64,000 bases of DNA. It comes from Betaproteobacteria bacterium (GTDB taxonomy: Bacteria; Pseudomonadota; Gammaproteobacteria; Burkholderiales; Casimicrobiaceae). The translations under genes were made by a program, and so were the position numbers. Below are positions 1-64,000 of this stretch, in pieces. The stretch spans positions 13,783 through 77,782 of the forward strand of contig JAAFJO010000009.1 in NCBI GenBank assembly GCA_013298145.1. The letters run 5' to 3'. The first letter of the stretch is position 1. Every line of letters starts with the position of its first letter. Below the pieces are notes generated by a model. That model saw only the letters and a program-made list of their open reading frames with translations. It was not told where the DNA came from and searched no databases.

Positions 1-386
1 ATCTCAATAACCGCCGAATTCGCGTGTCAAAGCAATTGCGGTTGCGCGATTCACTCATCGGCACTGGCTTCCCATTTCGTGATGGCGCTGCGTTTGACGA
101 CTATCTTGTGCAGCTCAAAAATCTGATGCCAAAGTGCGCCGGGTTGCGCCGCCCAGGCGCCGCCGCACTCGATCTTGCCTACGTTGCCGCTGGTTTCTTC
201 GATGGCTTCTGGGAAATGAAGCTCAATCAGTGGGACATGGCAGCCGGTGCACTGTTGATTCAGGAAGCCGGCGGACTCGTCACGGGCATCGATGGCGAAG
301 ATTCATACATGGATAGCGGCTCAATCGTTGCAGCAACGCCCAAAATTTTCCCTGAATTGTTGAAAGTGCTTCAGACTAAAAACTAG
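1..386 (+). CDS. suhB: Inositol monophosphatase family protein (SuhB-like), C-terminal part; the 5' end lies left of the window
   Basis: The frame is open from the window edge to TAG 384-386. The translation ...GAAALDLAYVAAGFFDGFWEMKLNQWDMAAGALLIQEAGGLVTGIDG... is the conserved C-terminal IMPase/SuhB core. Confidence 0.85.
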   Translation, partial: LNNRRIRVSKQLRLRDSLIGTGFPFRDGAAFDDYLVQLKNLMPKCAGLRRPGAAALDLAYVAAGFFDGFWEMKLNQWDMAAGALLIQEAGGLVTGIDGEDSYMDSGSIVAATPKIFPELLKVLQTKN

Positions 387-632
387 CGCAGCCCAAGCGG
401 AGAGCGTTGCCAGCAGTTCCAACGACACGGCCCCTCTGCGAAGGCGTTGGGCTGTGTGCAAAGACGCAAGTTGCCCCCCCCTTTTATTCCGCTTTCATCA
501 CGCAGCGTTACACATGACGAAAATGTTGGATAAGCAGGTCCGTGTCACGATTTTTCTCCGCCGAAGCGCGAGAGGGAGCCGCGTAGTAGGAGTGCGTTGC
601 AAAAGCGCAGCATTCGTTGCGGAGAGTTCGGC

Positions 633-3227
633 ATGAAAGCGCCCACCCCCATGATGCAGCAATATCTGGCGCTCAAAGCTGAGCATCCAGATAAGCTCGT
701 TCTGTATCGCATGGGCGATTTCTACGAGCTCTTCTACGACGACGCAAAAAAGGCGGCAAAGCTCCTCGACATCACGCTCACGCAACGCGGCGAAAGCGAA
801 GGCACGCCGATTCCCCTCGCAGGCATTCCGTTTCACGCGCTTGATGGCTATCTCGTAAAGCTCGTGCGCGCAGGGGAAACCGTCGCCATCGTTGAGCAAG
901 TGGGCATCCCAGGGCAAAGCAAAGGCCCGGTCGAGAGAAAACTCTCACGTATCGTCACGCCAGGCACCGTCACCGATGCAAACCTGGTCGACGCCCGAAA
1001 AGACACGCTCCTCGCTTCTATCGTGATCGAAGGCGCACGAGCGGGTGTCGCTATCGTAAACGCCGCGAACGGAACGTTAGCACTTCGCGATCTGCAGCTG
1101 AGCGAACTCGCCGCATACCTGCAGCGAAAAGATCCGGCAGAGTTCGTTTGCTCCGAGTCAGCGCAACACGAATTGCGCGAGCTCGTTGCGGGGAGCACCA
1201 CGTTGCAGGCGTTTACGCTGCGCGCGCGGCCCGAGTACGAGTTCACAAGTGTGCGGGCCACCGAAGAGCTCACCCAAGCCCTTGGAACAACCACGCTTAG
1301 CCACCTTGACATTGAACGCGTGCCACTCGCGTTCGTCGCGAGTGGCGCAGCGCTTGCATTCACACGGCTCGTCAACGGTGGAACTCGACTTCCCATTTCA
1401 ACCGTTAACGTCGAGCGGGCGAGTGAATCGCTTGAAATGGACGCCTCGACGCTCAGAAATCTAGAGATCGTACAAACGCTTTCCGGCGCAGACTCGCCAA
1501 CCCTTCTTTCGCTATTGGATCGGTGCGAAACCGCGGCCGGTTCGCGCTTACTGCGCGCCCTGCTGACTGAACCGCCACGCGATCAAGCGCGCGCGGCCGC
1601 GCGACACGATGCCGTTCAAGCGCTCGAAAGAAACGCGGCAGCGGCGACAAGCATCGACTATCGCGCCGTGCAAGACAAACTGCGCGGCCTGTCCGATATC
1701 GAACGTATTGCCACGCGAATCGCAATCGCAAGCGTTCGTCCGCGTGAACTCACCGGCCTGCGCGGAACGCTTGCGACGCTGCCCTCGCTCTCAACGCTGC
1801 TGACCGCTTCGGCAAACCCGTTGCTGGCCGCGATTGCGAGTGCTATTTCGATTGAACCTAGTTGGCACCAGCTGCTGACACACGCGGTAGCGGATGAGCC
1901 TGCGCTCAACGTGCGTGATGGCGGCGTGATCGCAACAGGTTTCAACGCTGAGCTTGATGAGTTGCGCGCGATCCAAACCGATAGCGGTGCATTTCTCGCG
2001 CAAATGGAAATTGCAGAGCGGGCACGCACTGGTATCCCAAATCTACGCGTCGAATACAACAAGGTTCACGGCTTCTACATCGAGATCACGAGCAGTTATC
2101 TCAACCAAGTGCCTGTTGAATACAAGCGGCGTCAGACGCTGAAAAATTGCGAGCGCTACATCACGCCTGAACTAAAGGCGTTTGAAGATAAAGCGCTCGC
2201 CGCAAATGATCGCTCACTCGCGCTTGAGAAGCGCTTGTATGACGAACTTCTGCTCGCGCTTGCGCCTGCGTGTGACGCGCTTCGGCGTGCGGGTGCGGCG
2301 CTGGCTGAACTCGATGTACTTTCAAATTTCGCAGAACGTGCGGAGAGTTTGAAGCTCGTACGCCCAACCTTCACGACTCTGCCAAGCCTCGACCTCACCG
2401 GCGCACGCCATCCAGTGATTGAATCACTCGTCGATCAATTCATCCCGAATGACCTGCGGCTTGATGCAAAGCGATCCTGCGTCGTGCTCACCGGCCCGAA
2501 CATGGGCGGTAAAAGCACGTTCATGCGTCAAGCGGCGCTGGCGGTTGTCATGGCATTTTCGGGAGGATTTGTTGCTGCCAGCACCGCAACGATTGGCCCG
2601 ATTGATCGCGTGCTCACCCGCATCGGTGCAAGCGACGATCTCGCGTCGGGACGCTCCACCTTCATGGTGGAGATGACCGAGGCCGCAGCAATCCTTCAAC
2701 GTGCCACACCAAATTCGCTAGTGATCGTAGATGAAATTGGTCGCGGAACATCCACGTTCGATGGGCTCGCGCTCGCAACCGCCATTGCGCGGCGCTTAAT
2801 CGCAAAAGCGCGAAGTCTGACGTTGTTTGCGACGCACTACTTCGAGCTCACCGAGCTCGCAAATGAATTCGCAAGCTGTGTAAATCACCACGTGAGCGTC
2901 GTGGAACACGGCGATCGCGTCGTTTTTCTCCACGAAGTAAAGGCGGGCCCAGCGAGCCGGAGCTACGGGATTGATGTGGCGAAGCTCGCGGGACTTCCGG
3001 CAGAGGTAATTCGCGACGCGCGGCGCGAGCTGGAGCGACTAGAGAAAGAGCGGACTCAACAACTCCCACAAGCGGATCTCTTCGCGGAAGGCGCCACGCC
3101 CTTTGCGGAAGCCACCCATGAGTCTCCGCTTTTAGACTCGATCAAGAATATCGATATCGATGCTTTGAGCCCGCGAGACGCGCATGCGAAGCTGGCGCAA
3201 TTGATCGAGGCAGCAAGAAAAGCCTAA
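633..3227 (+). CDS. mutS: DNA mismatch repair protein MutS
   Basis: Long ORF 597-3227. I refined the start to ATG 633 ([12 protein letters not shown]...) with GGAGAG about 7 nt upstream. It has the MutS N-terminal mismatch-binding motif, Walker [10 protein letters not shown] and STFMVEM. Confidence 0.97.
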
Positions 3228-3279
3228 GCCCAACATTGTCCTCTTGAGACACGCCCCCGCGGCGACGAAGCCCAATATG

Positions 3280-3309
3280 AAAAGAGCCGCATATGCGGCT
3301 CTTTTTTTT
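3280..3309 (+). terminator. Rho-independent terminator after mutS, possibly bidirectional with the convergent gene
   Basis: Stem AGAGCCGC, loop ATAT, stem GCGGCTCT, followed by T8. An A-run sits on the other side, so it could also serve the convergent minus-strand gene ending at 3408. Confidence 0.75.
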
Positions 3310-3407
3310 GGGTGTTCAAAAAGCTTCAGCTGAAATTCATCGCCGAACCGAAACCGCCGCGCTTCCAAACCTAGGTAGCGCGGCGTCCGGCTTGTTTGAA
3401 CGAGACG

Positions 3408-4448
3408 TTACTTCCAACCCACGCGATTCACGATTTCCTGGGCTTGGCGTTGGTTCTTGCCCAGTGCAATCATGTTGATCGGGTCAGGCTTGAATTTTCC
3501 GAGTGAATCAAGCTCCGCGTTCTTGAAATCCGCTGTCTGTGCGGTAGGCCACTCGTTGTTGCCGTTGGCGAAGTAAGCCTGCGCTTGATCGCTTGTGAGG
3601 TATTCAAGGAATTTGATCGCGTTTTCTTTGTTCGGCGCATTCTTGAGCATGCCGCCGCCAGATACGTTCATGTGAACGCCACGGCTCGCCGAATTCGGCC
3701 AGATCACGCCAACACGTTCAACCACCGCACGATCCTCTGGCTTATCGGACTTCATAAGGCGCGCGAAGTAATAGGTGTTGCTCAGGCCCAAAGCGCATTC
3801 GCCGGCTGCAACCGCGCGGATTTGATCCGTGTCGCCACCTTTTGGCTGGCGTGCAAGATTTGCGTTTACACCCTTCGCCCATTCTTCCGCTTTGGCTGCA
3901 CCGTTGTGCTCAATGATCGATGAGAGGAGTGAGAGCATGTAGACGTGCGAGCCGGAGCGGGTACAAACTTGGCCTTTCCACTTTGGATTGGCAAGATCTT
4001 CATAGCTTGAAAGATCAGTTGGTTTGACTTTTGTCTTGTCGTAAACGATCACGCGTGCACGGGTAGAGAATCCGTACCACGTGCCGCTCGCTAAGCGATA
4101 TGCGGCAGGAACTCGATCATTCAACACCTTGGAATTGATCGATGCAAACAGGCCCTCTTGGTCAGCGATCCAAAGGCGACCTGCATCGACTGTCAAGAAC
4201 ACATCGGCAGGAGAATTCGCACCCTCGGCCTTGATCCGCTGAAGCAGTGCATCCTCGCCCGCTTCGATCCGATTGATCTTGATACCGGTTTGCTTGGTGA
4301 AGTTGTTGTAGAGCGCTTCGTCGGTGTTGTAATGACGCGCGCTGTAGAGATTTAATACCTTTTCTTGGGCGATGCCGGTATGCGCAGCCGTCATCGCGGC
4401 GATCGCAACCAAGCACGCGGCAACTTTTTTCAGGTAAGAGATGAACAT
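3408..4448 (-). CDS. Fe(3+) ABC transporter periplasmic substrate-binding protein (FbpA/AfuA-like)
   Basis: 346 aa with ATG start and a signal peptide (MFISYLKKVAACLVAIAAMTAAHTGIAQE). VLNLYSARHYNTDEALYNNFTKQTGIKIN...VFLTVDAGRLW is typical of ferric-iron binding proteins. No permease or ATPase gene is adjacent. Confidence 0.85.
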   Translation of the reverse strand: MFISYLKKVAACLVAIAAMTAAHTGIAQEKVLNLYSARHYNTDEALYNNFTKQTGIKINRIEAGEDALLQRIKAEGANSPADVFLTVDAGRLWIADQEGLFASINSKVLNDRVPAAYRLASGTWYGFSTRARVIVYDKTKVKPTDLSSYEDLANPKWKGQVCTRSGSHVYMLSLLSSIIEHNGAAKAEEWAKGVNANLARQPKGGDTDQIRAVAAGECALGLSNTYYFARLMKSDKPEDRAVVERVGVIWPNSASRGVHMNVSGGGMLKNAPNKENAIKFLEYLTSDQAQAYFANGNNEWPTAQTADFKNAELDSLGKFKPDPINMIALGKNQRQAQEIVNRVGWK

Positions 4449-4501
4449 GAAATTTCTCGCTTGCGGAACAACCGCGAGTTGTCACTGGAAACCGGAGTAT
4501 A

Positions 4502-4528
4502 CACAAATACGAACGATTCGCGTTTGTG
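4502..4528. promoter_or_regulatory. 27-bp imperfect palindrome upstream of the iron-binding protein gene; possible Fur-type operator
   Basis: CACAAATACGAACGATTCGCGTTTGTG has 10 of 13 symmetric pairs and lies 54-80 nt upstream of the ATG at 4448. Its match to the classical Fur box is only partial. Confidence 0.3.
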
Positions 4529-4662
4529 TTTTTGTAGCGCGATTGACGCGGCTCACACTACAGGCACATCCTCATTTCTGCGGGCCCCAACGTAAATTCG
4601 CGAGAAAGTTGATCACACTTAGGTAAGCTCGCTAGCCCAATTGAAGTGAGCGGCGTGGAGCT

Positions 4663-5520
4663 TTAGCTGTAATCCGATAGACGACCGCTCAGCTCGGAAA
4701 TTCGGTAAAGCGCCAAAGCACCGGCGGTCGCGACATTGAGCGATTCCACGCCCGGCGCCATGGGGATTTGCAGCGAGTGCGTGATCTGTGGATAAAGCGC
4801 CTTCGAGAGCCCCGCCCCTTCATTTGATAGCACGAGCACATTGTTAAGACCTGTCGCGAGGTCAAACAAGCTCGTCGACTCTACGCTTGGCTCCATCCCA
4901 GGCAGCGCACGAGGCAATGTCGCCCAACGTGCGCCACGGAAATTAGAAAGCGCGACCGAGAGATCGACCGATTCGATAATTTCTACCGCAAAGTGCGCCC
5001 CTTGCGATGCGCGAAGTGTCTTCGTGCTCCAAGCGAACGCAGAGCCCGACGAAAGCCAAATTTGATCTGCGCGCGCGGCGACGGCAGTACGAATCAGCGT
5101 TCCCACATTGCCAGGGTCTTGAACGGCGTCTAGCGCAAGTACAAATCCGTCGCTGCGTGGCGCAGCGCTCGCAGGCACGGTTGCGAGCGCGAGCAAGCTG
5201 GTCGGCGTAGATAGCGTCGAGACTTGATCGAAGAGTGAGGTAGAGAGCACGATGAGCTCTTGTGCGCTTGCAAGTAATGCTGCGTGGTCAGCTGGAAGCG
5301 CGTGCTCGGGTGTGCCAACTAATACGCTCGCTGCGAAGTTTGATCCTTCACGGAAAACGAGTTGTGAAAGCGTTCGTCCTGCGGCAATGTAGCTCAGCGC
5401 GAGGTGTTCGCCCTCAAGCAAGCAGTAACCGCCGCTGCGGCGCGCGGATGCTGATTTAGTTAGCTCGGAGAGACGCTTGACGATCGCGTTATCGCGCGAC
5501 GTAATGTGCTTAAAGCGCAT
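4663..5520 (-). CDS. TrmH/SpoU-family RNA 2'-O-methyltransferase
   Basis: 285 aa with ATG start. The C-terminal SpoU methylase motifs are present (LDAVQDPGNVGTLIRTA, LVLSNEGAGLS, IPMAPGVESLNVATA). Confidence 0.85.
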   Translation of the reverse strand: MRFKHITSRDNAIVKRLSELTKSASARRSGGYCLLEGEHLALSYIAAGRTLSQLVFREGSNFAASVLVGTPEHALPADHAALLASAQELIVLSTSLFDQVSTLSTPTSLLALATVPASAAPRSDGFVLALDAVQDPGNVGTLIRTAVAARADQIWLSSGSAFAWSTKTLRASQGAHFAVEIIESVDLSVALSNFRGARWATLPRALPGMEPSVESTSLFDLATGLNNVLVLSNEGAGLSKALYPQITHSLQIPMAPGVESLNVATAGALALYRISELSGRLSDYS

Positions 5521-5527
5521 GGGCGCG

Positions 5528-5845
5528 CTACTTCTTCGGTGCGTCGGCGGCCGGCGCGGGAGGAACAGTGCGCTCTTTCACCTGAATGAGCGTTTCGCCT
5601 TTTTTCACCATGCCGAGTTCGCTTCGTGCGCGCTCTTCGATCGCTTCGCCTGCTTTCTCTAGATCCTTCACGTCTGCGTCTAGTCGCGCGTTCGCTTGTC
5701 GCGCCTGGTCATTTTTAGACTTTACTTCCCGCAACTCACCTTCGAGCGCATGAGCGCGTGGGATCGATCCTTTGTCGAACCAAAGCTTGTACTGTAGTAA
5801 AAGAAACGCACCAACGAGCAGCGCGAAAACAATTCGACCCTTCAT
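5528..5845 (-). CDS. ftsB: Cell division protein FtsB (septum formation initiator)
   Basis: The ORF runs 5528-5884 with a TTG at 5884. I prefer ATG 5845 (MKGRIVFALLVGAFLLLQYKLWF...) with AAGGGAAG about 10 nt upstream. The product has a single TM helix plus a coiled coil and sits immediately downstream of eno, as in many proteobacteria. Confidence 0.85.
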   Translation of the reverse strand: MKGRIVFALLVGAFLLLQYKLWFDKGSIPRAHALEGELREVKSKNDQARQANARLDADVKDLEKAGEAIEERARSELGMVKKGETLIQVKERTVPPAPAADAPKK

Positions 5846-5894
5846 ACTCGTTGGACTTCCCTTAATAGTCACCGTTGCGGACAAGCGCGATCAG

Positions 5895-7208
<1,314 letters not shown>

Positions 7209-7408
7209 CTAGATATTTGACGCGGACAACTCGCCATACGACTGAGCGTCCGAATCGACAATTTTCCCGCGCCAACTCGCCGCGACTTGCGCACCCGACC
7301 GAGTAGCGGCATTTACTCTCACTGACGTAGCGATCAACCCGAAAGCTATTGGCACGCCAGCCGTGCCGCTTTGCCGAGCGCTACGCCTCATGCACGCATT
7401 TCGGCAAA

Positions 7409-7618
7409 CTACTTTTTCGCCTCGCGCAGACCAAACACGACACCGCCTACGACGAACCCAAGAAACGCTGACGCTGTGACAACTGCCGCCCATCCGAGCA
7501 ACCAACAAAACAGGTGATCCAAACCGATACCGCAGACTCGGTCGAGAATTGCATTACCGAGATACCAAGTGGCAACGGCAACCGCGATACCGACCACGAC
7601 ACCGATGACCGCGTTCAC
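7409..7618 (-). CDS. Small two-TM membrane protein, function unknown
   Basis: 69 aa and very hydrophobic, with two predicted helices. Its start overlaps the stop of the upstream DUF1330 gene by 4 nt, which suggests co-translation. I recognised no family. Confidence 0.45.
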   Translation of the reverse strand: MNAVIGVVVGIAVAVATWYLGNAILDRVCGIGLDHLFCWLLGWAAVVTASAFLGFVVGGVVFGLREAKK

Positions 7619-7902
7619 AGACCATCCACCACAATCATCGAGAACTCAGCCGCGCCTTCGCGTTCCTTGCGTGCCTTGGTGTACTCCACCGAGTCATAAA
7701 ACTTCTTAGCCGCCTCTCGCGACGGAAACTCGACAACGACGACGCGCTGCCGTGGCCACTCGCCTTCGAGGATTTCGGGATTCCCGCCTCGAACCACAAA
7801 TTTCCCGCCGTGCGCAGCAATAGCACCCGGGCTCAAGGCCATGTAATCCTTGTATTTTTCAGGATTCGTAACGTTTACTGAAGCAATGACAAATGCGGGC
7901 AT
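7615..7902 (-). CDS. DUF1330-family protein
   Basis: 95 aa, MPAFVIASVNVTNPEKYKDYMALSPGAIAAHGGKFVVRGG...VVVEFPSREAAKKFYDS.EY matches my memory of DUF1330. It lies between kdsA and eno, as in Burkholderia-type synteny. Confidence 0.8.
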   Translation of the reverse strand: MPAFVIASVNVTNPEKYKDYMALSPGAIAAHGGKFVVRGGNPEILEGEWPRQRVVVVEFPSREAAKKFYDSVEYTKARKEREGAAEFSMIVVDGL

Positions 7903-7923
7903 AGTCCTAGCTCTCTCAGGCGA

Positions 7924-8781
7924 TCAGAGTCGATGTTCGCCAGTGAGCTCGTGCTCGACGAAACCGTTTCGCTTCACGATCAAATCAATTTCCTTCAACT
8001 GAGCCAATAGCGCTTTCATGCGCGGCAACGGCCACGCGTTCGGACCATCGGAAAGCGCTTTATCCGGCGACGGATGCGTTTCCATGAAGAGCCCCGCCAC
8101 GCCGACCGCCGTTGCTGCACGTGCCAGCACGGGCACAAATTCACGCTGACCGCCACTCGACGTGCCCTGCCCGCCAGGCAATTGCACCGAGTGGGTAACG
8201 TCCATCACGACCGGGCAACCCGTTTCGCGCATGATCGCGAGCGAACGCATGTCGCTCACCAAATTGTTGTAGCCAAACGAAACGCCGCGTTCGCAAACCA
8301 TGATCGTGTCTTTGCCGCCGTTGGCGTCTTTGGCCTTCTGGGCGACGTTTTTCATGTCGCCTGGCGCTAAAAACTGGCCCTTTTTGATGTTCACCGGTTT
8401 GCCAGTGGCGGCAACAGCGTGAATGAAATCAGTCTGGCGGCAGAGAAACGCGGGCGTCTGCAGCACATCCACCGCGTCGCAGACTTCGTCGAGCCCGTCG
8501 ATTTCATGGACGTCCGTTAACACAGGCACTTTGATCTGGCGCTTCACTTCGGAAAGGATGCGCAATCCCTCTTTCATACCAGGGCCGCGAAACGATTTGC
8601 CGCTCGAACGATTCGCCTTATCGAAGCTTGATTTGAAAATGAAAGGAATACCCAACTCGCGCGTCATGTCGGCAAGCGTACCCGCTGTATCGATCTGTAG
8701 TTGTTCGCTTTCGACCACGCAGGGCCCAGCGATCAGAAAAAAGGGTCGATCAAGTCCGACCTCAAAACCGCAGAGATTCAT
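7924..8781 (-). CDS. kdsA: 3-deoxy-8-phosphooctulonate synthase (KDO-8-P synthase)
   Basis: The start is refined to ATG 8781 ([27 protein letters not shown]...) with GGAG 8 nt upstream. The sequence is canonical KdsA throughout. Confidence 0.95.
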
Positions 8782-8818
8782 ATTAGTTACTCCGGGAGGC
8801 AAAAGCCTCGCACTTCAT

Positions 8819-8927
8819 GTCATCCCCGCGAAGGCGGGGACCCAGCCCCTGAAACGTTTCAAGGAATGCAATCGTCGCTGCGAAGTTGTACCTGCCCGGT
8901 CTGGGTCCCCGCCTCCGCGGGGATGAC
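8819..8927. repeat. REP/MITE-like nested palindromic element in the pyrG-kdsA spacer
   Basis: Two 27-nt arms, GTCATCCCCGCGAAGGCGGGGACCCAG (8819-8845) and CTGGGTCCCCGCCTCCGCGGGGATGAC (8901-8927), are inverted repeats matching at 26 of 27 positions. Each arm also contains its own CCCCGC-N4-GCGGGG hairpin. Confidence 0.7.
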
Positions 8928-8937
8928 AGATAAATTT

Positions 8938-10605
<1,668 letters not shown>

Positions 10606-10788
10606 CTAATGGGTTCGGCGCGGCCTTGACCAATCGTGTCGACGACGGAATGTAGCTCGAGCGGACCAACGTCAATGCGAATGCGGGTTCTGCGTGAGCG
10701 ACCTTGCGTTTGAATGAACCGACGAATGCGGCCCGGCACAGGCTTCGTCGATAATCATTGCAGGCTATCCACCGTAAAGAGACTTCGT

Positions 10789-11841
10789 ATGACCTCCCTC
10801 GCGTCACTCAAAAGCAAGCAAGTTCGCCTGATTAAGCGCCCGATTGGCGTTGCAACGGCCGATGTTTGGCAATTTACCGAGGAAGCCGTGGCTGATCCCG
10901 GGCCGGGCGGTATCGTCGTCAAAACGCTTGCGCTCTCGATCGATCCGGCAATGCGGGGTTGGATGAACGAAGGCAAGAGCTACATCCCGCCCGTCGAGCT
11001 GGGTGCAGTAATGCGTGCAGGCGGGATCGGCCGGGTCGTTGAGTCTCACAACGACAATTACAAGGAAGGCGATATCGTGATCGGTGGGCTCGATGTCCAA
11101 GAATACGCGTCATTTCCAGAGAAAAGTATTAAACGCAGCGGGATCACCAAGGTTGATCTTCGCGCGGGAAGCGAAACCCAGTGGCTCAACGTGCTTGGCA
11201 TGCCGGGCATGACAGGCTACTTTGGCCTGATGGATGTCGGCCAGCCGAATTTGACGAAACAAGGCGAAACGGTTGTGGTCTCCGGCGCAGCGGGTGCGGT
11301 CGGCCAAACGGTCGGGCAATTGGCAAAGATCAAGGGCTGCCGAGTGGTGGGCATTGCGGGCGGCAAAGAAAAGTGCGATTGGGTCGTGAAGGAGCTCGGT
11401 TTCGACGCGTGCATCGATTACAAAGCCTCGCCCTCTTCCGTCAAAGCGGGCTTAAAGCAACACTGCCCGGAAGGTGTCGACGTGTACTTCGATAACGTCG
11501 GCGGCGAAATTCTCGACACGGTTCTCACCCGAATCAACAAGAAAGCACGAATCATCATTTGCGGCGCGATCTCGCAATACAACAACACAACCGCGGTAAA
11601 TGGCCCGAAGAATTACCTCTCGCTACTCGTCAATCGCGCTCGAATGGAAGGCATCGTCGTGTTTGATTATGCGGATCGCTATCACTTGGCCGTCACCGAG
11701 ATGGCCGGGTACCTGCGCGATGGCAAGATGAAATCCAAAGAAGACGTCGTCACCGGGATCGAGAAATTTCCGGAAGCGTTGAACATGCTGTTTGAAGGCA
11801 AAAACTTCGGGAAGCTCGTGCTACGCGTCGCGAGCGCATAA
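10789..11841 (+). CDS. NADP-dependent oxidoreductase, medium-chain dehydrogenase/reductase family (YncB/CurA, alkenal reductase-like)
   Basis: The start is refined to ATG 10789 (MTSLASLKSKQVRLIKRPIG...). It has the nucleotide-binding motif VVVSGAAGAVGQTVGQLAKIKG and a C-terminal FGKLVLRV typical of this subfamily. Confidence 0.85.
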   Translation: MTSLASLKSKQVRLIKRPIGVATADVWQFTEEAVADPGPGGIVVKTLALSIDPAMRGWMNEGKSYIPPVELGAVMRAGGIGRVVESHNDNYKEGDIVIGGLDVQEYASFPEKSIKRSGITKVDLRAGSETQWLNVLGMPGMTGYFGLMDVGQPNLTKQGETVVVSGAAGAVGQTVGQLAKIKGCRVVGIAGGKEKCDWVVKELGFDACIDYKASPSSVKAGLKQHCPEGVDVYFDNVGGEILDTVLTRINKKARIIICGAISQYNNTTAVNGPKNYLSLLVNRARMEGIVVFDYADRYHLAVTEMAGYLRDGKMKSKEDVVTGIEKFPEALNMLFEGKNFGKLVLRVASA

Positions 11842-12104
11842 TCTGAAAGATAAGGGCTCAGACACGATTCGTTTTATTTTTAAAGGGCTGGCGGCGATGT
11901 TTGTATGTAGTCGCGATAGGCGTTTTACGCCGCTGCCCCCACATGAAGAGGGGTTAGGTCTATTTTTTTGATTGCCGTCCGCACTCGTGTGTATCGCCTC
12001 GCTCCGCAGAGCCTCAACAGTAAGCTATAGCGGAGCTCCGCGTCGGAAACTGGCGCAAACGAAAGCGTCCACGGATTCGTACCTGATCGGCTCCGCCGCT
12101 CCGA

Positions 12105-12794
12105 CTAATCTTCTTCGCCGTTGAGTACATCAAGCGTACGCGAGTGAAATTCCATGCGGTAGAGCATGATCGTGACCACTGCTGTTCCGACAATGAAGAA
12201 AAGCGGCTGTACAAACCAGAGTAGTGCAGCAAGTGCGAAGTAATACGCGCGCAAGCCCTGACCGAAGTTCTCTCCGGCGAGTTTCATAATCCCCGCTGCG
12301 CGCGATGCAATGCTCTGATCATGTTCATCGAGCGCAGTGTTTGGCGATATCGATCCGACCAAAATCGTGACGAAATTGAATTGCCGCACGGACCAGGTGA
12401 ATTTCACCAATGCGTAAATGAAGAGCAGAATCAGAAGCACGATCTTCGCTTCAAGAAGCTGCTGCGATGTGCGCTGCGCGAACGGCAGGTTCTCAAACAC
12501 TTCCACGCTTTTCTCGACCGAGCCAAAGAGCGCGAGCAAGCCACCCAAGACGAGAATCGTGGTGGACGAGAAAAACGTTGCGCTGTGAAGCAAGTTTGAA
12601 ACGAGCGCGGAGTCGACGATGCGATTTTCTCGGGTCAGCGTCTGCTGAAACCATCGCTCACGAAACGGGTTCATCACCGTGAGCAAACTCGGCCGATCAT
12701 TGGCGTGGCGTTTGGCGAACCAGTCGTAACCGAACCAGCACGCAACGAAGACGAGAAACGCGATCAAATCAAGATGAGAGTATTGGAGCTTCAT
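12105..12794 (-). CDS. DUF599-family integral membrane protein
   Basis: 229 aa with ATG start and several TM helices. The N-terminus (LDLIAFLVFVACWFGYDWF...RPSL) resembles my memory of DUF599. Confidence 0.65.
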   Translation of the reverse strand: MKLQYSHLDLIAFLVFVACWFGYDWFAKRHANDRPSLLTVMNPFRERWFQQTLTRENRIVDSALVSNLLHSATFFSSTTILVLGGLLALFGSVEKSVEVFENLPFAQRTSQQLLEAKIVLLILLFIYALVKFTWSVRQFNFVTILVGSISPNTALDEHDQSIASRAAGIMKLAGENFGQGLRAYYFALAALLWFVQPLFFIVGTAVVTIMLYRMEFHSRTLDVLNGEED

Positions 12795-12923
12795 TCGTTC
12801 CGACGGTAGGCGCGGGCGTGACCGCGCTCTTCACACGCGATGGGTTTCAGAGCGCGGAGCGCGGTCAAGCCCGCGCCTACACCCTGCAAATATTCTGTCG
12901 CGCGCTGCATCACGAGCGCGCGC

Positions 12924-14267
12924 TCACGCAGCGACCGCTTCAGCAATCGCCTCCGCGCCTGCGCGTGCGAGCGCTTCGTCTTCCGCTTCGACCATCACAC
13001 GCACCACCGGCTCTGTGCCAGAGGGGCGCAAGAGAATACGCCCACGACCGGTGAGCTTCTGTTCCCAATCGGCAAGCGCCGATTTCAGATTCGTCTTCTC
13101 TGCCCACGGCGACGATTTATCGATTCGAACGTTAATCAGATGCTGTGGCAAAAGCTTCACGTCTGCGCAGGCGTCCGCGAGCGATCTACCCTGCTGAACC
13201 AGCGCGCCGAGTACTTCAAGCGCAGCAATGGTTGCGTCGCCCGTTGTGTGACGATCTAGGCAGAGAATATGCCCCGAGTTTTCACCGCCAATCAACCAAT
13301 TGCGTTCTTTGAGAATTTCGAGCACGTAGCGATCGCCGACCTTCGCGCGCGCAAACGCGATCCCGCGCCGCTGAAACGCCTGCTCCAGCCCATAGTTCGT
13401 CATCTGCGTGCCCACTACGCCGCCACCCAAGTCGCCGCGCGCCGCGCGATGCGCAGCGATCACGTACACCAGCTGATCGCCGTCGTACGAGTTGCCTTTG
13501 GCATCCACCACAATCAAGCGATCCGCGTCGCCGTCTACGGCGATCCCGATATCGGCTTTGTGGTGCAAAACCTTTTCGGAAAGGTACTCTGGATAGAGTG
13601 CGCCCACGCCTTTGTTGATATTCAAACCATCGGGCGCAACGCCGACGCTCACAACATCAGCACCCAGTTCATGCAATACCGCTGGGGTCACTTGATAGGC
13701 CGCGCCGTTCGCGCAATCCACAACGATTTTCACGCCGCGCAGCGTCAGCTCCGACGGGAATGCACGCTTGCAAAACTCAATGTAGCGCCCTTGCGCATCG
13801 TTGAGCCGACGCGCTTTGCCCAATTCGTTAGACGGCACACAGCGGATTCCCTGATCGAATTCCGCCTCAATTTCGAGTTCCGCCTCATCAGAAAGCTTGT
13901 CGCCGTTGCGATCAAAAAACTTGATGCCGTTATCTTGAAACGGATTGTGCGAAGCGGAGATCACAAGCCCCGCAGCCTGCCTTTGAGCACGCGTGAGATA
14001 AGCAATCGCAGGCGTGGGCAACGGGCCAGTCAGTACGACATCAACGCCAGCGGCGGAGAGCCCGGCTTCAAGCGCCGCTTCGAGCATGTAACCCGAAATT
14101 CGCGTGTCTTTACCGATCAACACTGCCGGATGCGAACTTGACTTCCAGTGCTTCTTCAGCACTCGACCGGTCGCATGACCGAGCCGCATCACGAAATCAG
14201 GCGTGATCGGTGCGACTCCCACCTCACCGCGCACGCCATCCGTGCCGAAATACTTTCTGCTTGCCAT
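12924..14267 (-). CDS. glmM: Phosphoglucosamine mutase
   Basis: 447 aa, [17 protein letters not shown]..., with the active-site motif [15 protein letters not shown]. This is canonical GlmM, downstream of folP as in many proteobacteria. Confidence 0.96.
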
Positions 14268-14301
14268 AGTGTTCTCTCGCTAACGTAGCTGCTACGGCAT
14301 T

Positions 14302-14470
14302 CTAGGGAAACGCTGATCAAATACCCATCGAGCATCGCATCCTTGGACTTGGGTCGATTGCTGCATCGAAAATGCTCACTATAGCCCCGCTATGCCTCGC
14401 ATTTGTCGATCTCGCACTCCATCCCAATCCAAGGCGCGCTGCTCGCGGGATTTAATCAGCGTTTCCCTAG
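14302..14470. repeat. Long-range inverted repeat (21-nt arms, 127-nt spacer) filling the folP-glmM intergenic region
   Basis: CTAGGGAAACGCTGATCAAAT (14302-14322) and ATTTAATCAGCGTTTCCCTAG (14450-14470) match at 20 of 21 positions as an inverted repeat. The right arm overlaps the folP stop codon (14467-14469). Confidence 0.6.
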
Positions 14471-15330
14471 GGCGCAGCGTTCACTGCGTGCCAAACGCGA
14501 AGCGCGTCCACCGTCGCGCGCACATCGTGTACTCGTACGATCTGCGCCCCGCGCGCAACACAGGCGAGCGCCGCCGCAACGCTGCCGCTCACCCGCTCAC
14601 TCGCTTTTTCCTGACCGGTAATCTCACCCACGCTGCGTTTTCGCGACCAGCCCGCAAGTACCGGATAGCCCAAGCGTGCAAGTTCACCCACACCGCGTGT
14701 GAGCTGCAAGTTATGCGCTGTCGTTTTTCCGAACCCGAAGCCCGGATCGAGTGCGATGCGATCACGTTCGATGCCCGCGAGCTCGCAACAGCTGGCGCGC
14801 CCTTGAAGAAACGCAGCAACCTCGGCAATAACGTTTACATAGTGCGGCGACGCTTGCATCGTGCCTGGCTCGCCCTGCATGTGCATGAGCACAACGCCGA
14901 CACCTGAGTCCGCGCATGCGTGAAGCGCTCCGGGCGCGCGAAGCGCGTAGACGTCGTTCACAATGGCTGCCCCCGCTCGAATCGCGGCCCGCATGACTTC
15001 TGGCTTTCGGGTGTCAATTGAGACACAGTGCCCGGCCACTGCGAGCGCTTCAACGACGGAAATGACGCGTCGAAGCTCCTCTTCGATGGTGACTTCCGCG
15101 GCGCCTGGGCGGGTGGATTCGCCGCCCACATCCAAAATTGTGGCACCGTCGTACACCATTCGTTCAGCCTCAGCGATAGCCGCTGAGACAGATGAATACT
15201 TGCCGCCATCGGAAAACGAGTCTGGCGTCAGATTTATGATGCCCATAACGATGGGCAGCGTCCCGGCTCGCACGTCCCAGCAGAATCTGCCACAAACCCA
15301 CTCCTCTCGTCGGTTCGATGTTTGATCCAA
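14467..15330 (-). CDS. folP: Dihydropteroate synthase
   Basis: The core is LPIVMGIINLTPDSFSDGG...DVGGESTRPG...RVHDV. The longest ORF (to 15441) would overlap the divergent gene. I prefer TTG 15330, which has GGAG 5 nt upstream and gives a typical N-terminus (..WVCGRF..). The exact start is uncertain. Confidence 0.88.
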   Translation of the reverse strand: MDQTSNRREEWVCGRFCWDVRAGTLPIVMGIINLTPDSFSDGGKYSSVSAAIAEAERMVYDGATILDVGGESTRPGAAEVTIEEELRRVISVVEALAVAGHCVSIDTRKPEVMRAAIRAGAAIVNDVYALRAPGALHACADSGVGVVLMHMQGEPGTMQASPHYVNVIAEVAAFLQGRASCCELAGIERDRIALDPGFGFGKTTAHNLQLTRGVGELARLGYPVLAGWSRKRSVGEITGQEKASERVSGSVAAALACVARGAQIVRVHDVRATVDALRVWHAVNAAP

Positions 15331-15389
15331 CGCAACTCCGCAGCCCGGGAATCCGGAATAAAATGAGAAAAACTGGAGGCAACTAGCCC

Positions 15390-16649
15390 GTGTCCAACAC
15401 CCCAAACTACAACGCCCTCTTCGCTGACCGCATTGACGCATTGAAGCGTGAAGGGCGTTATCGTATTTTTGCAGAGCTGTCTCGCCCGCGCGGACAGTTT
15501 CCTCGCGTAGAGTGGCATGGCGGCGAGCAGATGCGCCAGGTGATCACGTGGTGCTCAAACGATTACTTGGGCATGGGTCACCACCCGGTGGTTCGCGATG
15601 CGATGCTTTCGGCGATCAATGACGGGGCGACAGGCGCGGGCGGCACTCGCAACATCGGCGGTACCAACGCGTACCACATTGAGTTGGAACGCCTCTTGGC
15701 CGCGCTTCACGATAAAGAATCAGCGCTCACCTTTACCTCGGGCTACAGTGCGAATTTGGCATCGCTTTCGGTGTTGGCATCGCTTCTGCCCAACACGGTC
15801 ATCGTCTCCGATTCCGATAATCACAATTCGATGATTGAAGGTATCCGTCGTTCTGGCGCCGAAAAAGTCATCTTCAAACATAACGATCCACGCGATCTCG
15901 AAGCCAAGCTCGCGAGTTTTGCGCCTGAGCGGCCGAAACTGGTGGTCTTCGAGAGCGTTTACTCGATGAGCGGAAATATCGCTCCGATTGGTGAGTTTGC
16001 TCAAATCGCCAAACAGTACGGCGCGATGACGTACCTTGATGAGGTTCACGCGGTTGGGATGTACGGTAACCGTGGCGGTGGCGTATCGCAAGAGCAAGGC
16101 GTCGCCGATCAGATCGACATCATTCAGGGCACGCTCGGTAAAGCATTCGGCATGCAAGGTGGCTATGTCACCGGCTCCGCCGCAATGGTCGATTGCATCC
16201 GCAGTTTTGGCGCATCGTTCATTTTCTCCACGTCGCTTGCGCCAGTGTTGTGTGCGGGCGCGATTGCGAGCGTGTCGCATTTGATGCGTTCGCAAGAAGA
16301 GCGTCGCCTCCAGCGCGAGCGGGTCGCCGAAGTGAAATCGAAGCTACTTGCGCGCGGGCTACCCGTGATACCAAACCCTTCACACATCGTGCCGGTGTTC
16401 GTGGGCGATCCGGTCAAAGTCAAAACCTTGACCGACCGCCTGATGCAAAACCACAACATTTATCTGCAACCGATCAACTATCCGACGGTTGCTCGCGGCA
16501 CCGAGCGCATTCGTATCGCGCCTGGCCCCTGCCACACGAGCGAAATGGTCGATCAATTGATTGACGCGCTGGTCACGGAGTGGGCGATTCTTGGATTGCC
16601 GAAAGAGATGAGCGCGAAAGCGGTGCTCGCGCCGTCTGCGGCGGGCTAG
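15390..16649 (+). CDS. hemA: 5-aminolevulinate synthase (Shemin pathway, PLP-dependent alpha-oxoamine synthase)
   Basis: GTG start with GGAGG 10 nt upstream. It aligns along the whole length with my memory of Rhodobacter ALAS: [40 protein letters not shown], the catalytic-lysine motif GTLGKAFG, and [19 protein letters not shown]. Confidence 0.9.
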
Positions 16650-17590
16650 GCTTCTCCAGACTCTAGCGCAATGCGTGCTGCATCCTCGTGCGCGGCGGAT
16701 TCAACATAGGTGAGCGAAACCTTAGCAAGACGTTCTCTCAATGTCGCCTCAATGATCGGGTGAAGCTTCGAGGCCCGTCCCGCCACGGCAACTGGTTTCA
16801 CACCAAACCGCGCGACCATCGCGTTTGCGAGCCGCGCAAGCTCAATCCCGGCCCCGCGCAAAATCTCACGCGAGATAGGGTCAGCGGCTGCGGTGTCGCG
16901 AACCGCAAGGGCGAGCATTCCAATTTCGCCTCGGTCCTTCGCGTAGAAAAAGGCGCGAGAGCGATCCCAATCGCTCCCGCCCAAGCGCTCAAACATGGCA
17001 ACAGCGAGTGCAGAATCCTTCCACGCGCCAGGCTGCTCGTCCTCATGCCGCCAAATGTGGCGAAGCGCCTCACGCGCCATCCAATAACCACCACCGCCGT
17101 CATCGAGCCCCACACCGCGCCCACCAGCGCGATGGAACGATCCCGAAGAGTCAACATATGCTGCGATTGAGCCAGTTCCCGCATAGACGATGTAGCCCTC
17201 GCCCGGCTTGAATGCGCCGCGATAAGCAACTTCGATATCGCTCATAATCGTTACGCGTCCGGCGGGGATTGCGAAGGCTTCTGCGATGAGTTTGGCAAGT
17301 TCGGGTGAATGACCATCAACGCCCGTGAAACCGCCAGCGATCATGAGGAACGCATCGGCAGGCGAGTGCGCAGCGACAGCAGCCGAGATCTCAGCAAACG
17401 TGGCGCGTAGCCGCTCTAGGCCGTGCGCCGTATGAAGCATGAGCCCGGAGAGGCCGCCCGCGGATCCTTCAGCAAGACGCGCCGAATCCCCCTCAAGCAG
17501 CATCCATCGGGTGGTGGTGCCGCCCGCGTCAAGGCCGAGCGCGATGCAACGCAATCTCTGTGAAGACGCTAATGAGAGCGCTTCGCTCAC
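16646..17590 (-). CDS. BadF/BadG/BcrA/BcrD-type ATPase; N-acetyl-sugar kinase (NagK-II / MurK-like)
   Basis: 314 aa with a GTG start that overlaps the upstream stop (GTGA). It has the phosphate-1 motif [12 protein letters not shown] and GTGSIA. It is the last gene of the amino-sugar operon. Confidence 0.75.
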
Positions 17591-19305
17591 GGCGCGAGAT
17601 CCTTCACGAAGCGATCACTTTCTCGGCCTGATCGATCCACGACCGAGACTGCGACCGCGCTTAACACGCCCTCGCTGGTCGCTCGTGGCACGGTCGTTTC
17701 ACTGGTGCCCGCGCTCGGTGCGCCCGCCACCGGCAACACGGCAAACTGCCAAGACGTGCCATAACGCAACCAGACTGCGAAGTTTCGAGGCTCAGCATCC
17801 GCTCGGAGCGATTTAGCCTCCAGAGAAACTATTCTTTTAAACGCTAGCCCAACGTTATTTGGCGCTGCATCTCTATTTTCTATTAGATCGACGCCCACAC
17901 TATTGGGACGTTCGCCCAAATTTATTCCGGGCGTATAAGAAATAGCTGGATTACGATAAAGCGCTGAGAGACTGGCGTCGATGCCGCGCCGCTTTTGCAT
18001 GATCGGGGCCATGCTGAAATGGATATGCCCCTGCGCAACGTCGCGCTTCGATCGGATCAGAGCGAGCTGGCCCTCGATTTCTTTCGGCTGCCAACCGCGT
18101 GGCGTCTCCTCGATCCGGCTGGTGTAGAGGCCAGGAAAAATATCCCGTTTCAAGGTGTTTTGAGCGTGCCAGTATTCGAGCAGCACTGGAAACGATTGTG
18201 GCGATTGGTCAATCGCCCAATAGAGTTGCGGTGCGAGGTAGTCAAGCCAACCACGTTGCAGCCAAAGCTCGACATCCGCATAAAGTTTGTCGTACTGCGA
18301 AAAGCCTTGAATGCCTGGTGGACGGCGATCAGGTCGGCCAATCCCAAATGGCGAAATGCCAAATCGAACCCACGGCTTCTCTGCTTTCACGCCGCGATAC
18401 ACCCGTTCGACGAAGCGGTTTACGTTGTCCCGCCGCCAGTCGGCGCGCGTGAGTTTGCCGCCGCCCGCCACATACGCTAGCCACGAGGGTTCATCCGGAA
18501 AATCGAGCTCACGCTCAGGACGCGAGGTCACCATGGGCGCAGCTGAATTGAGCGCATTCGCAACCGCGTTTTGCCCGGCTGCCGAAGGTTGTTGAACTGC
18601 GGCTGTTTCGACAACCGGGTATGGATAGAAGTAATCATCAAAGTGAACGCCATCGATGTCATACCGACGCAGCACATCCATGATCACGTTATGCGAATGC
18701 TCTTGCGCCGCACGATCACCCGGATCGAGCCACAAAAAACCACCGTAGCTTTTCACTGCGGCAGGTAGGCGCTTCGCGACATGATCGGCGGAAACGGGCG
18801 AGCTCGCCTTCGTATGCCGCGCGCGGTACGGGTTGAACCATGCATGCACCTCAATACCGCGAAGCCGCGCTTCATCAATCCAAAACTGCAGTGGGTCGTA
18901 GCCCGGTGCCTTGCCTTGCTCGCCTGTGAGCCATTCCGCCCAGGGCTCAAGCGCCGACGGATAGATCGCATCGGCGCCAGGGCGCACCTGCAAAAGCACG
19001 GCGTTCATGTTGAGGGCTTGCACGCGATTCAAGATCGCAATGACCTCGCTTTTTTGCAGCTCCGCGCTCAGCCCCGGTTTCGTTGGCCAATCGATGTTGG
19101 CGACAGTTGCGATCCAAACCGCGCGAAACTCCCGAGGCGTAGGCGGCGGACATCCCGATGAGCGATCCTCCAGCGGGCAAACGCGGAGCGAAGCGGGTTG
19201 CACCGTGATCGGCTCCATCGTTGAACACGACCCGAGAAACCCTAGGAGCGCGAGCAGCGTCCACGTTAGGGGCGTGAGACCCGCAAATCGGCCCGCACGC
19301 CTCAT
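17587..19305 (-). CDS. GHL10-family (DUF187, YddW/DigH-like) glycoside hydrolase lipoprotein
   Basis: The start is refined to ATG 19305, giving MRRAGRFAGLTPLTWTLLALLGFLGSCST (signal peptide plus a lipobox-like LGSC) and an ATGA overlap with the upstream stop. The TIM-barrel-like core FRAVWIATVANIDWP...GIEVHAWFNPY...GVHFDDYFYP is typical of the YddW family. Confidence 0.75.
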   Translation of the reverse strand: MRRAGRFAGLTPLTWTLLALLGFLGSCSTMEPITVQPASLRVCPLEDRSSGCPPPTPREFRAVWIATVANIDWPTKPGLSAELQKSEVIAILNRVQALNMNAVLLQVRPGADAIYPSALEPWAEWLTGEQGKAPGYDPLQFWIDEARLRGIEVHAWFNPYRARHTKASSPVSADHVAKRLPAAVKSYGGFLWLDPGDRAAQEHSHNVIMDVLRRYDIDGVHFDDYFYPYPVVETAAVQQPSAAGQNAVANALNSAAPMVTSRPERELDFPDEPSWLAYVAGGGKLTRADWRRDNVNRFVERVYRGVKAEKPWVRFGISPFGIGRPDRRPPGIQGFSQYDKLYADVELWLQRGWLDYLAPQLYWAIDQSPQSFPVLLEYWHAQNTLKRDIFPGLYTSRIEETPRGWQPKEIEGQLALIRSKRDVAQGHIHFSMAPIMQKRRGIDASLSALYRNPAISYTPGINLGERPNSVGVDLIENRDAAPNNVGLAFKRIVSLEAKSLRADAEPRNFAVWLRYGTSWQFAVLPVAGAPSAGTSETTVPRATSEGVLSAVAVSVVDRSGRESDRFVKDLAP

Positions 19306-20459
19306 ACTTTGAAAAACCATCGCTTCTTCCACATCAACCAAGCCACACCATACATCGCCGAAACGAACAATACTGCGTATAGAAGTGAGGCGAGCTTCGG
19401 CGAGAGCCCGATCATCTGAATTTGCCCAAAGATAAGCGCTTTAAGCGACTGGCTCACACCGGTTTCAGCCGTCAACTTGACTGCGCCCAATAGCTTTGTC
19501 ACCAAACTTGAAAACGCAAAGATGAAGAGCGCATTCATCCCGAAGATCGTCAGCGGCAAAAACCATTGTCGTGCGCGCTTGGTCACCTGCTCACGCTCGC
19601 AGGCATCGATCAGCCAATAAAACAGCGCAAACACCACGAGCGCCCAACCCGACATAAAAACGCTGTACGACACCGTCCACAGCGGCTTGTTGATTGGCAT
19701 CAGCACAACATCGAGCATCGCGCCCATCCAAACAAGTAACAAGCCGCAGAGCAGCATCCACACCGTCTTTTCGCTGCGCGCGATAGCAACCAAGAGCCAG
19801 CGCCCGGTGAGCGCGCCAAAAAGCAGCGTGCTCACCGCGGGCAATGTACTCCACACACCTTCGGGATCCCACGTTTTTGAGAACGCCCAAAGATGCCCCG
19901 AAAGAAGTGTTCTGTCGATCCACGCGCCGAAATCACGTCCCGGCTCCAAGCGTCCTGCCGCCACCAGCGCATCATCGCCCACCACAGAAACGGCGAGCAT
20001 TGGAACCGCGTAGATCACAAAAAACGCAATGACCGCAATGCACCACGCCCGCCATCCGAAATACACCACGAGCGGCGCAGCCATCACGATGCAAAGCGCG
20101 ATCCGCTGCAGAACGCCGGGAATACGCAAGGTCTCCAGCGAAAAATTCGGAATGAAATTTAGCGCGAGGCCGATGGCGAAAATGATGAGCGCCCGTTTCC
20201 AAAGCGAAAGCACGGCGCTCACGCGCTGCGAGTCATCAAGTGCTTTACGCGAAAGTGAAAACACCATCGAAACGCCGACGATGAAAAGAAAGAAGGGGAA
20301 TATCCAATCGGTAAACGTCCAGCCGTGCCACTTCGCGTGAAGGAGCTGTGAATAGGCATTGCTCCAATCGCCAGGGTTATTTACCAATACCATTGCGGCA
20401 ATGGTTGCCCCGCGAAATGCGTCAAGCGAGACCAGTCGATCATTGGCATGCGCGTTCAT
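19302..20459 (-). CDS. Heparan-alpha-glucosaminide N-acetyltransferase-like (DUF5009/DUF1624, NagX-like) polytopic membrane acyltransferase
   Basis: 385 aa with ATG start and about 10 TM helices. The signature N-terminus is RLVSLDAFRGATIAAMVLVNNPGDW...LLHAKWHGWTFTDWIFPFFLFIVGVS. Confidence 0.75.
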   Translation of the reverse strand: MNAHANDRLVSLDAFRGATIAAMVLVNNPGDWSNAYSQLLHAKWHGWTFTDWIFPFFLFIVGVSMVFSLSRKALDDSQRVSAVLSLWKRALIIFAIGLALNFIPNFSLETLRIPGVLQRIALCIVMAAPLVVYFGWRAWCIAVIAFFVIYAVPMLAVSVVGDDALVAAGRLEPGRDFGAWIDRTLLSGHLWAFSKTWDPEGVWSTLPAVSTLLFGALTGRWLLVAIARSEKTVWMLLCGLLLVWMGAMLDVVLMPINKPLWTVSYSVFMSGWALVVFALFYWLIDACEREQVTKRARQWFLPLTIFGMNALFIFAFSSLVTKLLGAVKLTAETGVSQSLKALIFGQIQMIGLSPKLASLLYAVLFVSAMYGVAWLMWKKRWFFKV

Positions 20460-21751
20460 GCTGAATCCGCCTTCGCTTGCTTCTTACCAAACGCCGGGTC
20501 AATCTTCACAAAGATCGCAATCAGCATCGACGGCAGCGTACAGATACAAACCCAGATGAAGAAGTTTGTGTATCCGAGCTGGGTTTGAATCCAACCGCTC
20601 ACCATCCCCGGCAACATCATGCCAAGCGCCATGAACCCGGTACAAAGCGCGTAATGCGCCGTCTTGTGGGGGCCATCGGCCACCATAATCATGAAAAGCA
20701 GATACGCGGCGAAACCGAATCCATAACCCAGCTGCTCGATCGCGATCGCGCTCGCTATTACAGACAAGCTAGTGGGCTGTAGCGCAGCAAGAAACACGTA
20801 GGCAAGATTCGGCACGTGAATCGCGAAGAGCATGGGCCAGAGCCAGAACTTAAGGCCCTTCCGCGAGATTGCATAGCCGCCTGCGATGCCGCCTAAGGTA
20901 AGCGCCAGAACGCCCACCGTGCCGTACACCCATCCCACTTGCGCTGTTGAAAGCGAAAGCCCGCCCGCGTTTACTTTATCTAGCAAGAACGGTGAGCCAA
21001 GTTTCACCAGTTGCGCTTCGGCCAGTCGATAGGTCAATAAAAACGACAGCACGAGCCAGATATCGGCACGCTTGAAAAACACGACGAACGTGCTTACAAA
21101 GTCTTTGACCAAATCCCCTTCGATCCGCACCGCTTGATCGGCGCTGGGCTTCGGCAACATGAAAAAATGGTACGCGCCTATGAGCGCAAACATCACGGCG
21201 AGCACGATAAACACAATTTGCCACGCCAGGATGACGTTGCCGGTTTGCTCAGTCAACATACCTGCGAGCACAACCAGGAGGCCCTGGCCCGCAATATTCG
21301 CGATGCGCCAGAAGACCGTGCGAACGCCTACGAACGCCGCTTGCTGATGCTGCTCAAGACCGAGCATGTAAAACCCATCGGCGGCAATGTCATGAGTGGC
21401 GGATGCAAACGCCATCAACCAAAAAACGGCGAGCGTGGCTTGAAAGAAAAATGGCGTCGGCAGCGTAAACGCGACAAACGCTAGCGCGACACCAACCGCG
21501 AACTGCAAAAGCACGATCCAGAATCGTTTGGTACGAAACATATCCACCAAGGGCGACCACAATGGTTTCACGACCCACGGCAAATACAACCAGCTCGTGT
21601 AGAGGGCAATTTCGGTATTTGAGAGATTCAAGTTTTTGTACATGATGACGGATAGCGTCATCACCACCACGTACGGAATGCCTTGCGCGAAATAGAGCGT
21701 CGGGATCCACGTCCACGGTGACAGGCTCTGCGCCTTGTCTTCTTTTCTCAT
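20456..21751 (-). CDS. AmpG-family MFS permease (muropeptide / GlcNAc-MurNAc importer-like)
   Basis: 431 aa. The AmpG-type N-terminus is WIPTLYFAQGIPYVVVMTLSVIMYKNLNLSNTEIALYTSWLYLPWVVKPLWSPLVD. It has 4-nt overlaps with both neighbours. Confidence 0.85.
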   Translation of the reverse strand: MRKEDKAQSLSPWTWIPTLYFAQGIPYVVVMTLSVIMYKNLNLSNTEIALYTSWLYLPWVVKPLWSPLVDMFRTKRFWIVLLQFAVGVALAFVAFTLPTPFFFQATLAVFWLMAFASATHDIAADGFYMLGLEQHQQAAFVGVRTVFWRIANIAGQGLLVVLAGMLTEQTGNVILAWQIVFIVLAVMFALIGAYHFFMLPKPSADQAVRIEGDLVKDFVSTFVVFFKRADIWLVLSFLLTYRLAEAQLVKLGSPFLLDKVNAGGLSLSTAQVGWVYGTVGVLALTLGGIAGGYAISRKGLKFWLWPMLFAIHVPNLAYVFLAALQPTSLSVIASAIAIEQLGYGFGFAAYLLFMIMVADGPHKTAHYALCTGFMALGMMLPGMVSGWIQTQLGYTNFFIWVCICTLPSMLIAIFVKIDPAFGKKQAKADSA

Positions 21752-22650
21752 TTGACCTCCGCGAGGGCCAAGCGAACGCTTCCGCCCACGCGATCCAGCA
21801 AGCGTCGCGCCGCTTCAAAGCCCAGAGAGCGCCGGATCATCACGATCGCAGTTTTGACATGAAAATTCGAGCTCTCGAGCGCAGCGATCGCGGTATCTTC
21901 ATCGACCCCAGTGGCGAGCATCGTGAGACTAACGCAGCGACGAATCAACTTTGCATTGGTCGGCTTCACGTCTACCATCAAGTTGCCGTACACCTTGTTA
22001 AGCCGCACCATCAACGCGCTGGAAAACGTGTTGAGTGCGATCTTTTGAGCACTACCCGCTTTCAACCGCGTGCTGCCGGAAATCACCTCAGAACCCGTAT
22101 CCAGCAAGATCGCGATTTGCGCAGCGGCGAGTAGCGGCGTACCTGGATTGTTCGCGATACCGACCGTCAAGGCACCGCGCTCGCTAGCCTTTTCGATCAC
22201 GCCGAGCGCGTAGGGCGTGGTGCCCGATGCGGCAATCGCGAGCACCACATCGTTTGCGCCCACCTGCGCCGCCTCTACATCGGCCGCGCCCTGTTCGCGG
22301 CTGTCCTCCGCCCCTTCAACGGCACGGTGGATCGCATTCGGACCGCCCGCAAGCAGCGCAATCGCGCGCTCGGGCTCCCAAGAAAATGTCGGCACTAGTT
22401 CAACACTGTCGAGCAGCCCAAGACGCCCCGAAGTTCCCGCGCCCGCATACACAAGGCGACCGCCGCCCAACATGCGCGGCACTGATGCGTCGACCGCCCG
22501 CGCGATGTCGGCGCTCGCCCGCACGACGGCGTTCACCGCGCTTTTTTGATCGATCACAAACGCATCCACCAAGCCGCGTGTGTCGTAGGTGTCGAGCTCG
22601 CGATGAGATGCGTTCGGTATTTCAGTTCGAAGAGTGTAGGCGGCGCTCAT
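21748..22650 (-). CDS. murQ: N-acetylmuramic acid 6-phosphate etherase
   Basis: 300 aa. It has a SIS domain with GAGTSGRLGLLDSVELVPTF and ASGTTPY, and a C-terminal MurQ-type helix bundle. Confidence 0.92.
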   Translation of the reverse strand: MSAAYTLRTEIPNASHRELDTYDTRGLVDAFVIDQKSAVNAVVRASADIARAVDASVPRMLGGGRLVYAGAGTSGRLGLLDSVELVPTFSWEPERAIALLAGGPNAIHRAVEGAEDSREQGAADVEAAQVGANDVVLAIAASGTTPYALGVIEKASERGALTVGIANNPGTPLLAAAQIAILLDTGSEVISGSTRLKAGSAQKIALNTFSSALMVRLNKVYGNLMVDVKPTNAKLIRRCVSLTMLATGVDEDTAIAALESSNFHVKTAIVMIRRSLGFEAARRLLDRVGGSVRLALAEVK

Positions 22651-22656
22651 GAAAGG

Positions 22657-31758: not shown

Positions 31759-32294
31759 GCGCGCCAAAACTGATTGCGATTGTTGGTGCCGAAAGCACGG
31801 GGAAAACCTCGCTCGCCCGCGCGCTCGCGCAGGAATTCCACTCACCGTGGGTTCCTGAATATTTGCGTCGCTTCTGCGATGAGCGCGGACGCACGCCCTA
31901 CGTTCACGAACAAGCGTTGATTCTTGAAACACAACGCATCCATGAAGACGTGGCGCTGCAAGAAGCTGCGGCCACTTATGCGCCGCTCGTGATTTGTGAC
32001 ACCGCACCGCTCATGACCGCGGTTTACAGTGAATTCATCTTCGGCGACGTGGCACTCTATCGGCGTGCAATTGAGTGCCATCATCGCTATGCGCACACGC
32101 TCTTACTTTGCAACGATCTTCTGTGGCTTGAGGACGGTTTCCAGCGTGATGGACCGCAGGTTCGCGCGCGTATTTTCGATCTAATCGAAGCGAACCTTGA
32201 GAGCGCAGGTCTGTCGTACAGCGTCATCGATGGCGATGGCCATACGCGTACACTCAACGCCATGCACGTGATCGATAACCTCCTCAAGCGCTAG
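31755..32294 (+). CDS. NadR C-terminal-domain-like P-loop kinase (AAA/ribosylnicotinamide-kinase fold)
   Basis: The start is refined to ATG 31755, which overlaps the pnuC-family stop (ATGA). Walker A is IVGAESTGKTSLARALA, followed by ...PWVPEYLRRFCDE...LICDTAPL, as in the NadR RNK domain. Confidence 0.7.
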   Translation: MSAPKLIAIVGAESTGKTSLARALAQEFHSPWVPEYLRRFCDERGRTPYVHEQALILETQRIHEDVALQEAAATYAPLVICDTAPLMTAVYSEFIFGDVALYRRAIECHHRYAHTLLLCNDLLWLEDGFQRDGPQVRARIFDLIEANLESAGLSYSVIDGDGHTRTLNAMHVIDNLLKR

Positions 32295-32305
32295 CGCAGG
32301 TCTTC

Positions 32306-32806
32306 ATGGATTTGCTCTTCTGTTCAGCCTTGCAATGGCTCTCGCTGCCGCGCCATGGTTTGAGCACGATTTTCGTGGTTGCGTTGGTCTCTGCGACGCT
32401 ACTGCCGATGGGCTCTGAGCCGGCGGTGTTTGGCTTCGTAAAGCTCAATCCAGAGATGTTCTGGGCGGCAGTCGCGGTTGCCACGGTCGGTAACGCGATT
32501 GGTGGCGCGATCAACTGGTGGATCGGCTATGGCGCGAAGCGCGCCTACGAACATTACAAACATTCAACCGTACAAGCGCGCGCGCTCGCGTGGCTCGAAC
32601 GACTCGGCCCAAAGGCCTGCTTTTTTGCGTTTCTCCCAGTGATCGGTGACCCGCTTACCAGCATTGCGGGGTGGCTCAAGCTTCCCTTCTGGCCCTGCTT
32701 TTTTTGGGGTGCACTCGGAAAACTTTGCCGCTACGTCGTGATGACTGCCGCACTCATCTGGGTATTTCCGGGGCAGTTTGATCCGGCATCGTTCTGCGCG
32801 CCGTAG
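32306..32806 (+). CDS. YqaA-family (DedA/SNARE-associated superfamily) membrane protein
   Basis: 166 aa, starting 11 nt after the kinase stop. ...VVALVSATLLPMGSEPAVFGFVKLNPEMFWAAVAVATVGNAIGGAINWWIGYG... is typical of YqaA. Confidence 0.72.
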   Translation: MDLLFCSALQWLSLPRHGLSTIFVVALVSATLLPMGSEPAVFGFVKLNPEMFWAAVAVATVGNAIGGAINWWIGYGAKRAYEHYKHSTVQARALAWLERLGPKACFFAFLPVIGDPLTSIAGWLKLPFWPCFFWGALGKLCRYVVMTAALIWVFPGQFDPASFCAP

Positions 32807-32867
32807 ACTTCGCGCAAACACCGAACGGTCCGCCTAGCGCGCAAATGAATGTCGGCGTTTTTCAGCG

Positions 32868-33404
32868 CTAAGGAATCTTCACTTCGTCTTGGTTCGGCTT
32901 TGACTTACACGGGCCGACGAAACGAGCGCTCATGGTTTGCTGCACCTGGGTGACGCCGGACACCGATTGAGGATAGCGCGTTGTCATCGCAAATTCAAAA
33001 CGCTTCGCAGCCACGTTTCCCTTTGCCGTGCCCGTCAATGATTTGCCGTCATCACACGAGAATTCAAAGCTCACCTGCGCTGGCGCACCCGAAGCGCTCG
33101 CGCGTGAGCGCTCAAAGTTAGTACTTGGGCAACGCGCTTCGCTCGACGCGAGGGTTTGCAATGCAAACGCGCTACCGCTTTCAAAATCAGCCACAGATCG
33201 GCAGGCGTTAAACGTAACCGTGGGAAAGTTAACCCGCATGTCTTCCGGAATCGATTTCAAGTCGGTGCTGATCGTGTATTGCCAGTCGCCCGCCGTTTGC
33301 GCGTTGGCGGCGAAAGCAAACGCAGAGCACCAGAACGCGAGTGCTGTGCGCGCGCTGACTGCAATCCTGTAACAGCACCGCGGGCTAAATAAACTTGGTT
33401 TCAT
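32868..33404 (-). CDS. DUF3617-like secreted protein/lipoprotein (paralogue 1)
   Basis: The signal peptide ends in AFAANAQ. After it comes GDWQY...IPEDMRVNFPTVTFNAC, resembling the neighbouring paralogue. The start could be ATG 33404 or TTG 33425. Confidence 0.55.
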   Translation of the reverse strand: MKPSLFSPRCCYRIAVSARTALAFWCSAFAFAANAQTAGDWQYTISTDLKSIPEDMRVNFPTVTFNACRSVADFESGSAFALQTLASSEARCPSTNFERSRASASGAPAQVSFEFSCDDGKSLTGTAKGNVAAKRFEFAMTTRYPQSVSGVTQVQQTMSARFVGPCKSKPNQDEVKIP

Positions 33405-33433
33405 AAGGCGAGTGTATCTCTGCAATTAACTCG

Positions 33434-33466
33434 AAAAAATAAACAAAAAGCGACCCGAAGGTCGCT
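33434..33466 (-). terminator. Rho-independent terminator between the two DUF3617-like genes
   Basis: On the minus strand: stem AGCGACC, loop TTCG, stem GGTCGCT, followed by TTTTGTTTATTTTTT. Confidence 0.8.
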
Positions 33467-33513
33467 CTTTTCTAGCGGGAAAAGCTTTTTCGCTCGCCGC
33501 GATTGATGCGCTA

Positions 33514-33957
33514 CTAGCAACCACCCAAGCGCTTGGAGCTCATCGACATGTTCATCTTGCCGCCCATGGCCTTCGCCGTGCCGCCTGTCATCGTCATCTT
33601 CGCATCCATCTGCGTTGCCGTCGCGGTCATGTCATAGGTCATCACCATTGGCTCGGGCGAATCTTTCATCCGGCAGGTTGCCGTGAATTGAAAGCGGTTT
33701 CCAGATTGCTTGACGTCGCTGTATTTGCAATCCATCCCCGCGTCTTTTTGCGCGGAAAGATTGCGGCCTTCATCAATGTCTTTCTGAGTGACACACTGCT
33801 CAAAGCTCATCGGAATCGATCCAATTCCAGGGATTTCAGTGCGCGTGGTGTAGCTCCACTTGCCTGGCTGTGTGTCGAATTTAGGCATTTGTGCCGATGC
33901 GCCGAAGGCTGCGAAAAGTGAGGCAATTGCAATAGAGCCCAGTGCAAATCGTTTCAT
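33514..33957 (-). CDS. DUF3617-like secreted protein (paralogue 2)
   Basis: The start is refined to ATG 33957 (MKRFALGSIAIASLFAAFGASAQ). PGKWSYTTRTEIPGIGSIPMSFEQCVTQKDIDEG...C.. follows the pattern I recall for DUF3617. Confidence 0.62.
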   Translation of the reverse strand: MKRFALGSIAIASLFAAFGASAQMPKFDTQPGKWSYTTRTEIPGIGSIPMSFEQCVTQKDIDEGRNLSAQKDAGMDCKYSDVKQSGNRFQFTATCRMKDSPEPMVMTYDMTATATQMDAKMTMTGGTAKAMGGKMNMSMSSKRLGGC

Positions 33958-34300
33958 AGTGGTTCCCCGGAGTCCTGTAAATAACAAAGTTTAGGTGCAC
34001 TCTGAGTCGTCGCGACTCGGCACGCGGTTCAATAGACGAGAAAACCTAGTCGCGTACGACATGAACCGCGCAGGATGTCACAAGTGTTGCCATCGCCTGC
34101 TCGCAGTAAGGCTCGAGCTGGAGATCAACGATTCAATGCCCCTAGACGATGACCGCGACATCAAATCTAAAGCGGAACTAACTTATAGAAACATCTCAAA
34201 ACGACCATTTATAGCGGGCACTACGCGATTTTTTCTACAGTTTCGTCTATATGCGTTTCAATGCGTTCGCCCCATTTTAAACGGACGTCTGATGGAAAAG

Positions 34301-36460
34301 CTAGGTTCGTTTGGCGAAAAATTTGATGGGCGCACCGGCAGCTGGGAGCGACGCAATCGACGGCGGTGGTGATTTCAAAATCTGCGGGCGCATCTTGCCC
34401 ACCACGTGCATTTCACAGGGCTTGCAATCAAACTTAAGCGTGAGTTTCTCACCGCTTGAGATCAACGTCATTGGCTCCGCGCGAATCTGCCCTTGCACGC
34501 CCTGCACGCCCTTGGCTTGTTTCGGACACAAGTTAAACGCAAAACGCAAGCAGTGCTTTGTAATCATGAGGGGCACATCGCCCGCCTCCTGATGCGACTC
34601 GTAGGCAGCATCAATCATCTTCACACCATGTTTTTCATAGAACGTACGGGCGGCGCTGTTGTACACGTTCGCGAGAAAGCTGAGGGTTTCGCTCGGATAC
34701 GGCACCAGCGGTTCGGTCGCCGCGGCACGCTGCCAGCGCACAAATGCGCGATCACGCGCCAGATCGAGCGCCGCCACTGCATCACGGCGCAACGAATTGA
34801 TCACCGATGCCGGCACGAACGGCACACTCGCGACATCGAGTTCAATCGAGGCGGCATCCACCGAATAGATCGTGTTGCCGAGCTTCGCCAGATTCTCGCG
34901 CAATGTGGTTTCGGCCTTTGCGAGATCTTTAGCCGCCTCTTTTGGATGGGCCACTGCGACGCGAGCCATGTGCCCCGCTTCGTCTTCGATCACAAGCACA
35001 TAGCCATCAGGCGTATCGCTGAAGCGCATCCTGACCGAAATTCGACGCTCAGAAGAAGGCTTCGCAAGCGTTTGCTCCCACACATGATCCCGATTGCGAT
35101 GCAAGAGCGTGCCCACTTTGAGCCCCGGAAGTTCGGCGAGCTTCGCATTAGGCTCCAACCGCCAACGATTACCGTGCGAGCCCATCTGCGTTGCGACGTT
35201 CACCTGCATGCCTTGCAATTCGCGGCCGTGAAAATAGGTCAATCCGTCGCCGTTAGCGAACTGCGCATTGACTTCCTTCGAGGCATTCGGCTCAATCTGT
35301 TTCGAGCCACGCACCTCATGTCGATCATCTGGATGTTTAGCAGCCGTGGATAGAACGATCTCTTTCTCGGCGAGCGCATTCATTTCCGAGGCGTCATCAG
35401 TCTCGCCAAGCGTCTCCACTTCAATCAGCGAATTGCCGCCCTCGCGGATGAGGCGCGTAACCCGAGCAACAGCAAGCCCGGCATGAACCGGCGTATCAAA
35501 AGCGCCAATATCGCCCTGCCTGCCGTTGACAAAATAGTCGGTACTGCTTCGGTTAAACGTTCGAGAAGGATCGGGCGTAAACGTGTAGCTACAGCGGCCA
35601 TGCGAAACCGAGGCAAGACGCGCGTCGCCCACGCTGGCGAGCTCTGGGCGTTGATCAAGGATTTGGTCGATGAGGCGTCTGTAATGGGCCGTAACGTTTT
35701 TTACGTACGACATGTGTTTGTAGCGACCTTCGATCTTGAAGCTGCGAATTCCCGCTTCGATCAAGCGCTCTAAGTTTGCGCTTTGATCGTTGTCTTTCAT
35801 CGAAAGCAAGTGCTGATCAAACGCCACCACCGCCCCGTTGTTGTCGACCAAGGTGTAAGGCAATCGACATTCTTGCGAGCAGGAGCCGCGATTGGCGCTT
35901 CGGCCCGTGTGCGCCTCGGAGATGTAGCAGTTACCCGAGAATGCAACGCAGAGCGCGCCGTGCACGAAAAATTCAAGGGCCACATCGTCGCGAATCGCGG
36001 CGCGGATCTTGGCGATTTGAGTGAGCGTGAGTTCGCGCGCGAGCACCAACTGCGAAAAGCCCGCGTGGCTCAGAAACTCGGCCTTCTCAAGCGTGCGAAT
36101 GTCGCATTGCGTCGACGCGTGCATCGCAATTGGCGGCAGATCGAGTTGGAGAATGCCCATGTCTTGCACGATCAACGCATCGACACCAGCTTCATACAAA
36201 TCGCGAATCAAGCGCTCAGCTAGCCGCAATTCGCTTTCGTGAAGAATGGTGTTTACAGTCGTGAAGATTCGGGCGTGATAGCGATGAGCAAAGGCGCACA
36301 GCGCGGCAATATCTTCAATGGTGTTGTCTGCTTTCGTGCGCGCGCCGAATGCAGGGCCACCGATGTAGACCGCATCGGCGCCGTGCAGAATCGCCTCACG
36401 TCCGATCGTTGCGTCACGTGCCGGGGCGAGGAGTTCGAGTTGAAAGCGTGAAAGGCTCAT
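34301..36460 (-). CDS. Peptidase U32-family protein, long form (RlhA/YdcP-like, candidate 23S rRNA 5-hydroxycytidine synthase)
   Basis: 719 aa. The N-terminus ELLAPARDATIGREAILHGADAVYIGGPAFGAR...TTVNTILHE...DALIVQDMG is the U32 core, with a long C-terminal extension as in YdcP. Confidence 0.82.
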   Translation of the reverse strand: MSLSRFQLELLAPARDATIGREAILHGADAVYIGGPAFGARTKADNTIEDIAALCAFAHRYHARIFTTVNTILHESELRLAERLIRDLYEAGVDALIVQDMGILQLDLPPIAMHASTQCDIRTLEKAEFLSHAGFSQLVLARELTLTQIAKIRAAIRDDVALEFFVHGALCVAFSGNCYISEAHTGRSANRGSCSQECRLPYTLVDNNGAVVAFDQHLLSMKDNDQSANLERLIEAGIRSFKIEGRYKHMSYVKNVTAHYRRLIDQILDQRPELASVGDARLASVSHGRCSYTFTPDPSRTFNRSSTDYFVNGRQGDIGAFDTPVHAGLAVARVTRLIREGGNSLIEVETLGETDDASEMNALAEKEIVLSTAAKHPDDRHEVRGSKQIEPNASKEVNAQFANGDGLTYFHGRELQGMQVNVATQMGSHGNRWRLEPNAKLAELPGLKVGTLLHRNRDHVWEQTLAKPSSERRISVRMRFSDTPDGYVLVIEDEAGHMARVAVAHPKEAAKDLAKAETTLRENLAKLGNTIYSVDAASIELDVASVPFVPASVINSLRRDAVAALDLARDRAFVRWQRAAATEPLVPYPSETLSFLANVYNSAARTFYEKHGVKMIDAAYESHQEAGDVPLMITKHCLRFAFNLCPKQAKGVQGVQGQIRAEPMTLISSGEKLTLKFDCKPCEMHVVGKMRPQILKSPPPSIASLPAAGAPIKFFAKRT

Positions 36461-36575
36461 GCGGCACGGCGTTTGGAAGGAATCGCAATTTTCTTACAAA
36501 TGCATTCATCGCGGGTCGGTTGCGTGAAGTGCAGCACGGACTCCGAGCGTAGATACCGACCCCTATTCGCGATGC

Positions 36576-37046
36576 TTAGCGCAAGAGGAACACTGCGGCG
36601 ATGATGACAACACCGATGGCGAGGTTGATGCCCACCCACGTGCGAATCTGCTCAAGCGCCGCGCCCCCCGCTGGCCAATCGCTCGCAGTCACTGCGCGCT
36701 GCAAGCGTTTGAAGAGCGCAAACCGGATGTGCCCAAAAATCAAAATCATCACCACGCCGAGCACGGTCATCACCAACCACGACGTCGGCCAAGCGAATGA
36801 GCCGCCTGCTTGCACCGTTTGCTTGGCAACGCGCCCGATCATCCAAAGCCCAGAAAAAAGCGCGAGCGTCGATACGTACAACACTGCCTTGAAGAAGCGC
36901 CCAAGCACATCATGCATGAGCTGCACGCGTTGGGCAGGCGCAAGCGGAGTGAGTGACGGCCTAAGGAAAAAGAGTGTGTAGACCATGCCGCCGATCCAAA
37001 CGATGATCGAGAGCACGTGTACGAATTTGAGGAGGTTGTAAAGCAT
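36576..37046 (-). CDS. Four-TM membrane protein, CopD/HemJ-superfamily-like
   Basis: 156 aa. MLYNLLKFVHVLSIIVWIGGMVYTLFFLRP... shows the N-terminal His-containing helix pattern of CopD-like proteins. The family assignment is tentative. Confidence 0.45.
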   Translation of the reverse strand: MLYNLLKFVHVLSIIVWIGGMVYTLFFLRPSLTPLAPAQRVQLMHDVLGRFFKAVLYVSTLALFSGLWMIGRVAKQTVQAGGSFAWPTSWLVMTVLGVVMILIFGHIRFALFKRLQRAVTASDWPAGGAALEQIRTWVGINLAIGVVIIAAVFLLR

Positions 37047-37165
37047 TATTGTCGTCGTCTAGGGTGAGAAGATACGCTCGTGGGTGTCACCCATTCGAGC
37101 GCATGAATTTTCGGGCGACGATGAGAAATCTGCGTGCTGGTTAGTACTCGCGAGACAATTTAGTG

Positions 37166-37687
37166 ATGCAGGCGAACCATGAGCTTTGTTTTCATGTGAG
37201 TGAAAACGCGACGATTGAGCAATTTGAGCCGCGAGCTGATGCCACGGGCAAACCGGTCGTGTGGGCAATCGATGCGCGCCACCTCGCAAATTACCTGCTC
37301 CCGCGCGAGTGCCCGCGCATCTGTGTGCGTGTCCAACACGCTTCGCAGCTTGAAAGCGTTCCGCCGCTTCTGGCTCGCGTGGGCCACACCATTGTGGTGG
37401 AAACCGCCTGGGCGCACGCGATCGCGCAGGCTGAGCTCACCGTTTACGCGTTCTCGCGACAGCATTTTTCAGTTGTGGATGCCAATGCGGGCTATCTGCA
37501 AGCCACTGAAACTTTGGGGCCGCTGTCAGCGGAGCGTCTTCACGACCTACCCGCACAGCTCGCGGCGCGTGGCAGCGTACTGCGATTCGCAGAATCGTTA
37601 TGGCCGATTCACGATTGGGTGAGCGCTTCGGTGCTCGAGTTTTCCTGCATTCGCATGCGCAACGCTGCCCCGCGCGGCGCTTTCTAG
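37166..37687 (+). CDS. Conserved hypothetical protein (possibly DUF6886-like)
   Basis: ATG 37166 (a GTG lies at 37163). ...LCFHVSENATIEQFEPR...VVWAIDARHLANYLLPRECPRICV... resembles an uncharacterised family I only vaguely recall. Confidence 0.5.
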   Translation: MQANHELCFHVSENATIEQFEPRADATGKPVVWAIDARHLANYLLPRECPRICVRVQHASQLESVPPLLARVGHTIVVETAWAHAIAQAELTVYAFSRQHFSVVDANAGYLQATETLGPLSAERLHDLPAQLAARGSVLRFAESLWPIHDWVSASVLEFSCIRMRNAAPRGAF

Positions 37688-37821
37688 CGCCGACCGCGAT
37701 TTTTGCCTTTACGCTTTACGCCCTGTTTTGTTGTGGCTGAAGAAGTTTTTTACAAGATATCGACAAGCGTAGAAAACGCTCGCTCGCCCCGATTGCAAGT
37801 GGGGTTGAAAATTTATGCCGT

Positions 37822-38844
37822 TTATCTACGCTCCAGCGCCAGCTCAACCAGTTTTGTTACGAGCGCCGAATAGTCGACGCCCGCAGCGCGGAGCAATTCG
37901 GGGTACATCGACGTTTTGGTGAACCCTGGCATCGTGTTGAGCTCGTTCAGGAAGAGTTCGCCCGTCTCGTCTAGATAGAAAAAATCTACCCGCGCCAGCC
38001 CAGCACAATCGAGCGCCTTGAATGCGTCAATCGCCATCTGCCGAGCGCGCTCCGAGACCGCCTCGGGAATTTTCGCGGGGATGTGCATCTCTGCCTTGCC
38101 CGCAGTGTATTTCGTGTCGTAATCGTAGAACTCGCTGTCAAAGGTGAGCTCGCCAACGGGCGAGGCGATTGGCGCATCGTTGCCGAGCACGCCTACTTCG
38201 ATTTCCCGCGGTTTGCTGCGAGTCGCCGCCTCCACAATCACCCGCCGATCAAGATCGAACGCGAGGCGCAATGCAGCGCGTAACTCAACCTCATTTCGCG
38301 CCTTCGAAATACCAACGCTTGAGCCAAGATTCGCGGGCTTCACAAATACCGGGAAGCCCAGCGCGGCGAGCTTCGAGATCGCCTCTTCTGGCTTTGATGA
38401 AAATTCCGCACGTGTAACGAGGCGATAGGCCACTTGCGGAAAACCATGCGCGGCGAGCACCGATTTCGTCATCACTTTATCCATGCACACCGCCGAGCCG
38501 AGCACGCCTGAGCCCACGCAGGGGATACCGGCCAGCTTCAACATGCCCTGCACCGTGCCGTCTTCGCCGTTGGGACCGTGCAGCACAGGGAACACCACGT
38601 CATAGCCCTCCGCCGTCGCCGCTTCGTGCAACACGAGCGCACCGCCGCTTGCTGCGGAGCCATTTGCGAGCGCGCGGGCCGACTCGGGCGCGGGCAACCA
38701 GCGCCCTTCGCGCGAGATCACGGTAGAGGTCACTTCAAACCGATCCTTCGGCAGCGCTTCGAGAATACTGCGGGCGGATCGAATAGAGACTTCATGCTCT
38801 TCGGATTGACCACCAGCAAGAACGAGGACGCGAGTTTTTTTCAT
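37822..38844 (-). CDS. ddl: D-alanine--D-alanine ligase (DdlA-type), outside any dcw cluster
   Basis: 340 aa, [24 protein letters not shown].... It has an ATP-grasp core, the omega-loop motif EFYDYDTKY (Tyr type, so D-Ala-D-Ala rather than D-Ala-D-Lac) and [11 protein letters not shown]. Confidence 0.92.
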
Positions 38845-38946
38845 GCGCTCGATTTTAGGGGCGACTCACGTCGCGCGACTTACTGATGCCTGCACTCGTC
38901 GCGCGTTCCTGTCACCCAACCAACAGAGCGCCGAAACAGTGTCGCG

Positions 38947-39213
38947 CTACTTTCCGCCAGGCAGCGCAGGCGGGTTGCTCGCTCGATCCGACATGGTTCT
39001 CTCCCATGTTTCCCGCGAAATCGCGCCGACACCACTATCGCGGCAATTAGCGCGCGGAAGGCGGCTCCCAGTGACTACACAGCGCTCGTTATCCTGCGAA
39101 CTTGCCTGGTCGGTCGGCGCGTCAGCGGTGGTTGGCGTGGTTTCACACGCACTCCATAGCGAGAGCGCGATACAGCCCAAGGCAAGCGAGATTCGTCTCG
39201 ATAAAGTTTTCAT
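38947..39213 (-). CDS. Small putative lipoprotein
   Basis: ATG 39213 gives MKTLSRRISLALGCIALSLWSAC (a lipobox), 88 aa. The rest is low complexity and I recognised no family. Confidence 0.5.
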   Translation of the reverse strand: MKTLSRRISLALGCIALSLWSACETTPTTADAPTDQASSQDNERCVVTGSRLPRANCRDSGVGAISRETWERTMSDRASNPPALPGGK

Positions 39214-39756
39214 GGCTTCGAGTACGTTTGTGGGGAAAAAGCTGTCGATAGGCATAAGAGCCGAGCCACCTCGATCACATGGACAATGCGACGAATCGAG
39301 GGTGAATTTTCTTTGCGGAAACAGCAAATAAATGCGCATTCTCGAGGTCCCGCAACAACGCGTGAAGTCAGGCACCCCGCCAGTCGGAGCGCGACGGGTC
39401 GCTCATGACACAACCTAAAGCGTGAACGTTGCGCATATCGCTCGGAGGATGGCGACCCTCGCTCGCGCGACGCAAACTTTGCGTGCTATCTGCCGCTTGG
39501 TGAAACGCGATTTATGGCGCAATCCCTCGACTGGCATGTCCGTTTCTGGCAACATCGTTTGCGTGCGAAATAGTGCGCCGATAGACCTGAAAGCACTCGG
39601 ACAGGAGCTCAACCGCGTCGAAGAGATGGCTACGCGTTTCTAGTTCGCGCGACGAGAGGTGCGTCGCGCCGGAGGCGGTGCAGCAAGGTGCGCGCAAAGT
39701 ATGTTTTCCTTTCTCATCTATCAAATATAAGGACAAAAGTTTCGCGGAAACTAGTG

Positions 39757-40179
39757 ATGGCTGAAAACAAAACGAAAGCGACCGCAGCAGACGTCAGCGC
39801 CCATATTGCTGCGCTGGAAAATGAGCAGCAACGGGCTGACTGTACCGAGCTCGTCGCGCTTTTTCGTAAAGTCACGAAACATGCGCCCACGATGTGGGGA
39901 ACTTCAATCATCGGCTTTGGTTCTTGTCACTATAAATACGAGAGCGGACGCGAGGGAGACATGTGCGCTACTGGCTTCGCCGCGCGAAAAAATGAGTTGG
40001 TGGTGTATCTCGTTGCGAGCAGCGCGAATCAGGATGAACTCCTGGGCCGATTGGGTAAACATAAGCGTGGCAAATCGTGTCTCTACTTCAAGAAGCTCGC
40101 CGATATCGACATCAACGTACTCGAAGCGCTGATTCGCGAATCGCTCGTTGCACTCAAGGCGCGGTACCCCACGACGTGA
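39757..40179 (+). CDS. DUF1801 (YdhG-like) domain protein
   Basis: The start is refined to ATG 39757. ...DVSAHIAALENEQQRADCTELVALFRKVTKHAPTMWGTSIIGFG...ARKNELVVYL fits the YdhG/DUF1801 pattern. Confidence 0.72.
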   Translation: MAENKTKATAADVSAHIAALENEQQRADCTELVALFRKVTKHAPTMWGTSIIGFGSCHYKYESGREGDMCATGFAARKNELVVYLVASSANQDELLGRLGKHKRGKSCLYFKKLADIDINVLEALIRESLVALKARYPTT

Positions 40180-40274
40180 CGCCCCCGTCGACTGGCTGTT
40201 CGTAAACGGCTAGGCGCGATGGATCGTTTGCGTTGATGCATTGTTAAATCGCGGCGCGCTATGCTTTCGTGACA

Positions 40275-41141
40275 ATGAAAAGAAACTCCATCAAAGCGCC
40301 GCTAGACCTTCACGCACAGCTTGGGCTTCGCCCCGAGCAATCGCTAGCGTTGCTCAAAGCGCTTCATATCGTCACCCGGGATGGGGGCATCAATCAGGAT
40401 TCACGCAGAAAGTTAAAGCAGGTCAATCACTTGCTTCAGTTTTTGGCGCCGCTTATTGCAACATCGCTTGCGGAGCGCGGAAAAGTCGATGTGGTCGATC
40501 ACGGCTCTGGGAAATCCTATTTGGGATTCATGCTCTACGACCGTTACTTGAAGTCGATGACCGAGCCGCACCATGTGTACGGGATAGAAACCCGCGAGGA
40601 TTTGGTGTCGCGCGCTCGCGAGCTCGCGAGCGATGCAAATTTCTCGCAGATGAGTTTTTTGAACCTCGCCGCGGCAGAAGCTAGCGCAGCCAACACCTTG
40701 CCCGAACGCGTTGAGATCGTGACGGCGCTCCACGCCTGCGACACCGCCACCGATGACGCCATCTCGTTCGCGCTGGCAAAAGACGCAAAATTTGTCGTGC
40801 TCGTGCCTTGTTGCCAGGCGGAGGTTGCGGCATTGTTTCGAGACGACAAAGGCCGTGCACTCGCGAAAAGCGCGCTCACTGAATTGTGGCGACACCCGAT
40901 TCAGGCGCGCGAATTCGGCGCGCACGTGACCAACGTATTACGCGGGTTGCGGCTGGAGGCGCATGGCTACAAAGTGACCGTGACTGAGCTCGTGGGTTGG
41001 GAGCATTCGATGAAAAACGAGCTCATCGTCGCTGAGCGAAAACACAGCGCGAATTCAGTATTCGTGCAAACCGCGAAAGACAAATTGGAATCAATGCTCT
41101 CCACGCTCGGCCTGAGCCGGCTCAGAGAGCGATTCTCGTAG
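40275..41141 (+). CDS. Class I SAM-dependent methyltransferase, substrate unknown
   Basis: ATG 40275 (a GTG lies at 40269). The SAM-binding motif I is VVDHGSGKSYLGFML and an acidic motif II is present. Confidence 0.7.
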   Translation: MKRNSIKAPLDLHAQLGLRPEQSLALLKALHIVTRDGGINQDSRRKLKQVNHLLQFLAPLIATSLAERGKVDVVDHGSGKSYLGFMLYDRYLKSMTEPHHVYGIETREDLVSRARELASDANFSQMSFLNLAAAEASAANTLPERVEIVTALHACDTATDDAISFALAKDAKFVVLVPCCQAEVAALFRDDKGRALAKSALTELWRHPIQAREFGAHVTNVLRGLRLEAHGYKVTVTELVGWEHSMKNELIVAERKHSANSVFVQTAKDKLESMLSTLGLSRLRERFS

Positions 41142-41196
41142 TGCTATCCACAGGCAAACAACTAAGCGCTAGCGCAAAATAAATGAGGGCAAGAGA

Positions 41197-42153
41197 CTAC
41201 TTTGACTGTGAGTCGTAGTTTGCGTATTTATCAATCCAGGCGAACAAGTCACGCCACATGCGCTTCGTTTCTTCTGTGCTGACGGGATTGATTGCATGAG
41301 GCAATTCAACGGTGAGCACCGGCACGCCGCGGCTTCGACTTCCGAAATGGCCCAAGCTGCCGGGATAAATTCCCAAGCTGTCTAGAAAAATTGATCCGAT
41401 GCGCTCGGGCAGCGGCCCGCCGCCGTCGTAGTCGAGCACGCCCAGCGGTGCATGCACTGAGACCACCACAGTCGGCTTAAACGTTTCAATCACGCGCATG
41501 ATGTATTTCGTCTCAAATTCCGACGCTGCGGCGTGGCCGGGAAATCGGCGCGGGTCGCGCTTCGTTTTGTTCACCCACCAGCGATTAGCTTCGGGATTCC
41601 ATTGCGGCGTCGGGAAATTGCGATTCAGATCAACGCCACGACCGTTAGTGCGGGACGGCCTCGCGCCAAAGACGCCGTCCGGATTCACAATCGGCACGTG
41701 AAGCACGGAATGAGTTCGCTTCTCGGTCATTGGCGGCGCGAAGGCCGCCCACTTGAGAGAAAGCCAACCCGAGGTGAGCTCGTCGCCATGAACCGCGCCC
41801 AAGATGAGCACTCGTGTAGCGCTTTTGTCAGTCAGGGGAGCGCCGGTTCTAAGCGCAAAAATCGGGCGGCCCAGATGAGAGCGAGCCACTTCGACGCCCT
41901 GCGCGATGACGCCGTCGCAGGCGTCCCGCATGGGGACTTTAAGCAATCGGTAAAGCGAGCCGCACTGAGCGGTGAGCGTTTGTTTGTTCCCGGCATCAAA
42001 CGCGATAGGGACCATGTTTGTGGCGTCGAGTGCGCGCGAAGGCGTCTCAGCCGACGTCGCAACACCTTGGGCGCTACAAAAGCCCGCTACTACCACGCAG
42101 CTCACCAAGCGAGCCTTGGATTGCAACGCCCTACCCAGCGAAAACTTTCTCAC
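41197..42153 (-). CDS. M14-family zinc carboxypeptidase, MpaA-like (murein peptide amidase), probably exported
   Basis: Zn-binding and catalytic motifs are ILGAVHGDELTS, NPDG, GVDLNRNFP and VSVHAP. A hydrophobic signal-like segment (ARLVSCVVVAGFCSAQG) follows a candidate GTG 42153. The longest ORF extends to 42261, so the start is uncertain. Confidence 0.78.
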   Translation of the reverse strand: MRKFSLGRALQSKARLVSCVVVAGFCSAQGVATSAETPSRALDATNMVPIAFDAGNKQTLTAQCGSLYRLLKVPMRDACDGVIAQGVEVARSHLGRPIFALRTGAPLTDKSATRVLILGAVHGDELTSGWLSLKWAAFAPPMTEKRTHSVLHVPIVNPDGVFGARPSRTNGRGVDLNRNFPTPQWNPEANRWWVNKTKRDPRRFPGHAAASEFETKYIMRVIETFKPTVVVSVHAPLGVLDYDGGGPLPERIGSIFLDSLGIYPGSLGHFGSRSRGVPVLTVELPHAINPVSTEETKRMWRDLFAWIDKYANYDSQSK

Positions 42154-42315
42154 CAAACGCCCACCGATCACGTTGCAAATCCTATTGCTGGCCAATTTTT
42201 CTGCCCGCGAGTGTAGCGGCAAGCGCTGCTCTAAGCCGTTGTCGCAGAGGCAACCGCGCACAATCCTCGCAAACGGCTCGAAGGTGGGCGACCTTTAGCG
42301 GAACGCTGAAGAGAG

Positions 42316-43296
42316 CTACCGGAGCTTCTGAGCGCTCGGCGGTGCGCTGAACACCACGCGATCATCCACTGCGTAGAGTCGACAGCGCTGGCGCGATGAT
42401 CGTTCGCATGCGGCGATTGCCTCTTCGTTCGCCGCTCGATTGTTGCCTCGCCACGCTGCGAAGCGACGGTCTTCGCTGATCGCAAAGCCGCGCGGGAACG
42501 CTGCCTCAAGAAATTGGCGGTAGTCTCGCGCAATTGGTGCGCTCACACCTTTGGGCGGCTCCGCAAGCGTTGCGTAGCCGGTGGAAGGCCACTGCCGCTC
42601 GCGCGTGCCGAAACGAAGCTGGTCACGATCGGCGCTTTGGTACATCGCGGGTGATGTGATGATGCCTTGGCTAAGCGCATCGGTGGCAAGTCGCTCACAG
42701 CGCTGCGGACGTCGGCTCTCGCTACCCACGCAGTAGAAGGTGGTGACACCGTATTGACTGCGGGCCGCGTCGGGATAAAAGCGAACGTCACCCGCTCGCG
42801 TGGGAATGGCAGCCCAGCGCTCCACCAGCGCCCGATCCAAACCCTTGCCTGCAAATCGAAGCGTCCACTGGACAAGATCATGTTTAGCGACCGACTCGGT
42901 GTTGAGCTTGCCGAAGTCGTAGTGGCCATGAAATCCAACATACGTCATTGCGGCCGGGTAATCGCTCGCGAAACGTCGTTCGCGTCCACCAAGAAACAAA
43001 CGTGAGCAGGAAGAGACGCAATGCCCCGACACCACGGTGGTGAGTCCGCGCTCGCGAAACAATTCGCCCAAGCGGTAGCCCGTCCATGAGTTTCCGCCCA
43101 TCGAGTTGCGAAGCACGATCACCTGAATTTGGGGCGCGCGGTCGAGCGCATCCCTGACTCGCGCTAGATCCTGATAGACGATCTCCCCACTCAAAACAAG
43201 GGCGTCTCCCGCGCGGGCTAGCTGCATGGCCTGCGCGTTACGCACTGGGAGTAACCCAGCACAGAGCAAAACGTAGAGCACGCCTAAAATTCGCAC
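42316..43296 (-). CDS. Secreted hypothetical protein (N-terminal half weakly ClpP/COG3904-like)
   Basis: The ORF is open to 43854, but that extension runs antisense through ccmF. GTG 43296 gives M-RILGVLYVLLCAGLLPVRNAQA, a good signal peptide. An alternative ATG lies at 43227. The function is unknown. Confidence 0.45.
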   Translation of the reverse strand: MRILGVLYVLLCAGLLPVRNAQAMQLARAGDALVLSGEIVYQDLARVRDALDRAPQIQVIVLRNSMGGNSWTGYRLGELFRERGLTTVVSGHCVSSCSRLFLGGRERRFASDYPAAMTYVGFHGHYDFGKLNTESVAKHDLVQWTLRFAGKGLDRALVERWAAIPTRAGDVRFYPDAARSQYGVTTFYCVGSESRRPQRCERLATDALSQGIITSPAMYQSADRDQLRFGTRERQWPSTGYATLAEPPKGVSAPIARDYRQFLEAAFPRGFAISEDRRFAAWRGNNRAANEEAIAACERSSRQRCRLYAVDDRVVFSAPPSAQKLR

Positions 43297-43321
43297 AGCA
43301 GTATTTCTTTTCGTGAATTCG

Positions 43322-45310
43322 ATGATCGCAGAACTCGGCCACTTCGCATTGGTAATCGCATTATTGACTTGTTTCTTGCAAGCGGTCATCGCTGCGGGCG
43401 CAAACGTGTGGCGCGGGCGGGTACTGATCGAGTTTTCTCGGCAGGCGACGCTCGCGAGCTTCGTATTGGTTGGTATCTCCTTTGCTGCGCTCATGATGTC
43501 GTTCGCTAACGGCGATTTCAGCGTGTCAAACGTCGCGCAGAATTCCAATAGCCTTCTGCCCCTGCAGTATCGCTTGTCTGCGACTTGGGGCTCGCACGAA
43601 GGCTCGATGGTGTTGTGGGTGTTGATGTTGACAGGTTGGAGCGCGGCAGTCGCCGTGTTTTCGAAGCAGCTTCCGGATGTGTTGACCATGCGCGTACTTA
43701 CGGTGCTCGCTGCCATCACCACGGTATTCCTCGCGTTCACGCTTTTCACCTCGAATCCGTTCGAACGAATTGTTCCTGCGCCGGCCGATGGTCGCGATCT
43801 GAACCCGCTTTTGCAAGACCCGGGCATGATCTTCCATCCGCCGCTCTTGTACATGGGCTACGTTGGCTTCGCAGTCGCCTTTGCCTTTGCGATTGCCGCT
43901 TTATGGGGCGGGCGGCTTGATTCCACGTGGGCCCGATGGTCACGCCCCTGGACCATCGCGGCCTGGATTTTCCTGACCTTGGGGATCGCGCTGGGTAGTT
44001 TCTGGGCTTACTACGAGTTGGGCTGGGGCGGCTGGTGGTTCTGGGATCCGGTGGAAAACGCATCGTTCATGCCGTGGCTCGTGGGCACGGCGTTAATTCA
44101 CTCCTTGGCGGTTACCGAAAAACGAGCCGCATTCAAAGCTTGGACTGTGTTGCTCGCCATCACCGCTTTTTCACTTTCGCTACTAGGCACCTTCCTCGTG
44201 CGCTCGGGCGTGCTCACCAGCGTTCATGCTTTTGCAACAGACCCAAAACGCGGCGTATTTATCCTTGCGTTTTTGATTGCGATCATCGGCGGATCGCTCA
44301 CGCTGTATGCGCTTCGTGCGCCCAAGGTGAGCGAAGGCGGGCGCTTCGGCGTGCTCTCTCGTGAATCATTTTTGCTTGGGAACAACGTGTTGTTGGTGGT
44401 TGCCGCCGGCGCGGTGCTGCTCGGGACCTTGTACCCGCTCTTCGCCGACGCATTCGGCTTGGGCAAAGTGAGCGTAGGGGCGCCTTACTTTGAGATCGTG
44501 TTCGTACCGCTGATGTTGCCGCTCATCGCGTTGATGGCAATCGGCCCGCTCGCACGTTGGAAAGAAGACGATGCAAAGGAGACACGTTCAAGAATGCTTA
44601 TTCCTGCGGGCGTTGCGGCTGTTGGCTTCATCGCCTGCGCAGTATTGCCGGCGCGCTTCTCTATCCTTGCCTGCGTCGGAATTGCATTTGCCGCATGGCT
44701 CACTGCGGGGATTGTTGAGGGCTATCGTGATCGCCTTCGCCACGCGTCCGGCTTGGCTTCAACGGCCGCGAAATGGCGGCAAATCCCGATTGCGTATCAC
44801 GGCATGCAAATCGCTCACTTTGGCATCGCGGCATTCATTTTTGGAGTCACTGCCGTGAAGGCTTTCGAGAAAGAACATGACGTTGCGATGCTGCCAGGAC
44901 AGACCAAGCCTATCGCTGGATACGAGGTGAAATTCGTGGGCGTCACCGATGTTGTGGGGCCGAACTACAACGCGAAACAAGGTCGCTTTGAGCTCTCAAA
45001 GAATGGTGTCTTGGATAAAGTGTTGCGTCCTGAGCGCCGTCTCTACGCGTCGCAGCGGTCGATGCCAATGACCGAGGCGGCGATTGATCGCGAGTTTGAT
45101 CGCGATTTGTACGTTTCGCTCGGCGAGGAGATTGCCGCGAAAGATGGCGGCGGCTGGATTGTTCGCGTTCACTACAAGCCGTTTGTGAACTGGATTTGGT
45201 TGGGCTGCGTGATCATGTCGATTGGTGGGCTACTGGGTGCGCTTGATCCGCGCTATCGCAAAGCGCGTAGAGCCGCCGAGCTGCGCAGCGATGCGAAGGT
45301 GAGCGCGTGA
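43322..45310 (+). CDS. ccmF: Cytochrome c-type biogenesis protein CcmF/NrfE (haem lyase component)
   Basis: ATG 43322 (MIAELGHFALVIALL...). The WWD motif WGGWWFWDPVENASFMPWL is present, with many TM helices and about 660 aa. Confidence 0.93.
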   Translation: MIAELGHFALVIALLTCFLQAVIAAGANVWRGRVLIEFSRQATLASFVLVGISFAALMMSFANGDFSVSNVAQNSNSLLPLQYRLSATWGSHEGSMVLWVLMLTGWSAAVAVFSKQLPDVLTMRVLTVLAAITTVFLAFTLFTSNPFERIVPAPADGRDLNPLLQDPGMIFHPPLLYMGYVGFAVAFAFAIAALWGGRLDSTWARWSRPWTIAAWIFLTLGIALGSFWAYYELGWGGWWFWDPVENASFMPWLVGTALIHSLAVTEKRAAFKAWTVLLAITAFSLSLLGTFLVRSGVLTSVHAFATDPKRGVFILAFLIAIIGGSLTLYALRAPKVSEGGRFGVLSRESFLLGNNVLLVVAAGAVLLGTLYPLFADAFGLGKVSVGAPYFEIVFVPLMLPLIALMAIGPLARWKEDDAKETRSRMLIPAGVAAVGFIACAVLPARFSILACVGIAFAAWLTAGIVEGYRDRLRHASGLASTAAKWRQIPIAYHGMQIAHFGIAAFIFGVTAVKAFEKEHDVAMLPGQTKPIAGYEVKFVGVTDVVGPNYNAKQGRFELSKNGVLDKVLRPERRLYASQRSMPMTEAAIDREFDRDLYVSLGEEIAAKDGGGWIVRVHYKPFVNWIWLGCVIMSIGGLLGALDPRYRKARRAAELRSDAKVSA

Positions 45311-45843
45311 GTTTGTTCAAGCGGGGCGTGATCCACGTCAATCACGCGGTGATTGCGTCGCTTTGCTGGTTCAGTTCGATCGTTGCAAGCGTTGTGGTGA
45401 TGACTCATCCAGCGCTCGCGAGTAGCGCTGCCCCCGCGCTTGTGCAGGCGGCAGACCCCGCGCTCGAAGCGCGAGTGAAACAGCTCTCGGCTGAGTTGCG
45501 TTGCCTGGTCTGTCAGAACCAGAGTGTTGCCGACAGTGATGCGCCAGTCGCGCGAGACATGCGCGATCAAGTGCGCACGCAACTTGCTGCCGGGAAATCG
45601 GATGCTGAAGTGAAGCGCTACATGACCGAGCGTTTTGGCGATTTTGTGCTCTACCGACCGCCGTTGAAGCTCACCACGCTCGCGCTGTGGTTCGGGCCAT
45701 TCGTGGTGATGATTGTTGGCCTCTGGTACGGCTTGCGGCGCATTCGCATGCGCGGCGTAGCGACAGTGAAAAACACGCTGAGCGATGCGGATCGCGCGCG
45801 TGCGCGTGAATTGCTACAAAGCGGTCCGCCACACCGCTCATAG
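45307..45843 (+). CDS. ccmH: Cytochrome c-type biogenesis protein CcmH/NrfF
   Basis: The GTG start overlaps the ccmF stop. It has a signal peptide, the redox motif LRCLVCQNQSVADSDAPVA and a C-terminal TM anchor. Confidence 0.88.
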   Translation: MSLFKRGVIHVNHAVIASLCWFSSIVASVVVMTHPALASSAAPALVQAADPALEARVKQLSAELRCLVCQNQSVADSDAPVARDMRDQVRTQLAAGKSDAEVKRYMTERFGDFVLYRPPLKLTTLALWFGPFVVMIVGLWYGLRRIRMRGVATVKNTLSDADRARARELLQSGPPHRS

Positions 45844-45967
45844 CTTTTTACGGGCTACGAACGTTTTGTTCGGGCTAGAAACAATTTTTCTATTGCTCCG
45901 ATAAGCAAACTCATCATTCGCTAGCCCTGACGAAATGAGGCTTTTATATCTTGGGCTGTGTGTAAAA

Positions 45968-46399
45968 CTATTTGCGCGAACTTGCCCGCTTCTGCGACGC
46001 GCGTTTCGCCGCACTTTTGGCGAAGTTGCTTGATGCGGTCGCGGCTTTCGTCGCTGATTCGCCCATCGAGCGCAGCGAGGCGTAAGCATCGCGCTGCATT
46101 TCCATTGTTTTGATCGACATTTCGAGCGTTGAGAGCGAAAGTTTGAGCCAGCCCTCGACCGCTCGCATGTCTTTGATACGACGATCAATCTCCTCGGGGT
46201 CAATCGATTTCATGATCGATTGCGGATCGAGCGGAGCCGAAGTGAACGCGGCGAAAGGGTTTGCGAATCCGCCAGGCATGCCCGAACCTGGCATCCCGCC
46301 GCTCGCCACCCCAAAAGGGTTCGATGCGCCAGGCGTTGCCATCCACTTCTGCATCTGTTCGGCCCAGCCGGCCCAAGGTTCATTAGCGCTTTTCGACAT
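45968..46399 (-). CDS. PhaM-like polyhydroxyalkanoate granule-associated protein
   Basis: 143 aa. The central part IDRRIKDMRAVEGWLKLSLSTLEMSIKTMEMQRDAY resembles the conserved PhaM helix, and the C-terminus is Lys/Ala-rich (AKSAAKRASQKRASSRK). Confidence 0.65.
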   Translation of the reverse strand: MSKSANEPWAGWAEQMQKWMATPGASNPFGVASGGMPGSGMPGGFANPFAAFTSAPLDPQSIMKSIDPEEIDRRIKDMRAVEGWLKLSLSTLEMSIKTMEMQRDAYASLRSMGESATKAATASSNFAKSAAKRASQKRASSRK

Positions 46400-46632
46400 A
46401 TTCGCCTCTCAATGGCGTTACGGAAGAACGAGGTTTTGCATCCGGGTGCAAAGTGAATTCGAGCTGACTCAGAGTGCAGTTTTAAGCCATTTCAGTTGCC
46501 GTATGGGGAATACGGCGATACAGAATGGCAAGAAACGCGCGCCCCAAGGCGTCGGTATCACTTGCGTTTTGTAACGGAAAATCTCGGTTAGACTCAAAAG
46601 TATCGCTGAAACGCTCGTGGTGTGTCCCGCTC

Positions 46633-46902
46633 GTGGGTAAATTCATTTTTTGGATCGTTGTTTTCTTCCTAGTCCTGTTGGCGCTGCGCATGCTCTCGGC
46701 GCACAAGTCAAAGCGAGAGGCGCGTGAGGCTGAAGAGGAGCGCGCCGAGCGCGATCGCAAAAGCGGTCGGGACAGCACGCCGACTGATGACAACATGATT
46801 CGTTGCGCCAGTTGCGGTGTGTACATCCCCAAGCGCAGCTCGGTGCTGGGCAAGCTCGGCGCCACCTGCGGCAACGCAAGCTGTGAACGCTTGAAAGGCT
46901 AA
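46633..46902 (+). CDS. Small membrane-anchored Cys4 protein (PP0621-family-like)
   Basis: GTG 46633 gives an 89-aa product with an N-terminal TM helix (GKFIFWIVVFFLVLLAL), a charged linker and a C-terminal CASCGVYIP...ATCGNASC zinc-ribbon-like motif. It ends 3 nt before the sensor kinase gene. Confidence 0.62.
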   Translation: MGKFIFWIVVFFLVLLALRMLSAHKSKREAREAEEERAERDRKSGRDSTPTDDNMIRCASCGVYIPKRSSVLGKLGATCGNASCERLKG

Positions 46903-46905
46903 ACG

Positions 46906-48597
46906 ATGGCGGTGACTGGTCAACAGATTCGAAGCGCAGCACGCGGCGTTTCGCGGGATGCCGCACGCGCCAGCACGCGCGAATCCACGTCATGGCAGGG
47001 AAACGCAAAAACCTCCGAAGTCGATCAAACGGATTTGCGCCTGTTGCGCTTGCTCGCGCTTTACCGCGCGGTGGTCGGTGTGGCGTTAGCGGTGCTTGCA
47101 GCAGGCACGGACGCTCGCGTAGAAACCTACGCTGCGGCGTTTGCTTATGCGGCATGGGCGCTCGTAAGTCTTTTCACCTTCCAGCGATTTAAGGGACGGA
47201 TCCCTTCCCTGCTGCTAGTTCAACTCACCATCGATCTCGCCTTGATTGCGTTTGTGCTGATCACCACGCAAACGCGAATTACGGCCTATGCGGCCTACCT
47301 CTTCCCGATTGCCGCGGCGCACGGCTGGTTTTTCCGCAGCCGCATCGCGTTCGCCCACGCAGCGTTCGCAGCGATGGTGTTATTGGTCGCAGAGTGGTTT
47401 GTGCGCGATGTATCGGTGTCGGGTGTCACCCAAGCCGCGGTGGTGGGCGCCGGTTACTTTCTAATGACTGCGGTGGGCATGCTGCTCGGCGGTAGCGCTG
47501 CAAGCAGCGAAGAGCTCGCGATTTCGCGAAGTGAAGATATTCGACGCCTGGCGCAGGTCAACCAAATGGTAATTAGCGAGCTGAGCGATGGCGTCCTCGC
47601 GGTGAATGCCGATGGCCAGGTCATCATGTCAAACCCGCGCGCGCGACGCTGGCTGACGGGCGATGAAGCGACGATGCGTCCGCAGCTTCATATCGATGAT
47701 GTGTCGATCACGCTTTCCCAGCGCTGGCGAAGTTTCGTTCAGCACGGCTCAACGGTTGACGGGTCTCCAATCACTGTCAGCGTCGGGCCCCGCGGCGAAG
47801 GCGAAACCGGGATCGCAAAATCGAAAGTTCTGCTCCCACGGTTTATGCCGATTGACGTGCAGCAGGACGGCGGTACGATCATCTTTCTCGAAGACCTCGA
47901 TCAGGCGCAGGCTGAAGCACAACAGATCAAGTTGGCTGCGCTCGGCCGACTTTCTGCAAGCATTGCTCACGAAATCAGAAACCCGCTTTCGGCGATCAAG
48001 CAGGCGGCGCAACTGCTCGGAGAAGAAGTGCAAGGCTCCGAACAAGCGATGTCACTCTCGCGGATCATCGACAAGAACACCGAGCGCATTGATCGGATCG
48101 TTCGCGATGTGTCCCTGCTTGGCAGACGTGATCGCGGGACACCAGAGATGTTGTCGCTGCCGAACATGGCGAAAGAATGCATTCAGGAATTGATTCCGCA
48201 CATCAATGCACACGGTGGCTATCAGCTTTCGGCCACCAGCGATGTTTACGTGAAAGTGGATAAAAGTCATCTCGAAGAGATGCTCAACAATTTGCTTTCA
48301 AACGCGTGGCGGCATTCGCGAAAGAACCGGGGCAGCGTGCGCGTATCGGTGGGGTCGAATTTTGAAACGCAACGTGCGATCATCCAGGTGCATGACGATG
48401 GCGACGGTGTGCCCAAGAACGTGATCGACAAGATATTTGAGCCGTTTTTTAGTGGCAGTGGCAGCACCGGGCTCGGCTTGTATCTGGTGCGCGAACTAGC
48501 TCAAGCAGCCGGCGGAAACGTGCGGCTTGGACAATCAACCACGGGTGCGCGATTTGTTCTTGAGCTCCCGCTCGCCATCGTCAAAAACCCAGGATAG
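46906..48597 (+). CDS. Sensor histidine kinase (PilS/NtrB-like, multi-TM N-terminus)
   Basis: 563 aa with about 5 TM helices, a PAS-like segment, the H-box SASIAHEIRNPLSAI, and N/G boxes (LLSNAWRHS, DDGDGV, GSTGLGLYLV). Confidence 0.88.
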   Translation: MAVTGQQIRSAARGVSRDAARASTRESTSWQGNAKTSEVDQTDLRLLRLLALYRAVVGVALAVLAAGTDARVETYAAAFAYAAWALVSLFTFQRFKGRIPSLLLVQLTIDLALIAFVLITTQTRITAYAAYLFPIAAAHGWFFRSRIAFAHAAFAAMVLLVAEWFVRDVSVSGVTQAAVVGAGYFLMTAVGMLLGGSAASSEELAISRSEDIRRLAQVNQMVISELSDGVLAVNADGQVIMSNPRARRWLTGDEATMRPQLHIDDVSITLSQRWRSFVQHGSTVDGSPITVSVGPRGEGETGIAKSKVLLPRFMPIDVQQDGGTIIFLEDLDQAQAEAQQIKLAALGRLSASIAHEIRNPLSAIKQAAQLLGEEVQGSEQAMSLSRIIDKNTERIDRIVRDVSLLGRRDRGTPEMLSLPNMAKECIQELIPHINAHGGYQLSATSDVYVKVDKSHLEEMLNNLLSNAWRHSRKNRGSVRVSVGSNFETQRAIIQVHDDGDGVPKNVIDKIFEPFFSGSGSTGLGLYLVRELAQAAGGNVRLGQSTTGARFVLELPLAIVKNPG

Positions 48598-48608
48598 CGA
48601 TTTCAACT

Positions 48609-50015
48609 ATGGCAAAACGACTTGAAGCAACGCCACGCGTCCTCGTCATCGATGACGAGCCAGATCTCCTCACGCTAATGCGGCTCACGCTAACAAAGCT
48701 TGGGCTCGAAGTCATCACTGCGGATTCGTATGCCGAAGGGCTTGCTGCGCTGGAACGGGGAAGCTATTCGCTTTGCCTGACTGACATGCAACTTGGCGAT
48801 GGCACAGGCATCGATATCCTGGCGGCGATTCAAAGTAAGGGACTCGACCTACCCTGCGCCGTAATTACGGCATTTGGCAATGCAGACAACGCGGTTGCAG
48901 CCCTTAAGGCGGGCGCGTTTGACTACATCGCAAAGCCCGTTTCGCTTGACCAGCTTCGCACCCTGGTGAAGTCAGCGATTCGCGTGCCAGAGAAGGCGGC
49001 CTCGAAGGTGGCAGCAAATGCCGCGCAGATTCCATCAGATGAGAGCCCGTTGGTGGGCGAATCGGCGCAGATTGTGAATTTGCGCGCAATGTTGACCCGA
49101 TTGGCTAAATCCAACACGCCAATCCATATTCACGGCGAGTCGGGCACCGGCAAAGAGCTCGCGGCACGCATCCTCCACCAAAACGGATCGCGCGCCAACG
49201 GCCCGTTTGTCGCGGTGAACTGTGGCGCGATCCCCGAAACGCTGATGGAGAGCGAGTTTTTCGGCTATCGCAAGGGCGCGTTCACCGGCGCTGACAGCGA
49301 TCGAGACGGATTCTTTCAAACCGCGACAGGCGGAACCCTGTTCCTCGACGAGGTCGCAGATTTGCCGCTCACGCTGCAGGTGAAGTTGCTGCGCGTCATC
49401 CAGGAAAAACGGGTGCGAAAAGTGGGTTCAAGCGTCGAAGATGATGTGGATGTGCGAATCGTAAGTGCGACCCATAAAAATTTACAAGAGTTGGTGCAGA
49501 GCGGGAAATTTCGGCAGGATCTGTTTTATCGGCTGAACGTGCTGCAGGTAGCGATGCCGTCGCTGCGCGAGATCTCTAGCGACATCCCGGTGATTGCCCT
49601 CAGGATTTTGAGCAAGCTCTCTGGTAGCGGCGAATTTGTCCTCGAGCCGGACGCCGTGGTCGCGCTTGCTCGCTATGCCTTTCCGGGCAATGTCCGAGAA
49701 TTGGAAAATGTCTTGGAGCGTGCAATTGCACTCGCTGAGTTCCCGGGGCGCATTACAGCCTCGGACTTGCGCTTGACGGTCGACGCAAACCCTGTGCTTC
49801 GCGCTGCACAGTCGGATGCGGGCGGTGGTAGTGGCACACTGGCAGGCCGAGTCCCACTACAAGACTACCTGGATCGATGCGAACGCGAAACGCTCGAGCT
49901 CGCCCTCGCCCAAACACGCGACAACCGCACGCAGGCGGCAAAATTATTGGGCATTACGTTCCGCTCCATGCGCTATCGTCTTGAGCGACTGGGGATGCGC
50001 CTCGATGACGACTAA
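48609..50015 (+). CDS. Sigma-54-dependent response regulator (NtrC/PilR family)
   Basis: 468 aa. It has a receiver domain (VLVIDDEPD...DMQLGDG), an AAA+ domain with GESGTGKE and the GAFTGA motif, and a C-terminal Fis-type HTH. Confidence 0.93.
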   Translation: MAKRLEATPRVLVIDDEPDLLTLMRLTLTKLGLEVITADSYAEGLAALERGSYSLCLTDMQLGDGTGIDILAAIQSKGLDLPCAVITAFGNADNAVAALKAGAFDYIAKPVSLDQLRTLVKSAIRVPEKAASKVAANAAQIPSDESPLVGESAQIVNLRAMLTRLAKSNTPIHIHGESGTGKELAARILHQNGSRANGPFVAVNCGAIPETLMESEFFGYRKGAFTGADSDRDGFFQTATGGTLFLDEVADLPLTLQVKLLRVIQEKRVRKVGSSVEDDVDVRIVSATHKNLQELVQSGKFRQDLFYRLNVLQVAMPSLREISSDIPVIALRILSKLSGSGEFVLEPDAVVALARYAFPGNVRELENVLERAIALAEFPGRITASDLRLTVDANPVLRAAQSDAGGGSGTLAGRVPLQDYLDRCERETLELALAQTRDNRTQAAKLLGITFRSMRYRLERLGMRLDDD

Positions 50016-50604
50016 CGGGAACCACCACGGACGCGAATCGCCTCAAAACGCGAAAACGCTCCATACCAGTCACTCGACTGGATGGCTTTCAGCGGCGTGC
50101 CGTATTGATTCGCCAAACTTCGACGCCCGGCCGCGCGACTCGGCTATTTCGCTCCTGGTCTTGCACCACATCAGTTTGCCTGCAGGGCATTTCGAGGGTG
50201 ACGCGGTTATTCGCTTGTTTACCAACCAGCTCGACGACTCAGACCCTGAGCTGAGTGAGCTTGCAGCGCTGCGAGTTTCAGCGCATTTTTTTATCCGTCG
50301 CGATGGATCGCTCATCCAGTTTGTGAACGTATTTGATCGCGCCTGGCATGCCGGCGTATCGAGCTGGCGGGGGCGCGAACGCTGCAATGACTTCTCCGTC
50401 GGGGTAGAAATTGAGGGAGACTGTGAACATCCATTTGCGCGTGGGCAGTATGAAACTTTGAATCGACTTAGCGCCGACTTAGCCTCGCTTTTGCCAATAA
50501 AAGATACAGCGACTCACGCGGAGATTGCATTTGGACGCAAAGTCGATCCGGGTCCGAGATTTGATTTGGCCCTTCTAAATGCGGCACGTAACGCCCAAAG
50601 TTGA
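50005..50604 (+). CDS. ampD: 1,6-anhydro-N-acetylmuramyl-L-alanine amidase AmpD
   Basis: ATG 50005 overlaps the regulator gene by 11 nt. SPNFDARP...LLVLHHISLP...AWHAGVSSWRGRERCNDFSVGVEIEG...TATHAEIAFGRKVDPG is canonical AmpD. Confidence 0.88.
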   Translation: MTTNGNHHGRESPQNAKTLHTSHSTGWLSAACRIDSPNFDARPRDSAISLLVLHHISLPAGHFEGDAVIRLFTNQLDDSDPELSELAALRVSAHFFIRRDGSLIQFVNVFDRAWHAGVSSWRGRERCNDFSVGVEIEGDCEHPFARGQYETLNRLSADLASLLPIKDTATHAEIAFGRKVDPGPRFDLALLNAARNAQS

Positions 50605-50652
50605 CAGTTGGCAACGGGTTCACCCGTTGACCGACGCCTACAATCGCAGCCC

Positions 50653-51228
50653 ATGCAATTCGTACTTGAATACGCGCCGATCATTCTTTTTTTCGTCGCT
50701 TACAAACTCAAAGACATCTATTTCGCGACCGGCATCGCCATCGGCGCTTCGATTGCGGCAATCGGCTATGCCTACTTTGTGCAAAAGAAAGTCAGCGCAA
50801 TGCAATGGCTTTCGCTCGCGATCATCATTGTGTTTGGGGGCGCAACGCTTTTTTTGCATGACGAAACCTTCATCAAGTGGAAGCCGTCGGCGTTGTACGC
50901 CACGCTAGCGCTGACGCTGTTGAGCGGCAAGCTTTTTTTTCGGCGCGATTGGATCGCCGTCCTCTTCAAGCAAGCAAATATCATCGCGCCGGCAGGCGTG
51001 TGGACGTTAATTACCTGGAGTTGGATCGTATTCTTTACCGGCATGGCAGCGCTCAACGGCTACGTTGCGACTTATTTCAGCCTTGATGCGTGGGTGAATT
51101 TCAAAGTGTGGTGGGCGATGGGCATCTTCTTCGCCTTCACCATCGCCAACGTGCTCTACCTTTCTCGCTACATCCAAGAACCAGATCCCGTTCAACCGAA
51201 AGACGCGAGCGCTGGAGATCGCGTTTGA
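50653..51228 (+). CDS. yciB: Intracellular septation protein A (YciB/IspZ)
   Basis: The start is refined to ATG 50653 (MQFVLEYAPIILFFVAYKLKDIYFATGIAI...). The product has five TM helices and a typical length. Confidence 0.88.
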   Translation: MQFVLEYAPIILFFVAYKLKDIYFATGIAIGASIAAIGYAYFVQKKVSAMQWLSLAIIIVFGGATLFLHDETFIKWKPSALYATLALTLLSGKLFFRRDWIAVLFKQANIIAPAGVWTLITWSWIVFFTGMAALNGYVATYFSLDAWVNFKVWWAMGIFFAFTIANVLYLSRYIQEPDPVQPKDASAGDRV

Positions 51229-51509
51229 GCGCGTTGATCGAATTGTTTGAATCGCGCATCGCGTCCTTATCGCCCACACGGGCGAGTGTGGAGGACGAGA
51301 GTGCGCGGCATGCTGGCCACGCTGGCAACAACGGCGGCGGGCACCTACGTGCCACCATTGTCTCCCCCGCATTCGGCGGAAAAAACACCATGACGCGTCA
51401 TCGCATGGTCTACGCCCTCGTCAACGATCTCATGCCGCACCGCATTCATGCGCTATCGCTCACCACCCTCACCCCCGACGAGGCGCAGCAACGCGCCGAC
51501 TTGGCGTAA
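51225..51509 (+). CDS. BolA-family protein
   Basis: The TTG 51225 start overlaps the yciB stop (TTGA). ...VEDESARHAGHAG...HLRATIVSPAFGGKNTMTRHRMVYALVNDLMPHRIHALSLTTLTPDE matches BolA. The yciB-bolA-ppiC order is as in Burkholderiales. Confidence 0.8.
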   Translation: MSALIELFESRIASLSPTRASVEDESARHAGHAGNNGGGHLRATIVSPAFGGKNTMTRHRMVYALVNDLMPHRIHALSLTTLTPDEAQQRADLA

Positions 51510-51570
51510 CGCTCAACTGAACTCAGCCGCTTTACCTTTGTCTCAACTACTTCCCTACTCGGATGTCTTT

Positions 51571-52386
51571 ATGAAAATCAAAACAAGTCTCGTGCTCGTC
51601 ACCGCGCTGATCGCCGTTAGCGGCATCGCCTCGGCCCAAACTAAACGCGCAGCGCCCGCCGCGGCACCAGCTCCAGCAGCGGCGGCTTCCTCGGGCGCCC
51701 TCTTTTCGCAAGCGCAGCTTGAACTGATCGTAAAAGAACGTGTTGCGCAGGGCCAGCCAGATACGCCCGAGCTCCGCGAGTTTCTGAAACAAGAGCTGGT
51801 GAACCGTGAGCTTCTCCTGCGCGCCGCGAAAGCAAAAGGCTTGGATCGCGATGCGACGCTGCGTACACAGATGCAAGTTGCATCCGACACGATCCTTATC
51901 CGTAGCTATCTAAATGACTACGTTTCTTCAAAACAAGTAGGCGATGACGTGCTCAAGAAAGAATACGAGCAGATCAAAGCCGGATTGGGCGATAAAGAGT
52001 ATCGCGCGCGCCACATCCTGGTCGAAAAGAAAGAGGAAGCCGACGCATTGATCAAACAGCTCCAAAGCGGTGCTAAGTTTGAAGATCTCGCTAAAGCAAA
52101 TTCCAAGGATCCAGGCTCCAAGGAAAATGGTGGTGACCTTGACTGGGCCGTTCCATCGAACTACGTTCAACCGTTCTCCGAAGCAATGGTGAAGCTCGAA
52201 AAGGGAAAATACACGCCTCAACCCGTGCAAAGCCCGTTCGGTTTTCACATCATCAAGCTGGAAGATGTCCGCGACGCGAAAGCGCCTGCATTTGATGAAG
52301 TGAAGCCGCAGCTCGCGCAACGTCTGCAAGGCAAGATCGTGGAAGACCACCTCATGGAACTTCGCACCAAGGCCGGCGTGAAGTAG
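51571..52386 (+). CDS. Periplasmic parvulin-type peptidyl-prolyl cis-trans isomerase (PpiC domain)
   Basis: ATG 51571 with signal peptide MKIKTSLVLVTALIAVSGIASAQ. The parvulin core is YRARHILVEKKEEADALIKQLQSGAKFEDLAKANSKDPGSKENGGDLDW...SPFGFHIIKLED. Confidence 0.88.
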   Translation: MKIKTSLVLVTALIAVSGIASAQTKRAAPAAAPAPAAAASSGALFSQAQLELIVKERVAQGQPDTPELREFLKQELVNRELLLRAAKAKGLDRDATLRTQMQVASDTILIRSYLNDYVSSKQVGDDVLKKEYEQIKAGLGDKEYRARHILVEKKEEADALIKQLQSGAKFEDLAKANSKDPGSKENGGDLDWAVPSNYVQPFSEAMVKLEKGKYTPQPVQSPFGFHIIKLEDVRDAKAPAFDEVKPQLAQRLQGKIVEDHLMELRTKAGVK

Positions 52387-52409
52387 CCACTCAACTATTT
52401 CTGGCTAAG

Positions 52410-52436
52410 AAAACCGCCTTCGGGCGGTTTTTTTTC
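52410..52436 (+). terminator. Rho-independent terminator after the PPIase gene
   Basis: Stem AAAACCGCC, loop TTCG, stem GGCGGTTTT, followed by a run of T, 24 nt after the stop codon. Confidence 0.88.
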
Positions 52437-52639
52437 GCGAGCGCCGTAACGACCAACCACGCGCGAGCGTCCAGCCCCACTTGTAAAGACAACACGCAAG
52501 AAATGCACAAAAACCGACAGCTCAAAAAACGTTACCGCTCGCGCGCTTTAAGTGACAGCTTCCCTCGGTAATAATCCCGCACCGCTATGTGAGAAGTTAT
52601 GGCTTGCATAGCCTTCATTAACGCGACTCAAACAATGCG

Positions 52640-53116
52640 TTGGGGGATTTGAGATTGAATCAATTTCTAAAAAATAAAGACTTACTCGCTGGGCTGATGT
52701 TTCTCGTCATCGGCATCGTTTTTTTCGTCGGTGCGTATAACTACTCGATAGGCACAGCGGCGAGAATGGGGCCGGGATATTTCCCGCGCATCCTTGGCGG
52801 CTTACTGGCCGCACTCGGCGTCATCGTGGCCGGCGTTGGTCTCAAAAACCAGGCTGCGTGGGCAAAAACCGAGGGCATCGGCTGGACTTGGAAACCTGTC
52901 GTGATCCTCACAGTTGCCGTGGTGCTCTTCGGGTTAGCGCTGCAGCCACTTGGCATGATCACATCGATCATTTTGCTGACCGTGATCTCGGGCATTGCTG
53001 CCCACGATAAGAATTACCGTGAGCTCGCGTTGATCACCGTAATCATGTGTTTGTTCTGTTCGGCGGTGTTTGTGTGGGGCTTGAAGTTGCAGATGAAGCT
53101 CTTTCCTTGGAGTTAA
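52640..53116 (+). CDS. tctB: Tripartite tricarboxylate transporter small membrane subunit TctB
   Basis: About 155 aa with four TM helices (LLAGLMFLVIGIVFFVGAYNY...GPGYFPRILG). It sits immediately upstream of tctA. Several in-frame TTG starts (52640, 52649, 52655) cannot be discriminated. Confidence 0.8.
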   Translation: MGDLRLNQFLKNKDLLAGLMFLVIGIVFFVGAYNYSIGTAARMGPGYFPRILGGLLAALGVIVAGVGLKNQAAWAKTEGIGWTWKPVVILTVAVVLFGLALQPLGMITSIILLTVISGIAAHDKNYRELALITVIMCLFCSAVFVWGLKLQMKLFPWS

Positions 53117-53119
53117 GCG

Positions 53120-54628
53120 ATGGATCTGATCAATAACCTCGCGCTCGGTTTCGGCGTTGCGCTCACCTTCCAGAACATTCTTTACGCGCTGATCGGCTGC
53201 CTACTGGGCACGCTCATCGGCGTCTTGCCCGGCATCGGACCAGTTGCGACTATCGCAATGTTGTTGCCTACTACTTACGCGCTTCCCCCCGTCTCGGCAC
53301 TCATCATGTTGGCGGGTATTTATTACGGCGCGCAATACGGCGGATCTACGACCGCAATCCTCGTGAATCTACCCGGCGAATCCTCGTCGGTCGTGACCGC
53401 ACTCGACGGCTACCAAATGGCACGTAAGGGTCGAGCGGGAGCCGCGCTTGGAATGGCGGCCATCGGATCTTTTATCGCCGGAACGTTTTCCACGCTGTTG
53501 GTCGCAGCGTTCGCGCCGCCGCTCTCGGAAGCTGCGCTCAAATTCGGGCCAGCCGATTATTTTTCGCTGATGGTTTTAGGGCTGATCGCAGCGGTGGTAC
53601 TCGCCCATGGGTCAGTATTAAAAGCTATCGCCATGATCGTCCTAGGGATTGTGCTTGGCCTCGTAGGGACCGACGTGAACTCGGGCGTGGCTCGCTTCAG
53701 TTTCGACACGCCTGAATTGACCGACGGGATCGGCTTCGTGGCTGTGGCGATGGGGATTTTCGGTATTGGTGAAATTCTCATCAACCTCGAAAAAGGCGAA
53801 GCGCGCGAGGTATTTACCTCAAAGGTTGGGAGACTGCTGCCAACCCTTGACGACTTCAAAAAGTCTGCGGGGGCGATTGCACGCGGAACAGGCCTAGGCT
53901 CGTTGCTCGGCATCCTGCCAGGTGGTGGCGCGCTCCTCGCCTCATTCTCTTCTTACTCACTTGAGAAAAAGTTGGCCGGCGCAAACGCCGATCCCCCTTT
54001 TGGTAAGGGCAATATTCGCGGCGTTGCGGCGCCGGAATCGGCTAATAATGCCGGCGCGCAAACATCGTTTATTCCCTTGCTTACGTTGGGAATTCCTCCC
54101 AACGCTGTGATGGCATTGATGGTGGGCGCGATGACGATCCACAATATTCAACCCGGGCCCCAGGTCATTACGTCAAACCCTCAGCTCTTCTGGGGCTTGA
54201 TCGCGTCGATGTGGGTGGGTAACCTGATGCTTGTGATTCTGAATCTTCCACTCATCGGGATGTGGGTTCAGTTATTGAAGATTCCGTACCGCTTGCTGTA
54301 TCCGATGATCCTCGTGTTCTGTTGCATCGGCGTTTATACGGTCAACAATTCAACGTTTGACATTTGGATCATTGCTGCGTTTGGTGTGATTGGCTACATC
54401 TTCACAAAACTGGAGTGCGAAGCAGCGCCGTTGCTCCTGGGCTTCATCCTTGGGCCGATGATGGAAGAGAACTTGCGCCGCGCGATGCTTCTCTCGCGTG
54501 GCGACCCGATGGTGTTCTTGCAGCGTCCGATTAGTTTGACGATGTTGGTGCTCTCGGCGTTGCTCCTCATCGTGCTGGCGCTACCCGCGATTCGCAAGAA
54601 GCGTGAAGAAACGTTCGTCGAGGATTGA
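53120..54628 (+). CDS. tctA: Tripartite tricarboxylate transporter large permease TctA
   Basis: 502 aa, MDLINNLALGFGVALTFQNILYALIGCLLGTLIGVLPGIGPVATIAMLLP...GESSSVVT. This is canonical TctA. Confidence 0.93.
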   Translation: MDLINNLALGFGVALTFQNILYALIGCLLGTLIGVLPGIGPVATIAMLLPTTYALPPVSALIMLAGIYYGAQYGGSTTAILVNLPGESSSVVTALDGYQMARKGRAGAALGMAAIGSFIAGTFSTLLVAAFAPPLSEAALKFGPADYFSLMVLGLIAAVVLAHGSVLKAIAMIVLGIVLGLVGTDVNSGVARFSFDTPELTDGIGFVAVAMGIFGIGEILINLEKGEAREVFTSKVGRLLPTLDDFKKSAGAIARGTGLGSLLGILPGGGALLASFSSYSLEKKLAGANADPPFGKGNIRGVAAPESANNAGAQTSFIPLLTLGIPPNAVMALMVGAMTIHNIQPGPQVITSNPQLFWGLIASMWVGNLMLVILNLPLIGMWVQLLKIPYRLLYPMILVFCCIGVYTVNNSTFDIWIIAAFGVIGYIFTKLECEAAPLLLGFILGPMMEENLRRAMLLSRGDPMVFLQRPISLTMLVLSALLLIVLALPAIRKKREETFVED

Positions 54629-54649
54629 GCACTTCGAGGTATCAGATGG

Positions 54650-54680
54650 AAAACGGACGCACTCGCGTCCGTTTTTCTTT
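54650..54680 (+). terminator. Rho-independent terminator after tctA, possibly shared with the convergent gene
   Basis: Stem ACGGACGC, loop ACTC, stem GCGTCCGT, followed by TTTTCTTT. The reverse orientation is followed by TTTTCC. Confidence 0.8.
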
Positions 54681-54703
54681 GTATTCATCACACGGTATCG
54701 TGA

Positions 54704-55504
54704 TCAATTGAGCGTACGGGGCTTTCCGCCAAAGCCCGAGCTCTCCAACCAAAGGATCACTGAGTCCACCGTGACCGTTTCGATCCGATCCGAGAAGCGC
54801 TTCTCATTGGGATGATCATCGAACGCCACATTCGCTGCAGTCATTCGTCCGCCGAGCCGCGTGAGCGGTGGGATATCGAGCGGGGTCGGTATGTAGCCCT
54901 CAAACTTGAGCCACGCCTGCGCCTGCTCGCGCCCCCTCACCCGAGGTGACATTGCCATCGCGAGCGTTTCGATCGCCCACTGGTTACTCTGTTGGTATCG
55001 GGTGCTCCACGGATAGGCGACCACGTTGTACGACTCGATATGAAGTGCTTTCACACGAGCGCTCGTCAACACTGGATAAAGCGCTTCTTGAACGTCGTTC
55101 CTGAGTACCACGAACACAGCGTCTGCACGAAACAAATCGTCAAGAAAAAACTCCGCTAGCCCTTGGCGATAGAGATGCGCTACGGCCGAGCCGCATTGGT
55201 TTAACTTGTGGGAGACGAGCCAACGCCCATCCTCGCCCCTCACCGCAAACCCGAGATGCGAATAGCGCAATCGGTACTTGCGCAGATCTTGGCCTGAGCG
55301 CGCAATGACGACCACTTTCGCGCCAGTCGCATCCAACGCCGAGCGCGCGCGCTCGGCAAGATCTAGCCCGCGCGTAACGCTTACCACGCTGGGGCGACGC
55401 GCTTCACATGAACGTCCCGCGTCGGCATGCCCCGAAACGAGTAGACACGCGAGCGCGACAACGTAGACCATCCCCCGCCGCACGCCGCACGTTATTGCAA
55501 ACAT
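54704..55504 (-). CDS. DUF2145-like exported protein
   Basis: 266 aa with a signal peptide (MVYVVALACLLVSGHADAG). ...KYRLRYSHLGFAVR...WLVSHKLNQCG... matches my memory of DUF2145. Confidence 0.6.
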   Translation of the reverse strand: MFAITCGVRRGMVYVVALACLLVSGHADAGRSCEARRPSVVSVTRGLDLAERARSALDATGAKVVVIARSGQDLRKYRLRYSHLGFAVRGEDGRWLVSHKLNQCGSAVAHLYRQGLAEFFLDDLFRADAVFVVLRNDVQEALYPVLTSARVKALHIESYNVVAYPWSTRYQQSNQWAIETLAMAMSPRVRGREQAQAWLKFEGYIPTPLDIPPLTRLGGRMTAANVAFDDHPNEKRFSDRIETVTVDSVILWLESSGFGGKPRTLN

Positions 55505-55517
55505 GATTCGCCTTACC

Positions 55518-55973
55518 TTACAGCGGTTCGTGATGCGAAAGCGCGCGGCCTAGCGCATTCGGAATAAACACAATCGCCTCGCCAGCGCTAACGATCAGGG
55601 TGCCGGAGGCCACCACCGTCACACTGACCGCCGTGCCAACTGACACGCCAACGGTATGTACGCTCCGTCCCGCGATATCGAGACTCACACGCGCGCCGTC
55701 GCTCGCGCGCTCGAAGACGCAGACGACGCCTCTCGCGCTTGCTTCCACGGACTTAACCACCAGGGTGGCCCCGGCAACCGAAAGCGCTGCGGGCACCACG
55801 GCGGCAGCGCCGGCGGCCACACTCGCGCCCGCACCCACGCTCACCACCGACGCCACCGGAACGGCAACTGAGAGCGCACTCGCTTCGGAAAGCTGCGCAT
55901 GTGCGCTCAGGCTTGCGACTGGAAGCGCAACGAAAAGCGCGGAACTAAGAAAGAGTAGACGAAAGTGTTTCAT
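55518..55973 (-). CDS. Secreted Ala/Val/Ser-rich hypothetical protein
   Basis: ATG 55973 has GGAGAA 6 nt upstream. The signal peptide is MKHFRLLFLSSALFVALPVASLSAHAQ and the mature part is low complexity. I recognised no family. Confidence 0.45.
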   Translation of the reverse strand: MKHFRLLFLSSALFVALPVASLSAHAQLSEASALSVAVPVASVVSVGAGASVAAGAAAVVPAALSVAGATLVVKSVEASARGVVCVFERASDGARVSLDIAGRSVHTVGVSVGTAVSVTVVASGTLIVSAGEAIVFIPNALGRALSHHEPL

Positions 55974-56042
55974 AGAGATTCTCCAAAGTGAATAGCAATG
56001 GTCGGGTATGGGCGTTCCCAGCAAGGGCTGAGTGCCCCGCAC

Positions 56043-56666
56043 TTACTCAGAACGTGCTTCGCGCGCTTCAAGCACGGCGATTTCGTGGCGATCACGGAGC
56101 GTTTTTGCGAGCGTGAACGTGGTGGTGATTAGGTACAACCAGCTCACCAGCAAATACGCTTTGTAGGACTCCGGAATCGCCATGCGATACAAGCCCCAGC
56201 TGGTGAGCGCGATCGCTGCCGCAAACGCAACGTAGACCACCGCCCCGAAGAGCGGCGTGTCAGCCTTGCGCTGCGCGTTGTCTCGAACAAATTTTGAAAG
56301 CACGAACGCCGTGGAAAGGCAAAAGAAGTAGCCCATCACCATGAACGCGCGATCCAAATCTGCGCCCGGCAAATAAGCGAGCCCCACAGCGCACAGAAAG
56401 AGCGAGATTCCAAACGAGATCCACACTTGCGCGCCCCACGCCTTGGTGTCCTTCAGGAAAAACGACTTTTCTACAATACGACGTTTTTCCTCTCTGTAGC
56501 CCCGCTCTACACTGGACGAGCGCTTGGTTTCTATTGCGGCCTCGTGCTGTTCTCTGTGCTCTTGGTTGCCGCTGGCGGGCCGAGTTTGTGAATGTGCAAC
56601 CGCGCCCTCTGCCGCGCTCTGACGCATCGCGCTAAACGGGGTGGATTGAAGGGTACTTGCGCTCAT
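56043..56666 (-). CDS. YiaA/YiaB two-helix-domain inner-membrane protein with a charged N-terminal extension
   Basis: 207 aa. It has two copies of a two-TM unit (WISFGISLFLCAVGLAYLP..MGYFFCLSTAFVLSKFVRD and AAAIALTSWGLYRM...YLLVSWLYLITTTFTLAKTLRD), as in YiaAB. Confidence 0.68.
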   Translation of the reverse strand: MSASTLQSTPFSAMRQSAAEGAVAHSQTRPASGNQEHREQHEAAIETKRSSSVERGYREEKRRIVEKSFFLKDTKAWGAQVWISFGISLFLCAVGLAYLPGADLDRAFMVMGYFFCLSTAFVLSKFVRDNAQRKADTPLFGAVVYVAFAAAIALTSWGLYRMAIPESYKAYLLVSWLYLITTTFTLAKTLRDRHEIAVLEAREARSE

Positions 56667-56872
56667 GATCCATGTCTTTCGTTAATTCATCGCGAATTGC
56701 GATAGAACGAACGATAGATTTGGACTTCACAAAAGGCTAGCTAAACAGCACAAGTCGCTACGAATTGACCGATTAGTATCAATCGGCAGTACTCGTTGGC
56801 TAAAACCAGTGATACGAAGTCATGCGCCGAGCGCGGGGTGGGGCTGCAGGCTTTCGGATAGCGCAGCGCGGC

Positions 56873-58711
56873 CTAACGCACGCACTGGGTCGCGAAGTAC
56901 GCTTCAATCGCCTCAGGCGTATTGCGCCAAGGCCCCGTCGCAGGTGGCACCCCAAGCGCGCCCGCGATCAGTGCGCCCCCCCGAATCCCGAGCAACGCGC
57001 GCAGCAAGAGCAGCCCGTCGCTCGGCGCATCAACAACACCGTTTCCGTCGATATCGAGCGCAAGGCTCGATTTGGCAATCGTGGCGCGTGTGCGAGCGGT
57101 ATTCGTCGCCGCGCTTGCCACACCGCTTCGTATCGTCCAGGTGCTGCTTGCCACGTTTTGCAGTGCACGCAATAGCACCAAGCCATCGCGACTCGGCGAG
57201 ATCACGCCATCCGCATCGACGTCAAACCAGCATACCGGTGGCGATTGCGGCAACGAAAGCGTCGCGAAGAATCCGGTGCGTTCTGCGGGTACCGCCGTGG
57301 CGCTCGGCGGACTGGTCTGGATTGCGTTGCTCGACACAAACATGGGGGCAAGCGTTACGGCTGCGGCCACGGCGACCGCACCGCGGGATGCTGCAATCCC
57401 GTGGATCGTTGCTTTTCCGCCTTGATTGAACGCCACCCACACGTCTCGCTTTGAGTAATCTGGCGAAGTAATCAAAAGCCACGCATCATCGCCCGCATAG
57501 GCGGGAAGCGGCGTCCCGTTGATGGCGGCAAGTTCACGATTTTTGATTTGATAAGCCGAAATACCGCCGACGTACACGCGCCCTTCTGCATCAGCCGCAA
57601 TGGCGCGCGGCTCAATCGTGTTCCCGCGCGGATTGCTGTCGCTGGCGACGCCGAGTCGACTCAGCAAAAAGAATCCCATTTCGTGGCGACCGCTCAGCGG
57701 ATCGAAGCGAGCCACGTAGCTGATGTGATTCGATGCGGTGTTGAACGCTTGCACGTAGTTGTCCCCATCGGGCGTCACATTCGCAGCACTTGGCCACACG
57801 CTCGTGCTGGGCAAATGCGCATCGATCATTGCGCGTGATTGCGGAGTCCAGCGATAAATGGCGTTGCCGCCCGCACTTGTGCCCACGAAATAGAGCTTCC
57901 CGTCGTCGCCCATCGCAATGAACCGCCCGCGGGTGTCGGCGCAATCGCCATGCGCATCCGCGACGCCACGCGGATAGTCATACGCACGCCAGCGCAGCGC
58001 GCCTGACCCGCTGAGCTCGTAAGCGCGAATCCAAGCGACTTGAAGTTGCGAACAACTTGATCCATCGCGCTGCGCAAATCCGGTCACGAAGGCCAAGCCA
58101 CTCACTGAATCAATAGCAACGTCGCCCACGAGTGCGTCGCCAAACGCCACCTCGAACAGCTGCACACCGACCGCGCTATAAACACGCAAGGTCTTGCCGA
58201 AGAGCGCCGCAACACGCCCATCCCCGGTTATTGAGACGCGATTGACGCCGCCTGCGACCGACCATCGGAGCGTGCGCAAGTCGCTCGCCACCACCGCCAA
58301 CCCGATATCGCTCGCGACGGCAACGTCGCCGCTTGTGCGACTCACGGCGAGATCGTTCACTTGCGCACCGAACACACTTCGCGCGATCAGAACCGTGCCG
58401 TCGGTACTAAGCCTGGCCACGGTACCCGTGGTGCCCGCCGCAATTGCCGAAAGCGGATTGCCCACATTGGTCACATCGGTGAACGTATTCGAACCGTTTG
58501 TGACACGTCCGGCCAAGAGCAAGGTGCAATCAGGTGCAAATTCGGCTGCGAAAAGGGCGTCAGTCGCGCCTTTGCCGAAGTAGCTCGCCGTTTGAACTGA
58601 GACGGTATGCGCCGTTGGCGAAGGGAACCCCGTTGCGCACGGCGCAGCGTTTGCGTTGAACGAAATGAGCGCAACGCTTATGAGCGCCATTAGCCCAACG
58701 CAATGCAACAC
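56873..58711 (-). CDS. Large secreted protein: beta-propeller-like body plus two C-terminal dockerin/EF-hand-like repeats
   Basis: The ORF is open to 58858. Candidate starts are GTG 58711 and ATG 58690, both before a hydrophobic signal (GLMALISVALISFNANA). The C-terminal repeats are DVDADGVISPSRDGLVLLRAL and DIDGNGVVDAPSDGLLLLRALLG. The function is unknown. Confidence 0.55.
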   Translation of the reverse strand: MLHCVGLMALISVALISFNANAAPCATGFPSPTAHTVSVQTASYFGKGATDALFAAEFAPDCTLLLAGRVTNGSNTFTDVTNVGNPLSAIAAGTTGTVARLSTDGTVLIARSVFGAQVNDLAVSRTSGDVAVASDIGLAVVASDLRTLRWSVAGGVNRVSITGDGRVAALFGKTLRVYSAVGVQLFEVAFGDALVGDVAIDSVSGLAFVTGFAQRDGSSCSQLQVAWIRAYELSGSGALRWRAYDYPRGVADAHGDCADTRGRFIAMGDDGKLYFVGTSAGGNAIYRWTPQSRAMIDAHLPSTSVWPSAANVTPDGDNYVQAFNTASNHISYVARFDPLSGRHEMGFFLLSRLGVASDSNPRGNTIEPRAIAADAEGRVYVGGISAYQIKNRELAAINGTPLPAYAGDDAWLLITSPDYSKRDVWVAFNQGGKATIHGIAASRGAVAVAAAVTLAPMFVSSNAIQTSPPSATAVPAERTGFFATLSLPQSPPVCWFDVDADGVISPSRDGLVLLRALQNVASSTWTIRSGVASAATNTARTRATIAKSSLALDIDGNGVVDAPSDGLLLLRALLGIRGGALIAGALGVPPATGPWRNTPEAIEAYFATQCVR

Positions 58712-59121
58712 GCGGGTCGCACGCGATTGCTCACTCGTTCGAGCGCACCGCGATGGCGCTCGATTCGCAGGATGCGTTTGGCAGCGGCGCACCGCGAAAG
58801 ACAGGCTTGAAGGCGTTTTGTTGAGCGGCACCGGGAAACAACCTCTAGAGAAATTCACCTAATCAACCTGAGCTGGCGCGAGAGTTGCGCATCCAATCTC
58901 AAACACCATAGCGGTGAGAATTAGGCTATCGCGCGAACTTTAGTCGCGCACGCCTGATTCTACGAGGGCTAGATACCCAATGTGTGCAAACGCATGATTC
59001 TCCGGAATCGTCTGTTTGCCCCAAATAAATTCATCGTCTACCTTGAATGCTAGACAACCGTGCGAAGCGTCGAACCTCATCGTTCGTCGTTTCGTATGTG
59101 CGAGAGAAAAAGGGAGTTTTT

Positions 59122-64000: not shown

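What the first reader, a model, noticed from the sequence alone, without database searches (positions are those of the whole stretch)
19302..20459. HGSNAT-like transmembrane acetyltransferase embedded in the amino-sugar operon
The product carries the N-terminal signature of the heparan-alpha-glucosaminide N-acetyltransferase / DUF5009 (NagX) family. The lysosomal member of that family transfers acetyl groups from cytosolic acetyl-CoA to a glucosamine on the other side of the membrane. It is translationally coupled on both sides, to the AmpG-like permease and to the GHL10 lipoprotein. One testable idea is that it re-N-acetylates de-N-acetylated (GlcN- or MurN-containing) glycan fragments in the periplasm. 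That would make them substrates for the hydrolase, the importer and the GH84-like enzyme. To my knowledge the bacterial NagX function has remained unresolved.
Basis: inference. Interest (0 to 1): 0.6.

Follow-up and report, generated by a model that had tools for sequence, protein, structure and literature searches.

The report
HGSNAT-like membrane acetyltransferase in cell-wall-sugar operon
This gene encodes a bacterial copy of the catalytic core of the human lysosomal enzyme HGSNAT. It sits inside an operon for eating bacterial cell-wall sugars, where it most likely re-acetylates de-acetylated wall fragments outside the cytoplasm, although a relative has been published as a sugar importer.

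Summary
**Observation:** confirmed. The ORF 19302-20459 lies on the minus strand and encodes 385 aa. It overlaps the AmpG-like gene upstream and the GHL10 lipoprotein gene downstream by ATGA.

**Homology:**
- The protein matches human HGSNAT by sequence (E 3e-19).
- A confident model (pLDDT 95.5) superposes on the whole HGSNAT catalytic membrane domain (Z 42.8, 2.2 Å over 344 residues).
- All 11 HGSNAT residues for acetyl-CoA binding, gating, catalysis and sugar binding are kept.
- It scores below the NagX equivalog cut-off.
- In the tree it belongs neither to the NagX equivalog clade nor to the Tannerella MurT clade.

**Context:** its own clade is flanked by MurQ and GHL10 in all 19 related loci, as far as each contig reaches. 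These loci are peptidoglycan-salvage operons with amidases and LD-carboxypeptidase.

**Reading and odds:**
- 0.4: a periplasm-facing, acetyl-CoA-dependent N-acetyltransferase that repairs GlcN ends of wall fragments.
- 0.25: a MurT-like MurNAc importer.
- 0.2: a NagX-like acetyltransferase for free glucosamine.

the idea is plausible but untested. The statement that NagX function is unresolved is outdated (Price 2022).

**Earlier notes:** this scan has noted the same gene arrangement in several other genomes.

The parts
19302..20459 (-). X: 385-aa HGSNAT/NagX/MurT-family polytopic membrane protein (P0001), equal to the complete HGSNAT catalytic transmembrane domain
20307..20381 (-). Codons of the predicted catalytic centre: N27 (20379-20381, oxyanion Asn, HGSNAT N286), H41 (20337-20339, HGSNAT H297), D51 (20307-20309, HGSNAT D307)
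20456..21751 (-). AmpG-like MFS permease, 57% identical over its full length to Tannerella forsythia AmpG (a GlcNAc-MurNAc / GlcNAc-anhMurNAc importer). Its stop overlaps the X start (ATGA).
   Evidence: PMC7670621
17587..19305 (-). GHL10 lipoprotein (P0002), similar to the Cwp19 catalytic domain (a peptidoglycan lytic transglycosylase/muramidase). Its ATG overlaps the X stop (ATGA).
   Evidence: PMC6016235
16646..17590 (-). BadF/NagK-type sugar kinase, last gene of the operon. Its specificity is not assignable, and BLASTP finds no similarity to TfMurK.
21748..22650 (-). MurQ, MurNAc-6-phosphate etherase
   Evidence: NF003915, 354 bits, over cut-off
22657..23703 (-). NagB-II-type (SIS) glucosamine-6-phosphate deaminase
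23700..24836 (-). NagA, GlcNAc-6-phosphate deacetylase
   Evidence: TIGR00221, 252 bits, over cut-off
24833..25606 (-). GntR/UTRA regulator
25651..26724 (-). GH84-like beta-N-acetylglucosaminidase with no signal peptide, so probably cytoplasmic. First gene of the operon.
27177..28637 (+). Sodium:solute symporter, divergent from the operon. A possible monosaccharide importer, but its membership of the system is not shown.

Best explanation
X is a periplasm-facing, acetyl-CoA-dependent transmembrane N-acetyltransferase that serves a peptidoglycan-sugar salvage operon.

**Proposed mechanism, by analogy with HGSNAT:**
1. Cytoplasmic acetyl-CoA enters a central pore. It is held by R8, R16 and R89 and gated by M23, F54 and F57.
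2. Its acetyl group reaches the periplasmic mouth. There the H41-D51 dyad deprotonates the 2-amino group of a glucosamine held by R112 and E200, and N27 stabilises the oxyanion.
3. The likely acceptor is GlcN at the non-reducing end of wall fragments (GlcN-MurNAc units). A muramidase or lytic transglycosylase such as the co-translated GHL10 lipoprotein produces exactly this kind of end.
4. Re-acetylation turns these fragments into GlcNAc-MurNAc. The TfAmpG-type permease can import that form, and the cytoplasmic GH84-like enzyme, the kinase, MurQ, NagA and NagB-II can then degrade it.

**Shown here:** the homology, the fold, residue conservation, gene coupling, the conserved synteny and the peptidoglycan nature of the operon.

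**Inferred:** the activity, the topology, the acceptor and the order of steps.
For: **Fold and sequence**
- The sequence matches human HGSNAT at E 3e-19.
- The AF2 model has pLDDT 95.5 and pTM 0.93.
- The model superposes on HGSNAT residues 265-663 with Z 42.8 and rmsd 2.2 Å over 344 residues. The next best match is the acyl-CoA acyltransferase GWT1 at Z 21. Transporter folds score Z 5 or less, or TM about 0.2.

**Functional residues**
- All 11 functional residues defined in the HGSNAT structures (PMC11199644) are present.
- They are invariant in all 15 clade members examined and invariant or at least 90% conserved in a 93-sequence alignment.

**Family precedent**
- HGSNAT is biochemically an N-acetyltransferase that does not move its sugar across the membrane.
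- NagX is genetically tied to GlcN to GlcNAc conversion in five bacteria.

**Context**
- MurQ-[AmpG]-X-GHL10-kinase is conserved in 13 of 13 same-genus loci, one locus of another family and 5 of 5 metagenome loci at 51% identity or more.
- Related loci add Amidase_2, an LD-carboxypeptidase, an M14 peptidase and a TonB receptor.
- GHL10 matches the peptidoglycan-cleaving Cwp19 at E 7e-72.
- The AmpG is 57% identical to the disaccharide importer TfAmpG.

**Other candidate importers**
- Every locus variant has another candidate importer. This is the AmpG-like MFS protein, or a Gate-domain (PF07670) membrane protein in 7 of 7 AmpG-less loci with upstream sequence. The window also has an SSF symporter.

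**Substrate availability**
- GlcN-MurNAc units are real products of denuded glycan strands (preprint 10.1101/2025.02.18.638797).
Against: - No activity was measured for this clade.
- TfMurT is a homologue (31% identity, E 3e-48) that keeps the same 11 residues. It was reported to restore growth on MurNAc to an E. coli murP mutant when co-expressed with TfMurK (summarised in PMC5790795). An extracytoplasmic acetyltransferase does not explain that result.
- The conserved core X + periplasmic muramidase-type enzyme + kinase + MurQ mirrors Tannerella MurT + NamZ1 + MurK + MurQ. By analogy, X could be the importer.
- The own genome shows no SddA-type (PF04748) wall deacetylase. Any GlcN-bearing substrate would therefore have to come from other organisms or from the two PF01522 proteins.
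- No residue pattern separating peptidoglycan-linked from chitin- or GlcN-linked members was found.
Confidence: 0.4

Rival explanations
1. X is a MurT-like inner-membrane importer of free MurNAc (or anhMurNAc). The GHL10 enzyme and other periplasmic enzymes release the sugar, X brings it in, the BadF-type kinase phosphorylates it, and MurQ converts it to GlcNAc-6-P.
For: - TfMurT is a full-length homologue in a murT-murK-murQ operon next to ampG and the exo-muramidase gene namZ1.
- It is reported to allow growth of E. coli murP mutants on MurNAc only together with TfMurK.
- The strictly conserved neighbours of X are MurQ, a periplasmic muramidase-type enzyme and a sugar kinase.
- In AmpG-less loci X is the only polytopic membrane protein inside the operon itself.
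Against: - The fold belongs to acyl-CoA-dependent transmembrane acyltransferases, not to any known transporter.
- HGSNAT does not translocate its sugar.
- A plain permease gives no reason to keep the three cytoplasmic CoA-phosphate arginines, the oxyanion Asn and the His-Asp dyad, yet all are invariant.
- In the tree X is not sister to TfMurT. TfMurT groups with proteins from chitin/chitosan loci of the form TBDR-X-GH9-MFS-GH20.
- Other candidate importers accompany every locus type.
- The kinase is not similar to TfMurK.
Confidence: 0.25
2. X is a NagX-type enzyme acting on free glucosamine. It acetylates periplasmic GlcN to GlcNAc. The GlcNAc is then imported, phosphorylated by the BadF-type kinase and processed by NagA and NagB-II. 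The link with MurQ and GHL10 only reflects a shared amino-sugar regulon.
For: - The chemistry and residues are the same as in the best explanation.
- The only NCBIfam hit is NagX.
- Price et al. 2022 show that NagX, NagA, NagK and NagP are needed for growth on GlcN.
- NagA, NagB-II and a NagK-like kinase are in the same operon.
- X is the only family member in this genome.
Against: - The score of 147 bits is far below the 480-bit equivalog cut-off.
- The clade is separate from the NagX equivalogs. Those equivalogs sit by NagK, NagA and NagB without MurQ or GHL10.
- In the X clade the tight, overlapping neighbours are MurQ, AmpG and GHL10, not NagA or NagB.
- Hexosaminidases that rely on the acetamido group would not release free GlcN from walls (established GH84/GH20 mechanism, from my own knowledge).
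Confidence: 0.2
3. X has some other role: a different acyl donor or acceptor (for example O-acylation, or another periplasmic amine), or a dual enzyme-channel function.
For: - Many family members at 35-48% identity lie in contexts with no amino-sugar genes.
- The wider clan includes O-acyltransferases. PF01757 is co-annotated on some homologues.
- The published enzyme and transporter assignments within one family are unreconciled.
Against: - The sugar-binding pair R112 and E200 and the amine-directed His-Asp dyad are kept exactly as in HGSNAT.
- The clade's context is uniformly peptidoglycan-sugar catabolism.
Confidence: 0.15

Closest known systems
[quoted passage not shown]
   Same: - The whole catalytic transmembrane domain superposes (Z 42.8, 2.2 Å, 344 residues, 25% identity).
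- All 11 residues are conserved: the CoA-binding arginines, the gating Met and Phe residues, the oxyanion Asn, the His-Asp dyad and the two sugar-binding residues.
- The pathway logic is the same: acetylate a terminal GlcN so that an N-acetyl-dependent glycosidase can act.
   Different: - X lacks the luminal N-terminal domain and TM1 (the model covers HGSNAT 265-663 only).
- It is bacterial and faces the periplasm, not an acidic lysosome.
- The presumed acceptor is a peptidoglycan fragment, not heparan sulfate.
NagX of Shewanella (SO_3504 / Shewana3_3111; NCBIfam NF046061; Price et al. 2022, PMC9007349)
   Same: - Same family and size.
- Proposed periplasmic GlcN N-acetylation using cytoplasmic acetyl-CoA.
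- Sits with NagA, NagB and a BadF-type kinase.
   Different: - X scores 147 bits against a 480-bit cut-off, with about 30-32% identity.
- It forms a separate, well-supported clade.
- NagX equivalogs have Thr in place of the oxyanion Asn and Leu or Phe in place of the gate Met, whereas X keeps the HGSNAT residues.
- NagX loci lack MurQ and GHL10.
TfMurT (Tanf_08375) of the Tannerella forsythia ampG-namZ1-murT-murK-murQ salvage operon
   Same: - Full-length homologue (31% identity, E 3e-48) with the same 11 residues.
- The operon is functionally parallel: a disaccharide permease (57% identical to the window's AmpG), a periplasmic muramidase-type enzyme, a sugar kinase and MurQ.
   Different: - TfMurT is published as a MurNAc transporter.
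- It is not sister to X in the tree.
- The glycosidase partner is NamZ1 (GH171) rather than GHL10.
- The kinases are unrelated at BLASTP level.
- The gene order differs.
GWT1 (GPI inositol acyltransferase; PDB 8xij, 8xik)
   Same: It is the second-best structural match (Z about 21). It is a transmembrane acyl-CoA-dependent acyltransferase that acts on a GlcN-containing acceptor on the far side of the membrane.
   Different: - Only 15-16% identity.
- It uses a long-chain acyl donor and performs O-acylation of inositol.
- It is eukaryotic and located in the ER.

Membership tests
HGSNAT / DUF1624 transmembrane acetyltransferase superfamily | Sequence homology to the HGSNAT catalytic domain | tested here: met
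   phmmer against PDB gives E 3e-19 in two stretches. Close homologues carry PF07786. Pfam gave no hit on P0001 itself.
HGSNAT / DUF1624 transmembrane acetyltransferase superfamily | Fold of the 10-helix catalytic transmembrane domain with a central pore | tested here: met
   AF2 model pLDDT 95.5. Foldseek TM 0.75-0.79, E 1e-14. VIA-align Z 42.8, rmsd 2.2 Å, 344 residues aligned.
HGSNAT / DUF1624 transmembrane acetyltransferase superfamily | Catalytic His-Asp dyad and oxyanion Asn (H297, D307, N286) | tested here: met
   H41, D51 and N27 are present and invariant in the clade.
HGSNAT / DUF1624 transmembrane acetyltransferase superfamily | Acetyl-CoA-binding and gating residues (R267, R275, R345, M282, F310, F313) and sugar-binding residues (R372, E499) | tested here: met
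   R8, R16, R89, M23, F54, F57, R112 and E200 are present.
HGSNAT / DUF1624 transmembrane acetyltransferase superfamily | Acetyl-CoA-dependent N-acetylation of a glucosamine on the far side of the membrane | not testable with these tools
   Needs a biochemical assay.
NagX (NF046061 equivalog, Shewanella type) | Score above the curated equivalog cut-off (480 bits) | tested here: not met
   147 bits; 148.7 bits in the genome search.
NagX (NF046061 equivalog, Shewanella type) | Placement inside the clade of equivalogs | tested here: not met
   The five equivalogs form their own clade (SH-aLRT 100). X lies in a different clade (99).
NagX (NF046061 equivalog, Shewanella type) | Required for growth on glucosamine but not on GlcNAc | not testable with these tools
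   This is a genetic phenotype (Price 2022).
MurT (Tannerella-type MurNAc uptake protein) | Orthology with TfMurT (same clade) | tested here: inconclusive
   31% identity over the full length. In the tree TfMurT groups with other proteins, but the backbone is weakly supported and only a quick search was run.
MurT (Tannerella-type MurNAc uptake protein) | Operon partnership with a sugar kinase and MurQ | tested here: met
   MurQ lies upstream and a BadF-type kinase two genes downstream in the window and in all same-genus loci. The kinase is not a TfMurK orthologue.
MurT (Tannerella-type MurNAc uptake protein) | Confers MurNAc uptake | not testable with these tools
   Needs complementation or uptake assays. 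The original paper (PMC5075041) is not held.

The most novel reading that the evidence does not exclude
The MurQ/GHL10-linked clade is a peptidoglycan 're-N-acetylase'. Such an enzyme would reverse wall N-deacetylation outside the cytoplasm, using cytoplasmic acetyl-CoA, so that lysozyme-resistant GlcN-containing walls of other bacteria become digestible and importable. This would be a bacterial counterpart of the lysosomal HGSNAT step. As a corollary, 'MurT' proteins, which keep the same active site, would be enzymes or enzyme-channels rather than plain permeases.
Probability: 0.35. Interest if true: 0.7.

Novelty: new variant of a known kind. Interest (0 to 1): 0.5.

Why it matters
**Why the activity would matter.** N-deacetylation of peptidoglycan is a widespread defence against lysozyme-type enzymes. 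No enzyme is known that undoes it during wall scavenging or recycling.

**The open conflict.** One membrane-protein family currently carries two incompatible functional labels. One is acetyltransferase (HGSNAT by biochemistry, NagX by genetics). The other is MurNAc transporter (TfMurT).

**What this locus offers.** This clade has an intact HGSNAT active site and is tightly coupled to a wall-cutting lipoprotein and a disaccharide permease. It therefore gives a clean system to decide which label is right, using ordinary genetics and an acetyl-CoA transfer assay. The answer would also change how MurNAc and peptidoglycan salvage operons are annotated in Bacteroidota and Proteobacteria.

Tried and rejected
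1. **Pfam on P0001.** NCBIfam, PDB and structure comparisons carry the assignment instead.
2. **The look-up of encoding contigs.** Contexts were obtained from the genome search, the fetch from genomes and one metagenome scan.
3. **Apparent X::GHL10 fusion (P0193, 793 aa).** Its alignments alternate between good matches and Arg-rich out-of-frame stretches. I read it as a frameshifted gene call. It shows adjacency only, not a fusion.
4. **Residues that separate MurQ-linked from GlcN/chitin-linked members.** R183 and K340 looked specific in 44 sequences. In 237 sequences both are common regardless of context, so the idea was dropped.
5. **Self-substrate idea.** No SddA-type (PF04748) denuded-strand deacetylase was found in this 99.3%-complete genome.
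6. **TonB receptor at 28842-31151.** It is not part of this system, because a TPP riboswitch precedes it.
7. **Original TfMurT paper (PMC5075041).** It is not held. Its result is quoted only through later papers.
8. **Kinase specificity.** It could not be assigned. Only weak NagK, hexokinase and MurK-type PDB matches were found, and BLASTP shows no similarity to TfMurK.
Full report
**1. Observation**

- The coordinates 19302-20459 hold one ORF on the minus strand. It has an ATG start and encodes 385 aa, stored as P0001.
- It is the seventh of nine minus-strand genes:
  - GH84-like hexosaminidase (25651-26724)
  - GntR/UTRA regulator (24833-25606)
  - NagA (23700-24836)
  - NagB-II (22657-23703)
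  - MurQ (21748-22650)
  - AmpG-like MFS permease (20456-21751)
  - X (19302-20459)
  - GHL10 lipoprotein (17587-19305)
  - BadF/NagK-type kinase (16646-17590)
- Six of the eight junctions are 4-nt overlaps, including both junctions of X (ATGA at 20459-20456 and at 19305-19302).
- Read from ATG 19305, the GHL10 product begins with a lipoprotein-type signal.
The strand was not stated in the finding.

**2. What the protein is**

- NCBIfam gives a single hit, NagX_SO_3504, at E 7.5e-43 and 147 bits. This is far below the 480-bit equivalog cut-off.
- Pfam reports nothing for this sequence, although relatives carry PF07786 or PF16401.
- Against PDB sequences the only real hits are human HGSNAT entries (E 3e-19).
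- An AlphaFold2 model built on 93 homologues is very confident (pLDDT 95.5, pTM 0.93).
- The model superposes on HGSNAT residues 265-663, the entire catalytic membrane domain. The match has Z 42.8 and rmsd 2.2 Å over 344 residues.
- The acyl-CoA acyltransferase GWT1 comes next (Z about 21). Every transporter fold scores Z 5 or less.
- The HGSNAT structure paper (PMC11199644) defines 11 functional residues. All have equivalents in X:

| HGSNAT | X | Role |
|---|---|---|
| R267, R275, R345 | R8, R16, R89 | acetyl-CoA binding |
| M282, F310, F313 | M23, F54, F57 | pore gate |
| N286 | N27 | oxyanion |
| H297-D307 | H41-D51 | catalytic dyad |
| R372, E499 | R112, E200 | GlcN 6-OH and 3-OH binding |

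- These residues are invariant in all 15 members of X's clade and in TfMurT.
- The Shewanella-type NagX equivalogs carry Thr at the Asn position and Leu or Phe at the Met position.
- The distribution of Lys and Arg in the loops fits an N-in/C-in topology. The CoA site would then be cytoplasmic and H41, R112 and E200 periplasmic. This is my reading of the sequence and model, not a computed result.

**3. Family and relatives**

- The family is very large. There are 7201 clusters at 50% identity with E 1e-3 or better, and more than 8000 hits in the word-indexed search.
- The nearest named relative is from a Casimicrobium MAG (74% identity).
- X is single-copy in its 4.13-Mb genome.
- It was found in 20 of 24 sampled genomes of the same genus and in none of 16 other families of the order.
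- Any family member was found in only 29 of 401 sampled Pseudomonadota genomes.
- I fetched the Tannerella forsythia locus through a published primer that lies inside murT. TfMurT is 31% identical to X over its full length (E 3e-48).
- A maximum-likelihood tree of 73 sequences was built with a quick search, and its backbone is weak. It places X in a well-supported clade (SH-aLRT 99). This clade is distinct from the NagX equivalogs (100) and from TfMurT.
- TfMurT groups with proteobacterial proteins from chitin/chitosan loci of the form TBDR-X-GH9-MFS-GH20.

**4. Context**

- In 13 of 13 same-genus loci and in one locus from another family, X is flanked by MurQ upstream and by GHL10 downstream (then the kinase, except in that one locus, where tblastn found none).
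- The AmpG-like gene is present only in a subset of these loci.
- All five metagenome loci with at least 51% identity show MurQ upstream. GHL10 follows downstream wherever the contig extends that far.
- Below about 48% identity the linkage mostly disappears.
- Related loci extend the operon with a MurNAc-L-Ala amidase, a PF00144 peptidase-like protein, an LD-carboxypeptidase, an M14 peptidase and a TonB receptor. These are therefore peptidoglycan-salvage loci, not chitin loci.
- GHL10 matches the catalytic domain of C. difficile Cwp19 at E 7e-72. Cwp19 is a demonstrated peptidoglycan lytic transglycosylase/muramidase (PMC6016235).
- The AmpG-like permease is 57% identical to T. forsythia AmpG, which imports GlcNAc-MurNAc and GlcNAc-anhMurNAc (PMC7670621).
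- A canonical AmpG (534 bits) and AnmK lie elsewhere in the genome. The operon is therefore an accessory salvage route.
- The GH84-like protein has no signal peptide. It co-varies with AmpG, which fits import of a disaccharide followed by cytoplasmic cleavage.
- AmpG-less loci carry a divergent Gate-domain (PF07670) membrane protein in 7 of 7 cases where upstream sequence is available.
- An independent family member (37% identity) lies in another full wall-sugar locus. That locus has a NamZ-like gene, a fused BadF-kinase::MurQ and an SSF symporter on one strand. On the other strand are a GH3 gene, X, a D-lactate-dehydrogenase-like gene and an Amidase_2 gene.
- The TonB receptor next to the window's operon belongs to a TPP-riboswitch unit.

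**5. How it most likely works**

- I favour a 'cut, fix, import' unit in the periplasm.
- First, the GHL10 lipoprotein cleaves glycan strands. This leaves units with GlcN(Ac) at the non-reducing end.
- Second, X uses cytoplasmic acetyl-CoA to N-acetylate those ends that are de-acetylated.
- Third, the TfAmpG-type permease imports GlcNAc-MurNAc.
- In the cytoplasm the GH84-like enzyme, the kinase, MurQ, NagA and NagB-II then complete catabolism. GH84 catalysis depends on the acetamido group (established mechanism, from my own knowledge).
- GlcN-MurNAc units exist in nature. They arise from PgdA-type deacetylation in Gram-positive bacteria and from SddA action on denuded strands in E. coli.
- The chemistry is inferred from homology, and the acceptor and order of steps from context. 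Nothing was assayed.
- I give this reading 0.4.
- The same chemistry on free GlcN (NagX-like) gets 0.2.
- A MurT-like MurNAc permease gets 0.25. Its support is the published E. coli murP complementation by TfMurT plus TfMurK and the parallel between X-GHL10-kinase-MurQ and MurT-NamZ1-MurK-MurQ.
- Other roles get 0.15.
- Four points argue against a plain permease:
  - The fold is that of an acyltransferase.
  - The acetyl-CoA site is invariant.
  - HGSNAT does not move its sugar.
  - Another candidate importer is present in each locus type.

**6. Comparison with what is known, and novelty**

- X is a member of the HGSNAT/DUF1624 superfamily by every sequence and structure criterion tested.
- It is not a NagX equivalog. 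Orthology with TfMurT is not supported, but the tree backbone is too weak to exclude it.
- The family, the transacetylase proposal (PMC9007349) and the MurT assignment are all published.
- In the held literature I found no description of this MurQ/GHL10-linked clade. I also found no proposal of re-N-acetylation of wall fragments, and no note that TfMurT keeps the full HGSNAT active site. Only Price et al. link HGSNAT and MurNAc.
- I class it as a new variant of a known kind.
- Notes from this scan show the same ampG-X-GHL10 or murQ-linked arrangement in several other genomes. Two follow-ups reached a similar 'enzyme or transporter' conclusion. I read them after my own analysis, and they are not independent evidence.

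**7. Verdict**

- The gene is real, intact and conserved.
- Its biochemical role is a well-posed and testable open question of moderate interest (0.5).

Noticed in passing
window 20456-21751 (-): The operon's AmpG-like permease is 57% identical over its full length to Tannerella forsythia AmpG (Bacteroidota). The genome also has a canonical proteobacterial AmpG (534 bits) on another contig. The gene is present in only some same-genus loci, which suggests a laterally acquired second permease type.
   Followed up: partly
L049:1126-2364 (-) and equivalents in L051, L052, L054-L057: In AmpG-less versions of the operon, a 412-aa membrane protein with two Gate (PF07670) domains lies divergently upstream of nagA in 7 of 7 loci with sequence there. 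It may be an alternative importer. It has no NCBIfam name.
   Followed up: partly
L063:3590-5437 (-) and L063:10182-13067 (+): Another proteobacterial wall-sugar locus encodes a single 615-aa protein that fuses a BadF-type kinase to MurQ. It also has a 961-aa FAD/Fe-S D-lactate-dehydrogenase-like protein right after the HGSNAT-like gene. D-lactate is the MurQ by-product.
   Followed up: no
L058-L062 (NagX equivalog loci): The Shewanella-type NagX equivalogs have Thr where HGSNAT and X have the oxyanion Asn (N286/N27), and Leu or Phe at the gate Met. The genetically supported acetyltransferases are therefore less HGSNAT-like at the active site than X or TfMurT.
   Followed up: partly
L014:5483-6655 (+) (T. 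forsythia murT): PMC5790795 describes TfMurT in one place as a member of the sodium symporter superfamily and in another as a major facilitator superfamily protein. The sequence is clearly HGSNAT/NagX-like and keeps all 11 HGSNAT functional residues.
   Followed up: yes
window 28771-28869 (+): A TPP riboswitch (RF00059, 65.8 bits) lies directly before the TonB-dependent receptor gene 28842-31151. That receptor therefore belongs to a thiamine unit, not to the wall-sugar operon.
   Followed up: partly
window 27177-28637 (+): A sodium:solute symporter is transcribed divergently from the operon across a 452-bp spacer. A similar symporter sits inside the independent wall-sugar locus L063. It is a possible MurNAc or GlcNAc importer, but its specificity is unknown.
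   Followed up: partly
P0193 (metagenome protein, 793 aa): This looks like an HGSNAT-like::GHL10 fusion, but the alignments show alternating in-frame and out-of-frame stretches. It is most likely a frameshifted assembly of two adjacent genes.
   Followed up: yes
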